Made by a program: the position numbers and the translations under genes. From positions 1 through 64,000 of IMG/VR virus record IMGVR_UViG_2802429224_000004: DNA of 64,000 nucleotides; one strand, given 5' to 3'. Below are positions 1 through 64,000 of the stretch, piece by piece; the first letter of the stretch is position 1, and each line of letters begins with the position of its first letter. The stretch is from a virus (Duplodnaviria > Heunggongvirae > Uroviricota > Caudoviricetes). A model generated the notes under the pieces. That model did no database searches and had not been told where the DNA came from. It worked only from the letters and a program-made list of their open reading frames with translations.

Positions 1-196
<196 letters not shown>

Positions 197-229
197 ATTA
201 TGCGACGCCCGGCGAACCGGGCGCTCCTG

Positions 230-3200
230 TTATGCGTATTGTTGGATGACGGCCAGAACGTCCGCCACGTTGTGTTTTGTCTCGATAATCCACCAGTTAC
301 CCGGGAAATCGCTGTTCTTCGCCTTCGCTGGCAGCCAGCGAGCGCCGAATTTCGTCTTGATTGCGTCTTTCGCACGGAAAAGAACGCCTTTCATGCCTGA
401 GGCTTCCTGAAGCCCAAATACCTCGCCAGCGGCGAATTTTGGTGCGTACATCATCTTCAGGTCGGCGGTGGATACGCGATAATTCAGACCAAGAGACTGA
501 GCTATGCTGGTGGCATCACCCTGTATTGATGATAACTCTTCTTGTTTCTCGTTTCTGGCGGCAATTTCTTCCTCCGTGATGTTGCCAAGGGCCAGGTTTA
601 TCCGATCAGCGTCGGCCTGTTTCTCTTCATCGGTGCGCCCGGCAAGAACCGTGTTAATTCTCTGCAATATCTCCACATGATTCTTGCGCATGCTGAGCAA
701 TTCCGGCGTAACCTCGTTAAGATCCACCAGCCCAAGGATGGCAAGGTCGGAAAACATTGATACCAGGTTGTAGGTCATGCGATAGCTGAGTTGGCCATAG
801 GCTGATGGCAACTGCACCGCATCCATTTTATAGGCATCCATAAATTTAGAGCCGTCGTTTACGACATCCGCAATTGCCGGTGTGATTTTCCCTGTGGTGG
901 CGGCCTCCCTGATTGCTGTTACCCACGATTGAGTCAGTGCGGCGACTGCATGATTCAGATTGGCTTCCCGTTCTGCTGCGATGCGCGCGCTTGCTGCGTC
1001 CATTGCCTGCTTGATCTCGGCTTTATTGCTGTAAATGCCAATGGTGCCAAACTGTGCTGTGGTGATCTCATAATCTGACGCCCGGAACTCATGGGTACCG
1101 AAAATGGCATTGGTGACCTCAAGTTCAGAATCCCCGTTACGAGTAGCCCCCTGGCTTGTTTTCTCCGGCATTCTGGCGATCGCATCCGCTATTTTCTCCT
1201 GAATTGCTTCAGGGGATAGCGTATCTCCATATGACGCGATTACATCGCCATAATTGGAGCCAAACAGTTCAGTCAGGAATACTTCTGCCAAACGGACCTG
1301 GCGGTTATTCCCTTCAGACATCATACCAAGCACCCATTTTGCAATTGACGACTTCAGCGCGCCGTCACGGCGATCCGGGTAAACCGCATGCTTCAGTGGG
1401 TCCGTATAGGTACCAACAAAATCAATGCTATAGCCTGACTCTGTAGTCTGAACGCCGTATGAGTCAGTGATTTTGATCATGCCGCGCTGCTGGAAACGGT
1501 AGAAATCGTCACAGGAAATGATGTCGTTAATCCCGGCGATGGAGACGCCACCACTGATTTTCTGCATAACAGCATCTTCATCGGGAGTTACATCCACCTG
1601 TTTATCCAGCGTCTTCACATCCCAGTTACCCGATTTGGTGCCTTTGAAGGTAAAGATGATCTCCACGTCTGCGCGCTGGCTGTCGAAGTCCAGCGACTTA
1701 ATGCGAACGATATCACCGGCACAATCGTAGTATTGGCCTACACGCCATGAGCGATCGCCGATAACAAGGAACTCACTCGCATGGTTAACCAGGTCAGGAT
1801 CAACATCCAGAATGCCTTTATTTATTGCATCCTCCACCAGCGGGCGCAGGCGTTTGATATCCGTCGCGGCCTTCTGAGTACGGTTCAATAATTTCTCATA
1901 GCGGGAAATGGCCTGAGAGATATTAGCCTTGCGCTGAATGGCGCTTTTCAACGACGCGCGATACTGTGCTAACAACGTACGGTCTGTGTGATGGACGCTA
2001 CCCCAGCGGGCTTTCCAGTCTGCGTTATCAGCTGCTTTGGCCATTACCGCCTGTTTGAATTTGGCGACGTCGGCGGTGGTCTTTTCAAGTTCCGCTTTGC
2101 TTCGCTCCAATTCAGCGGTAAGTACCTCCACATCCTCACCAGCTGCGTGCTGCGCCTTGATGTAGTTCTGAAGGTCGATAGTAGCCTGTTCTTTCTGGCG
2201 AGCGCGTTGCGCGGCTTTCGCCTTATCCATTTGAATCTGCATCATTGCCAGACGTTCGCCATCATCCTTAGCGGTATACATCTGCATTTCGATCATATCG
2301 TTGGCGTCGGCGTTCTCCATTTCTGACTTATCTGAACGGAGGATATCGGAGATCCAGCCTGCTTTACGCTTCAGCGTCTTCAGTCGGTATTCATCGAAAG
2401 AACCCTTGCCGCAGTAGTAGTGAACACGAACGCTTGCACGGTTGGAGCCAACTCGGGCACCGCGACCGTTTCGTTGCGCAATACTGGCTGGAGTCCATGG
2501 CAACGTCAGATGATGGATGTCAGTCGTTCCTCGATGCAGGTTGATACCCACCTCTGCCTTTTTGTTGCAGATGATGATCGGAGTCCGGCCCTCCTGGAAG
2601 TCGGCTGCAATCTTTTCCAGACCGCCCAACGACATTTCATTTTGCTGCGCGATATAGGCGTCATACAGAGCCATTTGGTCGTTGTATTTCGCTATCTGTG
2701 CATCTGTTGGTTCATCCGGTAACTCTTTCGGCGGTTTAACCGCTTTCAGTTTCTTACCGGTTTTACCTGCCTCGGCAACCGTCTGAGCATTCAGGATCCC
2801 CACCTTTGAAGGTTCAAGGTTAAGAGCATTGCAGATAATGCGCTTGAGCTTCTGGTGCTGCGTTTTTTCATCGGTGAAGATGATTTGCTTACCTTCCGGG
2901 AAAAACTCCTTCAGCGTGGCAATCAGCTTCGCGTATTTGGGCGTAACGGGGTGAGTTACGGTCTGTTCGTCAATGCCAAACCTGGCCAGGCGCTTATTCA
3001 CTTCCTGCTCGAACGCTTCCGGAACCTGCAACTGAATAAACTCGCCCTTATCTATCAGGGAGTATTGCGATTGCTGCGTGATTGAATCATCACTGTCGTC
3101 GTCTTCGCTGGTGGCTTGTTTAGGCAAACTGTCCGCCAGCTGCTGCACCGCATCGGCGTACTCCGGCAGGAAACGATAGGTGATCCGACGATAGTACAGG

Positions 3201-6200
3201 TCCATGTCAGTACATACGCGGTCCATATCCCTGATTATTGAGAAGATCGGACGGGCTTTCTCGTGCTCAATCACGCCGTCTTCATTGACCGAGGTCGTTA
3301 CGCCATTGTTGGCTTTGGCCGCCGCTTCCGCCTGCTGACGCAATTCTTCATACGCCGCCAGTTGTTCTTCAGTAAGTGGTGCATCCTGCTGGTGTTCGTC
3401 CAGCTCCGGGATCTCCACGGTATCCTTAACGTCTTCCGCCGTTTTAAGCGTTACCCAGCGATGGAATATACCGCGCAGCGCATCAAGGTTTTCAAAGCCC
3501 ACCAGCGCCATTTTTTCTTCAACTTCACCGCTGATTTTCTGTACCGTTTCCAGCCTGGTCTTGCCGAAGAATTTAACGAAGTCATCAGGACCGTAGATCC
3601 CCATCTTCTGCCAGTATTCCTTCGGCAGAACATGAGAAAGCATGTTGTATGCATCGATCGGGGTGTTAACGACTGGCGTTGCAGTCAGGAGAACCGGCCC
3701 GCGCCCGCCATTCTTTTTCATCAGGTACGCGTTTTTAATTGCCATATCCCGCGCCGATTGCGCCACCGCGCTGGTGGGCAGATAGGCCAGTTGTGACGCT
3801 TCGCGACCATTTTTATAGCTATTGCGGTAGTTGTGACCTTCGTCGGCGATCACACTATCGAAGCCCATATCCTCAAAGTACGGATACTTCTCTGCTTTTT
3901 CGGTGCCGGTATCTGAATACTCCGACAATACCCGGCGACGCGCGGCCTCTTTGCGGTGGGAGTCGGAGTCCATTGCGCTGGCTACGCGCCCGGCGGCAAC
4001 GAAGTCATAAAGCATATCCTGTGCATGCTCATCTACGGTGTCATCACGTAGCGGAATGCGGGCGTATTGTTCTTTGGTAAACACGACTGCACGGTAATTT
4101 GAGTGCGGGATCGCGTTCATTCGCGCGGTGATAGTGGCTTCATCTGCCAGTTTAAGAGCATCACGCATAAGTGGAGTGCCATCAGTACCAAGGACAGGTT
4201 TACCGTTCTCATCGAGCACCGGCACCTGGCGAATCTGATCGCCATCCATCAGCACATCAAGACCGACGAACAGGTAGTTACTGAATGCTGCTTCACTCAG
4301 GAACTCTTTTGCTTCGTAATACCAGTTTTCCAGCACTGATTTAGGCACTACATAAGCAGTACGGGTGGAGCGACCGTTCTCATAGTTGAACGCCTCAAGC
4401 GCCAGCGCGGTCGTCGTTTTACCCAGCCCGGTGCCGAAGCCCAGGATGCCGCGCCCATCTTCAGACAGTCGTCGCACCTCGCTATTCTGGTAATCAAATG
4501 GCTGGCGCTTACCGCTTAATCCCTTCAACCCAAGCGGATCGCCAGAGTGTTCATACGGAATATTGCTATTGAAAACATCGTTGTATTTGGCAACCAGCTC
4601 ATCGTAGCGATCGTGTGTCTTGATCCACTTATTGAACTGGTCCTCAAGCAGTGCCATCTGCTCGCGGTAGCCGTTCGCCGTCGCGCTATCTTTGCCACCG
4701 ATACGCGCACCATTGAGATACTTTTCCAGCTGTGCCGGGAACCCGGTCGCGTTTTCACCTGATTTACGGTCCCACTCGTAGCGGATCTCGCCTGTTTCTT
4801 TATCCTTGCGCTGGACGACACCGTATCGGTGTCCGACGAACAGACCATCACCACCGTGATAGGTGTCAGAAACCATTTCGTCGCCTTCCAGCTGCACTGA
4901 CTGCACATAGCGCAGATCCGGATAGCCGTTTTCCTGCAAAAACTCCAGAATGACGGAACGGTCGAACCAACGGCTATTGAGCTTAAAGCGGATATTCTCT
5001 GCTGGCGTCTTGATGCGCTTCTCTTCGATCGCTGCCAGCTGATTAAGGACGTTGTTCTTTACTGGACCGTCGGGGAGCGTGGCGAGGAATTCCTGTTTTG
5101 GAACCACTATCTCGTTAATGTCGCCGCTGGTGGCGCGGGCGAACGGAACAATCCCGCCATACGGCGAAACCGCAATACCTGGGGTGCTGGCCAATAAATT
5201 AAGCAACTCTTCATCACTGGCTGGCAGTTCGCCGGTAAACGCAAGGCGGAAATCATCGAGCTGGATTGGATCGCGGGTAAGATCGCTATAGAGATAACGC
5301 AAGGTGTCCTGATAGCTGGTGGAGTCATAACTTGCGCTGGAATCATGCGTAACCAGCTTTCCTGTCAGCTCGTCAGAAATAGTGCCATCCAGCTTAATTG
5401 CACCACGGAAAGCAAACCAGGCGCGCGCACCGCTTCCCGATAATTTAGCTATCGGACCGCGACCGGGGTTACCAAAACGGTCAATCTCTGCCTGCAAACG
5501 GGATACCAGAGAAAGGCGCTGCTGTTCGATTTGTTCAGCACTATGCCCGGCGGCCTTCATATCCTGATATTCAATTAACATCCGGCCAATCATCGCCCCG
5601 CGATACAAGCGTTCACGGTATTTTTCAGGCTGGCTGTTAATCCAATCCACCAGTTGCACCATATCGTCGCTGATTGATGTGGTGTACTTATCGCGGACAT
5701 TTGCCATCTGGGTAAATGTCATGCCGAGACGACCTTCGGTGGTAGTCAGGTTACGCTGAAGAGCCTCCCAGCTATCCGCGCCATAACTGGCAACATCAAT
5801 CTTCAGCTCCTTCCCGGCATCAGCTTCAATCCAGCGACCACCAGCATATTTTTGCCATACGCCATTAATCAGGCGCATTTCCCCTTCATCAAAAACATCT
5901 GCGGTCGGTGACGGCTCAGCCATATCGAGCAAAGACCAGTCGATACGACTTTCGAAACGATGAATCAGCTTCGCTTTAAGAGCCTGGTTATCAATCTGCC
6001 CGTCGGCACGAACCTCAATACGCCCCTGGAAGCCCTTCTCCTGGGTGCCATGAACAAACCGGCGGCCGTCCTTTTCAAACCACTTGCCAGAAATAAACGT
6101 TGGCCAAAGCACATTTGCCGATTCAAGAGTGCTTTCATCCACCAGGGGGATTTTCTCAGCCATCTCTGCCGGATGTTTGCGCATCAGCACCACATCAACG

Positions 6201-6997
6201 ACTGTACTGGTCCCGTTTGCGTCAAAAGTACCGGTAGGCAAGCGGTGGGCACCAAGAAATTCAGCTTTCCGTGATAGGCGCAGGCGTAACCGCTTCATGT
6301 TTGAACCTGAAACAATGGACGGCGGCACAATCACGCACATGAATCCGTCTGGCTTTATCTTGTCCAGCATGCGGAGCATGAAGTAAGACCCCATATCCGT
6401 TTCTTCTGCGTAAGGCTTATCGATGTTGCGTGTGTTATCACGACCGCCGAACGGAACGTTACCCACAACATGGTCGAATGAATCGTTAGGCGTGCTTACA
6501 GCCAGTTGTTCGAACGGGGAAATCTGTACGCTGTCTTCCGGATGTAACAGCTGGTTTATACGACCGGAAACACTGCTGATCTCAGTCGCGGTCATCACCG
6601 TACCAACCGGTTTTGTCTCATTAAAAACGCCGGTGCCCGCCGATGGTTCCAGAGTGTTACCTACGTCCGCGCCATAGAGCTTCATGATCTCCCAGACGCC
6701 TTCAGCGATAGGCTTTGGTGTGTAATATTCGGAGACGGACCCGCCAATGCCGCCTTCACCAGTGTACCCGGCCAGGATCTGGCGCTGTTCATCTGTCAGT
6801 GTCGCGCCGTCCACCAGCGAATTAAGCAAATCTATCGCCTTCTGATTCGCCTCCCGGCGCAGCCGGTCATAGCTTTTGCCTTCCACCTTTTCCACGCCGT
6901 ATCTAATCGGCGCTCGGTGAGATGTTATTGCCCTAATGTATTTCAATATTTCGCTGACACTTGAACAGCGAAACACCCCCATAGATGGCTTTTTCAT
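230..6997 (-). CDS. darB: DarB-type antirestriction protein: N6-adenine DNA methyltransferase domain fused to SF2 helicase
   Basis: 2255-aa ORF; N-terminal MTase motifs (LEPSAGTGVF motif I-like, NVPFGG motif IV-like); central Walker A GFGTGLGKTTT and DEGH box; LLTATPVVN helicase motif; RBS aagga before ATG at 6997; size matches my recollection of P1 DarB. Confidence 0.85.
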   Translation of the reverse strand: MKKPSMGVFRCSSVSEILKYIRAITSHRAPIRYGVEKVEGKSYDRLRREANQKAIDLLNSLVDGATLTDEQRQILAGYTGEGGIGGSVSEYYTPKPIAEGVWEIMKLYGADVGNTLEPSAGTGVFNETKPVGTVMTATEISSVSGRINQLLHPEDSVQISPFEQLAVSTPNDSFDHVVGNVPFGGRDNTRNIDKPYAEETDMGSYFMLRMLDKIKPDGFMCVIVPPSIVSGSNMKRLRLRLSRKAEFLGAHRLPTGTFDANGTSTVVDVVLMRKHPAEMAEKIPLVDESTLESANVLWPTFISGKWFEKDGRRFVHGTQEKGFQGRIEVRADGQIDNQALKAKLIHRFESRIDWSLLDMAEPSPTADVFDEGEMRLINGVWQKYAGGRWIEADAGKELKIDVASYGADSWEALQRNLTTTEGRLGMTFTQMANVRDKYTTSISDDMVQLVDWINSQPEKYRERLYRGAMIGRMLIEYQDMKAAGHSAEQIEQQRLSLVSRLQAEIDRFGNPGRGPIAKLSGSGARAWFAFRGAIKLDGTISDELTGKLVTHDSSASYDSTSYQDTLRYLYSDLTRDPIQLDDFRLAFTGELPASDEELLNLLASTPGIAVSPYGGIVPFARATSGDINEIVVPKQEFLATLPDGPVKNNVLNQLAAIEEKRIKTPAENIRFKLNSRWFDRSVILEFLQENGYPDLRYVQSVQLEGDEMVSDTYHGGDGLFVGHRYGVVQRKDKETGEIRYEWDRKSGENATGFPAQLEKYLNGARIGGKDSATANGYREQMALLEDQFNKWIKTHDRYDELVAKYNDVFNSNIPYEHSGDPLGLKGLSGKRQPFDYQNSEVRRLSEDGRGILGFGTGLGKTTTALALEAFNYENGRSTRTAYVVPKSVLENWYYEAKEFLSEAAFSNYLFVGLDVLMDGDQIRQVPVLDENGKPVLGTDGTPLMRDALKLADEATITARMNAIPHSNYRAVVFTKEQYARIPLRDDTVDEHAQDMLYDFVAAGRVASAMDSDSHRKEAARRRVLSEYSDTGTEKAEKYPYFEDMGFDSVIADEGHNYRNSYKNGREASQLAYLPTSAVAQSARDMAIKNAYLMKKNGGRGPVLLTATPVVNTPIDAYNMLSHVLPKEYWQKMGIYGPDDFVKFFGKTRLETVQKISGEVEEKMALVGFENLDALRGIFHRWVTLKTAEDVKDTVEIPELDEHQQDAPLTEEQLAAYEELRQQAEAAAKANNGVTTSVNEDGVIEHEKARPIFSIIRDMDRVCTDMDLYYRRITYRFLPEYADAVQQLADSLPKQATSEDDDSDDSITQQSQYSLIDKGEFIQLQVPEAFEQEVNKRLARFGIDEQTVTHPVTPKYAKLIATLKEFFPEGKQIIFTDEKTQHQKLKRIICNALNLEPSKVGILNAQTVAEAGKTGKKLKAVKPPKELPDEPTDAQIAKYNDQMALYDAYIAQQNEMSLGGLEKIAADFQEGRTPIIICNKKAEVGINLHRGTTDIHHLTLPWTPASIAQRNGRGARVGSNRASVRVHYYCGKGSFDEYRLKTLKRKAGWISDILRSDKSEMENADANDMIEMQMYTAKDDGERLAMMQIQMDKAKAAQRARQKEQATIDLQNYIKAQHAAGEDVEVLTAELERSKAELEKTTADVAKFKQAVMAKAADNADWKARWGSVHHTDRTLLAQYRASLKSAIQRKANISQAISRYEKLLNRTQKAATDIKRLRPLVEDAINKGILDVDPDLVNHASEFLVIGDRSWRVGQYYDCAGDIVRIKSLDFDSQRADVEIIFTFKGTKSGNWDVKTLDKQVDVTPDEDAVMQKISGGVSIAGINDIISCDDFYRFQQRGMIKITDSYGVQTTESGYSIDFVGTYTDPLKHAVYPDRRDGALKSSIAKWVLGMMSEGNNRQVRLAEVFLTELFGSNYGDVIASYGDTLSPEAIQEKIADAIARMPEKTSQGATRNGDSELEVTNAIFGTHEFRASDYEITTAQFGTIGIYSNKAEIKQAMDAASARIAAEREANLNHAVAALTQSWVTAIREAATTGKITPAIADVVNDGSKFMDAYKMDAVQLPSAYGQLSYRMTYNLVSMFSDLAILGLVDLNEVTPELLSMRKNHVEILQRINTVLAGRTDEEKQADADRINLALGNITEEEIAARNEKQEELSSIQGDATSIAQSLGLNYRVSTADLKMMYAPKFAAGEVFGLQEASGMKGVLFRAKDAIKTKFGARWLPAKAKNSDFPGNWWIIETKHNVADVLAVIQQYA

Positions 6998-7063
6998 TGG
7001 TAATCCTTAACAAGTGACTAGTGTTAAATTCCGTTCAAACACGATGCGAATTATTCTAATTAA

Positions 7064-9794
<2,731 letters not shown>

Positions 9795-9805
9795 CCACCA
9801 AAAAT

Positions 9806-9827
9806 AACCCCGGCGGCTGCCGGGGTT
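9806..9827. terminator. bidirectional stem-loop terminator between convergent pro and lyz-side genes
   Basis: GC-rich hairpin aaccccggcggctgccggggtt with A-run on plus strand (T-run on minus). Confidence 0.5.
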
Positions 9828-9838
9828 CTCGTTAACTA

Positions 9839-10093
9839 TTATCGCCTTCGCCTGCGTGCCATATATTTGCGCACCGCGCGGCGTGGACAATCTGAAGCGG
9901 TTTCTTTCTGCTGCATCAATCTTGCAGCCATGCTCAAAAATGTCAGGCACAGCCGAAGCCCAGCATACAATAGCGGTTCCAGTGGCCACGTCTCATTGAG
10001 CACATATACCGCCATGAAAATCGAGTCGAAAACTATCGCCGCCAGCGATAACTTCATTGTCGAAAGTCGGCGGAGCTGCCGGAGTTTATTCAT
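9839..10093 (-). CDS. small two-TM membrane protein with poly-Arg C-terminus (holin/pinholin-like)
   Basis: 84-aa ORF overlapping lyz stop by 8 nt; two hydrophobic helices and RKYMARRRRR tail; likely start at internal Met (10057). Confidence 0.35.
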   Translation of the reverse strand: MNKLRQLRRLSTMKLSLAAIVFDSIFMAVYVLNETWPLEPLLYAGLRLCLTFLSMAARLMQQKETASDCPRRAVRKYMARRRRR

Positions 10094-10643
10094 TGACCAG
10101 TCCCGTCAGGCAAAGCTGGCGTTCTTTTTCACGGCGAATCTTTAAACCTCGCAGGGGCACGCCGTTACTGTTCACGAAATCAGGGAGATGGTTACACATA
10201 TTCACCCATTCCCCTTTCTGCGCCCACTTGTGGATGGACGTTTCTACTCGCATGCCTCGCGCTTTGCTGTAGTAGGTTCGTAAGCTATTGCATCCCATAT
10301 TGAATGCCGCGCTTGTCATTGCACTGAAGGCATTATCGGGCATGTCTTTGCCCCGGAAGTGCTGATTAATACAGCGTTCAGCGATCAGGATATTCTTTTC
10401 CCAATCAGCGGCGATTTGCTGGTCTGTTTTTCGCACACCCGGCGTTACCCCGTGTGTATTACCGATCCCGTCAGTCCATACCCCTGCCGGGCACATGTAT
10501 GGATCACGTCGGCAACCTTCAGCGTTTCCGATAAGCTCAAGCCCCGCCTGGTTGGTTCGCACATTGCCATTACCCATCACGATGGTAATCATCACCGCGA
10601 TAGCGCAAATTGCACCGCCTCCTGCGGCTGTTTTTCCCTTCAT
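10086..10643 (-). CDS. lyz: SAR endolysin (T4-lysozyme family) Lyz
   Basis: 185-aa product from Met at 10643; N-terminal Gly/Ala-rich SAR helix MKGKTAAGGGAICAIAVMITIVMG followed by lysozyme catalytic region (E..D..T); matches remembered P1 Lyz. Confidence 0.85.
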   Translation of the reverse strand: MKGKTAAGGGAICAIAVMITIVMGNGNVRTNQAGLELIGNAEGCRRDPYMCPAGVWTDGIGNTHGVTPGVRKTDQQIAADWEKNILIAERCINQHFRGKDMPDNAFSAMTSAAFNMGCNSLRTYYSKARGMRVETSIHKWAQKGEWVNMCNHLPDFVNSNGVPLRGLKIRREKERQLCLTGLVNE

Positions 10644-10776
10644 AAAGACCTCATAAGCGAATTTTTTACGCTCCAGGACAAACACCCATTCACAGCCAAT
10701 ACCGACTGACTCGATCCCTTTAGAAGGCACAGGATAATGCAAATCACTTGTTAGCTACGTTTCAAAGATATACATT

Positions 10777-10793
10777 ATTGCTCTAATTAATTT
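10777..10793. promoter_or_regulatory. C1 repressor operator-like 17-mer upstream of ssb
   Basis: ATTGCTCTAATTAATTT, 16/17 match to remembered P1 C1 operator consensus ATTGCTCTAATAAATTT. Confidence 0.5.
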
Positions 10794-10812
10794 ATTTTAT
10801 TAGGTAAGATAA

Positions 10813-11301
10813 GTGGCACAACGCGGTGTAAACAAAGTCATCCTGATTGGTACCCTGGGGCAAGCCCCGGAGATCAGGTATATACCAAATGGCGGAGCGG
10901 TCGGAAGACTCAGCATCGCAACGAATGAATCATGGCGCGACAAGCAAACGGGCCAACAGAAAGAGCAAACAGAATGGCATAAAGTCGTTTTGTTCGGAAA
11001 ACTTGCTGAAATTGCGAGTGAATATTTACGAAAAGGTTCTCAGGTCTACATCGAAGGGAAACTTAAAACCCGTAAGTGGACAGATGACGCCGGTGTAGAA
11101 CGTTACACGACGGAAATTATCGTCAGCCAGGGCGGCACCATGCAAATGATCGGCGCTCGCCGTGACGATTCACAGTCCTCAAATGGCTGGGGGCAATCAA
11201 ACCAACCTCAAAACCACCAGCAATACAGTGGTGGCGGTAAACCTCAGAGCAACGCCAATAACGAACCTCCAATGGACTTTGACGACGATATTCCGTTTTG
11301 A
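10813..11301 (+). CDS. ssb: single-stranded DNA-binding protein
   Basis: 162 aa, GTG start; OB-fold N-terminus highly similar to E. coli SSB, Gly/Gln-rich linker, acidic tail DFDDDIPF. Confidence 0.9.
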
Positions 11302-11498
11302 ATGTGTAAAAAACGACTGAAAGAAAAGCGGTGGTCCAGACGCCGACAAAAGTACGAACTCGCAAACAAACGCCAAAGTTGGCAATGGCACGCGCTTTTC
11401 ACGAAAAGAACACCCCGAGATATTGCTTTCGCTGGTGGGAAAACATTCCTGACCCACCTGAAGGCGCAAGACATCAGGTTTTAAGCAGAGGAAAGACT

Positions 11499-12176
11499 AT
11501 GAATAACATGACAACGAAAGAGCTTTTGACGGCACTTCCAAAATACAAAAGCCATAAAACAGTTCGCGCCTCAAAAATCAAAGATATCGAAATTATCGCC
11601 CTAATGGATGTGGTCCTTTTTTGCAACATCGAAGTCGTTGAGCCAGAAGGGGTAAAAGTCCATGTTGATAAAATGTTTTTGCAAAAACACCGACCAGAAA
11701 TTGGCGGATATCTGGTCGCTTATGAGAACGGATCTCTGTCCTATTCACCAGAAAAAACATTTGAAGAAGGCTTTAGTCGGACTAACGACTTCTTCGAAAA
11801 TGGGGTATCGCTCAGTATTGAAGGTCACAATGGGGTGACATTCATTACAGCCAGGGACGTAACTATTTCTGCTGGCGGTATCGCTACTCTACAAGAAGAA
11901 ATCGACCTTGAAGCAGCCGACTTTTCTGACGCGCTGATGTGGCTGAAGGATGGCAAGAAAGTTGCTCGACGCGGGTGGAACGGCGAAAACCAATTCTGCT
12001 GGCTGGTTCCTGAAGGACAGTACCCGGCACGAATGGAAGCCATTAAGGGATATTTCCCCGGCGACCTCGTTCCGTATGGTGCTTATTTCGCCTTAAAAAA
12101 TGCACAAGGTGTAGTTGTTCCGTGGGTTCCTTCTGTAGGCGACTTACTGGCATGTGACTGGTTTGTAGTGGAGTGA
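11499..12176 (+). CDS. DUF2829 (Tad2-like) domain protein with unknown N-terminal domain
   Basis: ATG at 11499 with gagg RBS; C-terminal ~85 aa carry the DUF2829 signature (ALMWLKDGKKVARRGWNGENQF ... VVPWVPSVGDLLACDWFVVE). Confidence 0.5.
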   Translation: MNNMTTKELLTALPKYKSHKTVRASKIKDIEIIALMDVVLFCNIEVVEPEGVKVHVDKMFLQKHRPEIGGYLVAYENGSLSYSPEKTFEEGFSRTNDFFENGVSLSIEGHNGVTFITARDVTISAGGIATLQEEIDLEAADFSDALMWLKDGKKVARRGWNGENQFCWLVPEGQYPARMEAIKGYFPGDLVPYGAYFALKNAQGVVVPWVPSVGDLLACDWFVVE

Positions 12177-12182
12177 TTTAAC

Positions 12183-12965
12183 GTGGAAAATACTAAAGCA
12201 ATTCAATACCGCCTGCGTAATGGTCAGAGTGTCGAAGTGACCATCAATAATGATGGTGTGCCTGGCGAAAAGGTTTCGATCTCTGATCTGGCTATCGAAA
12301 AAACCATCATGTGCCACCTTGGCTTTACTGAAGAAGTGAGCAAAAAGCATGGTGTAGCAATCTGGAGCGCAATGGATACTGGTATGCGCAAATTCATTAC
12401 TGCTCGTACCCCAGGGATGACCATGATGGACCTCATGCAGATTGCGCCGCTGTTTGAATGTGAGCCTTTAGATGTATTCAGCAATCCAGCTATCTGCCAG
12501 CAGTTATATGGTGAGATGAAACTCGCGGTTACCCCCATTGTGCTGCATGAAGGATCGCTTGCTGGCGTGTGGAAAGTGGAGCGTATTTCAAGCTACATGC
12601 CTTTCCATGTCAACGGCGTAATCACTGGTGAAAATCAACCTGTTTCCGTTATAAAGTCAGACCTCAAGCGCGCAATTCTTGAAGCAAGTTGTCGAGTTGT
12701 CGGCCTGGGCAAACAGTCTTATGTTTCCTTCCCGGCTGGCCCTGAAGGCCCGGCAGAAATTCTGATTATGGATGCCGATCTGCTCTGGCAAATACAGTTT
12801 CTGATTGGCAAAAGCATCATCCGCGCTGAAGAACTCGATCAGTACATTACCTGCACGATGACGGATGAAGTCAAAAGTGTGGCTATAGCCAATGCCCGGA
12901 ACCTATGTCGTGCTGCATTAACAGAACTGCAAGAAAACACCACGGAAGAAGTGGAAAGCGATTAA
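12183..12965 (+). CDS. hypothetical protein
   Basis: 260-aa ORF, GTG start 7 nt after upstream stop (operon with DUF2829 gene), followed by terminator; no motif recognised. Confidence 0.4.
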   Translation: MENTKAIQYRLRNGQSVEVTINNDGVPGEKVSISDLAIEKTIMCHLGFTEEVSKKHGVAIWSAMDTGMRKFITARTPGMTMMDLMQIAPLFECEPLDVFSNPAICQQLYGEMKLAVTPIVLHEGSLAGVWKVERISSYMPFHVNGVITGENQPVSVIKSDLKRAILEASCRVVGLGKQSYVSFPAGPEGPAEILIMDADLLWQIQFLIGKSIIRAEELDQYITCTMTDEVKSVAIANARNLCRAALTELQENTTEEVESD

Positions 12966-12996
12966 AAAAAATCCCGCCGATTGGCGGGATTTCTTC
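12964..12996. terminator. bidirectional rho-independent terminator
   Basis: A-run, hairpin atcccgccgattggcgggat, T-rich tail; between convergent operons. Confidence 0.55.
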
Positions 12997-13306
12997 AATA
13001 TACGATCTGGTCTACATGATCACCAAAATCATCGTCGTCGTCGTCCTCATCGCCACCATCTACTGCTGGCCAATCAACAAACCAGCCAGCGTAAAGATGC
13101 AGCGTTCGGAGAACATCACTTGCGGGAGCATCAAGGGTGTTAACGAATCCCATATAGCTATTGGGATTTGCCCCAGCTATGGCTTCAGCGATCATGTCCT
13201 CGGTAATGTCACCGGAGATAATGCTTAAACGCCCGGAAACTTCTTCATTATCATCAAATTCGATAATGGCATCTCCACCTAATGGCGCTGCGATTTTAAT
13301 CTGCAT
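12995..13306 (-). CDS. small highly acidic protein at distal end of Dar-type operon
   Basis: 103-aa ORF overlapping upstream stop by 11 nt; C-terminal DGGDEDDDDDDFGD run. Confidence 0.4.
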   Translation of the reverse strand: MQIKIAAPLGGDAIIEFDDNEEVSGRLSIISGDITEDMIAEAIAGANPNSYMGFVNTLDAPASDVLRTLHLYAGWFVDWPAVDGGDEDDDDDDFGDHVDQIVY

Positions 13307-14984
13307 TATTTAGCTCCTTTGCCACACCTAATAACAGTTCCAGCAATCCGTCACCATTCATCAGTGATGCGGCAGCGGCCTCTTTGTCATGATACAACTG
13401 AAGAGCCATAGAGAATACTTCCGTTGCTGACGTTTTGGAAATAGTCGGTGATTTCTGCCGAATTTTCCCGGTGTTACTTACTGAGGCTGGCGGGTATACC
13501 TTCGCCATATAAATATTACTCAATCGAGATCTGAAGCACCATTCAGGCTTGCCACGCCCACCGATATTGACGAAAGATGGCTTATCCCCTTCAACATTGG
13601 CCTTCAGGAATGACCGGGCTTTCTCTAACAAACCAGGGTTACTGTACTCAAGATGATGACCCAGCTCGTGCCACAGTGCACTTGCATTTTCATCGTTCAA
13701 ATTGACAGCAACAACACCATTAAGATTTGCATATGCCCTTCCCTGGTGGTGAACTACCTTTGATAAGGTCGATATTTTCCCGCCGGTCAGGCGATAAATA
13801 TCAGCAAGTTCCTTGCGCAGGTCTATCCCACCATTCTGTCCAGCGCGGACTTCTTCCACTTCTTCTGTGATAAAAGAGTCGGCCCACTCAAGAGCTTTTT
13901 CTTCAGATACGGATGAGTTTGCGATCGCACTGTTCATGGCAGATAACACTTTCTCGTGGACCGAACCCATACTTCGCTGATTCATTTGCCAGCGTATCTG
14001 CGGGTTATATGAGAATCGCTTAAGTAGTTGGTCAAGCTGCTCAAGTTCTTCTTCACTGACATACTTTTTAGCCTCACCAATAATGCCAGGGAGAATATTG
14101 CCGTTAGGATTAAACGCTCGCGAAAGGAAGAGTTTCAGCGCCCCCATGCCCTCCGATGCTTCAATATCACCAATAACCCGGTTAACAATGGCCGCACTCT
14201 TCGGATTAGCATCCGCCAACGCTCTGGCTACGATTTGCAGGGACGATACGACCTCACGCTGCATATCAGTCCTGATCTCATCAATAAACTCTGGCGTTAT
14301 GCCGTGCTCTTTTAGGATATCCCGGCCTTCCGCCGTTACCCCATCAATATCCCCGAGATGTTTATTAACCCGACTTTGCAATGCCTTAAATGCCTTCAGA
14401 ATTCCACGGGCATCATCCGCTTTACTAACGGCCTTCCTGAATGCTGGCAAGAAGTCTGAGTTAACCTCATTTTGTTGATCGGCCCACTGAATGGAGGCTT
14501 CTTTCATCTCGTCCAGAGTCAGATCACCCAACGCGGTATGGTCTGTGAATATGAGCGACAACCTCTGAACCATTTCTGCCAATGGTGATGCCGAATGCGC
14601 CGCGCTAAGGAATGCTTTCACCCTGGTTGGGCGAATGGAAAACCAGTCAATAGCTGGTGGCATATCTCCGTTTTTTATCGCCTGCGCTATCTCGTCAAAG
14701 CCATCGCGCCCAAGGGAGGATGCGTGATTTAACAAGCCGCGAAGTAACGAATTGCTGATACCGAATAATCGGCACCATTTTTTCACGTCGGCAACAGGCA
14801 TTCGAATAAAATGCGCAAGCACTTGTACAAGCTGTTCATCCTGGGGATCTGTACGGGAAAGCAGCCTGATCAGATGAATAATGTCTTTGATGCCGGATGC
14901 CCGATGTAATAACAAGCTGGTATATGGAGCAACACCGTTGTATCCGCTGCTGGTGGTCATAACTATCTGATCGTTTAAACTCAT
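13296..14984 (-). CDS. DdrB-like Dar operon protein with HExxH motif
   Basis: 562 aa; position after darA/ddrA-like genes; contains HELGHH (zinc-metallopeptidase-type HExxH). Confidence 0.45.
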   Translation of the reverse strand: MSLNDQIVMTTSSGYNGVAPYTSLLLHRASGIKDIIHLIRLLSRTDPQDEQLVQVLAHFIRMPVADVKKWCRLFGISNSLLRGLLNHASSLGRDGFDEIAQAIKNGDMPPAIDWFSIRPTRVKAFLSAAHSASPLAEMVQRLSLIFTDHTALGDLTLDEMKEASIQWADQQNEVNSDFLPAFRKAVSKADDARGILKAFKALQSRVNKHLGDIDGVTAEGRDILKEHGITPEFIDEIRTDMQREVVSSLQIVARALADANPKSAAIVNRVIGDIEASEGMGALKLFLSRAFNPNGNILPGIIGEAKKYVSEEELEQLDQLLKRFSYNPQIRWQMNQRSMGSVHEKVLSAMNSAIANSSVSEEKALEWADSFITEEVEEVRAGQNGGIDLRKELADIYRLTGGKISTLSKVVHHQGRAYANLNGVVAVNLNDENASALWHELGHHLEYSNPGLLEKARSFLKANVEGDKPSFVNIGGRGKPEWCFRSRLSNIYMAKVYPPASVSNTGKIRQKSPTISKTSATEVFSMALQLYHDKEAAAASLMNGDGLLELLLGVAKELNNAD

Positions 14985-14996
14985 CCCTGTTACGCC

Positions 14997-15362
14997 TTAT
15001 ACCGCCTCTTTAATATTGGCGGCTATCCATGCCGCCGTGTGCTGTTTAACCTGGTCCAGGTCGATGTATGTGCCAACATATTGACTCAAGTCCTGTAACG
15101 TACCGATAAATGCATCAGTGCTCTGATCGACGAATTTATCAGCCAGGAAATCAGCAACCAGTTTTGGCACACCATCATGTTCCGAAGGTTGTTTTTCCTC
15201 GCCACTACCACCGCCGGACGCGCCGTACCCCATCTGTTGCATGATCTGGTCAATTTCATCGCTGATATCCAGCAACTCCATGCCACTCGCGGTAGCCGCT
15301 TTGGACATCAGAGCATCCAACTTATCGCTGAGGTCCATTAACTCAATAGCTGATAGTGTCAT
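14997..15362 (-). CDS. DdrA-like small acidic protein
   Basis: 121 aa, 4-nt overlap with darA-like stop; synteny only. Confidence 0.4.
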   Translation of the reverse strand: MTLSAIELMDLSDKLDALMSKAATASGMELLDISDEIDQIMQQMGYGASGGGSGEEKQPSEHDGVPKLVADFLADKFVDQSTDAFIGTLQDLSQYVGTYIDLDQVKQHTAAWIAANIKEAV

Positions 15363-17278
15363 GCCGCTACCCCCGCTTTCTGGATTGCTACCAGCAGATC
15401 AGCCAGGTGGCGAGCTGCGCCATTAACCAGCTCTTCGTTTTCCTCAAAACGCCCGGCAGCCTGAAGGGCTGCAATCGCTTCCCGGACATTGCCCCGGGCG
15501 TTACGGATCTCCGCCATGTCAGTGCTTTGCATATCCATCACGTTATTGAGATATTCAATGGCTTTATTAGCCTCTGCATCTGCTTCGCTAACCGTTTCAT
15601 CAGGCTGTGCCGGGGCCGGTTCTGGCTGAGTAATCTCACCGACTTCGGCCTGCAATGCATTGATCATGCTCTGCACCATTTTCTCGGTGCCAGCGCCACC
15701 CGGAAACGCAATATTGGGGAAAGTTTTTTGAAACTGAGTTTTCAGCATTACGCGGAACTCGTCTGGTGAGCGGGTGGCCAGCTCCAGAGCTTTTTGTGCA
15801 TATTTGCCAAACGGACCATTAGTAAGTGTCTTCGCCAGGAAGTCGAAAGAATCCTCGCGAGGCAATAACTTCAGGTCGTACTCACTCATTTGCTGATCAG
15901 AAAGCGGGGTATCGTAAGTAGCAATGCCGTAGCGTGCATATTCATAATACGGGTCACCTTCATCAGGGCGCGGCAGAATTACTTTGTTACCTTCAGGTAT
16001 TGCGCCAGGGGCCGCCGGACGCATTTGCAGGGCATATCGATATGCACCTACAGAGACTTCTGGTTCAGGCGAAGAGCTACCGGTATCCTCCGCTGGTTCA
16101 GGTTCGACGTTTTCCGGTTTATGTTCTTCTGGTTGGACCAGGTATTCCGATACATTACCCGCTTTATAGGCTTTAAACAGCTTGCCGATCGCATCTGCCA
16201 TGTCCACACCCTGTATGGATTTAGCCTTGATCATGTACACGCTACCATCCGAATCGGTTAACTGGATATCCCCTTCGCCGTTCTCAATGAATTGCTTCAT
16301 TGATGCACCATTACTGAGCGTCACTTCCCCGTTCATATGCATACGATTTTTGATACTGGCAAGGCGATCCGTCATCGCGCGAGAGTGCCCACCAGTCATC
16401 CCCGCAGGAGCAATGGTATCGCGCCCACCAGTGCGATTGAGCTGATCAATCTCCGTCTGCAAACGCTCATTCTCTTCATAAAGAGAATCAGCTTCCGATG
16501 CAACAGCGTTAATTTTCTGCTCCAGATCTACCTTCTGCCCTTCTACCGCTGCCACCTGATCCGCGAGGTCGCTCATGGCATCCTCTTTCTGGTCACTGTC
16601 AGCCTGTAGTTGGGTTATTTCATCAACCAGGGCTTTTTTCTTCTTCTGCGCACGCTGGAATTTTGCCGAGTTTTTCTCTGCAAGGTTGGCAAGTTTCATG
16701 GTGACCTGCGCCAGCGTCATATCACGTCCACTCATCGGAGCAACGGTGTGAGTAACGTCTTTTTTATTCAGTAAGAACTGGAAAGCAACCAGCGTATCGC
16801 TATTGGTGATCCGGTTTTCCGCTGTCGGGCTATGAAACAGAATGCTGATAGTCTGACCATCACTGAGCGGAATAATGGCTGGCAGGACAGGCAGCCCGTT
16901 AACGTTACGTGCCCGGCCAATTTCAGCACCGCCGATCGCGCGCGCGCCGCTCTGGGCCACATCCCCCGTTTTATCACTCCCCGCAGAGATTCCGGTACCA
17001 TTCAGCTTCTGGTTCAATGCCCGGACAAATGCCTGCATGGTCCGGTGTAACTGCAAACGAGTAGAACTAATCGCCTCCAGTAAATCCGTAGCACACCAGT
17101 GGATCGGCGTGTCATAGAAGAACGTAGCCTCGATTTCCTCCAGGGTGTTGGATTCCGTCATCAGATAGCGGTCCTCACCGGCCATTAATGCGCGATATTC
17201 ATCATCAGTCACCGGCGGGGGAAGCACGTCAAGCCCCGGCTTAATCGTCACCCCTTTATTGATATTGAACTGTTCCAT
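15359..17278 (-). CDS. darA: DarA-like internal head antirestriction protein
   Basis: 639-aa ORF downstream of lydA/lydB/hdf-like genes on same strand; coiled-coil segments; assignment by synteny and size. Confidence 0.55.
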   Translation of the reverse strand: MEQFNINKGVTIKPGLDVLPPPVTDDEYRALMAGEDRYLMTESNTLEEIEATFFYDTPIHWCATDLLEAISSTRLQLHRTMQAFVRALNQKLNGTGISAGSDKTGDVAQSGARAIGGAEIGRARNVNGLPVLPAIIPLSDGQTISILFHSPTAENRITNSDTLVAFQFLLNKKDVTHTVAPMSGRDMTLAQVTMKLANLAEKNSAKFQRAQKKKKALVDEITQLQADSDQKEDAMSDLADQVAAVEGQKVDLEQKINAVASEADSLYEENERLQTEIDQLNRTGGRDTIAPAGMTGGHSRAMTDRLASIKNRMHMNGEVTLSNGASMKQFIENGEGDIQLTDSDGSVYMIKAKSIQGVDMADAIGKLFKAYKAGNVSEYLVQPEEHKPENVEPEPAEDTGSSSPEPEVSVGAYRYALQMRPAAPGAIPEGNKVILPRPDEGDPYYEYARYGIATYDTPLSDQQMSEYDLKLLPREDSFDFLAKTLTNGPFGKYAQKALELATRSPDEFRVMLKTQFQKTFPNIAFPGGAGTEKMVQSMINALQAEVGEITQPEPAPAQPDETVSEADAEANKAIEYLNNVMDMQSTDMAEIRNARGNVREAIAALQAAGRFEENEELVNGAARHLADLLVAIQKAGVAA

Positions 17279-17279
17279 G

Positions 17280-17891
17280 TTAATTTCCTGCTTTCAGTTG
17301 CTTAAGACGGCGTTTGAGTTCGCCATTTCGGGCCTTTTCGTTATTGAGTCGGCCTGTCTCCTTATCCAGCTTCGCCCGCAAATCAGTGATCTGCTGTTGA
17401 TTGAAAGACACCGAGTTCTGCGCTGATTTATAAGCGGCAACCACCTGAGCATTCCGCTGTTTTGCCTCTTGCAGGCGCTGAAAGTTGGATTTTACTGCCG
17501 GTTTCTTGTCTACCGGATTGGCAACACGTTTCGCTTTGGCGATCAGTGATTTCTGGAATTTTGCGGAGTTTTTGCGGGCCGCTTGCCCCATGACGGTACC
17601 AAGCGTCTTGATATCCGGCGACTGAGCGTTAGGAATAGCTTTTCCATTCAGCTTCACAGACGATATATCGCCAGTATCGTTTACCTGTATGGCAAGAATT
17701 TGTCCGTCGTTAAGAACCAGCTTTGCGGTTTTAACTTTAACGCCATCTTTCGTTGTTGCGCGGTTGCTGGAGTCAACCTCAATTACCGTAACACCGGTTT
17801 TATTGATCGCCGCGATAAGGGATTTCAGCCCCTTTTCATTAACTTGGTCAAAATCGACCGTTGCATACTTATTTTTCGTCATCTGACACAT
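17280..17891 (-). CDS. Hdf-like protein
   Basis: 203-aa ORF ending 2 nt before the darA-like start; basic coiled-coil C-terminus. Confidence 0.4.
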   Translation of the reverse strand: MCQMTKNKYATVDFDQVNEKGLKSLIAAINKTGVTVIEVDSSNRATTKDGVKVKTAKLVLNDGQILAIQVNDTGDISSVKLNGKAIPNAQSPDIKTLGTVMGQAARKNSAKFQKSLIAKAKRVANPVDKKPAVKSNFQRLQEAKQRNAQVVAAYKSAQNSVSFNQQQITDLRAKLDKETGRLNNEKARNGELKRRLKQLKAGN

Positions 17892-18312
17892 CCTGTGCGA
17901 GATTTATTACGTAACTTCTGCGGATTTGCTGAGTAACAGGGAAAATCCGATACAACGGGTTAATGAACGAGTCGCCATGCGTAACCATGACGTTGAAATG
18001 CCACAGTCGCTCTCCTTTACCCATATATTCAGTGGGTATGTACAACCATTCACTGTTTTCGCCCTGTTCAGCCGACGTCAGACAACGTTGTTCGCCTTCA
18101 ATCACTGTCGTTGGCTTCTGAACATCGCGGATCCAATATCTGACCGTTGCGCCGCGCAAAAACGGGAATTTAGATCGGTATTTGAACGGCACCCGGATGA
18201 AGCCCTGTTTAATTTCCACATCACCAAGTTCTAAATGCGTGATGTCCTTGCGTTTTAGCAAATAGCGATCGGCTAAGGCTAACGCAAGAGCGCATACACC
18301 CCAGCCAATCAT
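17869..18312 (-). CDS. lydB: LydB-like antiholin
   Basis: 147 aa, 4-nt overlap with holin-like gene upstream; synteny. Confidence 0.45.
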   Translation of the reverse strand: MIGWGVCALALALADRYLLKRKDITHLELGDVEIKQGFIRVPFKYRSKFPFLRGATVRYWIRDVQKPTTVIEGEQRCLTSAEQGENSEWLYIPTEYMGKGERLWHFNVMVTHGDSFINPLYRIFPVTQQIRRSYVINLAQDVSDDEK

Positions 18313-18638
18313 TTCCCGCCTCCCTTTTTCACCAAACTTGTAAGAACATTCAGAATGCTATCGATATTCACTCGTTTCATCCCTGAAATCACCTCATGAC
18401 CGTTATTGCTGGCTATCGTTACCATTAAGTACGTAATTGATAACTCCCAGCCCTCGTGTTGCCCCAATAGGTACGCCATCGCGCCCGCTGTCACTGCAAC
18501 AAAGATCTCCGTAACCAATCCCAACAAATTGCCAGACTGGCGTCCATCTCGGACATCCAGCAGGAACGTGCCTATCCCACCAATTACTGAAAGCAGGAGC
18601 GCAATAGCAACTGGAGTTAATCCCTGAGTGTCAAGCAC
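18309..18638 (-). CDS. lydA: LydA-like holin
   Basis: 109 aa with predicted TM helices and charged C-terminus (KKGGGK). Confidence 0.55.
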   Translation of the reverse strand: MLDTQGLTPVAIALLLSVIGGIGTFLLDVRDGRQSGNLLGLVTEIFVAVTAGAMAYLLGQHEGWELSITYLMVTIASNNGHEVISGMKRVNIDSILNVLTSLVKKGGGK

Positions 18639-18698
18639 AAGTTCCCTCCTACGTTGTCAGGAGGTAATGGTATGCAAAGTAACTTCTCATCTGGTTGT

Positions 18699-18983
18699 TC
18701 ATAATTTGCCAATACATTCGTAAATCAAGTGAAAAACCCATATTTTGGTTATTCTTAATACAAAATGGCTATTCCAACTACATATCAAAAAAGCAACCAC
18801 ATCCAAAAATGAGTTTCCCCACTGAACTTCTGCAAGACAAAAACCAACAAAACCACCTTTTATGGCAAGCAGCCATGCTTCAAGCCAATGTAAAAAACAT
18901 GGCTTATAAGCTCCACGCCTAACTCCAGTAAGAAATAAATAGGTTCCACTAATAATGGACATTAAAAAAATCAAAATCTGCAT
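18699..18983 (-). CDS. possible small membrane protein in AT-rich region
   Basis: 94-aa hydrophobic ORF; AT-rich, may be non-coding. Confidence 0.2.
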   Translation of the reverse strand: MQILIFLMSIISGTYLFLTGVRRGAYKPCFLHWLEAWLLAIKGGFVGFCLAEVQWGNSFLDVVAFLICSWNSHFVLRITKIWVFHLIYECIGKL

Positions 18984-19104
18984 AAGCTCCTCCCGGATCT
19001 AACAAAAATCAAGCAGGAACCTATTCAGATTGTTATTTCTGTGCATAACGCTTTGTTCTTTAAAATTCGCAGACTCATAAGAACAACGCATTAGAGTAAA
19101 AATC

Positions 19105-19665
19105 ATGCTGATCGGCTATGTACGCGTATCAACAAATGAACAAAACACTGCTTTGCAACGAAATGCCCTTGAAAGCGCAGGATGTGAGCTAATTTTTGAG
19201 GATAAGGCGAGCGGCAAAAAGACTGAACGCCCTGGGCTAAAAAAGGTTTTGCGTATGCTTTCCAGAGGTGACACCCTGGTCGTATGGAAGTTAGATCGTC
19301 TTGGGCGCAGCATGCGTCACTTGGTTGTGCTGGTGGAAGAGCTGCGTGACAGAGGAATTAATTTCCGGAGTCTCACTGACTCTATCGACACCAGTACACC
19401 AATGGGGCGCTTTTTCTTTCACGTAATGGGGGCGCTGGCAGAAATGGAACGTGAGCTTATCGTTGAACGTACACGCGCTGGACTTGATGCAGCTCGCGCA
19501 GAAGGTCGTATAGGTGGGCGTCGGCCTAAATACCAAGAAGAAACATGGCAGCAAATGCGGCGATTGCTGGAGAATGGCATCCCCCGTAAGCAGGTTGCAA
19601 TCATCTATGATGTGGCTGTTTCCACGCTTTATAAGAAGTTTCCGGCGTCGTCATTTCAATCCTAA
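19105..19665 (+). CDS. cin: serine recombinase / DNA invertase Cin
   Basis: 186 aa; catalytic Ser motif YVRVSTNEQ; strong Hin/Gin/Cin family similarity; C-terminal HTH. Confidence 0.9.
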   Translation: MLIGYVRVSTNEQNTALQRNALESAGCELIFEDKASGKKTERPGLKKVLRMLSRGDTLVVWKLDRLGRSMRHLVVLVEELRDRGINFRSLTDSIDTSTPMGRFFFHVMGALAEMERELIVERTRAGLDAARAEGRIGGRRPKYQEETWQQMRRLLENGIPRKQVAIIYDVAVSTLYKKFPASSFQS

Positions 19666-19682
19666 ACCTTGGTTTAAGAGAA
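19657..19682. other. Cin crossover site (cixL-like)
   Basis: caatcctaaaccttggtttaagagaa; hix/gix-like 26-mer with AAACC-TT-GGTTT core; overlaps cin stop. Confidence 0.65.
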
Positions 19683-19712
19683 CTCGGTACCAGCGGTGAA
19701 AAGATCCCCCTG

Positions 19713-21719
19713 TTGAGCACGGCTAACACATGGAGTGCACGCCAGACTTTTAACGGCGGGATCACCGGGGCGTTGACAGGGAACGCCGATACCGCGACGA
19801 AGTTGAAAACAGCACGGAAGATTAACAACGTTTCATTTGATGGTTCGGCAGACATAACGCTGACACCTGAGAACCTTGGCGTCACCAGTCTGACGTTTGA
19901 GAAAAACAACGGTGAAATGCCTATTGATGCTGACCTAAATACTTTCGGTCCCGTTGAGGCTTATCTTGGTGTCTGGTCCAAAGCAACATCCACCAACGCA
20001 ACACTGGAGAAAAATTTCCCGGAAGATAATGCTGTCGGTGTGCTTGAGGTATTTGCTGCCGGAAATTTTGCAGGTACGCAACGCTTTACCACGAGAGACG
20101 GCAATGTATACATACGCAGACTCGCCAATAAGTGGAATGGCTCTGATGGTCCGTGGGGCGTATGGCGTCACACTCAATCAGCTACCCGCCCTTTGAGTAC
20201 GACTATAGACCTGAATACGCTTGGAGCCGCCGAACATCTTGGTTTATGGCGTAACAGTAGCTCGGCTATAGCTTCATATGAACGCAATTATCCAGAGGAA
20301 GGCGGCTTTGCTCAGGGGATGCTTGAGATACTCGAAGGCGGAAATTATGGAAGAACGCAACGTTATACCACTCGCCGTGGAAATATGTATGTCCGCTGCC
20401 TTGCGGCAAGCTGGGATGCATCAAATCCGCAGTGGGAACCGTGGTTAAGAGTCGGTCATCAGTCAGAGAGTCGTTATTACGAAGGTGATTTAAATGTTCT
20501 AACCGACCCCGGTATTTACAGTGTTACAGGAAAGGCAACAAACGGTCCGATGCTGGACACAGTTGGCGCGACACTACTTGGGATACTGGAAGTAATCAGA
20601 CGTTTTGATGGTGTGTCTGTCTGGCAGCGTTACACAACCACAGGGAAATCAGAAACCACACAGGGACGCACTTTTGAGCGCGTCTACGCCGGGAGCAAAT
20701 GGACCGAATGGCGAGAAGTGTATAACTCCTTTTCGTTGCCCCTGAATCTGGGTATCGGTGGCGCAGTAGCAAAACTCACCAGCCTGGACTGGCAGACCTA
20801 CGACTTTGTGCCGGGCAGTCTGATAACCGTTCGGCTTGATAATATGACCAACATTCCCGACGGTATGGACTGGGGCGTCATTGATGGCAACCTGATAAAC
20901 ATCGCAGTGGGTCCGAGTGATGATTCCGGTACGGGGCGCTCAATGCATGTGTGGCGCAGCACTGTAAGTAAAGCGAACTACCGCTTTTTTATGGTGCGTA
21001 TTTCAGGAAATCCGGGAAGCCGCACGATCACGACAAGACGTGTGCCAATTATCGACGAAGCTCAGACATGGGCGGCGAAACAAACCTTCAGCGCCGGTCT
21101 TTCAGGCGAACTGTCCGGCAATGCTGCTACAGCTACAAAGCTGAAAACGGCACGAAATATTAATGGTGTCAAATTTGATGGCACCGGCGATATAAATATT
21201 AATACGCTGGTATCCCGGAATCGCGTCACAGCATTAAGCGGGAGTGCAAAGGGGACGCCTGGTATTCAGATGTATGAGGCATATAACAATGGCTACCCTT
21301 ACGCCTATGGCAATGTGCTTCATCTTACGGGAGTGTCCGCAGTTGGAGAAGGTGAGTTACTTATCGGCTGGAGCGGCACCAGTGGAGGTTACGCGCCAGC
21401 ATATATCCGTTCAAGGCGGGATACAGATGATGCTCAATGGTCTGGATGGGCGCAACTATATACAACCGCTCATAAACCATCGGCAGGTGATATTGGTGCT
21501 TATACTCAGGCGGAATGTAATTCGCGTTTTATTACAGGTATTCGCTTAGGTGGTTTGTCATCCCTTCCAACGTGGAATGGTACTGGCTGGCATGACAGGT
21601 CAGGGCATGTTCTTACTGGTGTCGTCAATAGTAATACTGATGAATTAATTGATATCGCGCAGGCAAGGCCAATTCAGTATTGCATTAATGGAACGTGGTA
21701 TAACGCGGGGAGTATTTAA
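19713..21719 (+). CDS. alternative tail-fibre variable part (Sv'-like), silent in this orientation
   Basis: Reading frame starts at cixL with no own start context; encodes junction peptide then receptor-binding-like module; would fuse to Sc after inversion. Confidence 0.6.
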   Translation: MSTANTWSARQTFNGGITGALTGNADTATKLKTARKINNVSFDGSADITLTPENLGVTSLTFEKNNGEMPIDADLNTFGPVEAYLGVWSKATSTNATLEKNFPEDNAVGVLEVFAAGNFAGTQRFTTRDGNVYIRRLANKWNGSDGPWGVWRHTQSATRPLSTTIDLNTLGAAEHLGLWRNSSSAIASYERNYPEEGGFAQGMLEILEGGNYGRTQRYTTRRGNMYVRCLAASWDASNPQWEPWLRVGHQSESRYYEGDLNVLTDPGIYSVTGKATNGPMLDTVGATLLGILEVIRRFDGVSVWQRYTTTGKSETTQGRTFERVYAGSKWTEWREVYNSFSLPLNLGIGGAVAKLTSLDWQTYDFVPGSLITVRLDNMTNIPDGMDWGVIDGNLINIAVGPSDDSGTGRSMHVWRSTVSKANYRFFMVRISGNPGSRTITTRRVPIIDEAQTWAAKQTFSAGLSGELSGNAATATKLKTARNINGVKFDGTGDININTLVSRNRVTALSGSAKGTPGIQMYEAYNNGYPYAYGNVLHLTGVSAVGEGELLIGWSGTSGGYAPAYIRSRRDTDDAQWSGWAQLYTTAHKPSAGDIGAYTQAECNSRFITGIRLGGLSSLPTWNGTGWHDRSGHVLTGVVNSNTDELIDIAQARPIQYCINGTWYNAGSI

Positions 21720-21721
21720 TT

Positions 21722-22255
21722 ATGATGCACTTAAAAAATATTACTGCTGGCAACCCTAAAACAAAAGAGCAATACCAGCTAACGAAACAATTTAACATCA
21801 AATGGCTTTATACAGAGGATGGGAAAAACTGGTATGAGGAACAAAAGAACTTTCAGCCTGATACGTTGAAAATGGTCTATGACCACAACGGCGTTATTAT
21901 TTGTATTGAAAAGGATGTTTCAGCAATTAATCCAGAAGGCGCAAGCGTCGTTGAATTACCTGATATTACAGCAAATCGCCGGGCTGATATTTCGGGTAAA
22001 TGGATGTTCAAAGATGGCGTAGTGATAAAGCGAACTTATACCGAGGAAGAGCAGAGGCAACAAGCGGAAAATGAAAAGCAAAGCTTGCTACAGCTCGTCA
22101 GGGATAAAACTCAGCTATGGGATTCTCAGCTACGACTTGGAATTATTTCTGCTGAGAATAAACAAAAATTGACCGAGTGGCTGCTCTACGCGCAGAAAGT
22201 AGAGTCTACGGATACCTCCGTCCTGCCAGTCACGTTCCCCGAACAACCAGAATGA
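21722..22255 (+). CDS. tail fibre assembly chaperone (U'-like)
   Basis: 177 aa, paralog of the minus-strand U-like protein (shared [39 protein letters not shown]). Confidence 0.65.
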   Translation: MMHLKNITAGNPKTKEQYQLTKQFNIKWLYTEDGKNWYEEQKNFQPDTLKMVYDHNGVIICIEKDVSAINPEGASVVELPDITANRRADISGKWMFKDGVVIKRTYTEEEQRQQAENEKQSLLQLVRDKTQLWDSQLRLGIISAENKQKLTEWLLYAQKVESTDTSVLPVTFPEQPE

Positions 22256-22257
22256 GA

Positions 22258-22284
22258 GAAGGCCCGTTCGGGCCTTATTTTTTA
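22258..22284. terminator. bidirectional terminator between convergent U' and U
   Basis: hairpin aggcccgttcgggcct followed by T-run. Confidence 0.5.
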
Positions 22285-22818
22285 TTCAGGCTTTTGTGGC
22301 CATTCTGGATTTGCCGTATCCACGCGGCTGAGCAGAACGCTGTAGCGTTCCCAGCCATCCAGCCGTGTACGTTCCTCATCTGTTGCCAGATTCATCCTGA
22401 CGGCACGTTCCAGCAGCCGGATGACTGATTCAGCTTCGGAAAGCAAAGCTGCTTTTTGTGATTCAGCCTGCTGTTGTAATTCATCTTCTGTATAGACTCT
22501 TTTAATTACAGCACCATCCTTAATCATCCAGTTGCCGGAAATATCAGCGCGTCGGTTTGCCGTAATATTGGGTAACTCGATCACACTCATTCCCTCTGGA
22601 TTAATCAGGGATGCGTCTTTCTCTATGCAGCAAATAATACCCTCCTGGTTATATGCCACTTTTAACGTGTCTGGCTGGAAATTTTTTTGTTCCTCATACC
22701 AGTTCTTACCTTCTTCCGACCATAACCAGACAACATCAAATTCTTTTGTAAGTTGATACTGTTCGATAGTTTTTGGATTTCCTGCTTTAATATTTTTTAA
22801 ATGCTGCATATTAAGCAC
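22282..22818 (-). CDS. U: tail fibre assembly chaperone (U-like)
   Basis: 178 aa, Tfa-family similarity, directly downstream of expressed S. Confidence 0.7.
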
Positions 22819-25774
22819 GTCCTACATTGTACCACTGACCATTAATATATTTCTGGACAGGCGCATAAACAGGCCACTCCCAGTCATCATCAAAGTTACC
22901 ACCTGTAAGAACATACCCCGCCGGGAGTGTTCCACCTTCACCCCCCCATTTTATTCCGCTCTGGTTAGCTCCCATGCGAACGTCACGCACATAGCGTGAG
23001 TCAAAATTGCCATAATTTCCGGGAATAATTTGCGCACCGCAAAGCCAGTTACCGTTATTGTCCATGTACGCCTGACCATCGGTGCCATTGGCTGTCCTTG
23101 AGTTATTAATCATGTAGATGCCAAATTGCTTATTTCCCAGACCGCCAATCATAAATTTGCGGTCGGCATGGTCCTGACGGAGCAAGGCCTGAGCACCATC
23201 AGTGGATACCGCATTACGTCCCATAATAACGTTCTGGTCACGCATATGAATCCACATGCCTGTACTGCTGTTAATTAAAAAACGGTTTGTAAATATATCT
23301 CCTGTAACATCCAGACCATGCCCCATGCTTATCCGACCAGTTCTAAGATTAAGCGTAAAGGGGCGTAGTGGCCCTATATCACCATTTTCTCCCTCGTTCT
23401 CTCGTGTAGGGATGATATGCAGGCATTCTTCAGAACGGCGAAAAATGGCACCAAAAGATGAATTAAATATCCTCAGTGCATTGACTGTCGATATTTTTAC
23501 TTCACTGCTGAAAAGGGCTTTAACAAGAACAGACAAAGCATCCCATTTAAGATTCATCAGGTCTTTTGTTGTGGTGCTTTGTTTGCTTCTCCATTTGAAA
23601 TATTCATTGCCGTTGTCGCCTGTTTCAAACCACATGTATGAATCAGTATCGCTGTCGGCATCATTTTTAAATCCAATCTTTGCCCAGTCAGTATTTCGAA
23701 TCCAGGCAAGAATTGAGTCGTTTTCAAAAGTAAGTCCACCGGACAAGGTATCGCCTGTCTTTTGAACCGCGTTATCAGCCTTGTTTACCGTTTCCTGTAG
23801 ATTTAAATTTTCCGCTGTTAGCTCAATATTTTTAGAACCGTCAAACGAGACACCGTTGATAGTACACGCCGTCTGCAATTTGGTCGCTGTAGCCGCATTA
23901 CCAGAGGTGTCCTGATTCCCTTTGACATTGACGCCGGGAATTGAATCTTTTGACGTATAGACCTGCGCCCATTCGGACCATGCCGCAGCAGTGCTATCTC
24001 TTTTGGATCGAATGAAAGCTGGTGCATGAGCGCCATTTGTGCCACTCCAGCCAATGAGCAACTCGCCTTCACCAGTGGATGCAGCTCCCTTCAGGTGAAG
24101 TACATTCCCGTAAGTCGTCGGATAACCATTGTTGTATGCCTCATACATCTGCAATCCAGTAGCAGCACCTTGCGTTATACCGGTAAGCGCAGTAACGCGT
24201 CCTCTAGACGTAATTGTTGGTATCGAAATGTTCGTAGAACCATCGAATCTGACGCCATTAATGTTTATGGCTGTTTTTAATTTCGTCGCGGTGTCGGCGT
24301 TCCCTGTCAGCGCCCCGGTGATCCCGCCGTTGAAAGTCTGGCGCGCACTCCATGTGTTAGCCGTACTCAACAGGGGGATCTTTTCACCGCTGGTACCGAG
24401 TTCTCTTAAACCAAGGTATTGGATAACGGCCAGTGTGCTTGTTTTAGCCAGAATATCGCGACCGACTGACGTTAAATCAGTCTGAGCTACCGTATCCTTA
24501 CCAGTGAAATAAGGCAGTTTGTTTGCACCAGTCGCAAGGGCAGCGAGAGCGGTTAAAGTTGCATCCAGAGGCTGTTTGCCTGCCAGCGCATTTGTCATTG
24601 TTGTCGCAAAGTTCGGGTCATTGCCAAGTGCTGCGGCAAGCTCATTCAGGGTATCAAGAGCTTCTGGTGATGAACCAACCAATGCGGATATGGCAGCTCT
24701 TACATAAGCGGTCGTAGCAATCTGCGTGTTATTCGTACCCTGTGCAGCGGTAGGCGCAGTAGGTATTCCCGTTAATGCTGGACTTGCTAAAGGCGCTTTA
24801 AGAGCCAGAGCATTGTTGATAGTTGTGCTGAAATTCGGGTCGTTATTGATCGCAGCAGCTATTTCTTTAAGCGTATCCAGTGTGCCAGGTGCACCGTTGA
24901 TAAGTGCTGTTATAGCTGCCTTAACAAAGGCTGTATTTGCTATCTGCGTGCTGTTTGTACCTTGCGCTGCCGTCGGCGCGGTTGGCGTTCCTGTCAGACT
25001 CGGGCTTTCTATTGGCGCTTTGGTATCAGCCAGATCTTTTACAGACTTAACAGCTTTAGGGGTAGCTGCCATTGTTTCGCTGTCGCTGTTAGTTGCGCTA
25101 CTGAGCTGAACTAATCCCTTTTGCGTTGTGCTTGCATCCTGCGCCGTATACTTGCTTTTCGCCAGATCGTAGGCTTTTTTAACTGCCAGCGAACTTGCAG
25201 CAACATCACTTCTGCTACTGGTTACAGAGTCTGAAATATCAATGCCGATCGTGCGGTTAATACGCTCGGATGTATCAATCATCTCCTGGGTAATGGCTGA
25301 TACGCCGGCAGGGATATTCACCGTACAAACAAGCAGCTCCCCATCTCCTAACTGATATGAATCGGTATAGGTTCTGGTAACAAATTCAGCCGCATGAATA
25401 TGTGACGCGGTATTAACCTGATAGGTATCCTCTCCAAGGAGGTATCTTCCCTTCAGCACAATTGCATATTTCTTGCCTGCACTAAGTGCAAGAGAAATAT
25501 CCGTACGTTGCTGAATAGTTACCTGGTAGAATTCACCAATATCCACCGACGCCGCGCCTGCGGTTTTATCACCATCCACTGAGGTGATTAACAGGTTCAT
25601 CCCACCGCCAGGCTTAGGTAAGAAACCGGCATAAAATCCCGGGTCAACAATCCCCCTGAATTTTCGGTTTAGCGCGGCTGACAGATATGGTTCGTGGTAT
25701 TGCACATCAGCCACCAGAGCCAACGACTCGGGTGATGGGTAAGTAACTGATGTAACAACTGTAACGTCATTCAT
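22811..25774 (-). CDS. S: tail fibre protein S (constant Sc fused to currently active Sv)
   Basis: Probable ATG at 25774 with aagga RBS (ORF extends to 25861); Ala/Thr-rich tandem repeats; spans cixR. Confidence 0.75.
24401..24426. other. Cin crossover site (cixR-like)
   Basis: ttctcttaaaccaaggtattggataa; inverted copy of the cixL core, inside S. Confidence 0.65.
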
Positions 25775-25785
25775 CAAGCATATCC

Positions 25786-26220
25786 TTATGCTGTTGTCGT
25801 GTTTATGGCCATAACTGCGGTATATGTTTTGCCCACATACAGCGAGTCTTCCTGGACACAAATAATGGCGATTGGCTTGTTCTCGTTATCCAGAACAACC
25901 AGAGTGTTGAATGGGTAGTTTTTCCCTTCCTGCAACTGGCTTTGATCAAGGTCCATTCGGACAGTAATTATCCCGCCAGAGTAGGTTGGGACGAGGTTAA
26001 TGGTGCAAAATTGACTGGTCAGTTCAGCCAGATCGAAAACCTTTGGCAGTTCTCCAATCTCATAAGTGCCATCTCCTTTCTTAGTAACCAATGAACTGGT
26101 ACCGAAAACGGCCTTGCTGATTAAAAATCGAGAGCCTTTGTTAATGGACGATTCAGCGCGCCGCTGATAGTAATAGTCCAACAACTGACTCTTATAGAGG
26201 TTTGTTGAGACGTCAGACAT
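25786..26220 (-). CDS. tail-fibre-associated structural protein (R-like)
   Basis: 144-aa ORF directly upstream of S; synteny only. Confidence 0.4.
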   Translation of the reverse strand: MSDVSTNLYKSQLLDYYYQRRAESSINKGSRFLISKAVFGTSSLVTKKGDGTYEIGELPKVFDLAELTSQFCTINLVPTYSGGIITVRMDLDQSQLQEGKNYPFNTLVVLDNENKPIAIICVQEDSLYVGKTYTAVMAINTTTA

Positions 26221-26298
26221 GATTTTCCCTAATCAATGTTGTGAAGCCTCATTGTAAGAGAAGTAACTTGTCACCCCGCCCTATGGACGGGGTGATTG

Positions 26299-27138
26299 TC
26301 AGGCGTCGCTATCCAGCAACAAATCATCTGCGCGTGTGCGATCAAACGTAGGTGTCGCTTTCACAATAGTGCCACCAGGCGTTGCGGTGATCGGGGCGCT
26401 AATCGACGTAACTCCAGTAAGCGAAGTTGTATCCGAAGTTTCAAACCAGCAGAATGCTTTTTCGGTATCAGAAATCTCGTTCAAAGTGATCATGTCGGCC
26501 TGTTCATTTACAACAACCGACAAATAGAGCGTAAGCCCATCAAACACTATATGCAGTGGCAGTAGAGGCTTTACGAACTGATTAAACTTTCTGAGAATTT
26601 CTTCTGTAATTGCGGACTGATCTATCGTGCCAGTAATACCCATTGTCCTGGCCAGGTCGTTTATGGGAATACTGATCATCCCTCTGGAAGTCAGAAACAT
26701 CTCGCCGAATGTGCCGCCGGTAGTCTCCAGTGTGCTTTCTGGTATTAGAACTGTGCCATAGGGATGACGCTCAAGGTCCACCGGTGCATATATCGGATCC
26801 CATAAAACAGAAATACCGTTAAATTCGCGGTAAATTGTCTGGTTTATAGGACGTTCAGTTCCCTTAAAGTGGATCTCATCAAGCCGCTGTTGTAACAACA
26901 TCGGAACGGAAGATGAGTTCGAGGTTCTGATAGTAAAGAACTGGCCAAGTTCATTTGTCCTGGTCTCCAGATCCTCCTTGCTCATGGAGAAAATAGACTT
27001 CCGGTTGGTAATTCGCTCCAACCATGGGTCAACAAAGGTGTCCATCATTGACTGAACCAAATCAGCCAATGATTTATAGAGCAATGACTTTTGCTTAGCT
27101 GATGTAAGCCGGTTATTAAACCAGGAACGCTGCATCAC
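26299..27138 (-). CDS. baseplate protein
   Basis: 279 aa, 4-nt overlap with upstream gene; synteny. Confidence 0.4.
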   Translation of the reverse strand: MMQRSWFNNRLTSAKQKSLLYKSLADLVQSMMDTFVDPWLERITNRKSIFSMSKEDLETRTNELGQFFTIRTSNSSSVPMLLQQRLDEIHFKGTERPINQTIYREFNGISVLWDPIYAPVDLERHPYGTVLIPESTLETTGGTFGEMFLTSRGMISIPINDLARTMGITGTIDQSAITEEILRKFNQFVKPLLPLHIVFDGLTLYLSVVVNEQADMITLNEISDTEKAFCWFETSDTTSLTGVTSISAPITATPGGTIVKATPTFDRTRADDLLLDSDA

Positions 27139-28568
27139 TCCTCCTCATACGAAATATTAAAGGTGGAGTTTTCTGTATCCAGATAAACGAAATCGTAAAA
27201 GCCGTTGGACTCATTCCACTCGACAAATTCCAGATAAAAGTCGCGGAAATAACCCAGCGTTTCGATAAATGCCCAAACGTCTTTTTTCTTGATTAGGATG
27301 TACTTGCCGACACGGTTCGGATCAAAGAAAGTTGAGTCACGCCCAAATTTTGTTTCCAGTGCCGACTTCAGCTCATCAGTCACGTTCTCAATGGTCAGGC
27401 TTGCCGATATCCGCCCGGTGATGGTGATCTTAAAGGGTAGTTTTCTGACCTCTTTATACGAGAAGTTCTTGTTCAACTCATTCGGCACCTTCTTGAAGGC
27501 AGCCAGGATCATTTCTTCAAGCTCTGACTGGCTTTTGTTTGGATGCCATCCTGAAATAAATATCTTATTGATATTCCGAACATTATAAGCACCATCTAAT
27601 TTCTCTTGCTGGCCTTCGCCCCATGCCTTTACCCAGGACAGTCCCGGGATGTTACGCACCAGAAAATACGTATAGTCCCCGCCCCATACGACCTGATCAT
27701 CATAGGCAAGGTAATATTGTGCACGATTACGTGTGATCTCCGTTGTTTCGGCATCGGTACCTGCGGTTATGGGTGTCGTTGTCTTAACTGAAATCAAATT
27801 AGCTAAATTAGCCGCAGAATCGACAGGAGTCAGGTTTTGGCCAGCAACCAGGGTTATATCTCCGTTGGTGCACCATACCTTAAGTGTAATGGTCGAGCCT
27901 TCTGGCGGTATTTGCCCAATTAGCCCATCACCGAATCGAACCCCCAACTGCTCGGATGGCTTATAAAACTCAACGTAGACCTGGCTTTTACTACCGGCTA
28001 ACCGGAACATAGTGCTGGAAGACCACTGCGTGGTCTTACCATCGGTCGTCACGAATACTTCCAGCTTATAGCAGACAGCAGTGAGAGCCTTTGATAACAC
28101 GACTTCCAGAAATTCTTTGGCTGCCGTAACGGTATATGTCACCTCCTGGATTTCCAACTGTGCCACTTCTACCGTACCGGTGCCGTCAACCAACCTGCAT
28201 ACATCCATAGTCATGTAAGGGTACTGGTCGTCAGATATTAAAGGCATGTTTTTGGGGATTACCGCTGGGGCATCTTCACTTGTGGCAGTGATCTCAATCA
28301 TCCCCGATGACGGTGTTGGCTTGGTACCAACGTAACTATTCGTTTCTGCCGCTGCCAGGATAGAGGAACGCCGCGTCGCGGTCGATATAAAGCCTTCAGC
28401 CAGCGCCGCATCGGCATACTGAAAGCACCTGTAGACAATCTGGGTAATAAACAATGTCAGCATCGAGACAAATTGAGAGCCGACAAACTTCGACCAGAAT
28501 GAATCTTTCTCGACAAGCTCTTCAAACTCTGCACGAATACTGTCTTTAGTCGGTGTTGTTTTACTCAT
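27135..28568 (-). CDS. baseplate protein (BplA-like)
   Basis: 477 aa, overlapping stop/start with neighbours; synteny. Confidence 0.4.
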   Translation of the reverse strand: MSKTTPTKDSIRAEFEELVEKDSFWSKFVGSQFVSMLTLFITQIVYRCFQYADAALAEGFISTATRRSSILAAAETNSYVGTKPTPSSGMIEITATSEDAPAVIPKNMPLISDDQYPYMTMDVCRLVDGTGTVEVAQLEIQEVTYTVTAAKEFLEVVLSKALTAVCYKLEVFVTTDGKTTQWSSSTMFRLAGSKSQVYVEFYKPSEQLGVRFGDGLIGQIPPEGSTITLKVWCTNGDITLVAGQNLTPVDSAANLANLISVKTTTPITAGTDAETTEITRNRAQYYLAYDDQVVWGGDYTYFLVRNIPGLSWVKAWGEGQQEKLDGAYNVRNINKIFISGWHPNKSQSELEEMILAAFKKVPNELNKNFSYKEVRKLPFKITITGRISASLTIENVTDELKSALETKFGRDSTFFDPNRVGKYILIKKKDVWAFIETLGYFRDFYLEFVEWNESNGFYDFVYLDTENSTFNISYEEE

Positions 28569-28924
28569 AGCACCACGTCCTGTGTGATAGTTATATCCCT
28601 GATACGAATGGATATTTTCAACTTATCAAAAGCATCTCCCTCGGCTACTGACAAGCCAGAAATCGGTATGTCAGGTAAATCTACCGTCAGTTTTTGCAAC
28701 AGCATTGCCTCAACCGCAATTTGAACATGCGACAAGTTGGTCGGTTCGTGTTTAAACTGCGGTAAAACATTGCCCCATGACGGATCTCCGTATACCTCAC
28801 CCTGATAAGTGTTTAGCCACTCATATAAACGAGCGCCCCAGGCCTCCTCCTGGGACTCATACGTTTTTACGCCGGATAACTCCAGCGTCAGTAAAGGATC
28901 AATTTCGTTATTGTTGGCCATCAA
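28565..28924 (-). CDS. small baseplate wedge-like protein
   Basis: 119 aa between sit and baseplate genes; translationally coupled. Confidence 0.35.
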   Translation of the reverse strand: MMANNNEIDPLLTLELSGVKTYESQEEAWGARLYEWLNTYQGEVYGDPSWGNVLPQFKHEPTNLSHVQIAVEAMLLQKLTVDLPDIPISGLSVAEGDAFDKLKISIRIRDITITQDVVL

Positions 28925-31900
28925 TCAACTCTCGCGTAGTCATTCATCAACGGATCATCAATTGACAGTGGCACCGTGCGCATAACGCCCGGTTGAGGCG
29001 TGCTGACCTTTACGACAGTTCCCTGGCCTTTCGCCGAGTCTTTAGTGTGCTCTTCAATCCTGGCAAGCAATGAGGTCATCTGCGCAAACAGCCGCTTCGT
29101 TTCACCATCAAGTGAAACGGTATTATCAGCCAACTGCATTGTCGGCTTGGCACCGGAGCCGCCAAGGTCACTAATAACCTGTCCGTCTATCTGCATACGA
29201 CCGGTTGGTTGCTGCAAATCGTTGGCGGCAGTCGTCACCTGGGACGTGGAGGCTGGTTCAGGCGCATTATTTTTCCGCATCCCCGGCGAGTTGCGGAGTT
29301 TATCGAATAGTCCATCAATCCCCATTTGTGCGCCGAGTTGGTCAAAGTAACTTGAGTTGCTGGCCACCGGACGCGCCTCTTCAACTGGCATCGGAGTATC
29401 AACATACACATTGCCAGCTGCTGTTGCGGTCCCCTTCCCTCGTGCACGTTCTTCGAGCGTTCCCTGAACGACTTCCCGACGCATACCCCGGCCATTCATG
29501 AATTTGTTGACCAGATCGTTAACGCCAACAGCATTGCCAATTTTGTCTACCAGACCGCCTTTCTCAAACGGGCTATCACCAGGGGTAAACGCTAGGCCAG
29601 TAGACTGATCGATAACGGCGTTATCAGGTATCTTTTCGTAAATTGCTGGTGCGCTATGATCTACCTTAGAGCCATAAACGGCACCATTATTGAGCATCTG
29701 CTGATACCCTCTGACACGAGTAACATATTCGCCGGTACCTGCGACTACTCTCCCCTTATCAACATGCCCCATACCAGCATGATAGGCAGCTATTGCACGA
29801 CCCTGATCACCGTTATAACGGTTCATCAGCATACTTAGGTATCTGGCGGCACCATCAGCTGCTTTTCGTGTATCCATGGCATCAGCATCGCTGAGTCCAA
29901 GATCCTCCCTTGTACCTTTAGTGATCTGAAAAGCCCCAAGGGCAGATGAAAGTTTGTTCCCGTTTTTGTCTACTGGATTTCCAGTTCTCTGGCCTGCACT
30001 AGACTCTGCGGATGCAACTGCTGACAGAATCCCTTTTTCAAGCCCATACTTACGTTCAAGCTCATCAAAATAATCGGCATTGTCAGAAATCCATTGGTAT
30101 CCGGCAGCATTTAATTTTGGCAAAGAAACATCCTTGCCATTGTTAAATCGACGTTTATCTATCTCATATGCACTTAATGCTTCCTCCTTGCCTGTAGCAG
30201 GCTGGCCCAAGGCAGCATCAATTGTTTGTGCTGCTTTATTTCCTGTTTCTACGGCATTTGCATTACTAATCTGATTAGCAGTTTCTTTAACTGTTTTATT
30301 GCTATCTTTCGCCATATCCAGGGCCGCATTTATCACGCGGGCAGCAATATTAGTCTGTTTGGCATCGGATTCAGTTTTAGAATCAGATGTCCCCTGATGG
30401 CTATTAACCGGAGTTTTTAACTCCGGAGTGATTTCTTTCGCATTAGCCTCGCCGATCAGATTGGGTATTTTTGATACAATCATTGCCGCAGGGGTATTTT
30501 TAACGGCATCAACCGCTGCATCTAATGCTTTACCTGGTAAATTTTTAACCCCATCCCAAATATTACCAGCCGCCTCCTTAATGTGTTTCCCTGGGTTCTT
30601 AATGAAATCAATTGCACTATCAATTGCATCACTGAAAACCTGTTTCAGGTTATCGACAGTAAAGAAGTCTTTGATGGCATCCAGCTTTTCAAGCAGCTTA
30701 TTAGATGTATCGCTAAACCATGCTGAAACAGCATCACCAATCTTTGCTGTGTAATCATCGAACTTGGTAGAAATGGTGTCGCCAAGGTTAGAAATATATG
30801 TTTCTAAGTTGGTAATCCCACTATCTATGGCCTGGGCAATACTTTCCGTCGAAAATGATTGCAACATATTGCCGATATCCTCAAATCCAAGTGATTTGAG
30901 AACCTCACCAATGGCGCTGCTAATACCAGATACCAGTCCCCCCATATCAAGAACATTAGCTAACGTATAAGCGGCTTTTTGCTGGAATGATGGATCTTGT
31001 CCTGATTTAAGCCCAAACGCTCGACGTTGCGCTTCTGTATCATTCCAACCGGTTACCGCATCATAAATACCTCCAGCCACTGTGCCGACTAGGGGAATTG
31101 CGCGTAACGCCCCTTTACCAACTGCCTTTAATCCAAGTTTACCTGCTGCCCGGGCAGCCAAATCTCCGCCTTCATGGGCGAGAGTCTTCTTGCCACCACC
31201 GCGTAGCATTCCTACAAGTTTCTTTGCCCCCAGAGCGCCAAAAGCGAGTGCTCCAGCTTTTTTCAGCATGCCACGCCTCATTAACAACGACGCGACGCCA
31301 CCGGCCCCCTTCCCTAACAGGCTAAATAATTTGGACAGCAAGCCGCCCTTCTTTTTCCCAGTGTTTTTGGCTATCTGATCAAGGGCGCTGAGAATCTTGT
31401 CATTGCCCTCTTTAATTTCGCTGGTCTGATCCTGAAGTTCCTGAACCGTCCGTTTTTGGGTGTTAACCTGAACGACATCGGCACTATTTTGCGATTTACG
31501 CCTAAAAAAACCTTTTCTACGGCTGTTATCGTCATTGCCACGAATCACATCGGCAATAGACTTTCTGGCACCATTAAGCGATCCACCAACTTCTTTTGAT
31601 ATCCCGCCAAGCTCCTTCCCTGCGGCCCACAATGGACCAGCAACGGCATAACCTAACGCATCGACGGCACGAGTCTCTGAAGGGTTACCTATGCCTTCAG
31701 CTACTTTTGACAGTTTTTTTAATAAACCTGATTCAGCATTTAGACGCTCATCATCCTCTTTGCGCCTGGCCTTTTCAGCACGTTCAGCACGGGCATCTTC
31801 CGCTGCGGCCTTACTCCCTGACTTTCCAATAAAACGACCACGCGCATCGCGTTGGTTTTGGCTTTTTTGCGCACCGCCTTTTTGACCGAACATTTCGCGA

Positions 31901-32295
31901 GCGTGTTCGGCTGCTTCAGTCCGTTGCGCCTTTACATCTTCTGTTATAGCCTTCTTGCGTCGTTTTTTACCCTTTCGCGTAGTTGATTTGGCCTGCTGTT
32001 CCTGTTGAGCAACATCCTCCTGAACTACACGAGAAACGTCCCCTAAATTAAGCCGTTTCATTGCGTCAACAATAGGGTCTACTGATGGCGCTTTGGCCAC
32101 AAAGTCAGGCCGGGAATTTTCGATTGTGCGATTTAATGCCGACACGCTGCGAGAGACAGGATCAACAGTAGCAACTCGCCCACCTTTCAAATCTTCAACA
32201 GCTTCCCGAATACCAGCAAGCTCTTCCAGCTCTTTTGCGCTGGCGGTTTCAACTGTCCTTATAACATCGTCAATGTTGGCGTTTTTTCGTTCCAT
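28921..32295 (-). CDS. sit: Sit-like tail tape-measure protein with lytic transglycosylase domain
   Basis: 1124 aa; Gly/Ala/Lys-rich extended N-terminal part; SLT-like motifs (SAVASAESSAGQ ... GAFQITKGT ... AAYHAGMG). Confidence 0.75.
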   Translation of the reverse strand: MERKNANIDDVIRTVETASAKELEELAGIREAVEDLKGGRVATVDPVSRSVSALNRTIENSRPDFVAKAPSVDPIVDAMKRLNLGDVSRVVQEDVAQQEQQAKSTTRKGKKRRKKAITEDVKAQRTEAAEHAREMFGQKGGAQKSQNQRDARGRFIGKSGSKAAAEDARAERAEKARRKEDDERLNAESGLLKKLSKVAEGIGNPSETRAVDALGYAVAGPLWAAGKELGGISKEVGGSLNGARKSIADVIRGNDDNSRRKGFFRRKSQNSADVVQVNTQKRTVQELQDQTSEIKEGNDKILSALDQIAKNTGKKKGGLLSKLFSLLGKGAGGVASLLMRRGMLKKAGALAFGALGAKKLVGMLRGGGKKTLAHEGGDLAARAAGKLGLKAVGKGALRAIPLVGTVAGGIYDAVTGWNDTEAQRRAFGLKSGQDPSFQQKAAYTLANVLDMGGLVSGISSAIGEVLKSLGFEDIGNMLQSFSTESIAQAIDSGITNLETYISNLGDTISTKFDDYTAKIGDAVSAWFSDTSNKLLEKLDAIKDFFTVDNLKQVFSDAIDSAIDFIKNPGKHIKEAAGNIWDGVKNLPGKALDAAVDAVKNTPAAMIVSKIPNLIGEANAKEITPELKTPVNSHQGTSDSKTESDAKQTNIAARVINAALDMAKDSNKTVKETANQISNANAVETGNKAAQTIDAALGQPATGKEEALSAYEIDKRRFNNGKDVSLPKLNAAGYQWISDNADYFDELERKYGLEKGILSAVASAESSAGQRTGNPVDKNGNKLSSALGAFQITKGTREDLGLSDADAMDTRKAADGAARYLSMLMNRYNGDQGRAIAAYHAGMGHVDKGRVVAGTGEYVTRVRGYQQMLNNGAVYGSKVDHSAPAIYEKIPDNAVIDQSTGLAFTPGDSPFEKGGLVDKIGNAVGVNDLVNKFMNGRGMRREVVQGTLEERARGKGTATAAGNVYVDTPMPVEEARPVASNSSYFDQLGAQMGIDGLFDKLRNSPGMRKNNAPEPASTSQVTTAANDLQQPTGRMQIDGQVISDLGGSGAKPTMQLADNTVSLDGETKRLFAQMTSLLARIEEHTKDSAKGQGTVVKVSTPQPGVMRTVPLSIDDPLMNDYARVD

Positions 32296-32376
32296 GATCT
32301 TATCGCCTACCGTTTCGGTTTAAGTTTTTCTTCCAGTTTCTCCAACAGGAAAAACGCATAGGATTCAGTAAGCCTT

Positions 32377-33258
32377 TCAGCGTCCTGAATCGGTATACCC
32401 CCATACAAAACCAGGTTGGACACTAAGGTCTGATAGCTTTTCAATCCCCACCTGTGGAATGAAGTCGGTAGCCCGAAAGGGCACCCACAGACGGGTATAC
32501 GCACCCTCTGTGGACTCCTTTTTATCCTGATTTGGGCATTTATGCGGCGGGAGACGAAGACGCATTTCACCTTTATCGATGTAGCACGGTAAACCATGTT
32601 CGAGCTTTTCATGAGCCAGTCGGATGTGTGCCGCCAGCTTCATAAATTCAGTATCAATGGCCATCCGTTTAATCGTTTCATAACGACGCTCAGCCTGATC
32701 TTCACGAGTACCGCTAACATCGTTATAAAGCTCACACTGATAAGCGAATTCCCAAAAACGCAAATCAACGATCGCTTCTTTGAATTCCGCGTCGTCTTCA
32801 GGTGGCAATGCTGCACGGCGCATCTCCAGCATTTCCATTGCCCAACCATCAAGCGGCACGATACGCCATTGATAAGGAACTCCCTCTACAGACACCTCAA
32901 TATCGTCAATGAAAGGTTCCACTTCCAGGACCTGGATATCTTCAGCCAGAGCATTCATATCGCAATCGTAATAATGCTCTTTACCGCAATGTTTACAGGT
33001 GTAGGTGAATGTCTCGACCGGTGTTTCACGGGAGCCGGTAAATATCCACCATAACGCGGTAATCCGGTCCTGCGCCGTCCATGTCAGGGGATCATGTTTC
33101 GCGGGTTCAGCCAGCAAGGCTTTTAAATACGCCGTTGTCTGTTGTTCTTGTTCCTCCGGTGTTATCGAGTTGAAACGCATCGCATCAGCAATATTTGGCT
33201 GACGGAACTGGATCAATTCACTTGGCCGCGATGGTAGCGGAAAAAGGGGTAAAAGCAT
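32377..33258 (-). CDS. tail morphogenesis protein
   Basis: 293 aa; synteny in tail module. Confidence 0.4.
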   Translation of the reverse strand: MLLPLFPLPSRPSELIQFRQPNIADAMRFNSITPEEQEQQTTAYLKALLAEPAKHDPLTWTAQDRITALWWIFTGSRETPVETFTYTCKHCGKEHYYDCDMNALAEDIQVLEVEPFIDDIEVSVEGVPYQWRIVPLDGWAMEMLEMRRAALPPEDDAEFKEAIVDLRFWEFAYQCELYNDVSGTREDQAERRYETIKRMAIDTEFMKLAAHIRLAHEKLEHGLPCYIDKGEMRLRLPPHKCPNQDKKESTEGAYTRLWVPFRATDFIPQVGIEKLSDLSVQPGFVWGYTDSGR

Positions 33259-33272
33259 CCTTGCTCCTTAAT

Positions 33273-33884
33273 TCAAAGAGAAAAACTAAAGCCCAGAAGG
33301 GAAGCCAAAGAACTTGAGGATTGGTTAAACGTGCTGTGCAATGCGAAGGTCATTGGGAATGACTTAAATTCCGTAACCTGATCCCGCGCATAGGTGACAT
33401 CGCCGGTAGTGACCGGAAATACCGTCATCTCATTTTCCAGTTTGGTTAAGCCGGAAGACAGCAACCGATAAATACGCACATTGAGCAAATATTTAGATGG
33501 TATGTTCCCGGTACCGTCAGGATTGATCACCCGACTTTTTGCCGTCTTAAACCAGTCCAAAACGAGGCCATCAACAGTGTCCCTGACCATCATTGTTATC
33601 TGCCCAGGCGAACGCTCCGTTGGCTGAAGGATATTCCCCCCGCCGATTTTAATCGTTTCATATTCGATGCTGTAATCGTGGTAGGTAATGTCTTTGGCAA
33701 AGAAGTCTGCCCCCTCCAGTCCATCAACTTCGACAGAGAACTGCCATCCTTGCGCGAACAGCATTTTGTTCATGATGATTGACGTCAGCTTACCAACTTC
33801 CCGCTCACCAACGCCGGAGCCAAATAATGTCGTCGTTAATGCCGAAGATACATAAGACTTTACTGAAGCAACATTAAGCCCCAT
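33273..33884 (-). CDS. tail tube-like protein
   Basis: 203 aa; synteny. Confidence 0.4.
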   Translation of the reverse strand: MGLNVASVKSYVSSALTTTLFGSGVGEREVGKLTSIIMNKMLFAQGWQFSVEVDGLEGADFFAKDITYHDYSIEYETIKIGGGNILQPTERSPGQITMMVRDTVDGLVLDWFKTAKSRVINPDGTGNIPSKYLLNVRIYRLLSSGLTKLENEMTVFPVTTGDVTYARDQVTEFKSFPMTFALHSTFNQSSSSLASLLGFSFSL

Positions 33885-33894
33885 ATCAGCCCCC

Positions 33895-34485
<591 letters not shown>

Positions 34486-34614
34486 TTAACCGATTCTACG
34501 AGTTGTCATTTGTTACCGGTCAGTCTACACATTTCAGATGCTGCGTTAAAAAATTCAAGTACTTCAAGTAGCACATCGTCATCAACACCCAGCCCCAAGA
34601 TACGGTGATAAAAT

Positions 34615-35592
34615 TCAAGCCTTAAGAGGCTTTGTGTATGTTCGTGTAATCCAACCAGTAATAAACTCATCCCCTGATTTAACCTGCACGTAAAGCCATT
34701 GACGATCTTTCTTATCTAAAATAGCAACAATTGTGTTTTTGCCAATGCATTCAATCACTTCACTATTTAAAGAAGGGCTGACATGTAATCTTACGTTATC
34801 ACCAGTTATAAACCTAAAACCATTGAGATCTTCCCACTTAATTTCTGTGTTTTCTTTAATTAATTTTTGTTTTGAAATTGGTGCATCCTCATATAGGGAT
34901 ACAGAATATGATTCTGTCTTGTGTATTTGCGATAAGATTTGTTCTTTTGCATAATCAGCAATGGCACCAAGCAACACTTCTGTTAAAAACCACATAATAA
35001 TAAACTGAAGCGGGTGAGGGAGCGCCTTAAATGAGTCAATAAACGTCGAACTGGATTTATTTAATCCTTTGTCTTGAACATCACTTTCGTTGTGAGATGT
35101 TTCAATAGCACCTTCAACATAAGCCTGTGCAATTGATGAAAGACCTTGCTCCATTGTTCTATTAAATAGAGATGTCTTTTTTTCAATATATTGATTTTCT
35201 TGTTTTTTTATAATATCTTTTGTTAAATCATCGTAAGTTATATATTCTCGTAAATTTTTAAGTGTAGCCTCCATACTTTCCAAGCCAGCTTGTTTATTAA
35301 AAACTACTATCTGGCTTTGTAATGACAAAGATTTTTCCGACTGTTTCTGAAAATTTTCAACATACTTACGGAAAAGATGGTTTATCTCATTCGTTTTTAG
35401 TGATGTGTTAAATTTTTTTTGAAGATAATTATCTAATATTTTTTGAGATGTTTTTTCCAAAACTATATGCAATAGATTTTGTTGCAAAAAATCAAGCGGG
35501 GTAGTAAGACCACCCAAACTCACTGATTTTGCTAAATTACTTAACTCGTTATATTTGGAGCTATTAATACTTGCCATCTTATTCGCCATCAT
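34615..35592 (-). CDS. membrane protein with C-terminal SH3b-like domain (accessory)
   Basis: 325 aa; very AT-rich coding sequence; coiled-coil-like N-terminal region, one TM helix (FIIMWFLTEVLLGAIADYA), C-terminal SH3b-like fold (VRLHVSPSLNSEVIECIGKNTIVAILDKKDRQWLYVQVKSGDEFITGWITRTY); 14-nt overlap with upstream gene. Confidence 0.5.
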   Translation of the reverse strand: MMANKMASINSSKYNELSNLAKSVSLGGLTTPLDFLQQNLLHIVLEKTSQKILDNYLQKKFNTSLKTNEINHLFRKYVENFQKQSEKSLSLQSQIVVFNKQAGLESMEATLKNLREYITYDDLTKDIIKKQENQYIEKKTSLFNRTMEQGLSSIAQAYVEGAIETSHNESDVQDKGLNKSSSTFIDSFKALPHPLQFIIMWFLTEVLLGAIADYAKEQILSQIHKTESYSVSLYEDAPISKQKLIKENTEIKWEDLNGFRFITGDNVRLHVSPSLNSEVIECIGKNTIVAILDKKDRQWLYVQVKSGDEFITGWITRTYTKPLKA

Positions 35593-36085
35593 ATTGTTTT
35601 AAACACCCGTCTTTTTTAGCTTCCTTGTAAATACTTGAAATACCATTAAGAGAGAATGATGTGATTCGACGCGATCCGATATATACATCCATGTTTTTTT
35701 CTTTTGTGGCTGACGCTGACTTCCAAAAAGAATACCATTCCCTACGATTTGGAGCAGTGTTTTGCGTACCAATATTAAAGCTATCCGGACCAACAATTAA
35801 GGTAATTACATCAGCTTTACGAGAAATTGTGTCGCGTGTAGAAAAATCAGCATTCTCTTTCCCTCCACTTACATACAAATTTCTTCCAGCGATATGATCT
35901 TCGGAACCTTCCCTTGCTCCAGCATCACAAGAAAAGTTAATTGTATAACCATCGTCATTGGTTGCAGAGATTTCTCTCCACCCTTGCTCACCTCCTACCG
36001 TCCAAACGGTAGAACCTGCCATTGCTGATAATGGCAGAAAAGAGGACATTAATAAAAAGCTATACAATGACTTATACAATTTCAT
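35579..36085 (-). CDS. secreted/periplasmic protein (accessory)
   Basis: 168 aa; N-terminal signal peptide MKLYKSLYSFLLMSSFLPLSAMA|GS. Confidence 0.5.
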   Translation of the reverse strand: MKLYKSLYSFLLMSSFLPLSAMAGSTVWTVGGEQGWREISATNDDGYTINFSCDAGAREGSEDHIAGRNLYVSGGKENADFSTRDTISRKADVITLIVGPDSFNIGTQNTAPNRREWYSFWKSASATKEKNMDVYIGSRRITSFSLNGISSIYKEAKKDGCLKQYDGE

Positions 36086-36173
36086 ATTTTTATCCTTTTG
36101 TTTTTAGATATTATAGGCATAGTCCATATTGTTAGATCCACTATGCCCAGAGAATTTAATATTATTTATTAAA

Positions 36174-36665
36174 TTATGGAGCTACACCCGGCCCCCTAGC
36201 TCGTTCTTCAAGCGTACCCTGCACGTTTTGATGGCGCATTCCCGGGGCGTTTCTGATTGAATCAATGCCATTTCTTCCAACGTCTTCTTTATTAACGGCA
36301 TTGCTCGCCACCAGAACGCCCCAGCTAGGGATAGCAAAATCAGGAGCGGTTTCGCATGCCTTTACCATATAATCGAAAGTGCTTCGATTGATCTCATTTG
36401 CGTCTGGATTTAACAGGCGAGAATATTGATATTTAGCATTTTCGTTGGTTGCGACTTTATACAGTTCTTGCTGCACCATCGCTTCAGAAAGTTTAAGACG
36501 TTTCATGTCTGAAAGTAACTTCTTGCGCATGGATTCGTCTTGGCTGACAGCAAAGCCGTAAACGTGCCCAAGGTATTTCGTGTAGTCGGTACAAATCGCC
36601 TTTACACTTGATGCTGCATTAACAGTCCCAGCCATAAATAATAACGGTAGTAATAGTTTTCTCAT
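36174..36665 (-). CDS. secreted/periplasmic protein with Sit-like C-terminal peptide (accessory)
   Basis: 163 aa; signal peptide MRKLLLPLLFMAGTVNA|AS; last ~25 aa (NAPGMRHQNVQGTLEERARGPG) and their DNA are homologous to an internal segment of sit (~29430-29520); gaggt RBS. Confidence 0.5.
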   Translation of the reverse strand: MRKLLLPLLFMAGTVNAASSVKAICTDYTKYLGHVYGFAVSQDESMRKKLLSDMKRLKLSEAMVQQELYKVATNENAKYQYSRLLNPDANEINRSTFDYMVKACETAPDFAIPSWGVLVASNAVNKEDVGRNGIDSIRNAPGMRHQNVQGTLEERARGPGVAP

Positions 36666-36761
36666 TATAACCTCACCTGCCTTTTAACTCATTTAGGGTA
36701 CATATTTTCGCCTTTAAAAAAAAGAGGTTATTAGATCCAGTTGTGTATTTATTAAACAGTA

Positions 36762-36778
36762 AGTGCTCTAATAAATTT
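36762..36778. promoter_or_regulatory. C1 repressor operator (Op51-like) of immI
   Basis: AGTGCTCTAATAAATTT, 16/17 to consensus; between accessory operon and icd/ant. Confidence 0.6.
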
Positions 36779-36959
36779 GTATTTTTAAGTCGCGAATGCT
36801 ATCTTTTCGCATCATATTGACCTTTTAATCGTTCAGGCTTATAGTTCCCGCCGTCGTAGCAAATTCTGCGACCGGGTTTAGCAGCCTGAATACTTACGCG
36901 GACAACCGCAGATTTCCGATATTGCGGTATTTTTGTGTCCGTAAACCACGTTACGCCCG

Positions 36960-37085
36960 AATTATGGTGGGGCGTGATGGGGAGGCTTCGGCCTGCTGGT
37001 TTCGTAAGTGCCAGTCTGCTAACCCCGTCACGTCCTGCCACCTGTTTAGCAGCGGGTCGCAGGTTGTTTATCAACTTACGAGGCC
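36960..37085 (+). ncRNA. candidate c4-like antisense RNA region (boundaries undetermined)
   Basis: Non-coding, structured region between the operator and icd containing stem-loops (aggcttcggcct UUCG tetraloop; ctgctaa...ttagcag); called by position relative to icd/ant only. Confidence 0.2.
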
Positions 37086-37091
37086 GTAACT

Positions 37092-37313
37092 ATGGTTAAT
37101 GCCAATCCTTGCGCACGCCCAGAATTCATCTGGCGTTTCTATTCCTGTAAAAAACACCACTATCACTTCGTTATCGCAGCAACAGAAGACGAAGCACGCT
37201 CTCAATTGCCTGACGGCCCCTGCATTTTTACTGCCCGTTTTTCAACTAACTCGCGCAATTCACTTAGTTACTGGAACCTCCCCTTCTCTGCCGACGTTCA
37301 GGGGGGTTTATGA
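37092..37313 (+). CDS. icd: Icd-like small protein
   Basis: 73-aa ORF whose stop overlaps the ant start (ATGA); position and length as remembered for P1 icd. Confidence 0.45.
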   Translation: MVNANPCARPEFIWRFYSCKKHHYHFVIAATEDEARSQLPDGPCIFTARFSTNSRNSLSYWNLPFSADVQGGL

Positions 37314-38356
37314 AAAAACCTCTCGTCACCCGTAATGAAATAGCCGAAGCGATCGCCCTGCATACAACCTGTATGCCGACACGGGAGATCCCCGGCGCAA
37401 TTGCCAACTATTTCATGATAACCAGGCGTTTTTATACCCGAACAGATAAGGCTGTGATCAACAGGCTACTGATAGCCGAGATCAGGGATTATTTGATTAA
37501 ACAAGGACGTCTACGTTACGCAACGGTGGCAGCAGAAATGAGAAAGGAGGCGCGCAGAATGACCGGTAATAATTTGAATGTTGAAAAACCAGCACCTGTT
37601 GCTTCAGCTACGCCATCACCAACTGTGAATGTTATCTCCAACACTGGAGACACAATCGACAGCCAGACACTGTTAAAGATGGTCAATGAAGCGCGTAAGT
37701 TATGTGGGGAACCAGAGGTTCGGAACAACAAATTCATCGAAAAAATACTCGACGAATTAGAAGGTGAGGACGGTTACACAAAAAGTGCAACCGTGCCGCC
37801 AGGTGGCGGTACGCCTATGGTTGTCATAACCATGACCTACAAACAAGCCCTGCGAGTCGCCGCGCGCGAGTCAAAAGCGGTCCGCCGTTCGCTGATCGAC
37901 AAACTGGAAGAATTGCAGCAGGCAAACTCCCCTACCCCATCGATCCCCCAAACATTACCAGAAGCCCTACGCCTGGCTGCCGAGTTAGCAGAACAGAAAA
38001 TGCAGTTGGAACAACAGCTGGTGGCCGCAGCCCCTAAAGTCGATTTTGCCGACCGGGTATCAGTGGCCAATGGAATCCTGATCGGGAACTTTGCAAAGGT
38101 CGTTGGACTTAAGCAAAACGCCCTTTTCTCATGGTTGCGCCAGAACGGCATTCTCATGGCTTTTGGAGCGCGCAAAAACGTACCGCGCCAACAGTACATC
38201 AACGCCGGGTATTTCACGGTGAAAGAAGTGGTGCTGGATGATGAAAATGGCTACCAGATACGGCTGACGCCCCAATTAACGGGTAAAGGCCAGCAGTGGT
38301 TAACTCGCAAGCTACTTGATGCTGGTTTGTTAAAACCAGTGGCGTCCTTGTCTTAA
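37310..38356 (+). CDS. ant: antirepressor Ant
   Basis: 348 aa; C-terminal ~130 aa form the antirepressor domain shared with the kilA product (PQTLPEALRLAAELAEQK ... TGKGQQWL ... LLDAG). Confidence 0.7.
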   Translation: MKKPLVTRNEIAEAIALHTTCMPTREIPGAIANYFMITRRFYTRTDKAVINRLLIAEIRDYLIKQGRLRYATVAAEMRKEARRMTGNNLNVEKPAPVASATPSPTVNVISNTGDTIDSQTLLKMVNEARKLCGEPEVRNNKFIEKILDELEGEDGYTKSATVPPGGGTPMVVITMTYKQALRVAARESKAVRRSLIDKLEELQQANSPTPSIPQTLPEALRLAAELAEQKMQLEQQLVAAAPKVDFADRVSVANGILIGNFAKVVGLKQNALFSWLRQNGILMAFGARKNVPRQQYINAGYFTVKEVVLDDENGYQIRLTPQLTGKGQQWLTRKLLDAGLLKPVASLS

Positions 38357-38764
38357 CGTATTCAGACCAGGATTTGCCATAAATTACAGGCATGTGTACG
38401 ATATGCCCAACCCTGTTTTTCAGGGGAGGCGCAACGTTATGCGGGGGTTATGAACTCCTGGATGCGTAGCCTCCAGACAGAAAAAACCCTCGCTACAACG
38501 TTGCATGGAGGCAACCAGCGAGGGCATTCCTTATGTCTGATCAACAAGAGGATAGCCGCAAGCAGTTGCTGTTGCAAGTGTGCGGATCTTCGTAATGACT
38601 CTTCAAAAAGCTTGCAAGTGGATTGTGACCAACATCATTGTTCCTGTCATCATCGGGGCTTCAAGTTCTGTGTTGGCATCAGTGATTGCCTCACTTCTCC
38701 ACATTGCATAACAACATTGAAGGGCGTTAGTTCGCAGTGTAACAGCAGCGCGTTGCGCCCGAAC

Positions 38765-38800
38765 AGGCCACAGGGTAAAACCTGTGGCCTTTTTCGTTTT
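38765..38800 (+). terminator. rho-independent terminator after ant
   Basis: hairpin aggccacagggtaaaacctgtggcct followed by TTTTT. Confidence 0.55.
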
Positions 38801-38909
38801 AGCCAGCCACAAATCCACATTGAAAAACGCCTTATACAAAAAAACCTGCCAGCGAACTGGCAGGTTTCTGAGCAGATCGACCAACCCGATCTGGATCGGA
38901 TTGGAAAAA

Positions 38910-38926
38910 TTTGCTCTAATAAATTT
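38910..38926. promoter_or_regulatory. C1 repressor operator (Op53-like) upstream of kilA-repL
   Basis: TTTGCTCTAATAAATTT, 16/17 to consensus, 70 nt before kilA. Confidence 0.6.
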
Positions 38927-38995
38927 TGTTTTCTTAGTGCAAAGAATCACCATTTCGAGCTGGTGATTGAAGGTTGATGCAAACTTGGAGAAAAA

Positions 38996-39796
38996 ATGCA
39001 ACAAACATTCAATGCGGATATGAATATATCAAACCTTCATCAAAATGTCGATCCTTCAACCACTCTGCCTGTTATTTGTGGTGTTGAAATTACGACCGAC
39101 CGCGCTGGCCGTTACAACCTTAATGCTCTACACAGAGCGAGCGGACTCGGTGCCCATAAAGCGCCAGCTCAATGGCTAAGAACGCTGTCAGCCAAACAGC
39201 TCATCGAAGAGCTTGAAAAAGAAACTATGCAGAATTGCATAGTTTCGTTCGAAGGCCGTGGCGGCGGCACTTTTGCCCATGAATTGCTCGCTGTGGAGTA
39301 CGCAGGCTGTATTTCTCCCGCGTTTCGGCTGAAGGTAAACCAGACATTTATCGACTATCGAGCCGGAAGATTACAACCTGCTATTCCGCAGAGTCTCCCT
39401 GAAGCTCTCCGTTTGGCTGCCGACCTGGCAGAGCAAAAGCAACGGCAGGAGCAAAAAATGCTTATGGATGCACCTAAAGTCGAATTCGCCGAACGCGTTG
39501 CTACCGCCAGCGGGGTTCTAATCGGCAACTATGCCAAAGTGCTCGGCCTGGGACAAAACTATCTCTTCACCTGGTTGCGTGATAACGGAATTCTGATCGC
39601 AACCGGTGAACGCAGGAACGTCCCCAAACAAGAATACATATCCCGTGGGTACTTCACCCTCAAAGAAACCGTGATCGATACAAGCAACGGAAGCAGGATT
39701 TCTTTCACGACTCGTATAACCGGCAAAGGTCAGCAGTGGCTAATGAAGCGATTGCTTGATGCTGGTGTGCTGGTACCTGTCGCGGCTACGCGCTAA
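38996..39796 (+). CDS. kilA: KilA (KilA-N domain + antirepressor C-terminal domain)
   Basis: 266 aa; N-terminal KilA-N-like region; C-terminal domain paralogous to Ant C-terminus. Confidence 0.7.
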   Translation: MQQTFNADMNISNLHQNVDPSTTLPVICGVEITTDRAGRYNLNALHRASGLGAHKAPAQWLRTLSAKQLIEELEKETMQNCIVSFEGRGGGTFAHELLAVEYAGCISPAFRLKVNQTFIDYRAGRLQPAIPQSLPEALRLAADLAEQKQRQEQKMLMDAPKVEFAERVATASGVLIGNYAKVLGLGQNYLFTWLRDNGILIATGERRNVPKQEYISRGYFTLKETVIDTSNGSRISFTTRITGKGQQWLMKRLLDAGVLVPVAATR

Positions 39797-39825
39797 CAGA
39801 CGTAGTAAGAACCACCAGCATTGTA

Positions 39826-40671
39826 ATGCTGGCTAAAGTCACTTTCCTGAGCTGTATAACGATGAGCGATTTTACTTTTTCTGGCTATGAATTGGCCTGC
39901 TTTGTAACACACTCCGGTCTATCCCGTAGCGCCGGGCATATCCTGTCGCAATGTGCAAATCTTGCGGCAACAACCAGTGAATACTTCATTCACAAGCCTC
40001 ACCGCATGATCGCGGCAGAAACTGGTTATAGCCAATCAACCGTCGTTCGCGCATTCCGTGAAGCTGTAAACAAAGGAATCCTGTCGGTAGAGATTGTTAT
40101 CGGCGATCACCGTGAACGCCGCGCTAACCTGTACCGGTTTACACCATCCTTTTTAGCCTTTGCTCAACAAGCCAAAAATGCGCTAATTGAAAGCAAATTA
40201 AAGATCTCTTCAGCCGCAACCAAGGTTAAAGCTGTTCTCGCTAAAGCATTGGCTTTATTTGATTTTTTATCCACACCCCCATGTCAAAATGATACCCCCT
40301 CCCCCTGTCAGGATGACGTGGCAATAAAGAATAAGAAGTCACAATTTAAAAAAACAAAAAGATCAGTTTCCGGCGCTGCCGGAACGACCAAACTCAAAAA
40401 ATTGACTTCATGGATCGCTGGGGCAAAAGCAAAGGCCGACAATCTGCGTTTATCCAAAAAACGCGCTCAAAAACATGAGTTCCAGCAGAAAGTTGAGGCA
40501 GCGGCCCGGAAATATGCTTACCTGAAGAGCAAGCGTTCTCCTGATATTGGCGGGATATCAAACTTCGATAATCTGCCGCATTGCATGACGGTAAACGAAG
40601 CTCTTAATGCGGTTTTAGCCAAAAATAACGATAACGAACAATGGGGTATACCGGCAGGATTCAGAGGGTGA
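39826..40671 (+). CDS. repL: RepL-like lytic replication initiator
   Basis: 281 aa, HTH-like segment, immediately after kilA as remembered for P1. Confidence 0.6.
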   Translation: MLAKVTFLSCITMSDFTFSGYELACFVTHSGLSRSAGHILSQCANLAATTSEYFIHKPHRMIAAETGYSQSTVVRAFREAVNKGILSVEIVIGDHRERRANLYRFTPSFLAFAQQAKNALIESKLKISSAATKVKAVLAKALALFDFLSTPPCQNDTPSPCQDDVAIKNKKSQFKKTKRSVSGAAGTTKLKKLTSWIAGAKAKADNLRLSKKRAQKHEFQQKVEAAARKYAYLKSKRSPDIGGISNFDNLPHCMTVNEALNAVLAKNNDNEQWGIPAGFRG

Positions 40672-40721
40672 TAAATTGCTCTAATCTGGGGTCACCTGGC
40701 GTTTTCAGTTTGAGGTCGGAG

Positions 40722-40967
40722 ATGCAATCTGATTTTTTACAGTTAGCGATCGCTTTTGCCGTATATGTTTGCATTGGCTTCTGTGTATGCATGATCAGCC
40801 GAAAAATGCTTGTCGATATCGACCGCAAAGAACGAGCAGAGGAAATCTTAGTATGGATTTTCTTTGGCGCGGTCTGGCCATTAGGGATCATGTTTGCTGC
40901 AACGTTTCTTCTGATGTGGATATTCACCCTTCCTGGTGATTTCTATAGAAAAAAAGCCAGACATTGA
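40722..40967 (+). CDS. small membrane protein
   Basis: 81 aa from ATG 40722 with gaggtcgga RBS; two hydrophobic helices. Confidence 0.4.
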   Translation: MQSDFLQLAIAFAVYVCIGFCVCMISRKMLVDIDRKERAEEILVWIFFGAVWPLGIMFAATFLLMWIFTLPGDFYRKKARH

Positions 40968-41090
40968 TACAATCGCTGCGGGTGCTTGAGGCTATCTGCT
41001 TCAGGCATTACCCGAAAAGCAGATAGAAGAAAGCCCCAGATAACATTACGCGTCCGGCAAGACGCTTAACATTAATCTGAGGCCACATCT

Positions 41091-41297
41091 ATGCTTAACA
41101 TACGTAGATTAGCCTCTTACCGACCAAAAGGTCAAGGAGAAGCAGGCTATGAAGCAGCAAAAGGCGATGTTAATCGCCCTGATCGTCATCTGTTTAACCG
41201 TCATTGTGACGGCACTGGTAACGAGGAAAGACCTCTGCGAGGTACGAATCCGAACCGGACAGACGGAGGTCACTGTCTTCACAGCCTACGAATCTGA
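41091..41297 (+). CDS. mok-like overlapping reading frame of hok locus
   Basis: 68-aa ORF in +1 frame overlapping almost all of the hok-like gene, as in hok/mok/sok loci. Confidence 0.35.
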   Translation: MLNIRRLASYRPKGQGEAGYEAAKGDVNRPDRHLFNRHCDGTGNEERPLRGTNPNRTDGGHCLHSLRI

Positions 41298-41304
41298 AAG
41301 GTAA
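41149..41304 (+). CDS. hok: Hok/Gef-family type I toxin
   Basis: 51 aa MKQQKAMLIALIVICLTVIVTALVTRKDLCEVRIRTGQTEVTVFTAYESER; close match to R1 Hok core ([26 protein letters not shown]); GC hairpin ggcggggagagatccccgcc downstream. Confidence 0.75.
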   Translation: MKQQKAMLIALIVICLTVIVTALVTRKDLCEVRIRTGQTEVTVFTAYESER

Positions 41305-41375
41305 GAGACCTGGCGGGGAGAGATCCCCGCCACTCTTCGTGTGTCAGGTATCCTCAATGCACCCTTTCCTCTCCA

Positions 41376-41402
41376 AATAAAAAAGCTCCCGAAGGAGCTT
41401 TA
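41376..41402 (-). terminator. rho-independent terminator after minus-strand structural operon
   Basis: hairpin aagctcccgaaggagctt with A-run on plus strand (T-run on minus). Confidence 0.5.
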
Positions 41403-41420
41403 AAATACAAGGGATGACTC

Positions 41421-41930
41421 TTAATCCCAGTCAATCCAGTTGTAGACGATACGAAGTGACGGGCGCACAGCGGCAGTCACATCTTCGGTACCAAAGTCGA
41501 TTGCATCACTGTAGATTTTGCAGTCCAACATTTCAATTGTTGTAGCAGCTTTTGTCACAGCGTTAACCCCGGAAGATTTGGATTCAGGGGTCGCAGCCAT
41601 CGTGATATCAACATAGTCCTTCGCCGCAATGCGATCTTTAATGAACTGAAGAATATCTCCTTCGATAGTCTCCACGCACTGAACCTGGATTTCCCCGGAG
41701 TTACGGATTGGGCCGTGCTGGTTGAACTTCACACCATTCGGACCATAGTCTTCCACATCCTCGCGGGTCATTTCAGGGATTTGCGACGTGCGAACCAATA
41801 CGCTGATATCTTCATAGCCTGCAAAAGTGAGCTGGAATTCAGAAGATACCAGTCGTTCGCCTTTGGCCGCGTTGGCAGTATAGCGGCCCTTAATAAATTT
41901 ACGGTTTCCCTTAGTGTTATTGTGTCCCAT
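41421..41930 (-). CDS. virion structural protein (tail tube-like)
   Basis: 169 aa downstream of sheath-like gene; synteny. Confidence 0.35.
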   Translation of the reverse strand: MGHNNTKGNRKFIKGRYTANAAKGERLVSSEFQLTFAGYEDISVLVRTSQIPEMTREDVEDYGPNGVKFNQHGPIRNSGEIQVQCVETIEGDILQFIKDRIAAKDYVDITMAATPESKSSGVNAVTKAATTIEMLDCKIYSDAIDFGTEDVTAAVRPSLRIVYNWIDWD

Positions 41931-41941
41931 ATAAAATCCTT

Positions 41942-42523
41942 TTACTGGAACGCCCGAACAATATCGGAGCTGTTATATATCGATGAACCGGTCAACTGGA
42001 GGTTGACGGTGTTTTTCAGGAAATGCCCATTACTATCCCTAGGGGCATCGAGATCGAAACTTAGGTCCTGGATAGCAACATCAATGATGTTGATTCGACG
42101 GCCAATGTTTAGCGTCACCCGCTCCGGGATTCGACCACCAATACTGGCGTCTTTAAGTTCCGGGCTAATCATTGCTGACAACGCGGCGATAGCACCTGAA
42201 ACTTCCGTATATGGGTCAAACAAAGCGATGAAAGTTACTGGCAGCGTGAAAGTCGGCGGTGTTCCCCCTTCCCAAACCATTAAGCTGTTCCAACGGGCAA
42301 CAGACGTTGTTTCAGTACCAACCTGCGCAAAACCACCCAGAGCACCAGAAACAGATCCCATGGACATACCGGTAAACGGCGCTTCCCAATTCTGGGCCAT
42401 GTTCATTGCCGCTCCCTGGCTGATATATCCGGTAACCTGGTACTGAGAGTTCGTTAAAGTAACTTTCAGATATGGCGATACACCGTCAGCCTGGCTGTAA
42501 ACCCCATAAGCTATAGGAGCCAT
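41942..42523 (-). CDS. virion structural protein
   Basis: 193 aa; synteny. Confidence 0.35.
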   Translation of the reverse strand: MAPIAYGVYSQADGVSPYLKVTLTNSQYQVTGYISQGAAMNMAQNWEAPFTGMSMGSVSGALGGFAQVGTETTSVARWNSLMVWEGGTPPTFTLPVTFIALFDPYTEVSGAIAALSAMISPELKDASIGGRIPERVTLNIGRRINIIDVAIQDLSFDLDAPRDSNGHFLKNTVNLQLTGSSIYNSSDIVRAFQ

Positions 42524-42558
42524 TCAAGTTAAAGGCCGGAGTTCTCCGGCCTCCTCCT

Positions 42559-43374
42559 TTAGCCAAGGCGCTTACGGCGCAGTTTCATTGACTTTTTGCG
42601 GGCAAGTTTTGCCGCGCCGGTCTGGGCTTTTCGACGAGCTTTTTTCAGCGCCGATTTTTGAGCCGCAGTCAGACGTTTTTTACGCAGGCGTTTACGGATG
42701 AGTTTGATCTCACCGTTACGAACAACCTTCTTAAATGCTTCAGTCAGCATTTCATCAGAAGTGCCAGCAACAACAAACGCCGCTTCCAGTTCGTCGCGGT
42801 CGTCGCTATCTAAACCAGCGATAGAGGCACCAACATCAGCAGCTGCGTCGTCGTCCTCATCGTCAGCCAGTGCTTCGATCAGGTCATCATCTACACCGCA
42901 TGCTGCGAGGAAGTCAGCAACATTTGCCCATGCTTCGTTATAGGCATCGTCCTGTTCTTCTGTAACTTCGGAGTCGTCGTCATCAGAGATACCAGCGATA
43001 GCCTGAACGAAACCATCAAGGGAGTCGAAAGTCAGATCACCGCTATCAGCCCAGGCGAAAACGGCGTCGGCCGCATCACTCAACGCATTCTGCATAGCAC
43101 TTCGATTTGCAGCTTCCAGAATCATCTGGTGCGCCTGTTCGACGGTCCATTCTTTACCGTCTTTCCCTTCCAGGATTTGCTCAGGAGCCGGGTCAGATGA
43201 AACGTCCTCGTTAATCTGTGCCTCAGGTTCCGGATTATTATTAATAACCGGATCGGTTGGCGGTTGGGCACTTGCTCGGGCAGACTCCATCAGTTGCACA
43301 GGATCAGCGTTCAAAGCGAAACGGGACAGTCCATTCCCTAAAAATGCCCCGGATTGAAAAAAGTTTTTGCTCAT
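42559..43374 (-). CDS. acidic protein with strongly basic C-terminal tail
   Basis: 271 aa; long Asp/Glu-rich middle, C-terminal KRLRKKRLTAAQKSALKKARRKAQ...RRKRLG. Confidence 0.35.
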   Translation of the reverse strand: MSKNFFQSGAFLGNGLSRFALNADPVQLMESARASAQPPTDPVINNNPEPEAQINEDVSSDPAPEQILEGKDGKEWTVEQAHQMILEAANRSAMQNALSDAADAVFAWADSGDLTFDSLDGFVQAIAGISDDDDSEVTEEQDDAYNEAWANVADFLAACGVDDDLIEALADDEDDDAAADVGASIAGLDSDDRDELEAAFVVAGTSDEMLTEAFKKVVRNGEIKLIRKRLRKKRLTAAQKSALKKARRKAQTGAAKLARKKSMKLRRKRLG

Positions 43375-43383
43375 TGTATTCCC

Positions 43384-44973
43384 TTACTTAATAAGCAGCG
43401 GTACGCCCTGGATACGACGGGCTACACCTGTCGGGCAGCAGGCCCAGACCACTTCCCATTTATCGAATTCCGCCTGCGTAACTTTCAGCACATACGGTTC
43501 TGTACCGTCAGCATCCGGATCACGTGGAGCCACCAGAGCGCCGGAGGCGACAAAGCGATCTAAAAGTTTGGTCATACCTTTAGTCAGGCCAGCAGCAGTA
43601 ATGCCGTCCGGGCTATGCTTCATCTGTCTGGCTAACTGGACAAAGAAACGGCTGATTGCGTTCATCAAGGATGGGACGTGCTGGAAGTGCAGATAGTTAT
43701 CCTGCGTGCAGCAAGTTAAAGCATCGTCGATGATCATCTGGCCAGAGGTGCCAACAGATACTTTATTGAGACGGCCCTTGACCATTGCTTCTTCGTCCGG
43801 GGTATCTTCCGGATACAGCGGTTGAATTGACGCACGAGCAATGACGGCACGTTCTTCACCAGCAGGAGAATAATGCCAACCGCCGACATCGGAGTTTTTC
43901 TTAACGCCACGAGCTTTCGCCGCATATGCCACGCCAGACAGACCAAAGACCACACGGGATTGGGTCCATTTGTCTTTGCAGGAGAACGGATAGTGATAGA
44001 AAGAACAGCTTACATAATCGGTACCAAGTAAACCGGTATCTTCAACAGCAGACAGCGCTTCCGTGTATGTCAATGTCGGTTTAACATCAAAGAAGCCATC
44101 AATCAGGCGATCAGAACAGATATTACCTAACGCGGTGATCGCCGCATTGTCATAGCACCCTAGGCCGAGAACAGCGGTGTACATGTACGGGGCATTGTTC
44201 AGCACTTTCACCGCACGCAGGTACGCAGCAGTTGATATTTTCGATTGATCACCGTTGGTACCACCGGTGAACGCCAACGATTTTTTGTTTGTTACTTTCG
44301 CTGTCGAAATCAGCTCTTCATTAACAACCGCGCGCAGATATTTAGAACGGGCTTCCAGAGCAGTAGGCAGATAACACAAGCGACCCATGTCATCTTTCGC
44401 TTCTTCCGCCAAAGACACAGTGTGTGTCTCCAGGGTCGTTACCACACCGAGCGAAGTCGTCTGGGTCAGTTTTAAGAGGAAGCGTTCATTACCCGCGCTG
44501 TCCGCTGTTGCCGTTTCGATGGTTAACTCACGGGTAGGAGAAATACACGGATCACCATCATCAACGTAGATAGCAAAGGCTTCGCCGCTATCAAGTTCAA
44601 TTTCAGAACCGTATGGCAACGCACTGTAAGCCGGTTCGCCTGATTCATCGAACATAATAATCGGGAACTTCGCATCATCCGGAACAGCACGGACAACATA
44701 ACCAGACGTTTGCTGAATAGCTTCGTACACATGGCGAATTGGTTCGAACTGTGAGCCGGAAGACGGCTTCAGCGGTTCGCCGAGAACATCTTCGTAATTG
44801 GACTCAGTAACCGCGAGAACAGTAAACGGCTTGCCACGCGCAAATACGCCAATACCAGCCCACAAGCTGCTATTTAATGCAACACCGGTAGATAACGTCG
44901 CATCGGCATTGATCGGGCTAACCGCGACGCCGGATGCATTACCTAATGACTGTTGAATTGAATATTGAGACAT
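43384..44973 (-). CDS. tail sheath protein (gp22-like)
   Basis: 529 aa, between capsid-like gene and tube-like genes; size and position. Confidence 0.55.
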   Translation of the reverse strand: MSQYSIQQSLGNASGVAVSPINADATLSTGVALNSSLWAGIGVFARGKPFTVLAVTESNYEDVLGEPLKPSSGSQFEPIRHVYEAIQQTSGYVVRAVPDDAKFPIIMFDESGEPAYSALPYGSEIELDSGEAFAIYVDDGDPCISPTRELTIETATADSAGNERFLLKLTQTTSLGVVTTLETHTVSLAEEAKDDMGRLCYLPTALEARSKYLRAVVNEELISTAKVTNKKSLAFTGGTNGDQSKISTAAYLRAVKVLNNAPYMYTAVLGLGCYDNAAITALGNICSDRLIDGFFDVKPTLTYTEALSAVEDTGLLGTDYVSCSFYHYPFSCKDKWTQSRVVFGLSGVAYAAKARGVKKNSDVGGWHYSPAGEERAVIARASIQPLYPEDTPDEEAMVKGRLNKVSVGTSGQMIIDDALTCCTQDNYLHFQHVPSLMNAISRFFVQLARQMKHSPDGITAAGLTKGMTKLLDRFVASGALVAPRDPDADGTEPYVLKVTQAEFDKWEVVWACCPTGVARRIQGVPLLIK

Positions 44974-45033
44974 AACTTTCCCTGTTATGCGCCCCGCACG
45001 GGGGCGCTATGTTAAACGGAGAACTTCCCCTGA

Positions 45034-46740
45034 TTACTCAGAGTCACCGGCATCAATCGTGTCGCCGCTTATGAAGTTAAGCCCGCCTTTTTTGGCCATT
45101 GTCAGCGTTACACGAGTGAAGTAATCAGCGCCGTTGCGTGGGTGCATATCGTTGATAGCCGAACCCCACAGCGTGGTACGGTTGACCAGCGCCGGAGTGG
45201 TCGGATGCTGGAACGGGATGGCCGGGACAGCATCACCAGTCACGAAGCCTGCTTTACCCGGATTTTCATCACGGACGTAGCACAGCACATCCATCGAGCT
45301 GAACTGAATGTTCTCTGTCGTTAAGTTCTTACAAATACCAGCAGGTACTTCGTACACTTTCACGTTACCGAACAGGGTACCGATGTAGTGAACATACGGA
45401 GTCTGGATATAGTCTTCGGCTGGCTGGAAGAAATCCTTCGGCAACTGTTTGAAGAAAGATGCTGCATCAGCACCAGCAAACATCCCCATCGCACCAGAAG
45501 ATTTAACGCGCTCAATAATGTCGCGATATACAGTCTGGAATTTGCCACGAATGATGGTTGCCCATACATCAAAGGACTGGTTAACCGGCAGAGCGATGTC
45601 AAAGGTGTCGGTCGCAAGAGTACGCCAGATCATGATGCGAAGACGCAGCATATCCTGTTCATGAGACAGGTATTCCTTCAGGGTGCGGAACTGTAGGGAA
45701 CCCAGGTCCAGACCAAATTCACGCTGTGCTTCATACGCCGCCTGTACCGTGTGCTCAGCCGCGATAACGAACTGGCTTGGGAACAGGGTGTATTTCTTCA
45801 TTTCGTGGTTGATCAGCGGGATCAGCTCAGGAGCGGCTTCAATATTGATTTCCGTCTCAATTGCGATCTCAGTGCCTTTATCCGGCGCTTTGGAGAACGA
45901 CAGGGCAATCTGACCAATGTTGTAGTTCAGAGAGCAGGTAACAGTGATTTGCTCACCAGCAGCATTAGTAAACGAGTGAAGTAGGCTGCCGGAACCGTTA
46001 TCAACAACAGACTTAATACGGTTAACGTAGATGTTAGTGCGACCTTTTCGGATTGGTACATTCTGGCCTTCGAAGTCTTCCATCTTGAAGGTTGCGGTTT
46101 TGCTGGTGCCATCGGAGCTTGCCACCAGCACATAGCGGCGGCGTAACTGGCTGTACACACCGACGGATTGCATGTCCAGAACATCACCAGCAGCATAAGA
46201 ACCAAAAGAGGAACCTGCCACGTTAAAGACTTCATAGATGTCGGACTGGTCACGCGTAACCGGAATGAAGGTACACGCATCAGCGGTAGCTGCCCCCAAC
46301 TGAACAGGCAGGATCATCGCGAGGAATAAAGGCAGACGCATAACACCGTCAGAAACGCTCATCATCTCTGCTGCGACGGATTCCAGCATCGCTTTATTAG
46401 TGGCATCCATGCTATTGCGGGTGGACTCAATCAGGCAGTTTTCCAGCGTCTGGTGGCAGGAGGCCAAAATTTCCGGACGCGGCATAGATTTATGTGCTGC
46501 GGCGTAGTCAGCCAGTGCACTTGCCCACGCTGTAGCGATTTGAGCGGTGGCATTATCAGAGATACCCGCAAAAATTGGGTCTTTACGTGCAGCTTCAAGG
46601 ATAGATGCGGCACGCGCGGCATCATCTTTAATGAATTGGTTATCAGTACCGAACTGCGCAGTGCTTGCCCAGCCAAGCACAGCTTTAGAGCGTTTTGCGA
46701 TATCTGCAATACGATTCTGGTATTCGCGTAAGTTACTCAA
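45034..46740 (-). CDS. major capsid protein (gp23-like)
   Basis: ~568 aa from TTG at 46740 with aggaag RBS (ORF extends to 46761); large structural ORF next to par locus. Confidence 0.5.
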   Translation of the reverse strand: MSNLREYQNRIADIAKRSKAVLGWASTAQFGTDNQFIKDDAARAASILEAARKDPIFAGISDNATAQIATAWASALADYAAAHKSMPRPEILASCHQTLENCLIESTRNSMDATNKAMLESVAAEMMSVSDGVMRLPLFLAMILPVQLGAATADACTFIPVTRDQSDIYEVFNVAGSSFGSYAAGDVLDMQSVGVYSQLRRRYVLVASSDGTSKTATFKMEDFEGQNVPIRKGRTNIYVNRIKSVVDNGSGSLLHSFTNAAGEQITVTCSLNYNIGQIALSFSKAPDKGTEIAIETEINIEAAPELIPLINHEMKKYTLFPSQFVIAAEHTVQAAYEAQREFGLDLGSLQFRTLKEYLSHEQDMLRLRIMIWRTLATDTFDIALPVNQSFDVWATIIRGKFQTVYRDIIERVKSSGAMGMFAGADAASFFKQLPKDFFQPAEDYIQTPYVHYIGTLFGNVKVYEVPAGICKNLTTENIQFSSMDVLCYVRDENPGKAGFVTGDAVPAIPFQHPTTPALVNRTTLWGSAINDMHPRNGADYFTRVTLTMAKKGGLNFISGDTIDAGDSE

Positions 46741-46874
46741 TTTACTCTTCCTTAAACACAAGGCACTTGTGTGAATCCCTTTTCGGAAGAGATTTTATTG
46801 AAAGTCACTTGTTGACTTTCTCGTGACAAGCAATTTTTTTATTTTTTTCGGGAGTAGGGGATGAAGGTAAAATC

Positions 46875-46965
46875 CAAGGTGAAATCGTGGCGATTTCACC
46901 TTGAAATTTTAGAGGGATTTACTTTAAAAACAGTAGTTTAATGGTGAAATTTGAATGGCGAAAGT
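46875..46965. other. parS centromere
   Basis: Heptamer boxes GTGAAAT/ATTTCAC and hexamer TGGCGA flanking an AT-rich stretch (gtgaaatcgtggcgatttcaccttgaaattt), directly downstream of parB. Confidence 0.6.
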
Positions 46966-47967
46966 TTAAGGCTTCGGCTTTTTATCGAGGCTCTTTCTAA
47001 GGATATGCCCAATCATCCTGTCGAGTTCTTCCTGTAGCTCTTTTGAAAGTCGATTAAACTCATAAGAAAATGCACGGCCTTTCACGCGCTTCCTTGCAAA
47101 GCGATCCTTGTCCTCAAATTTCCATAATTCAGTAACTACGGACTTATCTTTAGAACCTTTATCCGTGAGTAGTGAGGCTTCCTTTGTTATCAAGCGCAGG
47201 ATTTTATTTTTAACTTCATCTTCGGCCATTTCTTCAATGGATAAGATGTCGTTTATTTCCGGGGATATGTTTTGAATAAGCTGATCAAACTCTAAATTCT
47301 TGTTCCCCATTTCGTCGCCAACAGCACAAAGCGTTTTGTAGTCCGAAAAGGTTAATTCCGACTGCACAGGGAAAAGGGCGACTAATTCTTCCGGAGCACT
47401 CGCTGCCTGGAGAGCACGCGTGACCTTCGCCTGAGACAGCCCTTCTTTGGCTGCAATATCCTTCTGACTCATCCCATCATTTTTCATTCGCATCAAACGC
47501 AGACCTATTTCTCGAATGCTGTGCTGCAATGCTGTCTGAACGTCTTTCGCTAAATTTTGCGCTTCCTGAACGCTGATCTCCTGGTCCGTGACTAAAACCC
47601 GCAACCCTACGTTCTCTAAGATGGCAGAAGCTCGACGCCGGGAACCATCCAAAATTTCAATTTTCCCTGTAGCCCGTCTAACACCTATTGCAGGGTAAAA
47701 TTGCTGATGCTTAATAGTGCTTCGGATACTTTTTAATGATTTTGGCGTAAGAGATGCTTGGTCACGCCCGTTGTTATGCTGATCAACAAAGGTATCGCTT
47801 TCTACCTGGTTCGGAGGTATTACCTCTTCAATAAATGTGGCCTGGCGACCAGTTGATAACTTGAATACCTGCTCGACTCGATCGCCAGAGGCTGAAGAAC
47901 TATCAAATCCGCTTAATATTGAAGGATTAAGGGTTCGCCCAATTGTTGGTCTGTTTTTCTTTGACAT
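46966..47967 (-). CDS. parB: partition protein ParB
   Basis: 333 aa; ParB motifs; length and sequence as remembered for P1 ParB. Confidence 0.85.
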   Translation of the reverse strand: MSKKNRPTIGRTLNPSILSGFDSSSASGDRVEQVFKLSTGRQATFIEEVIPPNQVESDTFVDQHNNGRDQASLTPKSLKSIRSTIKHQQFYPAIGVRRATGKIEILDGSRRRASAILENVGLRVLVTDQEISVQEAQNLAKDVQTALQHSIREIGLRLMRMKNDGMSQKDIAAKEGLSQAKVTRALQAASAPEELVALFPVQSELTFSDYKTLCAVGDEMGNKNLEFDQLIQNISPEINDILSIEEMAEDEVKNKILRLITKEASLLTDKGSKDKSVVTELWKFEDKDRFARKRVKGRAFSYEFNRLSKELQEELDRMIGHILRKSLDKKPKP

Positions 47968-47983
47968 GGGGGTTTCTTACTCC

Positions 47984-49180
47984 TCAGTTAGATCTGATAA
48001 ATTCAATACGGTCAAAAACTGCTTTAGCAAAATCTTCCGCGGCAATTCGCGCGTTCTTCAATGCATCAGCACTACCAACATACGTTGCCGGGTTAGCTGA
48101 AATAACAGTGTCAAAAGACTCGCCGCAACGTTCAAAACCGTCAAGGCGAGGGAGGACGACATCGAGCATATCCCCACCGAACACTTCTTTAGCCAGGCTA
48201 TGGCAATACTTATGATCTGCCTTGTTACTCAACTTGGACATAAAACCAATGTTAGTCGCAAGCTGGCACTCGCAGCCTTCATCCGAAATGAGTTTCACCA
48301 ACTCAGGAAGGCGGGCAACGTATTTAAGCGATGAGTGGAAATCGACAGTTGCTGGCGGCAGAGGTGTAAACAGTATATTGGCCGAGGCCAAAGCATTTTT
48401 CAGGAAGGCGTCAAGGTGAGGACCACTATCAACGAGGATAAAGTCATAATCGCTCTTCAGCTTATCAATCACATTTTCTTTCAGGACAGCATGGATGTTC
48501 TGACCCGGTAGATGCTCATTGCACAGCTCTCTCCAATCGGATGCAATAAAGGCATCGTCAATCGACGCAGGCATAACGTCAACCCCAGGTACAACAGAAG
48601 GAACAATAAACTCCTCTAACAGCTCTTCACGGCTTACATTCTGCAACATAGCCTGTGCAGATGTTGCGTTTACGATACCAATAGAGTGTTTATGGCTTAA
48701 AAACATCGTTGCTGAAGATTGCGGATCAAGGTCAATAACCAGAATCCTTAAATCTTCCATCAGAAGATGAGGGTGGGCACGCATTGCATGCGCCAGAGAA
48801 ACCGTCGATACAGTTTTTGACACACCGCCTTTAAGATTGGAGATGAAAATCACATACGCTTCGCTGTAGCGATCCCGGTATTTTGGCACTCCGCGGTGTT
48901 CATATATGTCAATGATGTTCTGAATTGACATCGCATATTTCATTGAAGAGCCAGCAGGGCGTTTATCGAAAACATAACCCTTTTCTTCCATTTCACTTAC
49001 GGCATAGTCAACGTTCGCTCGAGTCAGTAGAGGCAATTTTGCCAGTGCCGCTTTCGCATAGACCTGGTAAAACTCGTTCGCGTGTAGCTCATCCTTTTGC
49101 AACTGTACTTGTTCAGTCAGAACATTGAGCATTCTGTTTGCTCTTTGAGCAACCTTGTGAAGCTGGCTGGAATCACTCAT
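47984..49180 (-). CDS. parA: partition ATPase ParA
   Basis: 398 aa; deviant Walker A KGGVSKT; N-terminal HTH extension. Confidence 0.85.
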   Translation of the reverse strand: MSDSSQLHKVAQRANRMLNVLTEQVQLQKDELHANEFYQVYAKAALAKLPLLTRANVDYAVSEMEEKGYVFDKRPAGSSMKYAMSIQNIIDIYEHRGVPKYRDRYSEAYVIFISNLKGGVSKTVSTVSLAHAMRAHPHLLMEDLRILVIDLDPQSSATMFLSHKHSIGIVNATSAQAMLQNVSREELLEEFIVPSVVPGVDVMPASIDDAFIASDWRELCNEHLPGQNIHAVLKENVIDKLKSDYDFILVDSGPHLDAFLKNALASANILFTPLPPATVDFHSSLKYVARLPELVKLISDEGCECQLATNIGFMSKLSNKADHKYCHSLAKEVFGGDMLDVVLPRLDGFERCGESFDTVISANPATYVGSADALKNARIAAEDFAKAVFDRIEFIRSN

Positions 49181-49317
49181 CGAAAGTCATCCTTTATGCT
49201 GTATTTTTGAATTTAATTAAAAATGCTGCATAAAATAATAATGTATGCGTAGATGCTTGTACATAGCATTCTCTGCATGTTTGGTTCATTTTGTACGATT
49301 GAGAGTTACAAGGAGGG

Positions 49318-49348
49318 CACAAAAAAGCCCCGTTCAGGGGCATCAGTG
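49318..49348 (-). terminator. rho-independent terminator after T5orf172-like gene
   Basis: minus-strand hairpin gcccctgaacggggc followed by TTTTTT. Confidence 0.5.
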
Positions 49349-50158
49349 TTATTTGTTAAGAGCTGCGAATAATCGTTCGAAATCGATAGTATCTATAGCA
49401 CGCGTTAGCGCCGGAAGTTCAGCCTCAAAGCACCCGTTTCGATCGTAAAAGAAGGGACCGAAGAGCGAGGCATGTTGGATTCTACTTCGCCCCAGTCCGG
49501 ACACACAGTTAAGCCCATTACCGGCTAAAAGGCTAAAAAACTTCTCTGGATTATCGTGGTAAAGCTGGGAATCAATGGTGGCGGTTAACTCTTCCATAGG
49601 GAAGCACACCCGCCCTGTCTCCCAGGGATATTTAGTCCGAAGCGTAAACATCGCTTTCAGCAATTCACATTGAGCGCGGATCGCGTCAGGTTCATAGCCA
49701 GATATGGAGACATAAGCCACATCCCTCATTCCTGCGTCATCTTTGAAAGTCACGATAGAAGTAACATCCAGTTCTTTTTCGAAAGAGCGAGCAGCATCTA
49801 CTGGACGCTGAAGTAAATCATTCGACTTAATCCGCTCGAGAATCCCTCCCCACATATCATTTAGATATTCGATATGAGCCAAAACCTTATCAAGACACTC
49901 TCGTGTAAACCATTCAGTATGCCCGCCACCGGCGCTTTTCTCCCACGGCGCATTCCAGGGGAAAAAGGTTGCGTGTAAAGCCCGCTCAAGATTAACTATT
50001 GCCAAACGCGTACCACGATAGACCCGTGAAAGTGCAAAATCGGGACTCACTTGTAGCCCTTTAAACCGTGCCAATGGACCACATGAAATGCCGATTTTAA
50101 AAGTATCTCCGTTCTCCGGCACCAGAACGTAGAGGTAGTGTTGTTTCTCTTCTTGCAT
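49349..50158 (-). CDS. T5orf172 / GIY-YIG-like domain protein (accessory)
   Basis: 269 aa; N-terminus HYLYVLVPENGDTFKIGIS...LERALH...EWF fits the GIY-YIG-like T5orf172 pattern; lies between incA-like iterons and the parA promoter. Confidence 0.5.
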   Translation of the reverse strand: MQEEKQHYLYVLVPENGDTFKIGISCGPLARFKGLQVSPDFALSRVYRGTRLAIVNLERALHATFFPWNAPWEKSAGGGHTEWFTRECLDKVLAHIEYLNDMWGGILERIKSNDLLQRPVDAARSFEKELDVTSIVTFKDDAGMRDVAYVSISGYEPDAIRAQCELLKAMFTLRTKYPWETGRVCFPMEELTATIDSQLYHDNPEKFFSLLAGNGLNCVSGLGRSRIQHASLFGPFFYDRNGCFEAELPALTRAIDTIDFERLFAALNK

Positions 50159-50164
50159 ATCAAT

Positions 50165-50460
50165 ACCACTGCTTGATGAGAACCGCGCAAATGTTGACTA
50201 TGCGCGAAAGTTAATGTGAATAGTTGACTATGCGCGATGTGACTACAGTCAAAAGTTGACTGTAGTCGATTTAACTCCACCAAAAATCGACTATGTAAGA
50301 TATTGTCGGGAGAAACGTTGACTATACGCGATGAAATGACCCTAAAAGCCATCTCAATAGCGACTTGCAGAATATTGACGCCAGCAAAAATCCACCAGCG
50401 TCAACGAATGTCGCCTATAGTCAACTTCTCGCTATCGCATATAGTCAATATTATGGATTG
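50165..50460. repeat. incA-like iteron array downstream of repA
   Basis: At least six copies of TTGACTAT(A/G)CGCG-type repeats in both orientations. Confidence 0.55.
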
Positions 50461-51335
50461 CGCTTATGGATCTGGAAGCCGATTTTCCTGCCGTTTTTTA
50501 TCTCTGAAAATTTAAGATATTCAATAGCTTCCAAATCTTTCATAGCTTTTCTGATAACGCTATTTTGCACGCTAACGGATGATTTGAGATTAAGCCTTGC
50601 TCTAAGGCGCTCAATGCTGACAGGTGCCGGGTTGGCGGGTAGAGCCTCAAAGAATGTATACAGTACCTTGGCCGTCTCTTTGCGCCCGAGCTTATCCAGC
50701 ATCTTCAGCTTCAGGATTCGCTTATAGTCAACATAGTAAAGTTCAGATAGCTGTTTCTGCGGCTGGATCTCGATAACATCAAGCTCGGTATTCAGGCTGC
50801 TATATGCCAACAAGTTGACGTTAATGTTATTGAGATGACCTTTTGCCGCCGGGAAGCGGAATTTGACAACTGTCTGCTGAATGCGTGTCAGAGAGTCATC
50901 AATACTTTTACGGAACGCCTTTGAAAGGCGCTTACGTGGATAGCCGCATCGATCGGCAAACTCGGAGAATGGCAGGGTGATTATGCCGTCATCATCAGGT
51001 GCGTAGTCAAACAACGCGGAGGTTATGCCCACCCACACCTTAAAATCAGTATCCATATCCAGGCGTGGACCATGTATTTCAATTCCCTCATAGCCTTCCT
51101 GCTCAACAATTTTGAGGCTTGATAGTTCTTCGGTTGCGTTCGTTGTGTTTGTAGTAACTGACGATCCGCGACGTAGTGCCACATTGGTAGATTTTAAGGT
51201 TGGCACAAACACACCTAAGCGCAACAAAGCGATGGGTTGTATAGTGCTATTGTTATTGGGTTTCAGGCTGTGGATTTCTCCTGTATTTCCTGCAACTTCT
51301 TCAACGCTAAGGAAGCCTTTATTTTCTTCCGGCAT
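50451..51335 (-). CDS. repA: plasmid replication initiator RepA
   Basis: 294 aa from ATG 51335 with ggag RBS; RepA-family segment QPIALLRLGVFVP; flanked by iteron arrays. Confidence 0.75.
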   Translation of the reverse strand: MPEENKGFLSVEEVAGNTGEIHSLKPNNNSTIQPIALLRLGVFVPTLKSTNVALRRGSSVTTNTTNATEELSSLKIVEQEGYEGIEIHGPRLDMDTDFKVWVGITSALFDYAPDDDGIITLPFSEFADRCGYPRKRLSKAFRKSIDDSLTRIQQTVVKFRFPAAKGHLNNINVNLLAYSSLNTELDVIEIQPQKQLSELYYVDYKRILKLKMLDKLGRKETAKVLYTFFEALPANPAPVSIERLRARLNLKSSVSVQNSVIRKAMKDLEAIEYLKFSEIKNGRKIGFQIHKRNP

Positions 51336-51404
51336 CGTGGTTTCTCCATATGTGGCGCGGCCTGGCGTCATCTGGATTGCAGTTATCAACAACTGTGAAT
51401 AGTC

Positions 51405-51627
51405 AGGCTCTAAAATCGCGTACAGTCAATGTTTCTGTCGCGTATAGTCAACAATAAATCGCGTGCAGTCAACAATAAATCGTGCACAGTCAACATAAAA
51501 TCGCGTATAGTCAATGTTGATCCCATTTCAGGCCAGAAATGGCGCGGCTTACAGCGATCCGGGATCTTCTTTGGATCTTCCTAGGTTCTCTTTAGGATCT
51601 GTTTATTGGATCTATGCTGTGGATAAG
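51405..51627. other. plasmid origin oriR: five direct iterons, GATC cluster, DnaA box
   Basis: Five ~21-bp direct repeats (ATCGCGTATAGTCAA-type) at 51412-51520; five GATC within 51556-51612; perfect DnaA box TGTGGATAA at 51618-51626. Confidence 0.6.
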
Positions 51628-51669
51628 TTGAATAAACCGGCCAATAAAGCCGGTTGGAAGGAAGCCGTA

Positions 51670-52062
51670 TTATTCTACGCTTTCGATAAGAAGACCATGT
51701 TCATAACATTTAAGCTCATCGCCTTCGTACAGGAATTGGTATCCAATACCACCATTTTCATGGACATTAGGGAATAACTCATAACTCACTGAAGAGCAAA
51801 TCACACCAATGCAGCGATCAACGCCTTCTCGTTCTTCAGTGCTGAAAAAATCCTCTTCGGTAAGAACATGAGTACATTGCTCATCAGCATAGGTCGGAAA
51901 TATATGCTCGATGCAATCCGGGTGTTTTAAACCAAGCTGATCGGCAAGCTCGAAAGCATGACGGTATTGTTCAGATCCTGGCTTGCCAACAGTGATGTGC
52001 TCAATTTTGTAGATTGAAGTCGCTTTGTTGATAGTTTGCTTTACTGTTACTTTATCAGACAT
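51670..52062 (-). CDS. hypothetical protein
   Basis: 130-aa ORF; no motif recognised. Confidence 0.35.
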   Translation of the reverse strand: MSDKVTVKQTINKATSIYKIEHITVGKPGSEQYRHAFELADQLGLKHPDCIEHIFPTYADEQCTHVLTEEDFFSTEEREGVDRCIGVICSSVSYELFPNVHENGGIGYQFLYEGDELKCYEHGLLIESVE

Positions 52063-52073
52063 AAAAATCCCTT

Positions 52074-52325
52074 TTAGTTACCGCTGATAGCGCGGTTGTA
52101 ATCATTAACGTTGCGATTCTTCCTGTTAATCCCCATCAGCATCGTTTCTGTATCAAGGATATAGGCTGGCAGATCATCAAAATATTCACTGCTAAACTCT
52201 GGCATCCTGCACATAAATGCACTTTTGGGGGCAGGGTGGTTAACCTTTGTCGGCGTCGGCGTTAAATTCGCTGATCGACTCCCGGAGCAACCGCTGAGTG
52301 TCAGCAGGAATGCGCTGGCGAACAT
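52074..52325 (-). CDS. outer-membrane lipoprotein, o-spanin-like
   Basis: 83 aa from Met MFASAFLLTLSGC (lipobox LSGC), Pro-rich mature part; overlaps 3' end of i-spanin-like gene in another frame. Confidence 0.45.
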   Translation of the reverse strand: MFASAFLLTLSGCSGSRSANLTPTPTKVNHPAPKSAFMCRMPEFSSEYFDDLPAYILDTETMLMGINRKNRNVNDYNRAISGN

Positions 52326-52662
52326 TACCCGCCGCAACCAGTTGTTTCTGAACTTCTGCTTTTCGTTCCATTTGCCTGTCAGCATACTTGGCTTGCTCTG
52401 ATTCATTTTTCACTTCCTGGCTGTGAAAATGTTGATCTGCTTTGTTCATCGTCTCAATGGTCTGGTTAAGATCCATTATTGACTTATCACGTTCCTTAAC
52501 AGCCTGATCAAGACTGCCAATTTTCTCGATGGCTTGCTTTAGCTGATGACGTTCCCATGCAAACCCAGCACCAACAAGTGCGCAAATCAGAACAAGAACA
52601 CCAGTAGCAGCAAGTTTCTCCTTCAAAGACAAAGCTGTTTTTAACGTAGAAAAGAATGACAT
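52240..52662 (-). CDS. i-spanin-like protein (N-terminal TM, periplasmic coiled coil)
   Basis: Start at internal Met with aggagg RBS; TM ATGVLVLICALVGAGFAW then coiled-coil; overlapped lipoprotein gene. Confidence 0.45.
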   Translation of the reverse strand: MSFFSTLKTALSLKEKLAATGVLVLICALVGAGFAWERHQLKQAIEKIGSLDQAVKERDKSIMDLNQTIETMNKADQHFHSQEVKNESEQAKYADRQMERKAEVQKQLVAAGNVRQRIPADTQRLLRESISEFNADADKG

Positions 52663-52701
52663 GTCTTCCTCCTGAAGAAAAATTATCAATGAAGTCCTTT
52701 G

Positions 52702-53547
52702 TTACTGTGCCGCTTTGTTTAATTCATCAAGAACAGAATCAGGAACCAAAGCGGCGACTGCGCTGGATGTGCTGGTCTTATTTGCTGATGCCTCCGCAAG
52801 CGCGGTACCAATAGCATGGTTATAAGCAGTTATGGCTATGCTGGCGCTTTCCTTCGCCCGTTCATACTGCTGTTGCAATGCAACTGTGGGCGCTGTTGTT
52901 TGGTTGAAAACTCCCCCAAACTGTTCAGTTGCTACTTTCAGTGCTTCAATTTGCTTTTCTGTTAGTGCTGGTGGGGGAGTGGCAGTACCTCCGCCTGAAT
53001 CAGAGCCTGACGAGTTTCCTGAGCCAGTGTTAAGGGTCTGGTTAATATCTCCCATAGCAGCAACTAAACTTGATGTATTAAGCGCGTTTACAGCGTCCTC
53101 AAGCGATTTAGTAATAGTCACATCACCAATGGCAATAGAGATCGGCAGTTCTGATACTTCTCGCTCATTAGCACGGCAATAAACATCCCAACCAATATCG
53201 AGTTGAAGCAGCATTGACAGATCTGCATAACCAGCCAACAGGTCCGCGTGCTTAGTTGCCAGTTCTCCAATGTTCGTTAAGCCGGTTGTGGTTGTTCTGA
53301 TCGTTGAAACATAGCTGGTAATAGTGTCGGGATAGACAATTGCATCCAGAATTAATCCGGTCAATTCTTCTGCAAGCAGTTTTGCTGTGTTAGCACTGTT
53401 TCGTGCCGATGTTATGGCACCAGGTGTTTTCATCCCACCGGCGGCGGCCAATTTTTTATATGCGGATAACTGGTAGTCTTTTTCCAGCATGATATCTCCT
53501 AACTTACCTGAACCAGGCCGTCTCCGGACGCTACGGTAGATCCGCAT
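52702..53547 (-). CDS. hypothetical protein
   Basis: 281 aa; Ser/Gly-rich segment; no motif recognised. Confidence 0.35.
   Translation of the reverse strand: MRIYRSVRRRPGSGKLGDIMLEKDYQLSAYKKLAAAGGMKTPGAITSARNSANTAKLLAEELTGLILDAIVYPDTITSYVSTIRTTTTGLTNIGELATKHADLLAGYADLSMLLQLDIGWDVYCRANEREVSELPISIAIGDVTITKSLEDAVNALNTSSLVAAMGDINQTLNTGSGNSSGSDSGGGTATPPPALTEKQIEALKVATEQFGGVFNQTTAPTVALQQQYERAKESASIAITAYNHAIGTALAEASANKTSTSSAVAALVPDSVLDELNKAAQ

Positions 53548-64000: not shown

What the first reader, a model, noticed from the sequence alone, without database searches (positions are those of the whole stretch)
41085..41310. hok/mok/sok-type type I toxin-antitoxin locus inside the phage-plasmid
A 51-aa Hok-family toxin frame (conserved LTRK.LCE.R.R.G..EV..F.AYES) is overlapped by a mok-like frame and followed by a GC-rich fold-back hairpin, the hallmark arrangement of hok/sok post-segregational killing loci. 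I do not recall this locus as part of canonical P1, which uses phd/doc, so it would be an additional addiction or abortive-infection module. The Sok antisense RNA is expected on the minus strand around 41080-41160.
Basis: partly seen in the sequence, partly recalled or inferred. Interest (0 to 1): 0.55.

Follow-up and report, generated by a model that had tools for sequence, protein, structure and literature searches.

The report
hok/mok/sok toxin-antitoxin cassette in P1-like phage
This is an intact, ordinary hok/mok/sok type I toxin-antitoxin locus that in this P1-like phage-plasmid replaces the rlfA-rlfB-pmgF genes of laboratory P1; the same cassette is already present, with its toxin gene annotated, in hundreds of public P1-like plasmids.

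Summary
ORF 41149-41304 (+) encodes a 51-aa Hok/Gef toxin (Pfam E=2.4e-22). It is overlapped by a 68-codon mok frame (41091-41297) and followed by a 9-bp GC hairpin (41311-41332). The leader matches Rfam RF01794 at 115.7 bits. All published hok-family RNA elements are present: tac (40980-40991) pairing with fbi (41352-41364), ucb, mok SD, the 3' protective hairpin, and a minus-strand Sok gene. The Sok gene has -35 TTGACC (41135..41130), -10 TAATCT (41111..41106), +1 near 41099, a hairpin at 41084..41032 and a U-rich tail. The helices covary across 60 distinct loci. A 693-bp segment (40686-41378) replaces rlfA-rlfB-pmgF. However, the cassette occurs in about 255 of about 507 repL-bearing PLSDB plasmids and in 230 of 5,426 complete E. 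coli genomes. RefSeq annotates the toxin as HokD, and the substitution was noted in 2019. The closest tested relative, hokW-sokW of phage Sp5/933W (HokW 92% identical), is a proven type I TA. Most likely role: extra post-segregational killing module for the plasmid prophage. Interest is low.

The parts
40946..40973 (+). Predicted hok/mok mRNA promoter: -35 TAGAAA, 16-nt spacer, TG-extended -10 TGATACAAT
   Evidence: Consensus scan, 9 of 12 matches with TG. It lies 6-7 nt upstream of the conserved 5' end GGGTGCTTGAGG. It is not homologous to the 933W or Rac upstream sequence (42% identity). Prediction only.
40980..41366 (+). Full-length hok/mok mRNA (predicted ~385 nt; +1 at 40980 or 40981; 3' end inferred by analogy with the 398-nt R1 mRNA)
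   Evidence: Homology with the 933W and Rac hok loci starts at about 40976 and stops at about 41368. MFE -160 kcal/mol, z=-9.08 against shuffles. The transcript ends are not mapped experimentally.
40980..40991 (+). tac (translational activator) element, 5' GGGTGCTTGAGG
   Evidence: Pairs with 41352-41364 in the MFE fold (12 bp, one bulge). Alternatively pairs with ucb 41032-41037. Covaries with fbi across 60 loci: U-A 32, C-G 24, U-G 2, C-A 2 at position 3.
41032..41037 (+). ucb / anti-SD box AGCCCC
   Evidence: Aligns with R1 A70-C75, named as the mok anti-SD in PMC9841398. In the predicted fold 41033-41035 pair with GGC of the mok SD.
41079..41093 (+). mok translation initiation region: SD GAGG 41079-41082 and ATG 41091-41093 (Sok target)
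   Evidence: Read from the sequence. Aligns with the R1 GAGG at 105-108. It is fully complementary to the Sok 5' tail because the two genes overlap on opposite strands.
41091..41297 (+). mok reading frame, 68 codons, overlapping hok in the +1 frame
   Evidence: ORF list. The 58-nt offset to hok equals that of R1 and of the annotated mok in MN652886. PHROG 37205 E=5e-23.
41029..41099 (-). Sok antisense RNA (predicted 71 nt): 15-nt single-stranded 5' tail 41099..41085, hairpin 41084..41032, U-rich tail
   Evidence: Mapped from the annotated 933W sokW through alignment A1. MFE -29 kcal/mol, z=-5.37. The hairpin is conserved with compensatory changes across loci. SokW is a 71-nt RNA detected by northern blot (PMC8621323).
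41106..41135 (-). Sok promoter: -35 TTGACC (41135..41130), 18-nt spacer, -10 TAATCT (41111..41106)
   Evidence: Coordinates. The layout TTGNCN ... GTAAGAGGC-TAAYCT is conserved in more than 50 loci. The homologous -10 hexamer TAACCT of sokW is the one mutated in the 'pro-less' construct that abolished antitoxin activity (primer YO-421). The generic scan missed it because the -10 matches only 3 of 6.
41134..41304 (+). hok: SD AAGGAG 41134-41139; CDS 41149-41304, 51 aa
   Evidence: Pfam PF01848 E=2.4e-22. 92% identical to HokW and 43% to R1 Hok, with all 20 invariant columns kept.
41311..41332 (+). GC-rich 3' stem-loop (9 bp), expected 3' end protector of the processed (truncated) mRNA
   Evidence: Aligns with the R1 hairpin that ends the 361-nt truncated mRNA. 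84% of cells paired, with compensatory changes (helix 8).
41352..41364 (+). fbi (fold-back inhibitory) element CCTCAATGCACCC
   Evidence: Complementary to tac. Lies 44-57 nt after the hok stop in all loci examined.
40686..41378 (.). 693-bp replacement segment relative to phage P1 (81-aa ORF plus hok/mok/sok) in place of rlfA-rlfB-pmgF
   Evidence: P1 homology ends at 40685 and resumes at 41379. The P1 annotation shows 1,826 bp with rlfA, rlfB and pmgF there.

Best explanation
The locus is an intact hok/mok/sok type I toxin-antitoxin module of the hokW/hokD subgroup, carried in a variable region of a P1-like phage-plasmid. The mechanism below is inferred step by step from the R1 hok/sok and Sp5 hokW-sokW systems.

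A constitutive promoter (about 40946-40973) makes a stable mRNA of about 385 nt. Its 5' tac element pairs with the 3' fbi element. In this closed form ucb sequesters the mok Shine-Dalgarno sequence, so the mRNA is neither translated nor bound by Sok. Slow 3' trimming back to the GC hairpin (41311-41332) removes fbi. The tac element then re-pairs with ucb, which exposes the mok initiation region.

While the element is present, the short-lived 71-nt Sok RNA (41099..41029, minus strand) pairs with that region through its single-stranded 5' tail. This blocks mok translation, and hok translation that is coupled to it, and marks the duplex for RNase III cleavage. If the plasmid prophage is lost, or Sok synthesis stops, Sok decays first. 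The processed mRNA is then translated and the 51-aa Hok peptide damages the inner membrane.

The most likely biological role is post-segregational killing that stabilises the low-copy plasmid prophage alongside phd/doc. I put the molecular identity at about 0.9. For the role, I give about 0.5 to post-segregational killing as the main selected function.
For: Shown by sequence and computation:
- Toxin: Hok family membership.
- Leader: covariance-model hit of 115.7 bits.
- Fold-back: a 12-bp tac/fbi closure in the MFE fold, with the same program reproducing it for the characterised R1 398-nt mRNA.
- Alternative pairing: tac/ucb uses the same five pairs as R1 and costs only +3.4 kcal/mol over the MFE (R1 +1.7).
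- Covariation over 60 distinct transcripts: 87% paired against 36-47% with slid partners, and 17 pairs with double changes against 3-11. The tac/fbi contingency is 32 U-A, 24 C-G, 4 other.
- Sok: promoter and terminator hairpin conserved in position; Sok z=-5.4.
- mok: 58-nt offset as in R1.

From the literature:
- The definitions of the elements come from PMC9841398.
- HokW (92% identical) is toxic. SokW made from the homologous promoter neutralises it. RNase III and Hfq contribute (PMC8621323).

Context:
- The host element is a plasmid prophage. The cassette is kept at 97.5% identity or more among the best-matching P1-like plasmids, and 255 records carry it over most of its length.
- phd/doc co-occurs with the cassette in MH422554.
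Against: No expression, toxicity or stability data exist for this copy. The transcript ends are inferred. The Sok -10 hexamer matches the consensus at only 3 of 6 positions, and the generic promoter scan found no minus-strand promoter. No convincing + strand intrinsic terminator follows fbi: the nearest hairpin (41382-41401) belongs to the P1 backbone and has a proper T-run only on the minus strand. Thermodynamic folding of the truncated mRNA prefers a local 5' hairpin over tac/ucb, although the same is true for R1. Many chromosomal hok loci are known to be inactive. The closest tested relative acts in phage release and not in plasmid maintenance, so the post-segregational killing role is an extrapolation from R1.
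Confidence: 0.85

Rival explanations
1. Lysis or release helper. As shown for hokW-sokW in the Stx2 phage Sp5, Sok would disappear after prophage induction. Hok made from the stable mRNA would then permeabilise the inner membrane ahead of holin and endolysin, advancing or increasing release of P1-like progeny.
For: The closest experimentally studied relative has exactly this phenotype: about 2-fold fewer released phage and about 40 min later growth arrest in the hokW-sokW deletion, with RecA-dependent HokW production (PMC8621323). Hok is 92% identical to HokW and the Sok hairpin is 96% identical to SokW. The cassette sits directly beside the lytic replicon repL/oriL.
Against: How SokW is lost on induction is not known, so nothing in this sequence can be tied to it. 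P1 is not an integrated lambdoid phage and has its own well-timed lysis system. The Sok 5' tail and promoter differ from SokW (73% and 78% identity). The effect in Sp5 is modest. The two roles are not mutually exclusive.
Confidence: 0.2
2. Anti-phage (abortive infection or exclusion) module. A superinfecting lytic phage that shuts off host transcription would stop Sok synthesis. Hok would then kill the cell before the invader completes its cycle, protecting clonal lysogens.
For: R1 hok/sok on a high-copy plasmid reduced T4 plating efficiency by 42% and plaque size by about 85%, as cited in PMC8621323. The cassette lies in one of the eight recognised variable regions of P1-like phage-plasmids (PMC9603915), which is the kind of site where accessory or defence cargo accumulates.
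Against: The reported effect is weak and needed high copy number, whereas P1 prophage is low-copy. I did not scan the locus against PADLOC, so I have no defence-database evidence either way. No infection data exist for this subgroup.
Confidence: 0.12
3. Selfish or decaying passenger. The cassette was recombined into the repL-bplB gap and persists by hitch-hiking or by its own addiction effect, with no benefit to the phage. It may be partly inactive, like most E. coli K-12 chromosomal hok loci.
For: The unit of homology shared with unrelated prophages is almost exactly the transcript (about 40976-41368), consistent with a self-contained mobile module. hok-type sequences occur in 4,738 of 5,426 complete E. 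coli genomes, with a median of 2 places in the genomes that have any. The K-12 hokD copy lacks the whole leader and sok.
Against: Every regulatory element is intact here, and the tac/fbi and Sok helices are fully paired. The cassette is the more frequent allele among P1-like plasmids and is highly conserved. No IS element or frameshift is present. A 'selfish' origin does not exclude real stabilisation of the carrier.
Confidence: 0.1

Closest known systems
hokW-sokW (mokW) of Stx2 phages Sp5 / 933W (GenBank AF125520; Takada et al. 2021, PMC8621323)
   Same: The hok mRNA region is 87-89% identical in nucleotides. Hok is 92% identical and also 51 aa. The 71-nt Sok maps base for base, with the hairpin 96% identical. 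The Sok promoter has the same layout, with -10 TAATCT against TAACCT. The tac and fbi sequences are the same apart from one bulged base. Both are carried by temperate phages.
   Different: The host element here is a plasmid prophage (P1 family), not an integrated lambdoid. The window keeps the R1-like +1-frame mok, whereas 933W has a 1-nt deletion that puts the upstream ATG in frame with hok. The Sok 5' recognition tail is only 73% identical, so cross-neutralisation is uncertain. The hok promoter and the 3' flank are unrelated (42-48% identity).
hok/mok/sok (parB) of plasmid R1, the founding, mechanistically dissected system
   Same: The full set of elements is in the same order: tac, ucb, mok SD, Sok target, mok overlapping hok with a 58-nt offset, 3' GC hairpin, fbi, and a Sok gene with its promoter inside the mok 5' region. 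The predicted closed and open folds are the same. Both reside on low-copy plasmids.
   Different: Hok is only 43% identical. The leader is shorter and lacks the R1 insertion at alignment columns 32-50. The Sok target hairpin is longer. At tac position 3 the window has U-A where R1 has C-G. The tac/fbi helix is 12 bp here against 9 bp in the predicted R1 fold.
hok/mok of a Rac-type prophage (MN652886) and RefSeq 'HokD' (WP_001313475.1) in P1-like plasmids
   Same: MN652886 is 92% identical over the transcript and has the same mok/hok geometry and the same Sok -35, -10 and spacer. The best-matching P1-like plasmids carry the whole 693-bp cassette at 97.5-98% identity, with the toxin annotated as hokD.
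   Different: The K-12 hokD (relF) copy retains only the hok ORF and 3' part (query positions 450-679). It has no leader or sok, so the automatic name 'HokD' should not be taken to mean the same defective state. Neither Sok nor mok is annotated in the plasmid records I inspected.

Membership tests
hok/sok type I toxin-antitoxin family (Hok/Gef toxins; hok mRNA family) | Small (about 50 aa) single-pass membrane toxin of the Hok/Gef family with a conserved C-terminal TRK-LCE-R-R-G-EV-F-YE core | tested here: met
   Pfam PF01848 78.7 bits (cutoff 22), E=2.4e-22. PHROG 251 E=4.9e-32. All 20 columns invariant among R1, 933W, Rac and the window are kept. NCBIfam subfamily NF007279 scores 49.5 bits, below its cutoff of 73, so it is not that NCBI subfamily, but the family-level call is unambiguous.
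hok/sok type I toxin-antitoxin family | mok reading frame that starts upstream of hok, overlaps it, and carries the Shine-Dalgarno sequence through which hok translation is controlled | tested here: met
   ORF 41091-41297 with SD GAGG 41079-41082. The 58-nt offset is identical to R1. Translational coupling itself cannot be tested in silico.
hok/sok type I toxin-antitoxin family | Long-range 5'-3' pairing (tac/fbi) that closes the full-length mRNA | tested here: met
   A 12-bp helix 40980-40991 with 41352-41364 in both the MFE and centroid folds. Compensatory changes occur across 60 loci. R1 serves as a positive control.
hok/sok type I toxin-antitoxin family | ucb (anti-SD) that sequesters the mok SD in the closed form and pairs with tac in the processed form | tested here: met
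   AGCCCC 41032-41037 aligns with R1 A70-C75. It pairs with the mok SD in the fold. The same five tac/ucb pairs as in R1 are available at +3.4 kcal/mol. Whether the switch actually occurs is not shown.
hok/sok type I toxin-antitoxin family | Stable 3' stem-loop at which 3' exonucleolytic processing stops (end of the truncated mRNA) | tested here: met
   A 9-bp GC hairpin at 41311-41332, homologous in position to the R1 hairpin that ends at nt 361. The processing itself was not tested.
hok/sok type I toxin-antitoxin family | cis-encoded antisense Sok RNA (about 65-71 nt) with its own promoter, a single-stranded 5' tail complementary to the mok initiation region, and a terminator hairpin | tested here: met
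   Promoter TTGACC-18-TAATCT, +1 near 41099, hairpin 41084..41032, z=-5.37. The position equals the annotated and experimentally supported sokW. The transcript has not been observed for this copy.
hok/sok type I toxin-antitoxin family | Differential stability (stable toxin mRNA, unstable antitoxin RNA), RNase III cleavage of the duplex, and toxicity of Hok | not testable with these tools
   Needs northern or rifampicin chase and induction assays. These were shown for R1 (PMC9841398) and partly for hokW-sokW.
Rfam RF01794 'sok' | Score at or above the gathering threshold of 59 bits over the full 157-position model | tested here: met
   115.7 bits over model positions 1-157, window 40980-41154, + strand. 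The model begins with the tac sequence and ends at the hok AUG, so it describes the hok mRNA leader (the Sok target strand) and not the antisense RNA.
Canonical phage P1 gene set (NC_005856) | rlfA-rlfB-pmgF between repL and bplB | tested here: not met
   P1 homology breaks at 40685 and resumes at 41379. P1 has 1,826 bp there with rlfA, rlfB and pmgF. The window carries the alternative allele.

The most novel reading that the evidence does not exclude
In P1-family phage-plasmids the hok/sok cassette may not be merely a redundant addiction module. It may have been recruited next to the lytic replicon as a life-cycle device, for example helping lysis and release on induction as hokW-sokW does in Sp5, or coupling loss of C1-controlled transcription to killing. 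The fast-diverging Sok 5' tail and mok start region (73% identity to SokW against 96% for the hairpin) would then act as a specificity code. That code would let this cassette coexist without cross-talk with the chromosomal hok loci found in most E. coli genomes (up to 9 matching places per genome).
Probability: 0.15. Interest if true: 0.4.

Novelty: already known. Interest (0 to 1): 0.15.

Why it matters
The practical value is mostly in annotation. Records of P1-like phage-plasmids name only the toxin ('HokD', 'MokW' or 'hypothetical'). The records I inspected omit mok, the Sok RNA and the regulatory elements, whose coordinates are given here. The analysis also shows that the laboratory P1 allele (rlfA-rlfB-pmgF) is the less frequent of the two at this site: about half of sequenced P1-like plasmids carry hok/sok instead. 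This matters when P1 is used as the reference for natural phage-plasmids that spread resistance genes, because such elements carry two independent addiction systems (phd/doc plus hok/sok) and may be harder to cure. It does not reveal a new mechanism.

Tried and rejected
1. Reading the Rfam 'sok' hit as the Sok gene. Rejected: the alignment shows the model starts with tac and ends at the hok AUG, so it describes the sense leader. The minus-strand hit (19.7 bits, 40889-41037) is noise.
2. The generic sigma-70 scan for a minus-strand promoter found none. Its threshold of at least 4 of 6 per hexamer excludes TAATCT. I relied instead on positional conservation in more than 50 loci and on the sokW promoter mutagenesis.
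3. A second tac-like 12-mer at 4403 (-). Rejected as chance: it lies inside a helicase-like coding sequence with no Hok ORF, and about 0.24 such matches are expected.
4. A search for phd/doc in the window by tblastn found nothing. The window covers only part of the element, so this says nothing about absence. I checked a complete relative instead.
5. MFE folding of the truncated mRNA did not give the published open tac/ucb form, either here or for R1. I replaced it with a constrained-fold comparison.
6. Literature searches for an explicit description of hok/sok in P1-like phage-plasmids. I found only a passing note of '2 orfs including antibacterial toxin' and the listing of the site as a variable region.
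7. The outer half of tac/fbi scores poorly in the MAFFT-based count (columns 6-10). The bulge position differs between clades and the fbi is misaligned there. The alignment-free duplex table shows those positions do pair.

Full report
**1. What is at the coordinates**

The window is a P1-family phage-plasmid. It contains C4 antisense RNA, then kilA and repL (39826-40671), then bplB and pmgG on the minus strand (41421 onward), all 96-97% identical to P1 relatives.

It matches Pfam HOK_GEF (PF01848) at E=2.4e-22 and PHROG 251, 'MokW-like host killing', at E=4.9e-32. A 68-codon frame, 41091-41297, overlaps it in the +1 frame. A 9-bp GC hairpin follows at 41311-41332. Rfam RF01794 matches 40980-41154 at 115.7 bits against a gathering score of 59.

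**2. Anatomy**

I used the element definitions summarised in Le Rhun et al. 2022 (PMC9841398). As a reference I used an R1-type locus fetched from plasmid p1658/97. Its numbering reproduces the published A70-G71-C72 and GAGG at 105-108. Each element was then located in the window.

- **hok promoter:** TAGAAA, 16 nt, TG-extended TACAAT, at 40946-40973.
- **mRNA 5' end and tac:** GGGTGCTTGAGG at 40980-40991.
- **ucb:** AGCCCC at 41032-41037.
- **mok:** SD GAGG at 41079-41082, ATG at 41091.
- **hok:** SD AAGGAG at 41134-41139, ATG at 41149.
- **3' hairpin:** 41311-41332.
- **fbi:** CCTCAATGCACCC at 41352-41364.

The 387-nt RNA folds at -160 kcal/mol with z=-9.1. It is closed by a 12-bp tac/fbi helix. 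The same program gives the same closure for the characterised 398-nt R1 mRNA. The alternative tac/ucb pairing uses the same five base pairs as R1 and costs +3.4 kcal/mol over the MFE, against +1.7 for R1.

**3. The antitoxin**

The GenBank record of phage 933W annotates sokW. Through a gap-free stretch of alignment A1, sokW maps to window 41099..41029 on the minus strand.

Upstream on that strand lie -35 TTGACC (41135..41130), an 18-nt spacer and -10 TAATCT (41111..41106), with +1 seven nucleotides further on. The predicted 71-nt RNA has a 15-nt single-stranded 5' tail that covers the mok ATG. It then forms a long hairpin (41084..41032) followed by a U-rich tail. Its energy is -29 kcal/mol, z=-5.4.

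The generic promoter scan did not report this promoter. Two lines of evidence support it anyway. The arrangement TTGNCN ... GTAAGAGGC-TAAYCT is conserved at the same position in more than 50 independent loci. In addition, Takada et al. abolished SokW antitoxin activity by mutating exactly the homologous hexamer: primer YO-421 replaces AGGTTA, which is TAACCT on the Sok strand.

The Rfam 'sok' model describes the sense leader, not the antisense RNA. Its + strand hit should not be misread as the Sok gene.

**4. Comparative support**

A scan of one genome per species returned 79 loci from Escherichia, Shigella, Kluyvera, Photorhabdus, Pantoea, Citrobacter, Enterobacter and other genera. Sixty distinct transcripts were aligned without reference to any structure.

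For five helices taken from the window's fold, 87.1% of cells form standard pairs, against 36-47% when the partners are slid. Seventeen pairs show changes on both sides, against 3-11 in the slid controls. The covariation score is 0.160, against 0.075 or less.

At tac position 3 the partner in fbi covaries: U-A 32, C-G 24, U-G 2, C-A 2. Further compensations include GCCUGAGG with CUCAGGC, and GAGAC with CUCUC. Cognate tac/fbi duplexes are on average 2.4 kcal/mol more stable than non-cognate ones.

This reproduces what is already published for the hok mRNA family. It shows that the window's copy is a fully paired, intact member.

**5. Context**

Homology to P1 stops at 40685 and resumes at 41379. 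The left breakpoint falls inside the C1 operator Orlf. The right one lies just before the bidirectional terminator upstream of bplB. The 693-bp segment between them replaces the 1,826 bp of P1 that carry rlfA, rlfB and pmgF.

The segment holds an 81-aa predicted membrane ORF of unknown function (40722-40967; PHROG 3772) and the hok cassette. Homology to the hok loci of lambdoid and Rac-type prophages covers almost exactly the transcript, about 40976-41368. The flanks are unrelated, at 42-48% identity.

**6. Prevalence and prior knowledge**

- The whole 693-bp segment is present, at 80% coverage or more, in 255 PLSDB plasmids. The best-matching records are 97.5-98% identical, and most matching plasmids are non-mobilizable and about 90-100 kb. 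RefSeq annotates 'hokD' plus a hypothetical protein in them.
- It is present in 230 of 5,426 complete E. coli genomes.
- For comparison, 507 plasmids carry P1-type repL, and 99 carry the canonical rlfA-rlfB-pmgF segment.
- Six P1-like phage records have the cassette. One labels the toxin 'MokW'.
- Venturini et al. [quoted passage not shown]
- A 2022 survey lists rlfA-rlfB-pmgF as one of eight variable regions (PMC9603915).
- A complete relative with the cassette also encodes Phd and Doc. The window itself does not reach that part of the genome.

These counts are raw record counts. They are not dereplicated.

**7. Function**

The molecular mechanism is inferred by homology from R1 and from hokW-sokW. 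That system is the closest tested relative, with Hok 92% identical. In it the toxin is toxic and localises to the inner membrane, and SokW neutralises it with help from RNase III and Hfq.

For the biological role I favour post-segregational killing, because the carrier is a low-copy plasmid prophage. The Sp5 result, in which hokW-sokW speeds growth arrest and doubles phage release after induction, is a serious alternative. It does not exclude the first role. Phage exclusion, as reported weakly for R1 hok/sok against T4, and a purely selfish passenger are less likely.

**8. Verdict**

The predicted Sok position is off by about 50 nt. The locus is a common, already annotated allele of a well-understood family. 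I rate novelty as 'already known' and interest as low (0.15). The residual interest lies in whether the cassette has a phage life-cycle role in P1-like elements, and in the rapidly diverging Sok recognition tail.

Noticed in passing
window 40722-40967 (+): An 81-aa ORF (MQSDFLQLAIAFAVYVCIGF...) that looks by eye like a small protein with 2-3 transmembrane segments. It forms the left half of the replacement cassette. It matches PHROG 3772 (unknown function) and has no Pfam or NCBIfam hit. Homologues occur only in P1-like phages downstream of repL; the SJ46 homologue is 43% identical. Its stop codon overlaps the TG-extended -10 of the hok promoter.
   Followed up: partly
window 40675-40691: The left breakpoint relative to P1 falls inside the C1 repressor operator Orlf (Op55). 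The window reads AATTGCTCTAAT then ctgggg, where P1 reads AATTGCTCTAATTATAACC. Only about 11-12 nt of the 17-bp operator remain, so C1 control of whatever is transcribed downstream of repL is probably lost or altered.
   Followed up: partly
window 40980-41154 (+), Rfam RF01794: The Rfam family named 'sok antitoxin (CssrC)' actually models the hok mRNA leader strand: its consensus starts with tac GGGUGCUUGAG and ends at the hok AUG. Automated annotation from this model would put 'sok' on the wrong strand and at the wrong coordinates.
   Followed up: yes
L001 (933W) 1622-1834 compared with window 41091-41149: In 933W, and in the many chromosomal hokW-type loci seen, a 1-nt deletion (AAAGG-CAAGG) puts the upstream start codon in frame with hok. 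The annotated 'MokW' is therefore an N-terminally extended HokW. The window, the Rac-type locus MN652886 and R1 keep the 58-nt offset in the +1 frame.
   Followed up: partly
window 41085-41135: The Sok 5' recognition tail (with the mok start region) and the Sok promoter are the fastest-diverging parts relative to 933W, at 73% and 78% identity. The Sok hairpin is 96% identical and the hok CDS 94%. This fits selection for insulation between co-resident hok/sok loci; up to 9 matching places per E. coli genome were counted.
   Followed up: partly
PLSDB counts: Among about 507 plasmids with P1-type repL, about 255 carry the hok cassette and about 99 carry the canonical rlfA-rlfB-pmgF allele. The rest carry other inserts, for example ISEc46 or Lom-type inserts as in RCS47 and SJ46. 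The laboratory P1 allele is in the minority. The counts are not dereplicated.
   Followed up: partly
window 41382-41401: The P1-backbone hairpin AAAGCTCC-CGAA-GGAGCTTT is a good intrinsic terminator for the minus-strand bplB operon (followed by TTTTTATTT). On the plus strand it has only TTTAAAAT after it. The hok transcript therefore has no convincing terminator of its own here, unlike the Rac-type copy, where CCCGCTTCGGCGGGTTTTTT follows fbi directly.
   Followed up: no
window 4392-4403 (-): A second exact tac-like 12-mer, GGCGCTTGAGGC, lies inside a helicase-like coding sequence (...GFGTGLGKTTTALALEA...). No Hok ORF or leader follows it, and about 0.24 such matches are expected by chance.
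   Followed up: yes
window 36839-37045 (+), 58068-58139 (+) and 60082-60154 (+): Rfam also finds the P1 immunity C4 antisense RNA together with its a1/b1 target, and two tRNA genes. These are expected P1-family features and confirm the identity of the backbone.
   Followed up: no

Follow-up and report, generated by a model that had tools for sequence, protein, structure and literature searches.

The window, that is, the whole stretch of 64,000 nucleotides that was analyzed, is a P1-like phage-plasmid of the p0111 or RCS47/SJ46/JL22 type. Phage-plasmids of the P1 group often carry ESBL and mcr genes, and their nearly identical backbones are combined mainly with one of two replicons, IncY or p0111. 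On the minus strand of the window, an ATG-started gene (49349 to 50158) encodes a 269-residue predicted nuclease of the T5orf172/GIY-YIG superfamily, and the ~4.6 kb around this gene are 98.5-99% identical to the RCS47/SJ46/JL22 phages. An earlier, sequence-only reading of the window had described exactly this open reading frame, including its N-terminus, and had correctly placed it between incA-like iterons (50193 to 50449) on one side and the start of parA (49180) on the other.

The nuclease gene belongs to a replicon cassette of 2,249 bp (49283 to 51531) that consists of origin iterons, repA, downstream iterons, the nuclease gene, and a terminator. This cassette stands where P1 has the 1,491-bp incC-repA-incA (IncY) cassette. 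Homology between the window and P1 runs from 45000 to 49282 at 99.3% identity and from 51532 to 54032 at 94.1%. The left junction of the cassette is at 49282/49283, about 19 nt upstream of the -35 hexamer of Ppar, and the right junction is at 51531/51532. Because P1 homology breaks at both edges, the nuclease gene is one part of a replaced specificity module. The insertion into a P1 replicon that had been proposed is therefore ruled out in its simple form: the entire cassette has been exchanged, the window RepA is only 41% identical to that of P1, and the iterons differ as well. It is nevertheless true, as that proposal held, that P1 lacks the gene at this position. The ~190-210 bp between the last incA iteron of P1 and Ppar contain no gene, and searches of this spacer with tblastn and blastn-short found no remnant of the nuclease gene.

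Within the cassette, repA (50451 to 51335, minus strand) encodes the p0111 version of a Rep3-type initiator, which is 294 residues long when counted from the ATG at 51335. The mechanically called open reading frame starts at a TTG at 51392 (313 residues), and public records use either the ATG at 51335 (294 residues) or another start, as in SJ46, where 306 residues are given. Five origin (incC-like) iterons with 21-22-bp spacing precede repA (51416 to 51515, minus strand). Next to them is the part of the origin that is common to P1 oriR (51532 to 51700, minus strand), with a GATC cluster at 51556 to 51612 and a DnaA box, TTATCCACA, at 51618 to 51626; both of these oriR elements fall outside the swapped cassette. 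Just beyond the opposite edge, within the stretch of 99.3% identity to P1, is the Ppar promoter (49235 to 49263, minus strand), followed by P1-type parA (47984 to 49180) and parB (46966 to 47967), which together span 46966 to 49180 on the minus strand. ParA and ParB are 99.7% and 100% identical, respectively, to the P1 proteins in amino acid sequence.

The gap between repA and the nuclease gene holds the incA-like array, six iterons with the consensus GTTGACTATACGCGA. Four of these (50193 to 50207, 50223 to 50237, 50255 to 50269, and 50317 to 50331) are inverted relative to the origin iterons, and two (50411 to 50425 and 50435 to 50449) have the origin orientation. The copy number of this array varies between p0111-type copies. 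At ~4940-4960 of two IMG/VR contigs, L037 and L048 (corresponding to ~50207-50240 of the window), one inverted-iteron unit of ~30 bp is missing, with repA and the nuclease gene intact. A near-perfect iteron, GTTGACTATAAGCGA, with one mismatch, is also present inside the repA coding sequence (50718 to 50732, minus strand).

The nuclease ATG is located 35 nt downstream of the final iteron. At the other end of the gene, the terminator that had been claimed is indeed present: an intrinsic terminator (49317 to 49341, minus strand), with a 5-bp all-GC stem, a 5-nt loop, and a T-tract, starts 7 nt past the stop codon on the same strand. Its hairpin, from 49341 to 49327, reads GCCCCTGAACGGGGC and is followed by TTTTTTG; the predicted folding energy is -11.9 kcal/mol (z=-2.7 relative to shuffled sequences). 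In the interval from repA to the nuclease gene, no terminator-like site was detected, and a consensus scan of the minus strand, iteron array included, gave no sigma-70-like promoter for the nuclease gene.

The nuclease and its orphan C-terminal domain

The open reading frame is a genuine gene rather than a chance one, because it is conserved in hundreds of elements, its pN/pS is below 1, and diverged homologues (25-44% identity) occupy the same position. It shows no compositional anomaly, with a GC content of 0.45-0.49 like that of its neighbors. Its product would be a site-specific endonuclease from the T5orf172 branch of GIY-YIG proteins, made up of two domains, of which the N-terminal one is predicted to cleave DNA and the C-terminal one to bind it.

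The N-terminal domain comprises approximately residues 1 to 117 (49808 to 50158, minus strand). Its assignment to the T5orf172 type, first made from the sequence by eye, was borne out by a Pfam search, in which residues 8 to 85 matched T5orf172 (PF10544) above the gathering score (26.8 versus 20 bits, E=7.9e-6). The N-terminus also matches PHROG 681, annotated as 'endonuclease' (E=1e-9), and the full-length protein matches PHROG 2876, which is of unknown function (E=4e-191); no NCBIfam model was matched by the 269-residue protein. A structural model built from a 5-sequence alignment, which replaced an unusable single-sequence AF2 model (pLDDT 40), has the predicted alpha/beta fold of GIY-YIG proteins. 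The catalytic-type pattern of the superfamily (the Tyr of the first motif, K/Y-I-G, Arg, and Glu) is conserved: residues Y10, K21, G23, R31, H62, and E82 do not vary among nine homologues with identities as low as 24%, nor within the 5-sequence alignment of the family, and the nuclease motifs align with those of the GIY-YIG protein 1ywl (E=0.31). The catalytic-type residues appear to be equivalent to the catalytic Arg and Glu (E180) of the phage nuclease Odn.

The overall layout is familiar from phage T4. I-TevI and the Seg proteins of T4 have an N-terminal GIY-YIG-type catalytic domain, a linker, and a C-terminal DNA-binding domain, and the freestanding GIY-YIG homing endonuclease genes of T4 are intergenic, have their own signals, and co-convert flanking markers. 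The window nuclease resembles I-TevI and Seg in having an N-terminal GIY-YIG-type domain and a predicted C-terminal DNA-binding domain, but it belongs to the T5orf172 sub-branch, in which Lys replaces the second Tyr of YIG, and its binding domain is a different one. With SLX1 (PDB 6seh, 7cq2, and 7wme), the window nuclease has only the fold in common, at 11-17% identity; unlike the window protein, SLX1 is a structure-specific nuclease of eukaryotic repair, has a RING/PHD domain, and is partnered by SLX4.

The C-terminal domain, approximately residues 128 to 269 (49352 to 49777, minus strand), is an orphan. Judging from the structural model, it is probably a winged-helix DNA-binding domain. Among non-nuclease folds, the best matches to the modeled domain are Rep WH1 domains, but the scores are weak and about as high for ORC/Cdc6, MarR, and other winged-helix proteins. 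At the level of sequence, the domain matches no Pfam family, those of Rep proteins included, and no PDB profile; a profile search of 5.8 billion proteins returned nothing beyond its own family; and comparison with the profile of the local RepA gave an hhalign probability of 0.2%, with no sequence similarity. Kinship in sequence between this domain and RepA was rejected on these grounds.

Odn (ICP1 Gp88), an origin-directed nuclease with coliphage analogues (PMC8263062, PMC10448857), is one of the two closest functional models for this protein, the other being the T5orf172 homing endonuclease genes (HEGs) discussed later. Like Odn, the window protein joins a T5orf172 nuclease to a putative DNA-binding domain that is not a Zn-finger, and ICP1 ORF88 is among its structural matches (E=2e-3). 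It is also associated with iteron-type replicons, and its modeled C-terminal domain resembles the WH1 domain of initiators best, though weakly. However, the binding domain of Odn is N-terminal, belongs to the RepA_N family, and is 42% identical to the RepA of its target, whereas the domain in the window protein is C-terminal and has no detectable similarity to Rep. In addition, Odn is the product of a lytic phage gene and acts against a satellite, whereas the window nuclease is encoded inside the replicon of its own element.

An Odn-like role for the window nuclease would benefit its carrier. The C-terminal domain would be a Rep-type (WH1-like) reader of iterons that directs the nuclease to the origin or iterons of a competitor, for instance an incompatible P1-like element, a satellite, or another plasmid, and the competing replicon would be destroyed, not used for homing. 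Such a role is possible, if rather unlikely. The results of the sequence searches with the C-terminal domain speak against it; the structural scores that point to WH1 are weak ones for a winged-helix fold that is very common; and no candidate target replicon has been identified.

Distribution among P1-like replicons

The nuclease gene is a constant component of the p0111-type replicon. Within the plasmid collection, the p0111 cassette is present in 404 records and the nuclease gene in 401. The plasmid-borne copies are all at least 90% identical as proteins, and their hosts are almost all Escherichia or Salmonella. Among 5,426 complete E. coli genomes, 412 (~7.6%) have the gene, nearly always on a plasmid, and the existing annotation in these genomes is 'GIY-YIG nuclease family protein'. 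Thus the gene is common and already annotated; a literature search found no paper linking T5orf172 with P1-like elements. Typing labels for the p0111 replicon are inconsistent across sources: MOB-suite calls the p0111 replicons of five PLSDB plasmids (L008-L012) 'IncHI1B' and that of pLR-46_1 IncFIB, and phage records name RepA 'replication helicase' or 'RepFIB'.

Relatives of the nuclease are few. An exhaustive phmmer search of 1.84 billion representatives yielded ~75 remote relatives that share only the N-terminal domain, and full-length relatives in just three other lineages; a further profile search of 5.8 billion proteins agrees on these three. When 185,579 species-representative genomes were searched with a 4-sequence alignment, a single Escherichia contig was found. 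In plasmids outside the P1-like replicons, the nuclease family is absent.

This narrow distribution bears on the idea, put forward in the sequence-only reading, that the gene has a defense function, for instance as an anti-phage or superinfection-exclusion nuclease of the prophage-plasmid. Nucleases are common effectors of defense, prophages often carry defense genes, and the gene is dispensable and variably inactivated, as described later. However, no families among the PADLOC-DB 2.0 defense-protein models were returned for the 269-residue protein at E values up to 1, nor is there an NCBIfam match. The gene is a single one without a partner, and it occupies a fixed slot in a replicon cassette, not a variable island. 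Mobile defense genes, moreover, are not confined in the way that this family is confined to P1-like replicons. Nothing has thus emerged in support of the suggestion, and a defense function is improbable.

In the three other lineages, all of them P1-like contigs, the locus has the order repA, downstream iterons, nuclease gene, parA, parB, and gene 23. The relative on contig L003 (P0004) is 44% identical to the window nuclease; for that of the Salmonella contigs L004 and L005 (P0010) the identity is 28-31%, and for that of L006, from a faecal metagenome (P0011), 25-39%. Three iteron types occur, TTGACTATACGCGA in the window and in L003, ATGTGTGCTGGAGGG, which is the P1 type, in L005, and GGCTACTGCATGCTAC in L006, and the nuclease start follows the final iteron by ~25-40 nt in every lineage. 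As called, the L003 protein has 311 residues and opens with 41 residues of translated iterons (L003 8001 to 8123), in which 'AYSQH' appears twice; its true start is most likely M42, giving a protein of 270 residues.

The L005 replicon offers the most direct comparison with P1. Its RepA is IncY-like, 83% identical to P1 RepA, and its iterons are of the P1 type, yet it has ~1,010 bp with the nuclease gene where P1 has an unrelated spacer of ~210 bp. L005 and P1 thus represent a true presence/absence polymorphism at one fixed locus. The L005-type variant, with its IncY-like RepA, is in none of the plasmid-collection records, and no plasmid with an IncY repA in that collection carries either the window-type or the L005-type nuclease gene. 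The sequence-only reading had allowed for the gene being a conserved component of all P1-like replicons, in which case its presence here would be nothing unusual. This is so for four of the five replicon types compared, but not for P1 (IncY), which does without the gene.

A second comparison indicates what is exchanged. Between L003 and L005, the backbones are 98-99% identical, but the RepA proteins are only 41% identical and the nucleases 28%. Homology between these two contigs breaks at the same two places as homology between the window and P1, and therefore the nuclease gene, repA, and the iterons move together as a single exchangeable module. What is new is that each of the four diverged forms of the gene is tied to a replicon cassette of P1-like phage-plasmids.

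Constraint, decay, and possible function

Decay of the nuclease gene was measured on complete loci among ~50 copies of the p0111 cassette, drawn from a scan of IMG/VR and from plasmid and phage records. Six independent inactivations were found. Premature stops occur in 8 of the 47 ungapped nuclease copies and represent four events, at codons 17, 68, 112 (five copies), and 228; one more copy is frameshifted; and in L055 (5295 to 7057) an IS200/IS605-family element, with TnpB-like (389-residue) and TnpA-like (141-residue) open reading frames, lies in the gene, ~230 bp of which are deleted. Altogether, ~20% of the sampled p0111-type elements have a disrupted nuclease gene and ~80% an intact one. 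No interrupted copy was found of repA (49 copies), parA (44), or parB (49). The codon-228 allele is that of SJ46, an inducible phage, whose record annotates a CDS of 227 residues; SJ46 was found as a ~104-kb plasmid in seven Salmonella isolates (PMC5241659). Two truncated clusters, P0003 and P0002, were discarded as evidence of decay, since P0003 is at a contig start and P0002 is labeled 'partial', so that both look like assembly-end artefacts. An IS1-truncated remnant in pLR-46_1 was uninformative.

Segregating variation gives a pN/pS of 0.38 for the nuclease gene (0.36 for the N-terminal domain and 0.40 for the C-terminal domain), compared with 0.02 for repA, 0.02 for parA, and 0.10 for parB, and pairwise dN/dS presents the same picture. 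Constraint on the nuclease is thus ~20-fold weaker than on repA and parA. Divergence between the window and L003 is similarly uneven. At the protein level, identity is 84% for RepA and 89% for ParA, but 44% for the nuclease and 32% for its C-terminal domain; at the nucleotide level, it is 75-82% for repA and 73-80% for parA, but 55-70% for the N-terminal part of the nuclease gene and 40-56% for the C-terminal part.

Because natural knock-outs occur and P1 does without the gene, the nuclease is dispensable and probably lies outside the replication and partition machinery. A function as an accessory factor that assists or regulates the replication of the Rep3-type replicon or its copy number, whether through iteron-RepA complexes that it processes or binds or through control of par expression, is accordingly very improbable. 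It would fit the constant linkage with repA and iterons in four replicon types, the co-orientation with repA with no terminator in between, and the iteron array that ends so close to the nuclease ATG. However, elements with nonsense, frameshift, or IS alleles, SJ46 included, persist as plasmids, while repA, parA, and parB are never disrupted; constraint is far weaker than on repA and parA; P1, with the same replicon architecture, lacks the gene; and the C-terminal domains of the window and L003 proteins have diverged to 32% identity even though the two replicons share an iteron type and have similar RepA proteins.

The elevated pN/pS and recurrent pseudogenization could instead mean that the protein is a decaying relic, or a domesticated DNA-binding protein that no longer cuts, with little or no present nuclease function. 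CapR, a repressor derived from an HEG, is a precedent for the latter (PMC10448857). Against this stand the invariance of Y10, R31, H62, and E82 across lineages that are only 24-44% identical and a pN/pS in the nuclease domain that is well below 1, together with the large majority of intact copies; a relic or repressor therefore has little probability. Since most copies are intact and pN/pS is less than 1, some selected function remains.

The reading that is favored here, although still tentatively, is that the gene is a dispensable passenger in the replicon cassette of P1-like phage-plasmids and encodes a site-specific nuclease of the HEG-like kind. This reading follows from the combination of a T5orf172 nuclease whose catalytic residues are conserved, a second domain that evolves fast and probably binds DNA, an essential neighbor, presence/absence at a fixed locus, and weak constraint with recurrent decay. 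The same set of features has been described as the signature of phage T5orf172 homing endonuclease genes and their derivatives (PMC10448857). Freestanding HEGs of this kind are found in phages, among them gp53, gp121, gp130, and others of ICP1 and those of T5-like phages (Barth, Dunham & Seed 2023, PMC10448857), and 87% of them carry Zn-finger modules, namely CapR, DUF723, or DUF4397 (PMC10448857).

The window nuclease shares with these phage HEGs the PF10544 domain, together with structural matches in BFVD (E ~1e-5), and the placement of the nuclease at one terminus with a separate putative DNA-binding region elsewhere. It also shares an essential neighbor, here repA, variable presence between related genomes, unstable open reading frames, and unequal divergence of the domains. 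Two traits expected of an HEG are thus directly seen, presence/absence at one fixed locus and instability of the open reading frame in part of the population. The window protein differs in that its C-terminal domain is none of these Zn-finger modules but a sequence orphan exclusive to its own family, and its gene is found in the maintenance module of a phage-plasmid and not among lytic genes.

If the HEG-like reading is correct, the nuclease gene would be transcribed in the direction of repA, probably because transcription from the RepA-autoregulated promoter continues through the downstream iterons. The transcript would end at the gene's own terminator, and translation, from a weak ribosome-binding site, would be low. 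The nuclease would then cut another P1-like element, co-resident or co-infecting, at one specific site in its homologous repA-parA region, provided that this element has a different allele or none. Repair by recombination would use the near-identical flanks, parA on one side and the DnaA-box/GATC part of oriR with upfA on the other. This repair would copy the nuclease gene, with the linked repA and iterons, into the rival; alternatively, the rival would be lost. Once all partners carried the gene, selection would be relaxed and decay would follow.

The traces expected of homing, such as variable co-conversion tracts or hybrids, were not seen; linkage between the gene and the repA and iterons of its own cassette is complete. 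Within the p0111 population, recombination is evenly distributed over the region (Rm=48 over 4.8 kb), with no clustering at the nuclease gene. Sharp cassette edges, moreover, can arise simply from recombination that is limited to homologous flanks.

The main rival to the HEG-like reading is the Odn-like role described earlier, which differs chiefly in the beneficiary and in the target read by the C-terminal domain. Less likely still is a specific form of it, in which the orphan C-terminal domain would be a diverged WH1-type iteron reader of Rep-initiator origin. The protein would then be the equivalent of Odn on a plasmid, an origin-directed nuclease with which P1-like phage-plasmids attack the replicons of one another, either destroying incompatible rivals or driving 'replicon homing', that is, conversion between IncY and p0111 cassettes.

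If the nuclease does cut rival replicons or promote cassette conversion, it would provide a mechanism for replicon turnover and for escape from incompatibility in clinically relevant mobile elements, and it would carry the Odn/HEG principle over from lytic phages to the replicons of plasmids. Replicon warfare or homing of this kind could also help to explain how two replicon types coexist on near-identical P1 backbones. If, on the other hand, the gene is only a decaying selfish passenger, it is not maintenance machinery and can be ignored in typing schemes and ignored or deleted in p0111-based vectors. For either case, the new observations are that the gene is dispensable and decaying and that it encodes an orphan C-terminal domain, possibly a winged-helix.

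Other features of the window

Several RNAs are encoded elsewhere in the window. A full-length match to the sok antitoxin RNA (Rfam RF01794; 40980 to 41154, plus strand), with 115.7 bits where the gathering score is 59, suggests that a type I toxin-antitoxin locus of the hok/sok kind is present. A C4 antisense RNA (RF01695) with a1/b1 target repeats (RF03163) is present at 36839 to 37045 on the plus strand, in what is presumably the P1 immI immunity region. Two tRNAs, tRNA-Asn(GTT) (58068 to 58142) and tRNA-Met(CAT) (60082 to 60157), are also on the plus strand; the SJ46 paper reports three (Asn, Thr, and Met) for that relative.

In the upfB segment (52722 to 53100), the window is 86-89% identical to both P1 and RCS47, which are ~99% identical to each other there. 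Since it diverges from both, the window has a different upfB allele.
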